From: Candidatus Helarchaeota archaeon
GTDB taxonomy: Archaea; Asgardarchaeota; Lokiarchaeia; Helarchaeales; RDOG01
Assembly (NCBI GenBank): GCA_029838215.1
Contig: JALGVI010000062.1
Coordinates: 1 to 18,672, forward strand
DNA length: 18,672 bases
Direction of reading: 5' to 3'
The notes below the pieces were generated by a model, which was not told the origin of the DNA, did not search any database, and saw only the letters and a program-made list of their open reading frames with translations. Below, one piece after another: positions 1 to 18,672 of this stretch. Every line of letters begins with the position of its first letter. Position 1 is the stretch's first letter. The position numbers and the translations under genes are program-made.

Positions 1-102
1 ATATCTGGGAAGGGGTTTCTTATATAATCCGGGTGGAACGTACCCTGTTTCTTTTATAATCTTTTTTAGCTGATGTCTCTCTTCCTTATTTAATTTTTCC
101 AA
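1..102 (-). CDS. 5' part of a probable CDS running off the window edge (MEKLNKEERHQLKKIIKETGYVPPGLYKKPLPRY...)
   Basis: Not in the ORF track. TTG at 102-100 lies 5 nt after the stop of the ATPase gene and directly after an in-frame TAA. The frame stays open for 34 codons to position 1, and the spacing matches the rest of the operon. Confidence 0.5.
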   Translation of the reverse strand, partial: MEKLNKEERHQLKKIIKETGYVPPGLYKKPLPRY

Positions 103-107
103 TTAAA

Positions 108-1019
108 TCAACACTTGTCTTTTTCTTTTTCACCGATTTTCGGTTCAAATTTCAGGAGCTCCTCAAATTCTTCCCCAATTCGCTCAAGAATTTTTTGAGG
201 GACTGTAATGCCAATTCCCTTTTCAATCTTGTAATTTAGCCACAAATTGATGCTTTTAGCGCCACTTAGTTTCCGAATTCGAAATTGCTTCATGAGAATT
301 CCTTTATTCATGAAGACCGGATCAAACCGAAAATCTATGATCCCGTCAACGAAATATGATAATACGGACTCAAATTTCTCAATGACTCCCACGTGATTTA
401 TTCCAATTATTTGAGTTGAGTTTTCCTTGCAAACGCGGGCGCGTAATGCTTTTAAAAACTCAAACACGTGTTCTTTCTTGTTAATCGTCATTAATTCCGT
501 TAGACTATCAATTATCAAAATACACGTGGGGATCTTGTTCTGTTTAAAGATTTTTTCACGAAAGTTTGAGACAGTAGTTGTGATTTTATTAAGGAGCGTG
601 CGAAGGTCCGTCGGATTCACGGTGACCATGCACGATTTCAATTTAATCCAAAGTTCTTTGTCTTCTTCATACTTGAGTTGCAAATCCCTTTCAATATCAG
701 TCATTCGAAAAGAAAACCCGTCAATGAAGCATAATTCGTGTTTTTTAACGACTTCATTGCAATTAAAACCCATTGCATTAAGTTGCTGAATTTTTGAAAG
801 AACCGAATCTTCTAGGGTAAAATATATGACTTGATCAAGAGGATCTGCCATTTTCAGTCGATTATATATGATTTGTTGGACAAGAACTCGTTTTCCCGTG
901 CCCGGTTCTCCGTTTAAGACGATAAAATTGTTATTTGGAATTCCTTCGGGCAACAATACATCAAGGATCGGTATGTTTGTCATCTTGGAAGAAACTTTAA
1001 AGCAACTCAATTCGATCAC
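108..1019 (-). CDS. KaiC/RAD55/GvpD-like RecA-superfamily ATPase with atypical Walker A
   Basis: N-terminal TNIPILDVLLPEGIP (RAD55-type TGIxxLDxxLxGGIP), Walker A GEPGTGKR, YFTLED, Walker B ILIIDSLT, and C-terminal YFVDGIIDFR / FRIRKLSG. GTG start lies 9 nt after the gatE stop. Confidence 0.85.
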   Translation of the reverse strand: MIELSCFKVSSKMTNIPILDVLLPEGIPNNNFIVLNGEPGTGKRVLVQQIIYNRLKMADPLDQVIYFTLEDSVLSKIQQLNAMGFNCNEVVKKHELCFIDGFSFRMTDIERDLQLKYEEDKELWIKLKSCMVTVNPTDLRTLLNKITTTVSNFREKIFKQNKIPTCILIIDSLTELMTINKKEHVFEFLKALRARVCKENSTQIIGINHVGVIEKFESVLSYFVDGIIDFRFDPVFMNKGILMKQFRIRKLSGAKSINLWLNYKIEKGIGITVPQKILERIGEEFEELLKFEPKIGEKEKDKC

Positions 1020-1028
1020 GTTGATTAC

Positions 1029-2954
1029 TTAGGGTAGATGCTCTTTTATTAATCTTTTTAAAAGCTTGTTAATGGTTTTTCCCGATGCTTTTCCCCTGAG
1101 TTCTTTCATGATTTCTCCCATTAGAGCACCAATGGCTTTTTCTCCTCTCTCCTGAATCAACGTTTTATTTCTATCAAGGATTTTTTTAATTATTTTTTCG
1201 ATCTCTGCGACATCCATTTGAAGTAATTTTTTCTGCTTGGCAATGTCTAATGCTGATTTCTTGGGATTCTTTATCATTCCGAGTAGAATCTTCGGTATGG
1301 CATCTTTATCGATGGTATCATCTTCAATTAGTTTGAAAATGTCCATGTAGAATTCATCTCGGATCTTATCTAATTCGACTCCGTGTTTTTTCTTGAGTTC
1401 CGAAGGCATGGTGAGTAAAGTATTTGAAATTAGCGTGGGAGAAATCTTTGGAAATTTCCCAACGAGGTCTTCAAATAAAAATAAGTCATGAGATCTCACT
1501 ATTTTGCCGGCCAAGTCGTCATTTAACTTGAGTTCTTTCATGAAACGTTTCTTCTTATCATCAGGAAGTTCCGGGAGGTTATTTTTTATTTTTTTAAGTA
1601 AATCTTTTGAAACTTTTACGGGTGGAATATCTGTTTCAGGATACATTCGGGCCGAGCCGGGCAAAGGACGTAAATAGTTAGTAGTCCCATCGATCTGTGC
1701 CATTCGCGTTTCTTCAGGAACACCAATCAAGCAATATCTTGCACGTTCAATGACTGAATTGAGAGCCTCTTTTATCGTTGATTCTTTTCCTGCCATAATG
1801 AGTATCAAGTCTGCATCGTCAAGCTTGAGTTTCTTCCTAATTGCATTGAATTCTTTTACGAGTCCGTATTTTTCTAATTTTTCATCAGAGTGTATGAATC
1901 CCCTGACACCGTGAGCCTTTGAATAATCTACGAATTCGCGTGCGAGTGTTTTTTCTTCGTATAATATTCTCTTCATCAGTCCCGAGAATTTTGGTAATAC
2001 AATTCCCAATACCTTTCCCTTATTTTTGATGGCTGTCTTGATGATCTTTGAATTAGTGCCTTGGAAAACAGGCGTGAAATCCTCAATTTCCAACGTAAGT
2101 TCCTTTAACCCCTTTTTATTCAATTCGTCTCTGATTTCCAATAATTTGACTTGACGAATGACTTCGTTTTCTACTAATTTTGCTATCATTCGTAAATCTT
2201 GTAATCCCTTGACCTCAACTCTTGCTCCTCCCTTGATCGAAATGTTTACATCTTGGCGGATTGTTCCCAGTCCTCGTTGAGCGTTTCCTGTCATTCGACA
2301 AGTCATTCCGAGAAACTCCGCTACTTCTCGGGCTTGAACCGGATGGTGAATGTCAGGATGCGTTCCAATTTCAATTAATGGGATTCCCAATCGATCAAGC
2401 CTGTATGCCACAATGCCTGTAGAACTCTTGTCGATGATACCTGCTGATTCTTCTTCTAATTCAAGATCCTTCACGCGTACTGGTCCAAAAGAGGTTTTCA
2501 TAGTGGATTCGGGCAGTCCAATCCCTACATTCATCGTGCGCTGAAATCCCGATGTATTGCTCCCGTCGATTACGGTTTTTCGCATGCACTCAATCTCATC
2601 AGGAATGAACATGTTGAGCATTGTTGCTACGGTCAAGGCGATTTCGAGTGCTTCTCTATTGACTGGATGGGGAGGTTCTTCATCCAATTCAACGAGACAG
2701 GTCTTACCTTTATAACAATGATATTCGAATAGTTTGTCTTTATAATATTCATAAAGTGCTGCCGGATCAACATCCCCGAGCTCGCCCGGAACGGAGCGTA
2801 GTTTCCTTTTAATCGTGTAAATCGATTCATCTTCAGGATTGAATTTTGGACTGCAAGCACAAAACAATTTTTCTTTCGAGTTCAGGCGCTGGTGGATTTC
2901 AATACCACAAATTAAACCAATTTCCTCGTAGTTCAGTTCAGTCATTCCATTCAC
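1029..2954 (-). CDS. gatE: Glutamyl-tRNA(Gln) amidotransferase subunit E
   Basis: CGIEIHQRL, TCLVELDEEPPH, RKTVIDGSNTSGFQRT, LDRLGIPLIEIGT, RGLGTIRQDVNISI, RVEVKGLQDL and RPLPGSARMYPETDIP, plus the AspRS-like insertion and a C-terminal helical domain. Start is GTG 2954 or ATG 2945. Confidence 0.97.
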   Translation of the reverse strand: MNGMTELNYEEIGLICGIEIHQRLNSKEKLFCACSPKFNPEDESIYTIKRKLRSVPGELGDVDPAALYEYYKDKLFEYHCYKGKTCLVELDEEPPHPVNREALEIALTVATMLNMFIPDEIECMRKTVIDGSNTSGFQRTMNVGIGLPESTMKTSFGPVRVKDLELEEESAGIIDKSSTGIVAYRLDRLGIPLIEIGTHPDIHHPVQAREVAEFLGMTCRMTGNAQRGLGTIRQDVNISIKGGARVEVKGLQDLRMIAKLVENEVIRQVKLLEIRDELNKKGLKELTLEIEDFTPVFQGTNSKIIKTAIKNKGKVLGIVLPKFSGLMKRILYEEKTLAREFVDYSKAHGVRGFIHSDEKLEKYGLVKEFNAIRKKLKLDDADLILIMAGKESTIKEALNSVIERARYCLIGVPEETRMAQIDGTTNYLRPLPGSARMYPETDIPPVKVSKDLLKKIKNNLPELPDDKKKRFMKELKLNDDLAGKIVRSHDLFLFEDLVGKFPKISPTLISNTLLTMPSELKKKHGVELDKIRDEFYMDIFKLIEDDTIDKDAIPKILLGMIKNPKKSALDIAKQKKLLQMDVAEIEKIIKKILDRNKTLIQERGEKAIGALMGEIMKELRGKASGKTINKLLKRLIKEHLP

Positions 2955-2961
2955 GTCCCCT

Positions 2962-4335
2962 TCAATATAAATAAGATTCTGGCAGAGCCTCCTTCGTTAT
3001 TTCGCCCACCAAGTTCTGTGAAATCATTTTCCTTGCTTCTTCTTGCGAATAATTTCCTAAGAGCCACTTCAATTTAATTAATGCCACTTCTGGGAGCATG
3101 TCTTCTCCAGAAACCACGCCATACTTTTGCAAGTCCCTTCCCTTATCGTAGACATTCATGTTTATGCGACCATATAAGCACTGCGTTGTCATGACAACAA
3201 TTGCAGTCTTGCATAATTCTTTAATGTAATCCAATATTTTCTGATTTTTTTCTGAAAAGTGATCTTTTACTCCTGGAACGTGTCCGAGCCCTGTTCCTTC
3301 CAAAATTAGCCCTTTATATCCATTATCGATGAAAAATTTCAACATTTCAGGATCGAAATCCACGTGAACCTTCACCAAACCGACTTTTTCTTCCATTTTC
3401 GTGCGAATTCGTAGAACCCGAGACGAATCTCTACGTAAATAATTCGTTGATAGAAACTCGATTTCATCATCAAGATAGTTGATCTCGGCAATGGGGAGCG
3501 CATTGATTGGTCGAAAGGCATCGCGTCTTGATGAATGCATTTTTCTCGTCTTGCAGGGTGGATTTATGAACACCAATTCATCATCTGATGTTCCATGCAT
3601 GCAAATTGCAATTCCGGCAAAATCTGTTTTTACAATAAAACGTGCTGCTGAAATTAGGTTCGCACCTGCATCGCTACTACCTCTATCCGAACTCCTTTGT
3701 GCGCCGACAATGAGCACGGGAATTGGTAAATCCTGTAATACAAAACTCAATGCGGCTGCGGTATAATGCAACGTGTCCGTGCCGTGTCCCAGTATGATTC
3801 CATCAACACCTTTTTCAATTTCTTTTTTGATTTCGGTTGCGATGTATTCATAATGTTCCTTCCGGATATCTTCACTCCAGATGTTCATGAGAAGCCGAGC
3901 ATTGACATTTACAATATCTTCAAGCTCTGGAAAAAGTGCCAACAACTCTTCAGGATTGAATGCCGAAACAACACCGCCCGTCCGATAATCCAGCCTGCTT
4001 GCGATTGTACCCCCTGTATGAAGGATTGTTATCGTTTTTAATCTTTTATCATGTTTGACAGGTCTGGTTTCAAAACTTTCTAATTGCCTCGTATCCTTCA
4101 AGTGCTCAATGGTCATTCCCTTCTGATATTTTACTCCAATATTATAACCACTGGAGAGTTTTAACACCAGAGTATCCGGATCGCCGAGTTCCGTTTGAGG
4201 AATGAGGAACCCCTCAAAAGTAGTTGCACCTTTTATCTTGATCTTATCGCCAGGTGAAATCTTGAGTTTTTCAAGCATGTCTTGAATTGTCTTTGAATAA
4301 TTTTTTAGCACGTCATTAAGTCTCCTATTAATCAT
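2962..4335 (-). CDS. gatD: Glutamyl-tRNA(Gln) amidotransferase subunit D (asparaginase-like glutaminase)
   Basis: HTGGTIASRLDYRTGGV, GHGTDT, GAQRSSDRGSSD, KMHSSRRDAF and GTGLGHV, with the GatD-specific N-terminal domain. Adjacent to gatE. Confidence 0.97.
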   Translation of the reverse strand: MINRRLNDVLKNYSKTIQDMLEKLKISPGDKIKIKGATTFEGFLIPQTELGDPDTLVLKLSSGYNIGVKYQKGMTIEHLKDTRQLESFETRPVKHDKRLKTITILHTGGTIASRLDYRTGGVVSAFNPEELLALFPELEDIVNVNARLLMNIWSEDIRKEHYEYIATEIKKEIEKGVDGIILGHGTDTLHYTAAALSFVLQDLPIPVLIVGAQRSSDRGSSDAGANLISAARFIVKTDFAGIAICMHGTSDDELVFINPPCKTRKMHSSRRDAFRPINALPIAEINYLDDEIEFLSTNYLRRDSSRVLRIRTKMEEKVGLVKVHVDFDPEMLKFFIDNGYKGLILEGTGLGHVPGVKDHFSEKNQKILDYIKELCKTAIVVMTTQCLYGRINMNVYDKGRDLQKYGVVSGEDMLPEVALIKLKWLLGNYSQEEARKMISQNLVGEITKEALPESYLY

Positions 4336-4338
4336 TCA

Positions 4339-4584
4339 TTAAAATTCTTCTTCATTTATTGCGAGAACTTGAACTTCAGCCCCGTCCTTCAGAACATCCT
4401 GTAAAATCTTTTTGGGATGTAAGGGTTTCCCATCAAGTAATAATTGAATCGTGTAAAGCTTATTTATCTTGTATTCCTGCCGCACGATTCCTTTAACCTT
4501 TGCTATACTCCATTTTTTTTCCAAAACTAAAACTTTATGCTGCTCATCTTTAGGGGCTTCTCGAAAAATGAAATTTACTTTCAT
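4339..4584 (-). CDS. Ubiquitin-like (beta-grasp) protein resembling UFM1, lacking a C-terminal glycine
   Basis: MKVNF...KVLVL...SIAKVKGIVRQEYKI...IQLLLDGKPLHP..ILQDVLKDGAEVQVL follows the ubiquitin-fold pattern and ends AINEEEF*. Probable start is ATG 4584 or 4596; the track's TTG 4644 lies in the divergent promoter region. The junction with gatD reads TAA-TGA-ATG. Confidence 0.75.
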   Translation of the reverse strand: MKVNFIFREAPKDEQHKVLVLEKKWSIAKVKGIVRQEYKINKLYTIQLLLDGKPLHPKKILQDVLKDGAEVQVLAINEEEF

Positions 4585-4658
4585 GAAATATTCCATTTTG
4601 TTCCTCAACAAGTAATTGGTTTCGATTTTTTGGTCTCGATTCAATTAGACAGATTTTG

Positions 4659-4668
4659 AATTTAAATA
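4659..4668. promoter_or_regulatory. Putative TATA box of the divergent UBL-gatDE / DUF72 promoter
   Basis: TTTAAATA at 4661-4668 sits about 26-33 nt upstream of ATG 4694, consistent with a leaderless archaeal promoter. The core ATTTAAAT is palindromic and could serve both strands. Confidence 0.35.
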
Positions 4669-4693
4669 TGTAATCTTTTAAATGATCATCTTG

Positions 4694-5521
4694 ATGGCAA
4701 AAATTCACTTGGGATGTAGCGGTTGGTCGTATAAGGACTGGATTAAGACTTTCTATCCACCTCGCATTAAAAATAATCAAATGTTGGATTTTTACACGAA
4801 AGTTTTTAAGACTTGCGAGATAAACACGACATTTTATCAAATCCCAAAAAAGAAATTCGTTGCAAATTGGGCTGAGAAGGTTCCTGAAAATTTCGTATTC
4901 GCCGTGAAATTCTATAAACGATTCACTCACGAACTGCTCAAGGACAAGAGCATCTCACAACAAGAGATCGATTTTTATTTTGACCAAATTTCTCCTCTAA
5001 TGCCTCGAATGGGACCTGTTCTCATTCAATTTCCACCAAGTTTGAAGTACGATCTCGAGACATTGACTTACTTGATCTCTTTTTTGCCAACAAAACACCG
5101 CTATGTCATGGAATTTCGACACATTTCTTGGCTCAAGCATCAACAGGCGACCTTGAAAATCCTAGAAAAACACGATATTGCTTATTGCATTGTTGACGAA
5201 CCTCATGACGTTCACGACAACCTGCTACCACCTGACCTTTTCGTCACTACGGACTTCTGTTATATTCGATGGCACGGACTTAATCCAAACCATTGGTATG
5301 ATTACCTGTATTCCGAAGAACAATTGAAAAAATGGGCTCAGAAAATCGAATCCCTTTCGGAAAACGTCTCCGAAATATATGGATATTTTAACAACCACCT
5401 GAATGGACAAGCCCCAACCAATTGTCTCCAATTATTGCAATTATTAGGCAAGAAAGTTACGAATCCAAAAAAAATCTCATTACGTCCAAAAGGTCAAACA
5501 TCACTCGGTCGCTTCTTATAA
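4694..5521 (+). CDS. DUF72 (YecE-like) TIM-barrel protein, copy A
   Basis: IHLGCSGWSY, CEINTTFY, FVFAVK, GPVLIQFPPS, MEFRHISW, YIRWHG and YGYFNNH. Start is ATG 4694 (or 4682). Confidence 0.92.
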   Translation: MAKIHLGCSGWSYKDWIKTFYPPRIKNNQMLDFYTKVFKTCEINTTFYQIPKKKFVANWAEKVPENFVFAVKFYKRFTHELLKDKSISQQEIDFYFDQISPLMPRMGPVLIQFPPSLKYDLETLTYLISFLPTKHRYVMEFRHISWLKHQQATLKILEKHDIAYCIVDEPHDVHDNLLPPDLFVTTDFCYIRWHGLNPNHWYDYLYSEEQLKKWAQKIESLSENVSEIYGYFNNHLNGQAPTNCLQLLQLLGKKVTNPKKISLRPKGQTSLGRFL

Positions 5522-5522
5522 T

Positions 5523-6497
5523 TCAAGCATTTAACTTGTCAACAAGTGTCAAACGTGCTCGTTTTCGAACATAATCAATTCTACCATAATAACTCAAGAA
5601 GAAATACTTATCAATATCCGTGTAATAACTGGTCTCCATGTAACATGGGATAGTGCATCCATTACAAATGGGAAGCCTCCCTACATTTCTATATATCCTC
5701 TTTACTTCCTCATCTTTCAATGTCTTTATCAGATCACCATCAATTAATGGAATCTGCCTTTGGGCGAGATGCATGCAAGGATAATACAAGTCATTATTTG
5801 GAGCCAAGACGATTAATTTCTGTCCAATTGGGCACTTTGGCCGTCTTGGGTTATTTCCACCATCTTTAATGAATTGCAATTGAGGCAAACTGACAATCAC
5901 GTTAGGATGGCGTTTTAATTTAAGAATCTTTTTTATTCCATCATCGCTAAGAGGCTTATTATTGAAATATGCAAACTCGGCATTGAATTCGATTAAAACG
6001 CCCAACTTTTGAGCCAATCTTGCCAGATTTTTTAACTCATCCACGTTTTCCTCGCAAACCGTGTTCTTGATCATTGGAACCTCGCCGAGATTTCGAGCCA
6101 TTTTTATCGCTTTGATCACTTTATCAAAGCATTCTATTCCACGAATCTCATTATGTACTTTCGGATTGGCAGAATCCAGGCTGAAACATAATTGAGTGAC
6201 GTTTCCTTTCAATTCTCTCGCATGTTTAGGATATAAGAGGCCATTACTCGTCAACCACGTCATCATTCCGAGTCTTTTAGCTTCTCGAATGAGTTTCGGT
6301 AATTCTGGATATAACAATGGCTCTCCGCCTGTAAAATCTATGGATAGAAAGCCCAATTTTTTAATTTGCTTGAGAAGAGCAATTCGGCTTGCCAAAGGGG
6401 ATTCCTTGCTCTTGAATTTTGGATCCTTCCAAATCGAACACGTTCTGCAACGCGAATTACAACGAGTCGTCACGTACCAATGGCAATGAACGTGCAT
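5523..6497 (-). CDS. Radical SAM protein with C-terminal SPASM/twitch-like Cys domain
   Basis: TTRCNSRCRTC (CxxxCxxC), FTGGEPLL and TSNG. Extra C-terminal cysteines: CPIG, YPC, CNGCTIPC. Probable start ATG 6497. Confidence 0.9.
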   Translation of the reverse strand: MHVHCHWYVTTRCNSRCRTCSIWKDPKFKSKESPLASRIALLKQIKKLGFLSIDFTGGEPLLYPELPKLIREAKRLGMMTWLTSNGLLYPKHARELKGNVTQLCFSLDSANPKVHNEIRGIECFDKVIKAIKMARNLGEVPMIKNTVCEENVDELKNLARLAQKLGVLIEFNAEFAYFNNKPLSDDGIKKILKLKRHPNVIVSLPQLQFIKDGGNNPRRPKCPIGQKLIVLAPNNDLYYPCMHLAQRQIPLIDGDLIKTLKDEEVKRIYRNVGRLPICNGCTIPCYMETSYYTDIDKYFFLSYYGRIDYVRKRARLTLVDKLNA

Positions 6498-6591
6498 GTT
6501 GAAACCACACAAAAAATTGAAATATCTTTAAATTTCTCATCCAAGAAAACCAAATAGAACTTGTTATTAATAAATTCAGCCGTGATGAATC

Positions 6592-7788
6592 GTGAATAAT
6601 ACGTCAAAGGTGTATTGGGCATCGCCCATTGAGCTTATGTCACTTATAAACTCAAAAAATAACATGATTACAAACATTTTAATAAAGACTCGATTGATAT
6701 TGGAAAAGATACTTGACAATATCAAGCCGGGAGATAAGGTCGCCGTAAAAGTCCACGTAGGTGAAGCATATAATACCCGTTATTTGCGACATGATTACGT
6801 GCATGAAGTAATTGACTTCATAAAATCAAAGGGTGGCGTGCCTACGTTGATTGAAACTCAAGGACTTGGGATGAAGGAACAGCACATAAAAATGTCTGAG
6901 AATCACGTGATTTGCGTTGGAGTCCGAAAAACTGCGGTTGAACACGAAAAAATTGCCGAGTTACACGGTTATGGTGAGTCTATAATTGGAGCTCCTCTGA
7001 AATTCATTGATGGTGAAAAAGGAATTGAAAGCAAGATCATTCCGATAAATGGCATTCATTTAAAAGACGTTGCAGTTGCAGCCGGTTTATTTGATTTTGA
7101 TAAGATGGTGGTAATCTCTCATTTTAAAGGACATGGTAGTGCAGCTTTTGGAGGTGCTTTAAAGCAGTTGGGTATTGGGTGTGTAGCCAAGCGGAATAAG
7201 TTTCGGGCGCATTTTAAGTCTTTCAAGGTCACTAAAAAGTGCACGCCTACGGAGTGCGGGTTAGAATGTATCGAGGCCTGTCCGGTGGGAGCGATAACGA
7301 AAAATAATGGCGAGATAAGCATTGATTACGATTCGTGCGTGGAATGTACTGCTTGTATTGAATATTGCAAGGTCAAAAAAGCGTTTAAATCCGTTTATCT
7401 TCCTTTCAATATCTTCACCGAGCGAATGATTGATAATGCTACGGGTGTAGTTACTGGATTTGGTCCTGAAAACATTCGATATATTAATTTCGCCATTGAT
7501 ATCGTTCTGAATTGTGATTGCATAACAACTCCCGGCCCACCCATCATACCTGATTTAGGTATTTTCGGATCCGCTGACCCTGTTGCTGTTGATAAAGCTT
7601 GTGTTGATGCTGAAACAAATGCGCCAGGCTTGCCTCGAATGACAAAAGAAGGTACTTGGAAGGATCCCTTGCCCGCTGGTGTTGAGAAGTTTGGAGCAAT
7701 GATGTCGATGAGCAAGGCGACTTGGCAATTTGATGCCGCCGTCAAGAACGGAATTGGAAATATCAATTATGACTTGATCCAAATTTAA
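6592..7788 (+). CDS. DUF362 protein with inserted 2x[4Fe-4S] ferredoxin domain
   Basis: GDKVAVKVHVGE, SHFKGHG..FGGALKQLGIGC and DPVAVDKACVD. Ferredoxin motifs are CTPTECGLECIEACP (non-canonical spacing) and CVECTACIEYC. Confidence 0.88.
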   Translation: MNNTSKVYWASPIELMSLINSKNNMITNILIKTRLILEKILDNIKPGDKVAVKVHVGEAYNTRYLRHDYVHEVIDFIKSKGGVPTLIETQGLGMKEQHIKMSENHVICVGVRKTAVEHEKIAELHGYGESIIGAPLKFIDGEKGIESKIIPINGIHLKDVAVAAGLFDFDKMVVISHFKGHGSAAFGGALKQLGIGCVAKRNKFRAHFKSFKVTKKCTPTECGLECIEACPVGAITKNNGEISIDYDSCVECTACIEYCKVKKAFKSVYLPFNIFTERMIDNATGVVTGFGPENIRYINFAIDIVLNCDCITTPGPPIIPDLGIFGSADPVAVDKACVDAETNAPGLPRMTKEGTWKDPLPAGVEKFGAMMSMSKATWQFDAAVKNGIGNINYDLIQI

Positions 7789-7800
7789 TATATCATTAAA

Positions 7801-7860
7801 TTTCCTTTTTTTATGTTAGGATGGATGTAAAACCAAAATAAGAAGAATAAAAAAAAGAAT
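7801..7860. terminator. Bidirectional oligo-T terminator region between convergent DUF362 and histone genes
   Basis: T7 run at 7806-7812 on + follows the DUF362 stop. A8 run at 7849-7856 (T8 on -) follows the histone stop. Confidence 0.5.
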
Positions 7861-7873
7861 TATGTTTAATTGC

Positions 7874-8224
7874 TTACCGACGCTTCTTTTTCTTGCCTTT
7901 TTTTGCGGGTTTGGCTTTTTCTTTTTGTGCTTTCTCTAGGATATTTTGTAACCTTGATGCTGCGGCTTTTGCCTTACGCACGTCGGCAACTTTAATTGTC
8001 TTGCGGACGAGCTCTCCTGCATGATCACCCTTGGATTTTTTTGGCATGGAATCAACGATTTCTTGGATACCAGCCTTTAGCTTTCCTTCTAGATACTCGA
8101 TAATTTTTTCAACCGCGTCTCCAGCAACATTTAATTTGGTTTCATTGCCCTCATATACGCCACGGAATAAAGGCTTAACACGAGTCCAATACAATAATTT
8201 GCCACTTTTTTCTCCTTCACTCAT
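7874..8224 (-). CDS. Archaeal histone-fold protein with extended loops and Lys-rich C-terminal tail
   Basis: Helix1-loop-helix2 pattern (VAGDAVEKIIEYLE..., cf. HMf VSDDA...LE) and RKTIKVADVRKA (cf. RKTIKAEDIELA, with the R-x6-D pair kept). Ends KEKAKPAKKGKKKKRR. Probable start ATG 8224 (116 aa). Confidence 0.8.
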   Translation of the reverse strand: MSEGEKSGKLLYWTRVKPLFRGVYEGNETKLNVAGDAVEKIIEYLEGKLKAGIQEIVDSMPKKSKGDHAGELVRKTIKVADVRKAKAAASRLQNILEKAQKEKAKPAKKGKKKKRR

Positions 8225-8484
8225 GGGAAACACTTCATTATGAGGATATTATTTCGTTCTCAGTTTTATTGAGGTTGGTTGAGGTAAAACTGATTAGATA
8301 ATAATTGTCAGTGGGATGAATATAAATGTTAGGCTGATTTTTCAGCTGGATTTCGACAAAAATTAAAGATCAACAGTACTGATTTTGATGGCTTGTCTTT
8401 CTCAATGTTAATCGAGTTTCATATTTCATGATATTCAATTATTACAATGAAATTGAATTTCTAAAGCATCAATCCAATTTAATA

Positions 8485-8593
8485 GTCCTTGATTTTAACT
8501 ATAATCAAGGACAGGACAACAAATGATGGACGAATCCTGTTGTCTAGTGGATCGGTAGAAAGTCCTTACGTGGATTCTCCACCAGATTTCTAC
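8485..8593. other. Cluster of three adjacent stem-loops in a non-coding gap
   Basis: GTCCTTGATT/AATCAAGGAC (8485-8494/8503-8512, perfect 10 bp); GACAACA/TGTTGTC (8515-8521/8538-8544) enclosing GGA-CGAA-TCC; GTAGAAA/TTTCTAC (8555-8561/8587-8593) enclosing GTGGA-TTC-TCCAC. Confidence 0.4.
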
Positions 8594-8711
8594 AATCTTC
8601 TATAAAGCATTCTCCACGATCTTCTAAAACACAATGGATAAAAGATGGGGGCAATATCACGTTGTAAAACGAGATTATAGGACCTTCAACCATTTTTTTT
8701 AAACAATCTTC

Positions 8712-9530
8712 TTACTGAATTTCTTTCAGCTCGTAGCTAGTAGAACCAACACCATATTCTTGAGCAAGTTTGATGTATTTAATGTCAGTAGCATCCGCTT
8801 TTTTCTGAAGTGCCTTGCTAAGGTCCTTCAAAAATTTAAATCCTACATGATCAAGTGCTACGGGATCGATGCCTCCATATAGAATGCCGAGATCCGTTAT
8901 TTTTCCGCCGTGCCGTCTTTCATTTGCCTTGAGCATGGTCTTGATCCCGTCTACGATCGTAATGTTTTTAATTCCTAAATCCCGGTAGAGCGTCCAGTTT
9001 ACTTCCGCTATGACTTTATCAAGGCTTTTTAACGGAGTGTGTACCTTTATCCGTTCACCCTTTGAGAGAAAACCAAATGAGTTCTTTAAAGCACCTGTCA
9101 TGAAGCACCATGGATGAATTTTTAAAACGGGTAATGAAATAATTGTTGTCACGTCTTGAAATGGAGTGGTAGACATCTTAAATTTGAAATTTCGTGGTGT
9201 TTGAACGCGTTTCATTTTCTTATCATAAATGCTAATTAGTGGAATTCCAATCTCATCGCAAATTGCTTGAAAAGAAGATTTTTTCACGGAAAACAAAGGC
9301 ACGTCCACCGCAGGTCCTTCTACAACTTGGACCGAACAAGATTGAGTCAAAAGATATTCCAAAACTGCACGAAACAAAGAAAGATCTGTTGTCGTTGGAT
9401 ATTCTTCATGAGACACGATATTCGGCTTTACCAACACGTTCCCTGAGAGAAATTCCTTATACTTTTCGAGTAAAAGCCTTGCAAATTCTTCTTTTTCGAG
9501 AGTCTTGGAAAAAAAAACAGTTGATGTCAT
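8712..9530 (-). CDS. DUF362 protein without ferredoxin insert, copy B
   Basis: NVLVKPNIV..PTTTD, VVEG, ISLPVLKIH..MTGALKNSFG, IVDGI and DPVALD. Confidence 0.85.
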   Translation of the reverse strand: MTSTVFFSKTLEKEEFARLLLEKYKEFLSGNVLVKPNIVSHEEYPTTTDLSLFRAVLEYLLTQSCSVQVVEGPAVDVPLFSVKKSSFQAICDEIGIPLISIYDKKMKRVQTPRNFKFKMSTTPFQDVTTIISLPVLKIHPWCFMTGALKNSFGFLSKGERIKVHTPLKSLDKVIAEVNWTLYRDLGIKNITIVDGIKTMLKANERRHGGKITDLGILYGGIDPVALDHVGFKFLKDLSKALQKKADATDIKYIKLAQEYGVGSTSYELKEIQ

Positions 9531-9618
9531 CGTTGTTTAATTCTCGATGGCATTCTTATATTTTTTCTCATTCTTTCGTTAAAAGCAATGATTTTGAATC
9601 TTTCTCCATCTCCTTTAC

Positions 9619-9630
9619 TTATTATAATAA
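9619..9630. promoter_or_regulatory. AT-rich palindrome / putative TATA element in the divergent DUF362B-DUF72B intergenic region
   Basis: TTATTATAATAA is a perfect 12-bp palindrome 20-31 nt upstream of ATG 9650. Confidence 0.3.
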
Positions 9631-9649
9631 TAGAAGTTGATCTTAGCTC

Positions 9650-10603
9650 ATGAGAGAACTCTTCATTGGATGTGGTGGGTGGCAATTTTTTAACGTTCCC
9701 GGAGACAAGCTTTCGCAATATGCATCCGTTTATAACTTCGTTGAAGTGAACCGGACTTTTTATGGATTTCCTTCTCGAAATCAATGTCTTCAGTGGAAGA
9801 AAGCCACGAAAGGGAAAAACTTTCGGTTTGCTCTTAAATGTAATCGCCAAATAACCCACGACAATCTCTTGGAGCCCACGGAAGAAAATTTCATTCTAAT
9901 GGAGAAAATGATAGAACTCTGCAGGGATTTGGATGCCGTTGCCTTGGTCTTTCAGACTCCGATTTTTCGATTGACGGATTCAAAGCTCCGGAGAATTGAA
10001 GATTTCTTTGAACAAGTAAGGGTTGACGACGTGCCATTTACATGGGAAATACGCGGTGACCTGTCATCCTTGCCATCATCGTGCCTTGATGCATTAAAAA
10101 ACATATTTAAAACCAATTCAATTACTCATTGTACTGATTTCAGCCGTTCCATTCGACCACTACACGTTGCAGACGTGGCATACACGCGAATTTTCGGATT
10201 GGGACGGAAAAACATGTGGCAACTATCTGATCCCGAAATCATCCTTCTTCATAAACAATTGTATTCATTTCTCAAGGACTCCACAACTGTCGTGTCGTTT
10301 CATACCCAACGCATGGAGATAGATGCTGCTCGATTGAAGACATATCACGATTCAAAATCCCTCATGCCGACTTCTACTACGATTGGTCTAAAAGCCTTCA
10401 TGGAACGGATCGCCGAATTTGATCGATTTCCCATTTCAAAGAAAGAGCTACTTGCGGCACATGGGTGGAAGATTTTCGATCTCACGATGAAATTGCGTCC
10501 TCGGATGAATCAAATCTTGGATTTGTTACCACGGCGCGAGTATCATTCATTTGAAGGGATAGAAAAAGAAGTTAAGAATATTATCTCTCCATCGCATGAT
10601 TAG
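9650..10603 (+). CDS. DUF72 protein, copy B, with a C-terminal DUF2795-like extension
   Basis: FIGCGGWQ, FVEVNRTFY, FRFALK, LVFQTP, WEIRG and AYTRIFG. The extension FPISKKELL...ILDLLPRREYHSFEGIEKEV is absent from copy A. Confidence 0.85.
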   Translation: MRELFIGCGGWQFFNVPGDKLSQYASVYNFVEVNRTFYGFPSRNQCLQWKKATKGKNFRFALKCNRQITHDNLLEPTEENFILMEKMIELCRDLDAVALVFQTPIFRLTDSKLRRIEDFFEQVRVDDVPFTWEIRGDLSSLPSSCLDALKNIFKTNSITHCTDFSRSIRPLHVADVAYTRIFGLGRKNMWQLSDPEIILLHKQLYSFLKDSTTVVSFHTQRMEIDAARLKTYHDSKSLMPTSTTIGLKAFMERIAEFDRFPISKKELLAAHGWKIFDLTMKLRPRMNQILDLLPRREYHSFEGIEKEVKNIISPSHD

Positions 10604-10620
10604 GGAGATGTTTTGGCAAT

Positions 10621-11970
10621 TCATTTATTCCTAATTTTCTTTATTATTTGTTCCACTTGCTCGATTGCGGTTCCAATGTAATTTTTTGGGTCAAGCCACT
10701 CATCCAATTCCTTTTCTGTAACATTTGCGGCGATTTCTTTATCTTGCAATAGACCTTCTTTATAAGGTCGTTCTTCATCGCGGCATTTAATTCCGATTGT
10801 TCGGAGTTTTTCATGAACATCTTGCCTGCTTAATCCCTTCTCGACCAATTTTATCATGATTTTCTCGGCAAAAATCTGTCCGCTCGTTAATTGTAGATTT
10901 CGTTCGATGTTTTTGAAATTAAATTCCAGCTCTTCCAAGATGAAAATCATTTGATCAAGGATATAATCTAAAAGAATGAATGTTTCAGGAAAAATAATGC
11001 GTTCTACGGCGGAATTTGAAAGATCTCGTTCGTGTTCTACCAGTGCGGCATTCTCAAGGATGGGAAAGAGATTTGCTTGAATCACGCGATAAATTCCACA
11101 CACGCGTTCGACCTTGTGCGGATTTCGTTTCGTGGCCATCGTGCTTGAGCCGACCTGCTTTTTCGAGTATGGTTCAAAAACCTCTGCGATTTCCGTTCGT
11201 TGCAGATTCCGGATCTCCTTCCCAATTTTCGATAAAGTTGTCCCAATTAATACAAGAACTGAAAAGATTTCGGCGTGTAGATCACGGGGAACAATTTGTG
11301 TTGAAATGTCACTGGGCTTGAGATCTAGTTGCTTCATTACATTATCTTGAATTTTGAATCCATTTTCGCCGAAGGAAGCCATGGTTCCAACTGCTCCTGA
11401 CATTTTTCCCACCAGATTGTTCTCCAAAAGTGAGGAAATGCGTTGTAGGTGTCGATTAAATTCAACTGCATATCCTGCAAACTTCATTCCATGCGTTGTT
11501 GGGATGGCATGTTGCCCATGAGTTCTTCCAATGCAAATCGTTTCCTTGTGTTTTTCAGCCTGATTCAGCGTTATTTCTTTTAGTTTTTCGACCTTGTTTT
11601 TAATAATTTGTAACGCATCTCTTAAGACAAGCGACCATGCCGTATCCACTATGTCGTAGCTCGTTGCTCCTAAATGTATGTAATTACCTGCATCTCCATC
11701 ACACGCTTCCGCAAGAGCACGCACCATTGCCATTATGTCGTGGTCTATTTCCCGTTCAATTTCTTTCACGCGTGAGAGCTTCACGTATTGCAAAGTGGCT
11801 TTTTTCTTGATTTCTTTAGCCGCCTCTTTTGGAATACCTCCGATTTTGGCATGTGCCAATGCCAGTGCGGCTTCGACATCCAACCATTTTTGTAATTTAT
11901 ATTCTTCCATGAAGACTTTCTTCATCTCTGGAGTGTTATATCGATATTCAATCGGATGGACTAATCCCAT
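10621..11970 (-). CDS. purB: Adenylosuccinate lyase
   Basis: HPIEYRY, HDIMA, IHLGATSYD, GRTHGQHA, GKMSGAVGT, signature GSSTMATKRNP and HERDLSNS. ATG 11970 is preceded by a GGTGA RBS. Confidence 0.95.
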   Translation of the reverse strand: MGLVHPIEYRYNTPEMKKVFMEEYKLQKWLDVEAALALAHAKIGGIPKEAAKEIKKKATLQYVKLSRVKEIEREIDHDIMAMVRALAEACDGDAGNYIHLGATSYDIVDTAWSLVLRDALQIIKNKVEKLKEITLNQAEKHKETICIGRTHGQHAIPTTHGMKFAGYAVEFNRHLQRISSLLENNLVGKMSGAVGTMASFGENGFKIQDNVMKQLDLKPSDISTQIVPRDLHAEIFSVLVLIGTTLSKIGKEIRNLQRTEIAEVFEPYSKKQVGSSTMATKRNPHKVERVCGIYRVIQANLFPILENAALVEHERDLSNSAVERIIFPETFILLDYILDQMIFILEELEFNFKNIERNLQLTSGQIFAEKIMIKLVEKGLSRQDVHEKLRTIGIKCRDEERPYKEGLLQDKEIAANVTEKELDEWLDPKNYIGTAIEQVEQIIKKIRNK

Positions 11971-12045
11971 TACATCACCATGCACAAAATTATAAACCTA
12001 ATAGACAATAACCACGTCAGAATTTAATATTTTCTTTCATGTAAT

Positions 12046-12600
12046 CTATCGAAATTGCTTTTTTTCATATTTCCTAATAATTCTGGTGAGTTCATCTCGA
12101 ACTAACTTGTACAAGTTTACGATTACTTGATGCGGACTCAGTTCTAAAACCATGAAAGATGGAATTCCTGAAGCCACGAAACTCCATGCTCCAACCGCAC
12201 TTCCGGGATTTAATAATAAAATTCCACCTTGGAAATGAATGAAATCGGAGTGAGTATGCCCTGAAATTAGCACGTGCACGTTTAATCGTTTCGCAACTTC
12301 TAAGAGTTGTTCTTTATCTCCGCGAGGATAAATGATGTGTCCATGAATTAAGCCGATCCTCCATCCATCGACTTCAAGGAGTTCACGATCAGGATGGGGA
12401 AATGCGGGATCCATGTTTCCGATGACGATTTTCATGGGAGCTATTTGCTCTAATTTTTGTTTAATATTTTCATGGATCAAGTCTCCCGTGCAGAGAATCC
12501 AATTAAATGAATTTGTTTCGATGAAGTCGTCTATTTCTACTGGTATTGCTTTTGCTCGTCTGGGAATGTGAAAATCACCGATGACGAGAATTCGAGTCAA
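12046..12600 (-). CDS. VPS29/MJ0936(YfcE)-family metallophosphoesterase
   Basis: GDFH, ILCTGD, GNMD, IGLIHGH, LISGHTH, NPGSAVGA and IPSF. TTG start with a GGTGA RBS overlapping the stop codon of the upstream hydratase. Confidence 0.9.
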   Translation of the reverse strand: MTRILVIGDFHIPRRAKAIPVEIDDFIETNSFNWILCTGDLIHENIKQKLEQIAPMKIVIGNMDPAFPHPDRELLEVDGWRIGLIHGHIIYPRGDKEQLLEVAKRLNVHVLISGHTHSDFIHFQGGILLLNPGSAVGAWSFVASGIPSFMVLELSPHQVIVNLYKLVRDELTRIIRKYEKKQFR

Positions 12601-12606
12601 GGACGG

Positions 12607-13371
12607 TCACCTCTTTGCTACTACTGAATGCAACTTGCGAAATGCTTCGGTCTTATTTTTCGAGGCAAATGCTTCAAAAATATCATCAATAAAAGCCATG
12701 TTTTCAGTCGTCGAAACTTCAAGTGAATTGATCATTCCAATTTTCGTGAGTCGGATCAAGTGCATTGATTTAGACGTGTACTTCTTGGCAAATTCAAGGA
12801 CTTCCTCATCAAACCGTTCTGGATCGATGATTTTCGAAATCAACCCATATTTTTTTGCGGATTCTATGTCAAATCGTTCCGTGCCGAAAGCTATTTCTTT
12901 TGCATTGGCCAATCCCACAACTTTTGGAAGGAGATTCAAACCTGCCCAAATTGGAATGAGCCCGATTCGTATTTCAGGCAAGCCAAATTGGGAGTCAGGA
13001 GTTGCAATGCGAAAATCACAAGAAATTGCTATCTCGAACCCTCCTGCCAGGGCGAATCCTCGAATTGCAGCAATCGTGATCTGTGGCAACGTATAGATGT
13101 CAAAACAAAGTTCTCTTCCTCTTTTTTGGAATTCTCGCGATTCTGCTGGACTCATGTTTGCTTTTAGATCATTTCCCGTTGAAAACGCTCGTCCATTGCC
13201 TTTAAAAATAACGACACGGGTTTTCGTATCGTCCTTGAGCTCTTGTATGATATTCGAGAATTTTCGTAAAGTCTGTATGTTAAAACAATTAAGCACGTCG
13301 GGACGATTAAAAACTATGGTCCGGATTCGTTTCGACGTGTCTTCAATGAAGATGGTTTCCTCACTTGTCAT
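12607..13371 (-). CDS. Enoyl-CoA hydratase/isomerase (crotonase) family protein
   Basis: FNRPDVLN, GRAFSTGND, AAIRGFALAGGFEIAISCDFRIA and FGLPEIRIGLIP; both catalytic Glu positions are present. Confidence 0.92.
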   Translation of the reverse strand: MTSEETIFIEDTSKRIRTIVFNRPDVLNCFNIQTLRKFSNIIQELKDDTKTRVVIFKGNGRAFSTGNDLKANMSPAESREFQKRGRELCFDIYTLPQITIAAIRGFALAGGFEIAISCDFRIATPDSQFGLPEIRIGLIPIWAGLNLLPKVVGLANAKEIAFGTERFDIESAKKYGLISKIIDPERFDEEVLEFAKKYTSKSMHLIRLTKIGMINSLEVSTTENMAFIDDIFEAFASKNKTEAFRKLHSVVAKR

Positions 13372-13516
13372 TTTCTTTCACTTTTCATCTGGAATTTTTA
13401 CAAGGGAGTTTTCTCCTTTGAATTTAAAAGATATTATCCATAAAACAATATTGAAAGTCGGAAAAAAGTATTTCAATCATGTAGAATTAAACCAAATCGA
13501 TGAAGAAGTGAATAAC

Positions 13517-14899
13517 GTGCCAAAATACATCGTCATTGTTGGTGCTGGTGCAGCGGGACTCTTCGCTGCGTGTAAATTGACCGAGAAAGGGCTCGCTGAT
13601 ACGAAAATCACGATTATTGATCAGGGACCGAATGCATTAGACCGCAAATGTCCTCTGATAAAGGACTATCGAAGGTGTGCTCGTTGTAAACCCTGCAACA
13701 TGTTGTCGGGTGTTGGTGGTGCGGGCACGTATTCATCCGGACTTCTGAATTTGAATCCCAAGATCGGAGGAGACTTAATTGAAATTGTCGGTGACGAACG
13801 ACTTGCGAATGAGTTCATTCAACAAGTAGATGATATTTTTGTCAAACACGGAGCTCCCACTAAAAAATACATGCCATCTCCCAAAAATATTGAAGAAATA
13901 AAAGCCAAGGCAGGGCTCGTGGGTATTAAATTTATTCCTTCCATTCAAAGACACATAGGAACTGAAAATGCCCCTCAAATCATAAATAACATCCAGACGT
14001 ACTTGGAAAAACAAGGCGTGACGTTCCGGGTGAACACCAAAGTTAAACGAGTCGAGACAGATCATGTTGTTTTAGATAATGATAAAATTATTAATTTTAA
14101 TTATTGCTTGCTGGCTCCGGGAAGAGTTGGCATGACGTGGTTAGCCAATGAACTTCAACGATTGGGTGTAAAAACAACTTATGAACCAATTTCGATTGGT
14201 GTCCGTGTAGAAGTTCCTTCATTCATAATGGAATCGATTTGTTCAATTGAACGGGATCCAAAATTTCACATCTATCCAAATACCTACGATGATTTCGTGC
14301 GGACGTTCTGTGTCAACCATGAGGGATTTGTCGTAATGGAACGATATTCCGATGGGTCACTCGCCACGAATGGTCATTCTTTTATAACTGAAAAATCGTC
14401 AAATTCGAATTTTGCGCTTTTAGTTCAAATACGATTGACGAAACCATTAGAGGACACGACTGCTTACGGGCGAGCAATCGCTGCAAATTGCGCAACCTTG
14501 GGTGGAGGAAAACCCATAGTACAACGATTGTCTGATATCCGACATGGAAGACGGTCCAAGGAAAGCAAGATGAAAACAAATCTCGTTCAACCGACGTTAA
14601 AAAATGCAACACCGGGAGACATATCAATGGCACTTCCGCATCGCATCTTTACCGACATAATAGAAGCCATTGAAAAGCTGGAAACAATCATCCCTGGCGT
14701 TGCTGCTCCCAGCACGTTATTATATGCTCCTGAAATAAAATATTCGGCGAAAAAAGTCGAGACCGACCCGCATCTTGAAACAGCTGCTGAGAATATATTT
14801 GTTGCAGGTGACGGAGCTGGTTTATCTCGCGGCATTATTGGAGCTGCCGTTACTGGCTTTGTGGCTGCAGAGGGAATTCTAAGAAAATTACAGGTCTAA
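13517..14899 (+). CDS. NAD(P)/FAD-dependent oxidoreductase (uncharacterised FAD-dependent dehydrogenase family) with N-terminal Cys cluster
   Basis: IVIVGAGAAG Rossmann motif, CP-x6-CxxCxPC, GVGGAGTYSSG, VRTFCVNHEGFV, NSNFALL, LYAPEIKY and FVAGDGAGLSRGI. The real start is probably GTG 13517 or 13508, not 13097. Confidence 0.85.
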   Translation: MPKYIVIVGAGAAGLFAACKLTEKGLADTKITIIDQGPNALDRKCPLIKDYRRCARCKPCNMLSGVGGAGTYSSGLLNLNPKIGGDLIEIVGDERLANEFIQQVDDIFVKHGAPTKKYMPSPKNIEEIKAKAGLVGIKFIPSIQRHIGTENAPQIINNIQTYLEKQGVTFRVNTKVKRVETDHVVLDNDKIINFNYCLLAPGRVGMTWLANELQRLGVKTTYEPISIGVRVEVPSFIMESICSIERDPKFHIYPNTYDDFVRTFCVNHEGFVVMERYSDGSLATNGHSFITEKSSNSNFALLVQIRLTKPLEDTTAYGRAIAANCATLGGGKPIVQRLSDIRHGRRSKESKMKTNLVQPTLKNATPGDISMALPHRIFTDIIEAIEKLETIIPGVAAPSTLLYAPEIKYSAKKVETDPHLETAAENIFVAGDGAGLSRGIIGAAVTGFVAAEGILRKLQV

Positions 14900-14910
14900 A
14901 AATGATGAAT

Positions 14911-14940
14911 TCTTTTTGAAAGATAGAAAAAATAAAAAAA
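14911..14940. terminator. Oligo-T tracts between convergent oxidoreductase and Ntn-hydrolase genes
   Basis: TCTTTTT on + and A6/A7 runs (T tracts on -) at 14927-14940. Confidence 0.4.
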
Positions 14941-16236
14941 TTAATAGATGGGTCCAACGACTGGGTTAGAGTTATCAAAGCTAACAACGTAGAAATCGCC
15001 GAATGAAGGTTGGCACAGCGTGACTAACGTGTAATTTAGCAATGGACACATTATGAAAGAAGCCATGCTCCCGCTGGGAATGAATTTAGTATATAAATCC
15101 AAGTTATCGATGCTCCTATCACCACCGAGATTGAAGTTCAAAACCGGATCCCATTGATTTCGAAGAGTTTGCATTGCTTCATATGGTCCAAATTGTTGTG
15201 TTGCATTTGCTTGAGCCATGAGCTGGTTCATTGTATTCCAACGATTATAGGTATTTCCGACGTTTGGTATTCCATCATATTTGGAGATCATTGCACTCGA
15301 CGTGAAATGGTTTGCCGCAGCAAGCCAGCCCACGTATTCACCATTTGCCGTATCACCTTCCCATCTCGTGTAGCTGTTTTGATTGGTGGTTTCGACCATT
15401 GCAGCCGTGCCATCCAAGTCAAGAACTCCGTAGTTCCAGCCACTCGTCTGATTTTGATAGGAATGCGTCCGTCCGTCGCTAATCGAATACGAACCATTCA
15501 ATATGGCCGTGCCAATCGAAGCATTATCTGCATAGTTCAAGGCATCACGAATGGCGAGAACTGCTGGAATGCCCAAGCCAACCTCCTTGGTGTCCACTAG
15601 TGAAACGGAAACGCAAACACCATCTGAGTTCATGCCTCCTAGGAGACCTACCATTCCTGCAATCGTATGACCGATTACAGCTTTTCCCGATGGTGGAAAG
15701 ATGCGAAGGACCACTTGAAAATTATCCAAGATATGGTTTGGGAAATAATCCAGATTTCGTCCATAAATTGGTCCTGCAGCAGTATTTGTTTTATTTGCAA
15801 AGATGAATTGCGTGCATGCCATGATGTTGTCTGCCGCGTAGTTCAAGATGTCCGCAAATGCATTTATCAGGATTATTGTCGAATTCGGTACTCCTGCTCC
15901 TCGGGCGACTCCATTCATTTCATCCAAGAGATACGGAGGAATATATGGTTCGATCTCTGCGATAAATTGGGCAGAACTCGTGAATCCCGCCGCAATACCT
16001 ATTATGCCCTGAAAGGCGCGAATCTGTTCTCGGCACTGCATGCCGTAACTGACTCCGAGTTCATAATGCGTGGAACCCTGGATCGTAATGACTTTCGTGG
16101 GCACCTCGAATTTGTCCAGCCAGAAGTACGCAAGACCAAATCCAAAGATGAAAAGTTTGTCCAGCCAGAAGTACGCAAGACCAAATCCAAAGATGAAAAG
16201 TATCAATATCAAGATTGCAGCATATTTCTTATTCAT
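14941..16236 (-). CDS. Membrane-anchored Ntn-hydrolase (peptidase C45 / acid ceramidase-like autoproteolytic Cys hydrolase)
   Basis: N-terminal K-K plus hydrophobic anchor, GSTHYELG..YG, LLDEMNGVARGAG, predicted nucleophile in MA|C141TQF, GRNLDY, GMNSDGV and ANHF. Confidence 0.85.
   Translation of the reverse strand: MNKKYAAILILILFIFGFGLAYFWLDKLFIFGFGLAYFWLDKFEVPTKVITIQGSTHYELGVSYGMQCREQIRAFQGIIGIAAGFTSSAQFIAEIEPYIPPYLLDEMNGVARGAGVPNSTIILINAFADILNYAADNIMACTQFIFANKTNTAAGPIYGRNLDYFPNHILDNFQVVLRIFPPSGKAVIGHTIAGMVGLLGGMNSDGVCVSVSLVDTKEVGLGIPAVLAIRDALNYADNASIGTAILNGSYSISDGRTHSYQNQTSGWNYGVLDLDGTAAMVETTNQNSYTRWEGDTANGEYVGWLAAANHFTSSAMISKYDGIPNVGNTYNRWNTMNQLMAQANATQQFGPYEAMQTLRNQWDPVLNFNLGGDRSIDNLDLYTKFIPSGSMASFIMCPLLNYTLVTLCQPSFGDFYVVSFDNSNPVVGPIY
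16111..16200. repeat. Perfect 45-bp tandem duplication (2 copies) inside the Ntn-hydrolase anchor
   Basis: TTTGTCCAGCCAGAAGTACGCAAGACCAAATCCAAAGATGAAAAG occurs at 16111-16155 and 16156-16200. It encodes LFIFGFGLAYFWLDK twice. Confidence 0.97.
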
Positions 16237-16248
16237 GACATCATCTCC

Positions 16249-16698
16249 TTAATCCTCGTTTGAAGCAACGTAGCCACCTATACAGCCTCCTACTATAATA
16301 CATGTTATGAAGACAATCGAGTATATTAGATTAAACGTGAGAATCGATAAAAGTCCCAACAAGATCGCGATGATTGTGCTGGAGACAATGGCTTTTTTCA
16401 CTGTCACTGCAAGGAATCCCGTCAGGGCACCTCCCATGACCAAACTCACCCCAATGCCGATCAACATGAACAGGGAAATGGAACCTGAAATTTGAATCGG
16501 GAAAAAGAGTGTCAAGTACGGGATGATGATGACGATTTGAGGTAGGGATACGTTAGAAATCACGAGCATTTCTGGTAAGAATGGAATACTCATCATTCCC
16601 ACGAGGGAAATTGAGAAGAGAACCAAGCACGCCAATAATCCGATGAAACTGCTGATAATCGTTCGCAAGAATTTAACGGCAAATCTGTCTTCATCCAT
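16249..16698 (-). CDS. Small multi-pass membrane protein of unknown function
   Basis: About 4-5 hydrophobic segments with GGxxxG / GGxxGG helix-packing motifs. Lies 1 nt after the upstream stop and 12 nt before the Ntn-hydrolase start. Confidence 0.75.
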   Translation of the reverse strand: MDEDRFAVKFLRTIISSFIGLLACLVLFSISLVGMMSIPFLPEMLVISNVSLPQIVIIIPYLTLFFPIQISGSISLFMLIGIGVSLVMGGALTGFLAVTVKKAIVSSTIIAILLGLLSILTFNLIYSIVFITCIIVGGCIGGYVASNED

Positions 16699-16699
16699 T

Positions 16700-17344
16700 T
16701 TAAAATACCCCCAAGATCGGGCTGAAGATCAAGTCAATGAGTGGTCCCGAGAAAATGAATGCAATCATGGCTATTGGGATTACCATCACAAGCCCTTTTA
16801 AGTAATCTATCTCATAAACATCTTGAATCATGTATGCTTCAAGTCCGATAAACAATGGAAAGCCAATCAACATGACGACTTTTGGTGCCACGAGCATGTT
16901 TTGATAGAAAAGTCCGATAAACGAACCTAAATTAGTCAAATTCGTGTAATCTGACATGTTGTAATTCACCAGGAAAGTCATCGTTGCCAATTGTTCAAGT
17001 ATCGGAATGAGAATATTCATGGCGAGAACGGGACCAAATGCAAGACCAACGCAACCTGCATACAGTTTTAAGTGCCATTCTCGATCTTCGCCTCTTCTAT
17101 CGAATTTTGCTATCAATGCTACGATGCCAAATAATAAGACCCAGAGAAGAAGCATTACGAGTGCCTTGTAGACGAAGCTCAGAAATATATTGCTAAGTGT
17201 CGTGATATTCACCGTCCAATAAGCGAACAGGATGGTAATGATGAACTCTACAATTGGTAGAGCCATCCCGCTCAGGACGACAACGATCACGCCAAAAATG
17301 AAGATTGTATTTTTTAATTCATCTTCATTATCCAAAAAGAACAT
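16700..17344 (-). CDS. Yip1-like multi-pass membrane protein
   Basis: About 5 TM segments with the prokaryotic Yip1-like pattern (FF near the N-terminus; LWVLLFGIVALIAK; GLAFGP; terminal KGLVMVIP). AGGAG RBS upstream of ATG 17344. Confidence 0.6.
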   Translation of the reverse strand: MFFLDNEDELKNTIFIFGVIVVVLSGMALPIVEFIITILFAYWTVNITTLSNIFLSFVYKALVMLLLWVLLFGIVALIAKFDRRGEDREWHLKLYAGCVGLAFGPVLAMNILIPILEQLATMTFLVNYNMSDYTNLTNLGSFIGLFYQNMLVAPKVVMLIGFPLFIGLEAYMIQDVYEIDYLKGLVMVIPIAMIAFIFSGPLIDLIFSPILGVF

Positions 17345-17493
17345 GTTTTTACTCTCCTTAGTTAATTATCTGATCGAAAATTAATTCGATGTTATTAATA
17401 AATTACTAGTAACCATGGCATCGAAAGGATTTGATCTGATTTTCAAATCACTGTAATGAAAAAACATGTCAAAAAAGCGTGATTTTCGAGCTT

Positions 17494-18584
17494 CTAACTT
17501 ACGGGTTCCCATAGAATGCCAAGTTTCGTGGCGTGTTTCCTTGCTCGCATGAACTCATCAGAAGTTAGCCTGCGGTTGATCTCTGGAAATGTTGCCCGAT
17601 TTACCTGATGACTCGGGTGATATTGTTGCATGACGTTGACCATTGCTTCCGGTATATTTTCTGCAATCCATTCCAGAATGGGAATCGTGCAGCAGTCCAC
17701 GTGATTTGGCATCACGAGATGACGAATGATTGTATTTTGGCTAAAATCATTTTGTTCAAGCCAGTCATAATGCGTTTTTAAATTCCGGTGGAGTATTTCA
17801 ATATAATTTGATGCATTAGAGTATTTTTTTGCACAATCTTCGGTTCCGTATTTAAAATCAGGAAGCCAGAAGTCCATTATATCCGTGATGATGCTCATGG
17901 TTTCTTCGGAACAATAATGGTTTGAATTCCAAAGTTGCGCTCCATTTTCTCTTTGAAATTTCATGCTTGTAACTATTCCGTGCACGTTGGCGAGAGGTGT
18001 GACGTAATTGACGTTTAAAGCACGTTCTTCTCTGATTAAATAATTCGCAATTCTTCCTAGTTTTTCTGGCGGGGCGTTGATATGTCATGATTCTGGCAAA
18101 ACACGCAGGAGAACGTGCATCCTGTAAAAAAAATCGTTCCCGAAGGTACTAATGGTGCTTCTTCTCCGAAATGCAAGTGTGCCGAGGATATCCTAGGAAC
18201 AGGACCAATACGACAATATCCTTTTTCCCCATTTAACCTGTCAACACCACATTTTCTCTCGCAGAGGTGACAGTTGGAAATGACACGTCGGGTCAATTCA
18301 ATTTTGAGGTCGAGGTATGAAGTTGCAGGTGCTGGAAAATCTTCGAGCCGAACCGTTCCCGAATCGATTTTTTTAATAAATTCAGGAAAATTATCACGCA
18401 ACTCGGCATGAACCTTCCACAATTCTTCCGTAGAGTTTTGAACATCGAACGATGCCGGAAACTTCTTTGCAATTTGAAAAAAAGGAATTTTTTCTTTCAC
18501 GAATATTTGATAATATCTTCGTAATCGAATTGCTGCCTCAGTCTTCCATACGGACTTAGCATCTGGTCTTAGAACTCGCCACAC
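17494..18584 (-). pseudogene. PflX-type (PFL-activating-enzyme-like) radical SAM gene split by a frameshift near 18057-18075
   Basis: The 5' frame has CHLCERKCGVDR, GEEAPL..SGTIFFTGCTFSCVFCQNHDIS and stops at TAG 18057. The -1 frame continues PEKLGRIA..LNVNYV..QLWNSN..WLPDFKYG..IIRHLVMPNH..NVMQQYHP to 17494. GTG start with GAGG RBS. Confidence 0.8.
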
Positions 18585-18672
18585 GAACAGTCCTCTTTCG
18601 ATTCGTCAATAAGTTTCGTTCCTATTTAATTAAAAGTGACATCAATATTTAATTCGTGTCATGAAGCACGAA

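What the first reader, a model, noticed from the sequence alone, without database searches (positions are those of the whole stretch)
4339..4596. UFM1-like ubiquitin-fold protein with no C-terminal Gly heads the gatDE operon
Seen: an 81-aa ORF. Aligned by eye against my recollection of human UFM1, it runs without gaps from KVL to DV. Shared positions are KVxF, KVL, ExK, DG, P and LKxGxE. It ends AINEEEF*, no alternative frame supplies a Gly-Gly, and it joins gatD through TAA-TGA-ATG. Established: E1 activation of ubiquitin-like modifiers needs a C-terminal Gly, and beta-grasp (TGS) domains also serve as RNA or protein adaptors in translation. Inference: a non-conjugated ubiquitin-like adaptor, possibly an accessory factor of the GatDE transamidosome or a decoy of an Asgard ubiquitin/UFM1 system. 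I know of no description of this pairing.
Basis: partly seen in the sequence, partly recalled or inferred. Interest (0 to 1): 0.75.

Follow-up and report, generated by a model that had tools for sequence, protein, structure and literature searches.

The report
Glycine-less ubiquitin-like gene heading gatDE
A small ubiquitin-like protein that cannot be attached to other proteins is the conserved first gene of the operon for the enzyme that makes glutamine-charged tRNA in one group of Asgard archaea (Helarchaeota-type); it is a ubiquitin relative rather than a UFM1 relative, and its role is untested.

Summary
An 85-aa ORF on the minus strand (4339-4596; 81 aa from the second ATG) ends in AINEEEF and joins gatD through TAA-TGA-ATG. 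AlphaFold2 gives a confident beta-grasp (pLDDT 93.9).

The UFM1 label does not hold. Profile and fold searches rank ubiquitin, SUMO/Rad60-SLD, ISG15, Hub1 and integral UBL domains first. The Pfam Ufm1 model is not matched.

The ORF belongs to a family of about 30 proteins, all from Helarchaeota/Lokiarchaeota MAGs, and none ends in Gly-Gly. The nearest relative is a class-wide Ubl of about 83 aa that ends in ATQAGG.

Three subclades sit directly upstream of gatD-gatE in 10 independent loci, usually followed by a KaiC-like ATPase. One locus has three genes in between. A fourth subclade is not linked to gatDE.

The linked GatDE is the genome's only copy. It is a divergent lineage (37-42% identity to other Lokiarchaeia GatD, with an 11-aa insert and inverted gene order).

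Best reading: a non-conjugatable ubiquitin-family adaptor that acts by non-covalent binding, possibly on GatDE. The identity is solid; the function is inferred. The one complex prediction gave no verdict. I found no paper on this pairing. Interest is moderate.

The parts
4339..4596 (-). Gly-less ubiquitin-family protein, 85 aa plus TAA stop (alternative start at 4584 gives 81 aa); ends ...VQVLAINEEEF
   Evidence: Translation. Sub-threshold Pfam hits to ubiquitin, Rad60-SLD and Coilin_N. AF2 beta-grasp with pLDDT 93.9. Fold matches at Z 12.6-10.5 to ISG15, Ub, Rad60 SLD2, Hub1 and UBL domains. About 30 homologues, none ending in GG.
4597..4681 (-). 85-nt divergent intergenic region shared with the DUF72 gene. 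It holds an SD-like GAGG (4603-4606), 6 nt before the ATG, and an A/T-rich TATA-like box TATTTAAAT (4660-4668).
   Evidence: Read directly from the sequence. Promoter function is inferred and not tested.
4333..4341 (-). TAA-TGA-ATG junction: stop of the Ubl gene, one extra in-frame stop, then the gatD start. There is no room for a terminator or promoter.
   Evidence: No terminator-like site anywhere in 900-4800.
2962..4335 (-). gatD (457 aa), the only GatD in the genome. It is a divergent lineage with an 11-aa insert after GTGLGH and no C-terminal tail.
   Evidence: NCBIfam GatD at 488 bits. Single copy. Identity matrix and alignment. Found only in family f1 among 400 phylum genomes at E<=1e-120.
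1029..2954 (-). gatE (641 aa from the GTG; an ATG lies at 2945)
   Evidence: NCBIfam GatE at 769 bits. The only GatE in the genome; the other hits belong to a GatB.
108..1019 (-). KaiC-like RecA-superfamily ATPase that follows gatE. The same gene follows gatE in L022, L091, L092 and L095, and lies close by in G001, L093 and L094.
   Evidence: Pfam KaiC at E 3.9e-20. Synteny. Alignment A4.

Best explanation
The ORF encodes a stand-alone protein of the ubiquitin family proper. It is a Gly-less offshoot of the class-wide ATQAGG-ended ubiquitin-like protein of Lokiarchaeia. With no C-terminal Gly it cannot be adenylated by an E1 or conjugated. It therefore most likely acts as Hub1/UBL5 and integral UBL domains do, by non-covalent docking through its beta-grasp surface. 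In one Helarchaeota-type lineage it became the first cistron of a rebuilt operon, Ubl-gatD-gatE(-KaiC-like ATPase-226-aa protein), and is probably translationally coupled to gatD. The most likely partner is therefore the lineage's own divergent GatDE amidotransferase, or a factor that works with it, with the Ubl serving as an accessory or adaptor subunit. Shown: the gene is real, the fold, family membership, absence of Gly, conserved synteny, and the divergence of the linked GatDE. Inferred: non-covalent action and GatDE as the partner.
For: Fold and family: AF2 model with pLDDT 93.9; Foldseek and VIA top hits are all ubiquitin, SUMO, ISG15, Hub1 or UBL domains; the family profile hits ubiquitin, Rad23 UBL and Get5 UBL in the PDB; PF00240 is matched by 12 of 13 aligned members; the nearest ESM Atlas cluster is an 84-aa Promethearchaeota ubiquitin-like family, TM 0.82. 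No Gly: none of about 30 members ends in G or GG, and one member (P0007, 167 aa) carries an 80-aa extension after the fold, so a free C-terminus is not required. Nearest relative: the GG-ended ATQAGG family aligns almost without gaps (the only internal gaps are a 5-residue deletion in one unlinked-subclade member, L003, and 1-2 residue gaps before the last strand) and scores about 50 bits against the Gly-less profile. Synteny: the Ubl lies directly upstream of gatD-gatE in 10 loci from three subclades that are 33-54% identical (window, G001, L022, L023, L091-L096); L021 keeps it on the same strand three genes upstream. The junction is TAA-TGA-ATG and no terminator-like site is found. Co-variation with the enzyme: the linked GatD is 64-80% identical within the group but 37-42% identical to all other Lokiarchaeia GatD, has an 11-aa insert, lacks the tail, and has gene order gatD-gatE instead of gatE-gatD-uL2. 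None of 29 relatives with the ordinary arrangement has a Ubl within 1.5 kb of gatD.
Against: A fourth subclade of the same Gly-less family (tails like ASRASE; G005, L079-L084, L097) is not next to gatDE and has its own conserved neighbours. The family therefore has, or once had, a role independent of GatDE. All linked loci may descend from a single rearrangement, so the 10 loci are not independent events. There is no expression or interaction data. The Ubl evolves faster than GatD (33-54% against 64-80% identity), which is unusual for a tight stoichiometric subunit. GatDE works without any such partner in all other archaea (established knowledge from the M. thermautotrophicus and P. abyssi enzymes).
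Confidence: 0.4

Rival explanations
1. It is a non-conjugatable mimic of ubiquitin or of the ATQAGG Ubl that acts inside the Asgard ubiquitin system. It would be a decoy or regulator that occupies an E1, E2, deubiquitinase or ubiquitin receptor without being transferred. The gatDE operon would only provide co-expression with a housekeeping gene.
For: Its closest relative is a GG-ended, presumably conjugatable Ubl. The same genome has a canonical RING-ubiquitin(GG+6 aa)-E2 cluster. The unlinked subclade shows that the family does not need gatDE.
Against: No E1, E2, JAB or RING gene lies next to any family member examined. Adjacency to gatD has been kept across three diverged subclades.
Confidence: 0.25
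2. It is a general-purpose small UBL adaptor, for example for a chaperone, the proteasome/Cdc48, or RNA (as the SF3A1 UBL binds RNA). Its position ahead of gatD would be a neutral result of the operon rearrangement, inherited by descent and not functionally tied to GatDE.
For: Linkage is confined to one lineage and could be a single event. The unlinked subclade has other neighbours (PP-loop ATPase, HTH proteins, PhoU-like). The top structural matches are UBL domains that dock to proteasome or chaperone partners. The proteins are mildly basic, pI 8-9.8.
Against: The 3-nt coupling and 10 retained adjacencies persist despite turnover of the flanking genes upstream (DUF72, TOBE, LUD and OB-fold genes differ between loci). 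That argues for selection on the link.
Confidence: 0.2
3. It is a UFM1 homologue, related to the Ufm1-like proteins reported in Asgard archaea.
For: The beta1-beta2 loop is longer than in ubiquitin. Ufm1 homologues have been reported in nine Asgard clades (PMC12962969).
Against: Pfam Ufm1 (PF03671) is not matched at E<=1 by any of 13 members, and the whole genome has no hit over the cut-off. Sequence profiles hit ubiquitin and UBL domains. The protein has no C-terminal Gly.
Confidence: 0.03
4. It is a decaying copy of the GG-ended Ubl that has lost its C-terminus.
For: Its nearest relative ends in GG.
Against: About 30 intact homologues of constant length, in four subclades, show conserved core and helix motifs (F9, K33, K35, G36, R39, N45, G56). 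The fold is predicted with high confidence. No stops or frameshifts were seen.
Confidence: 0.02

Closest known systems
Lokiarchaeia ATQAGG-ended ubiquitin-like protein (about 83 aa; own-genome copy at G000:C1:59103-59342)
   Same: Same length. It aligns almost without gaps over about 80 residues at 23-28% identity to the window protein, and shares F9, K35, N45 and G56. It is the best non-family hit of the Gly-less profile, about 50 bits.
   Different: It ends in a free or one-residue-capped Gly-Gly and is very conserved across the class. It is never next to gatDE in the loci examined. The window protein has an acidic, Gly-free tail.
Hub1/UBL5 (eukaryotic ubiquitin-like protein without Gly-Gly that binds Snu66 HIND motifs non-covalently; PDB 3PLU, 4PYU)
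   Same: A stand-alone beta-grasp protein of about 75-85 aa, with no C-terminal Gly-Gly, that acts without conjugation (established knowledge). Structural match Z 12.1-11.7. A UBL5 cluster is among the nearest by language-model features, score 0.88.
   Different: No specific sequence relationship was shown. Hub1 works in splicing, and no HIND-like partner is known here. Z values are tied with many other ubiquitin-like domains.
Integral UBL domains of non-conjugated proteins (Rad60 SLD2, Rad23, Dsk2/ubiquilin, BAG6, Get5/MDY2)
   Same: These are the best profile and structural matches: Get5 UBL E 2.9e-7 and Rad23 UBL E 1.3e-5 with profile A1; Rad60 SLD2 Z 12.4 and BAG6 Z 12.1. They act as docking modules. 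One family member (P0007) is itself an N-terminal UBL fused to a helical extension.
   Different: Those are domains of larger eukaryotic proteins with known partners (Ubc9, Rpn1/Rpn10, Sgt2). Here the protein usually stands alone and its partner is unknown.
UFM1 (PF03671)
   Same: Small beta-grasp protein with a longish beta1-beta2 hairpin. Asgard homologues have been reported (PMC12962969).
   Different: No Pfam Ufm1 match. Mature UFM1 ends in Gly and is conjugated through UBA5/UFC1/UFL1.
GatC of bacterial GatCAB
   Same: A small protein (about 95 aa) encoded first in an amidotransferase operon (gatC-gatA-gatB), which stabilises the glutaminase subunit (established knowledge). This is a functional analogy for a small accessory cistron ahead of the glutaminase-type subunit.
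   Different: GatC is not a beta-grasp protein, and no homology exists. GatDE is known to work as a D2E2 tetramer without a third subunit.

Membership tests
Ubiquitin family / ubiquitin-like beta-grasp (PF00240 clan) | beta-grasp fold (beta-beta-alpha-beta-beta-3/10 helix-beta) | tested here: met
   AF2 pLDDT 93.9 and pTM 0.83, with elements E4-10, E20-26, H31-42, E48-54, H65-68 and E73-81. Z 12.6-10.5 to ubiquitin, ISG15, Rad60 SLD2 and Hub1. Foldseek E about 5e-6, prob 1.00.
Ubiquitin family / ubiquitin-like beta-grasp (PF00240 clan) | Sequence-profile match to ubiquitin | tested here: met
   The window protein alone is below threshold (17.2 bits against a 25.4 cut-off, E 0.0045). The family profile hits mono-ubiquitin-sized chains at E 2e-4 to 1e-2 and Rad23 and Get5 UBLs at 1e-5 to 3e-7. 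PF00240 is matched by 12 of 13 aligned members, best 8.8e-11.
Conjugatable ubiquitin-like modifiers (ubiquitin, SUMO, NEDD8, SAMP, Urm1, MoaD/ThiS) | C-terminal Gly (usually Gly-Gly), free or exposed by processing, for E1 adenylation | tested here: not met
   The protein ends in AINEEEF. There is no Gly after the last strand in any of about 30 members, except a non-conserved RGD end in two. No GG in other frames.
UFM1 (PF03671) | Match to the Ufm1 profile | tested here: not met
   No PF03671 hit at E<=1 for the window protein or any of 13 members. The best genome-wide hit is 12.5 bits against a 27-bit cut-off, and it lies elsewhere.
UFM1 (PF03671) | UFM1 as the closest structure | tested here: inconclusive
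   The top-50 lists of three structural searches contain other ubiquitin-like families at Z 12.6-10.5. A family that is not listed is not excluded.
Hub1/UBL5-type non-conjugated Ubl | Stand-alone Ubl without Gly-Gly that acts by non-covalent binding to a defined peptide motif | tested here: inconclusive
   Lack of Gly-Gly and the fold match are met. Specific homology and a binding motif or partner were not shown.
TGS / MoaD-ThiS-SAMP beta-grasp families | Closest profile or structure in these families | tested here: inconclusive
   There are no Pfam hits to ThiS, MoaD or TGS at E<=1. They are not among the listed structural matches, which does not exclude them.
GatDE accessory subunit (hypothetical) | Physical association with GatD and/or GatE | not testable with these tools
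   Only genomic linkage is available: 10 loci and the TAA-TGA-ATG coupling. This needs pull-down or co-purification.

The most novel reading that the evidence does not exclude
The Gly-less Ubl is a dedicated third component of a divergent GatDE. It would bind the lineage-specific 11-aa insert or remodelled C-terminus of GatD and control assembly, stability or tRNA(Gln) hand-over of the archaeal transamidosome, perhaps together with the downstream KaiC/Elp456-like ATPase. That would be the first ubiquitin-like regulator of a tRNA-dependent amidotransferase, and an Asgard example of a ubiquitin fold recruited as a non-covalent translation factor.
Probability: 0.25. Interest if true: 0.7.

Novelty: new variant of a known kind. 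Interest (0 to 1): 0.45.

Why it matters
Asgard archaea are the main source of evidence on how the eukaryotic ubiquitin toolkit arose. Eukaryotes use many ubiquitin-like domains that are never conjugated (Hub1, Rad23, Dsk2, BAG6, Get5). This family shows that such Gly-less, docking-type ubiquitin folds had already split from a conjugatable Ubl inside Lokiarchaeia.

Its conserved, translationally coupled position ahead of a divergent gatD-gatE suggests an unexpected link between a ubiquitin fold and tRNA-dependent glutamine formation. GatDE has so far been described only as a two-subunit enzyme. The family is small and easy to express, so the hypothesis can be tested directly. If the link proves to be mere co-location, the finding reduces to a new, unannotated Ubl subfamily.

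Tried and rejected
1. Complex prediction of Ubl (alignment A2) with GatD (alignment A3): score 0.00 in both runs against a mark of 0.32, reported as 'no answer'. This is not evidence for or against binding.

2. Expression: no RNA holder is listed for window:2900-4700. Only two hydrothermal-vent metagenome DNA runs hold small shares, 0.14 and 0.08. I did not lay reads.

3. UFM1: it is not among the best 60 PDB sequence-profile hits, nor among the 50 rows shown by Foldseek, pdb_via or pdb_via_wide. MoaD/ThiS/SAMP, Urm1 and TGS are also not listed. Absence from a list does not exclude them. I could not run a direct UFM1 alignment because no tool supplied a UFM1 sequence, and I did not type one from memory.

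4. Word-indexed search with the single protein found only the protein itself. The exhaustive phmmer search found 3 relatives. The profile search found 24. The search for longer, fused forms found only P0007 and an unrelated 1133-aa multi-ubiquitin protein.

5. The C-terminal extension of P0007 has no Pfam family.

6. The tree of 34 Ubl sequences supports each subclade, but the order of the subclades and the root are unresolved (short proteins and a very long canonical-ubiquitin branch). I make no claim about how many times Gly was lost.

7. Isoelectric points are only mildly basic and give no clear case for RNA binding.

8. Literature: no paper holds both 'GatDE' and 'ubiquitin-like' in the searchable library. 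That library lacks most subscription journals.

Full report
OBSERVATION

The ORF lies on the minus strand. Coordinates 4339-4596 encode 85 residues (MEYFMKVNFIFREAPKDEQHKVLVLEKKWSIAKVKGIVRQEYKINKLYTIQLLLDGKPLHPKKILQDVLKDGAEVQVLAINEEEF) followed by TAA.

The first ATG is the likelier start. A GAGG box sits 6 nt upstream of it (4603-4606), and the closest relative begins MELIINASF in register with MEYFMKVNF.

The junction to the next gene reads TTT TAA TGA ATG, exactly as reported. No other frame offers Gly-Gly near the 3' end.

The downstream genes are:
- gatD at 2962-4335 (NCBIfam GatD, 488 bits)
- gatE at 1029-2954 (769 bits)
- a KaiC-like ATPase at 108-1019 (Pfam KaiC, E 3.9e-20)

A DUF72 gene is transcribed divergently from 4682. 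No terminator-like site occurs anywhere in 900-4800.

IS IT A REAL GENE, AND WHAT FOLD IS IT?

On its own the protein gives only sub-threshold Pfam hits: ubiquitin at E 0.0045, Rad60-SLD and Coilin_N. All three are ubiquitin-like folds.

An exhaustive phmmer search of 1.8 billion representatives found three relatives. Whole-genome searches of relatives found two more. A profile search then raised the family to about 30 proteins of 82-90 aa.

With a 13-sequence alignment, AlphaFold2 gives a beta-grasp with mean pLDDT 93.9 and pTM 0.83. The gene is therefore real and conserved.

UBIQUITIN OR UFM1?

By sequence:
- The family profiles A1 and A2 hit poly- and mono-ubiquitin, Get5/MDY2 UBL (E 2.9e-7), Rad23 UBL (1.3e-5) and FAT10.
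- PF00240 is matched by 12 of 13 aligned members, best 8.8e-11. PF03671 (Ufm1), ThiS/MoaD and TGS give nothing at E<=1.
- The whole genome holds no Ufm1 hit over the cut-off.

By structure:
- Foldseek puts SUMO1, Rad60 SLD2, ubiquitin, ISG15, FAT10, NEDD8 and Caldiarchaeum ubiquitin on top.
- VIA-align gives Z 12.6-11.8 for ISG15-C, ubiquitin, Rad60 SLD2, Caldiarchaeum ubiquitin, Hub1, and the BAG6, Dsk2 and ubiquilin UBLs.
- An all-against-representatives search of 48,161 chains fills its top 50 (Z 12.4-10.5) with ubiquitin-type domains only.
- The nearest ESM Atlas cluster is an 84-aa 'ubiquitin-like domain' family of Promethearchaeota, TM 0.82. Language-model neighbours carry ubiquitin, Rad60-SLD, TUG-UBL1 or UBL5 labels.

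So the protein belongs to the ubiquitin family proper. Ufm1 homologues do exist in Asgard archaea (PMC12962969), but this is not one of them by any test I could run.

THE FAMILY AND ITS NEAREST RELATIVE

The alignment shows two groups of the same length that align almost without gaps.

The first group is a very conserved protein ending ...VMATQAGG, sometimes with one extra residue.
- With the Gly-less profile it was found in 133 of 400 phylum genomes. All 133 belong to the families labelled same class or same order, and none of the other families matched at E<=1e-6 with this query.
- The window's own genome has a copy on contig C1.

The second group is the Gly-less family.
- NCBI records name its members 'hypothetical protein' or 'ubiquitin-like protein' of Candidatus Helarchaeota or Lokiarchaeota MAGs.
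- Among 400 phylum genomes, only G000, G001 and G005 carry it, each once.
- None of the roughly 30 members has Gly after the last strand, apart from a non-conserved ...RGD end in two. The tails are NEEEF, KTSDLRES, SNPNKI or SRASEV.
- One member (P0007, 167 aa) continues into an 80-residue helical extension with no Pfam match. A free C-terminus is therefore not needed.

The genome also has a canonical Asgard ubiquitin cluster: a RING-like gene, a ubiquitin ending GG plus 6 residues, and an E2. The Gly-less protein is thus one of at least three ubiquitin-family paralogues.

A tree supports four groups: the GG type, two gatD-linked clades, and an unlinked set. It cannot order them.

SYNTENY

The Ubl gene lies directly upstream of gatD-gatE in 10 loci:
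- the window
- G001
- L022 and L023
- L091 to L096

These loci cover three subclades that are only 33-54% identical to each other.

In L021 three genes (an unknown, a metallophosphoesterase and a methyltransferase) lie between the Ubl and gatD on the same strand.

A KaiC-like ATPase and a 226-aa unknown protein follow gatE directly in four other loci (L022, L091, L092, L095). In the window the KaiC-like gene also follows gatE directly and is followed by an ORF cut off at the window edge. In three further loci (G001, L093, L094) the KaiC-like gene lies a gene or two away. Flanking genes upstream vary: DUF72, TOBE, LUD/CCG, OB-fold.

The fourth subclade, with ASRASE-type tails, is never next to gatDE. 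This holds for G005 and seven metagenome or MAG loci. It has its own recurring neighbours: a PP-loop ATPase, HTH proteins, a 120+197-aa pair and a PhoU-like gene.

THE LINKED GatDE IS UNUSUAL

It is the only GatD and GatE in this 94%-complete genome.

In 29 other relatives, including the other families of the same order, the order is gatE-gatD followed by a uL2-like gene. None of them has a Ubl within 1.5 kb.

The Ubl-linked GatD proteins are 64-80% identical to one another but only 37-42% identical to all the others, which are 47-73% identical among themselves. They carry an 11-residue insert after the GTGLGH motif and a small insert near residue 297, and they lack the C-terminal tail.

At E<=1e-120 this GatD type is found only in G000 and G001 among 400 phylum genomes. 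So operon inversion, enzyme divergence and Ubl recruitment coincide in one lineage. This is one historical event, not ten.

MECHANISM

Shown:
- It is a conserved ubiquitin-family beta-grasp protein with no Gly.
- It is the first cistron of, and is separated by only 3 nt from, the sole gatD.

From established knowledge: E1 enzymes need a C-terminal Gly carboxylate, so the protein cannot be conjugated by the canonical route. Ubiquitin-like proteins and domains without it (Hub1/UBL5, Rad23, Dsk2, BAG6, Get5 and Rad60 SLD) act by non-covalent docking.

Inferred: this protein is a docking module, and its conserved coupling to gatD points to GatDE, or a factor acting with it, as the partner. It would be analogous in operon logic, not in fold, to GatC heading gatCAB.

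I put about 0.9 on the identity statement and about 0.4 on the whole statement including the GatDE partnership. The unlinked subclade shows an independent or ancestral role, the linkage stems from one lineage, and there are no interaction or expression data.

Rivals:
- a decoy or regulator within the ubiquitin system (0.25)
- a general adaptor whose position is inherited but not functional (0.2)
- a UFM1 homologue (0.03)
- a decayed copy (0.02)

COMPARISON AND NOVELTY

As a kind of protein (a non-conjugatable ubiquitin-like protein) it is known from eukaryotes. As a family it is unannotated and confined to Helarchaeota-type Lokiarchaeia.

I found no paper holding both GatDE and 'ubiquitin-like'. 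Earlier scan notes on this genome are first-reader notes only. Other scan reports describe divergent second GatDE pairs in Asgard archaea. That prompted the single-copy and divergence checks made here.

I rate it a new variant of a known kind, of moderate interest. The UFM1 angle falls away. The conserved synteny with a remodelled GatDE is a real and testable lead.

Noticed in passing
window 1029-4335 (gatD, gatE); loci L050-L078: The window's GatDE is the genome's only copy but is a divergent lineage. GatD is 37-42% identical to other Lokiarchaeia GatD, against 47-73% among those. It has an 11-aa insert after GTGLGH and has lost the C-terminal tail. Gene order is gatD-gatE, whereas 29 relatives have gatE-gatD-uL2-like. 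Xenologous replacement or acceleration is unresolved.
   Followed up: partly
window 108-1019 (-): The KaiC-like ATPase after gatE is conserved in this position, together with a 226-aa unknown protein, in several relatives. Its Walker A reads GEPGTGKR here and GKG in G001, against GKS in four relatives, so the Ser/Thr is not conserved. It has sub-threshold Pfam hits to the Elongator Elp6, Elp5 (Iki1) and Elp4 (PAXNEB) families, which are tRNA-binding RecA-like proteins.
   Followed up: partly
G000:C1:59103-59342 (L024 7092-7352, -); L004-L020: A class-wide, very conserved ubiquitin-like protein of about 83 aa ends in ...VMATQAGG, sometimes with one extra residue. It was found in 133 of 400 phylum genomes, all in the same class. 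It has no E1, E2 or RING gene beside it. In many genomes it lies next to a small Pro-rich protein ending PPEPFRF. Its function and conjugation machinery are unknown.
   Followed up: partly
G000:C112 (L086 1020-2090): A canonical Asgard ubiquitin cluster lies in the same genome: a RING-like 79-aa protein, an 86-aa ubiquitin ending TRTEGG plus a 6-aa extension (FLQLAF), and an overlapping UBC-type E2.
   Followed up: no
L079, L081-L084, L097, L025 (G005): The unlinked, ASRASE-tailed subclade of the Gly-less Ubl has a recurring neighbourhood of its own: a 275-aa PP-loop ATPase (SGGVDS motif), a 240-280-aa HTH protein, a divergent 120+197-aa pair of unknown proteins, and often a convergent PhoU/DUF47-like gene.
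   Followed up: partly
L021 5001-5504 (P0007): One close relative of the window protein (53% identity) is a 167-aa fusion of the Ubl to an 80-residue, probably helical, extension with no Pfam match. In that contig three genes (an unknown, a metallophosphoesterase and a methyltransferase) are inserted between the Ubl and gatD.
   Followed up: partly
window 4682-5521 (+): A DUF72 gene is transcribed divergently from the Ubl gene across an 85-nt spacer. A DUF72 gene also lies upstream of the Ubl in L021, L094 and L096, so this neighbour is partly conserved too.
   Followed up: no
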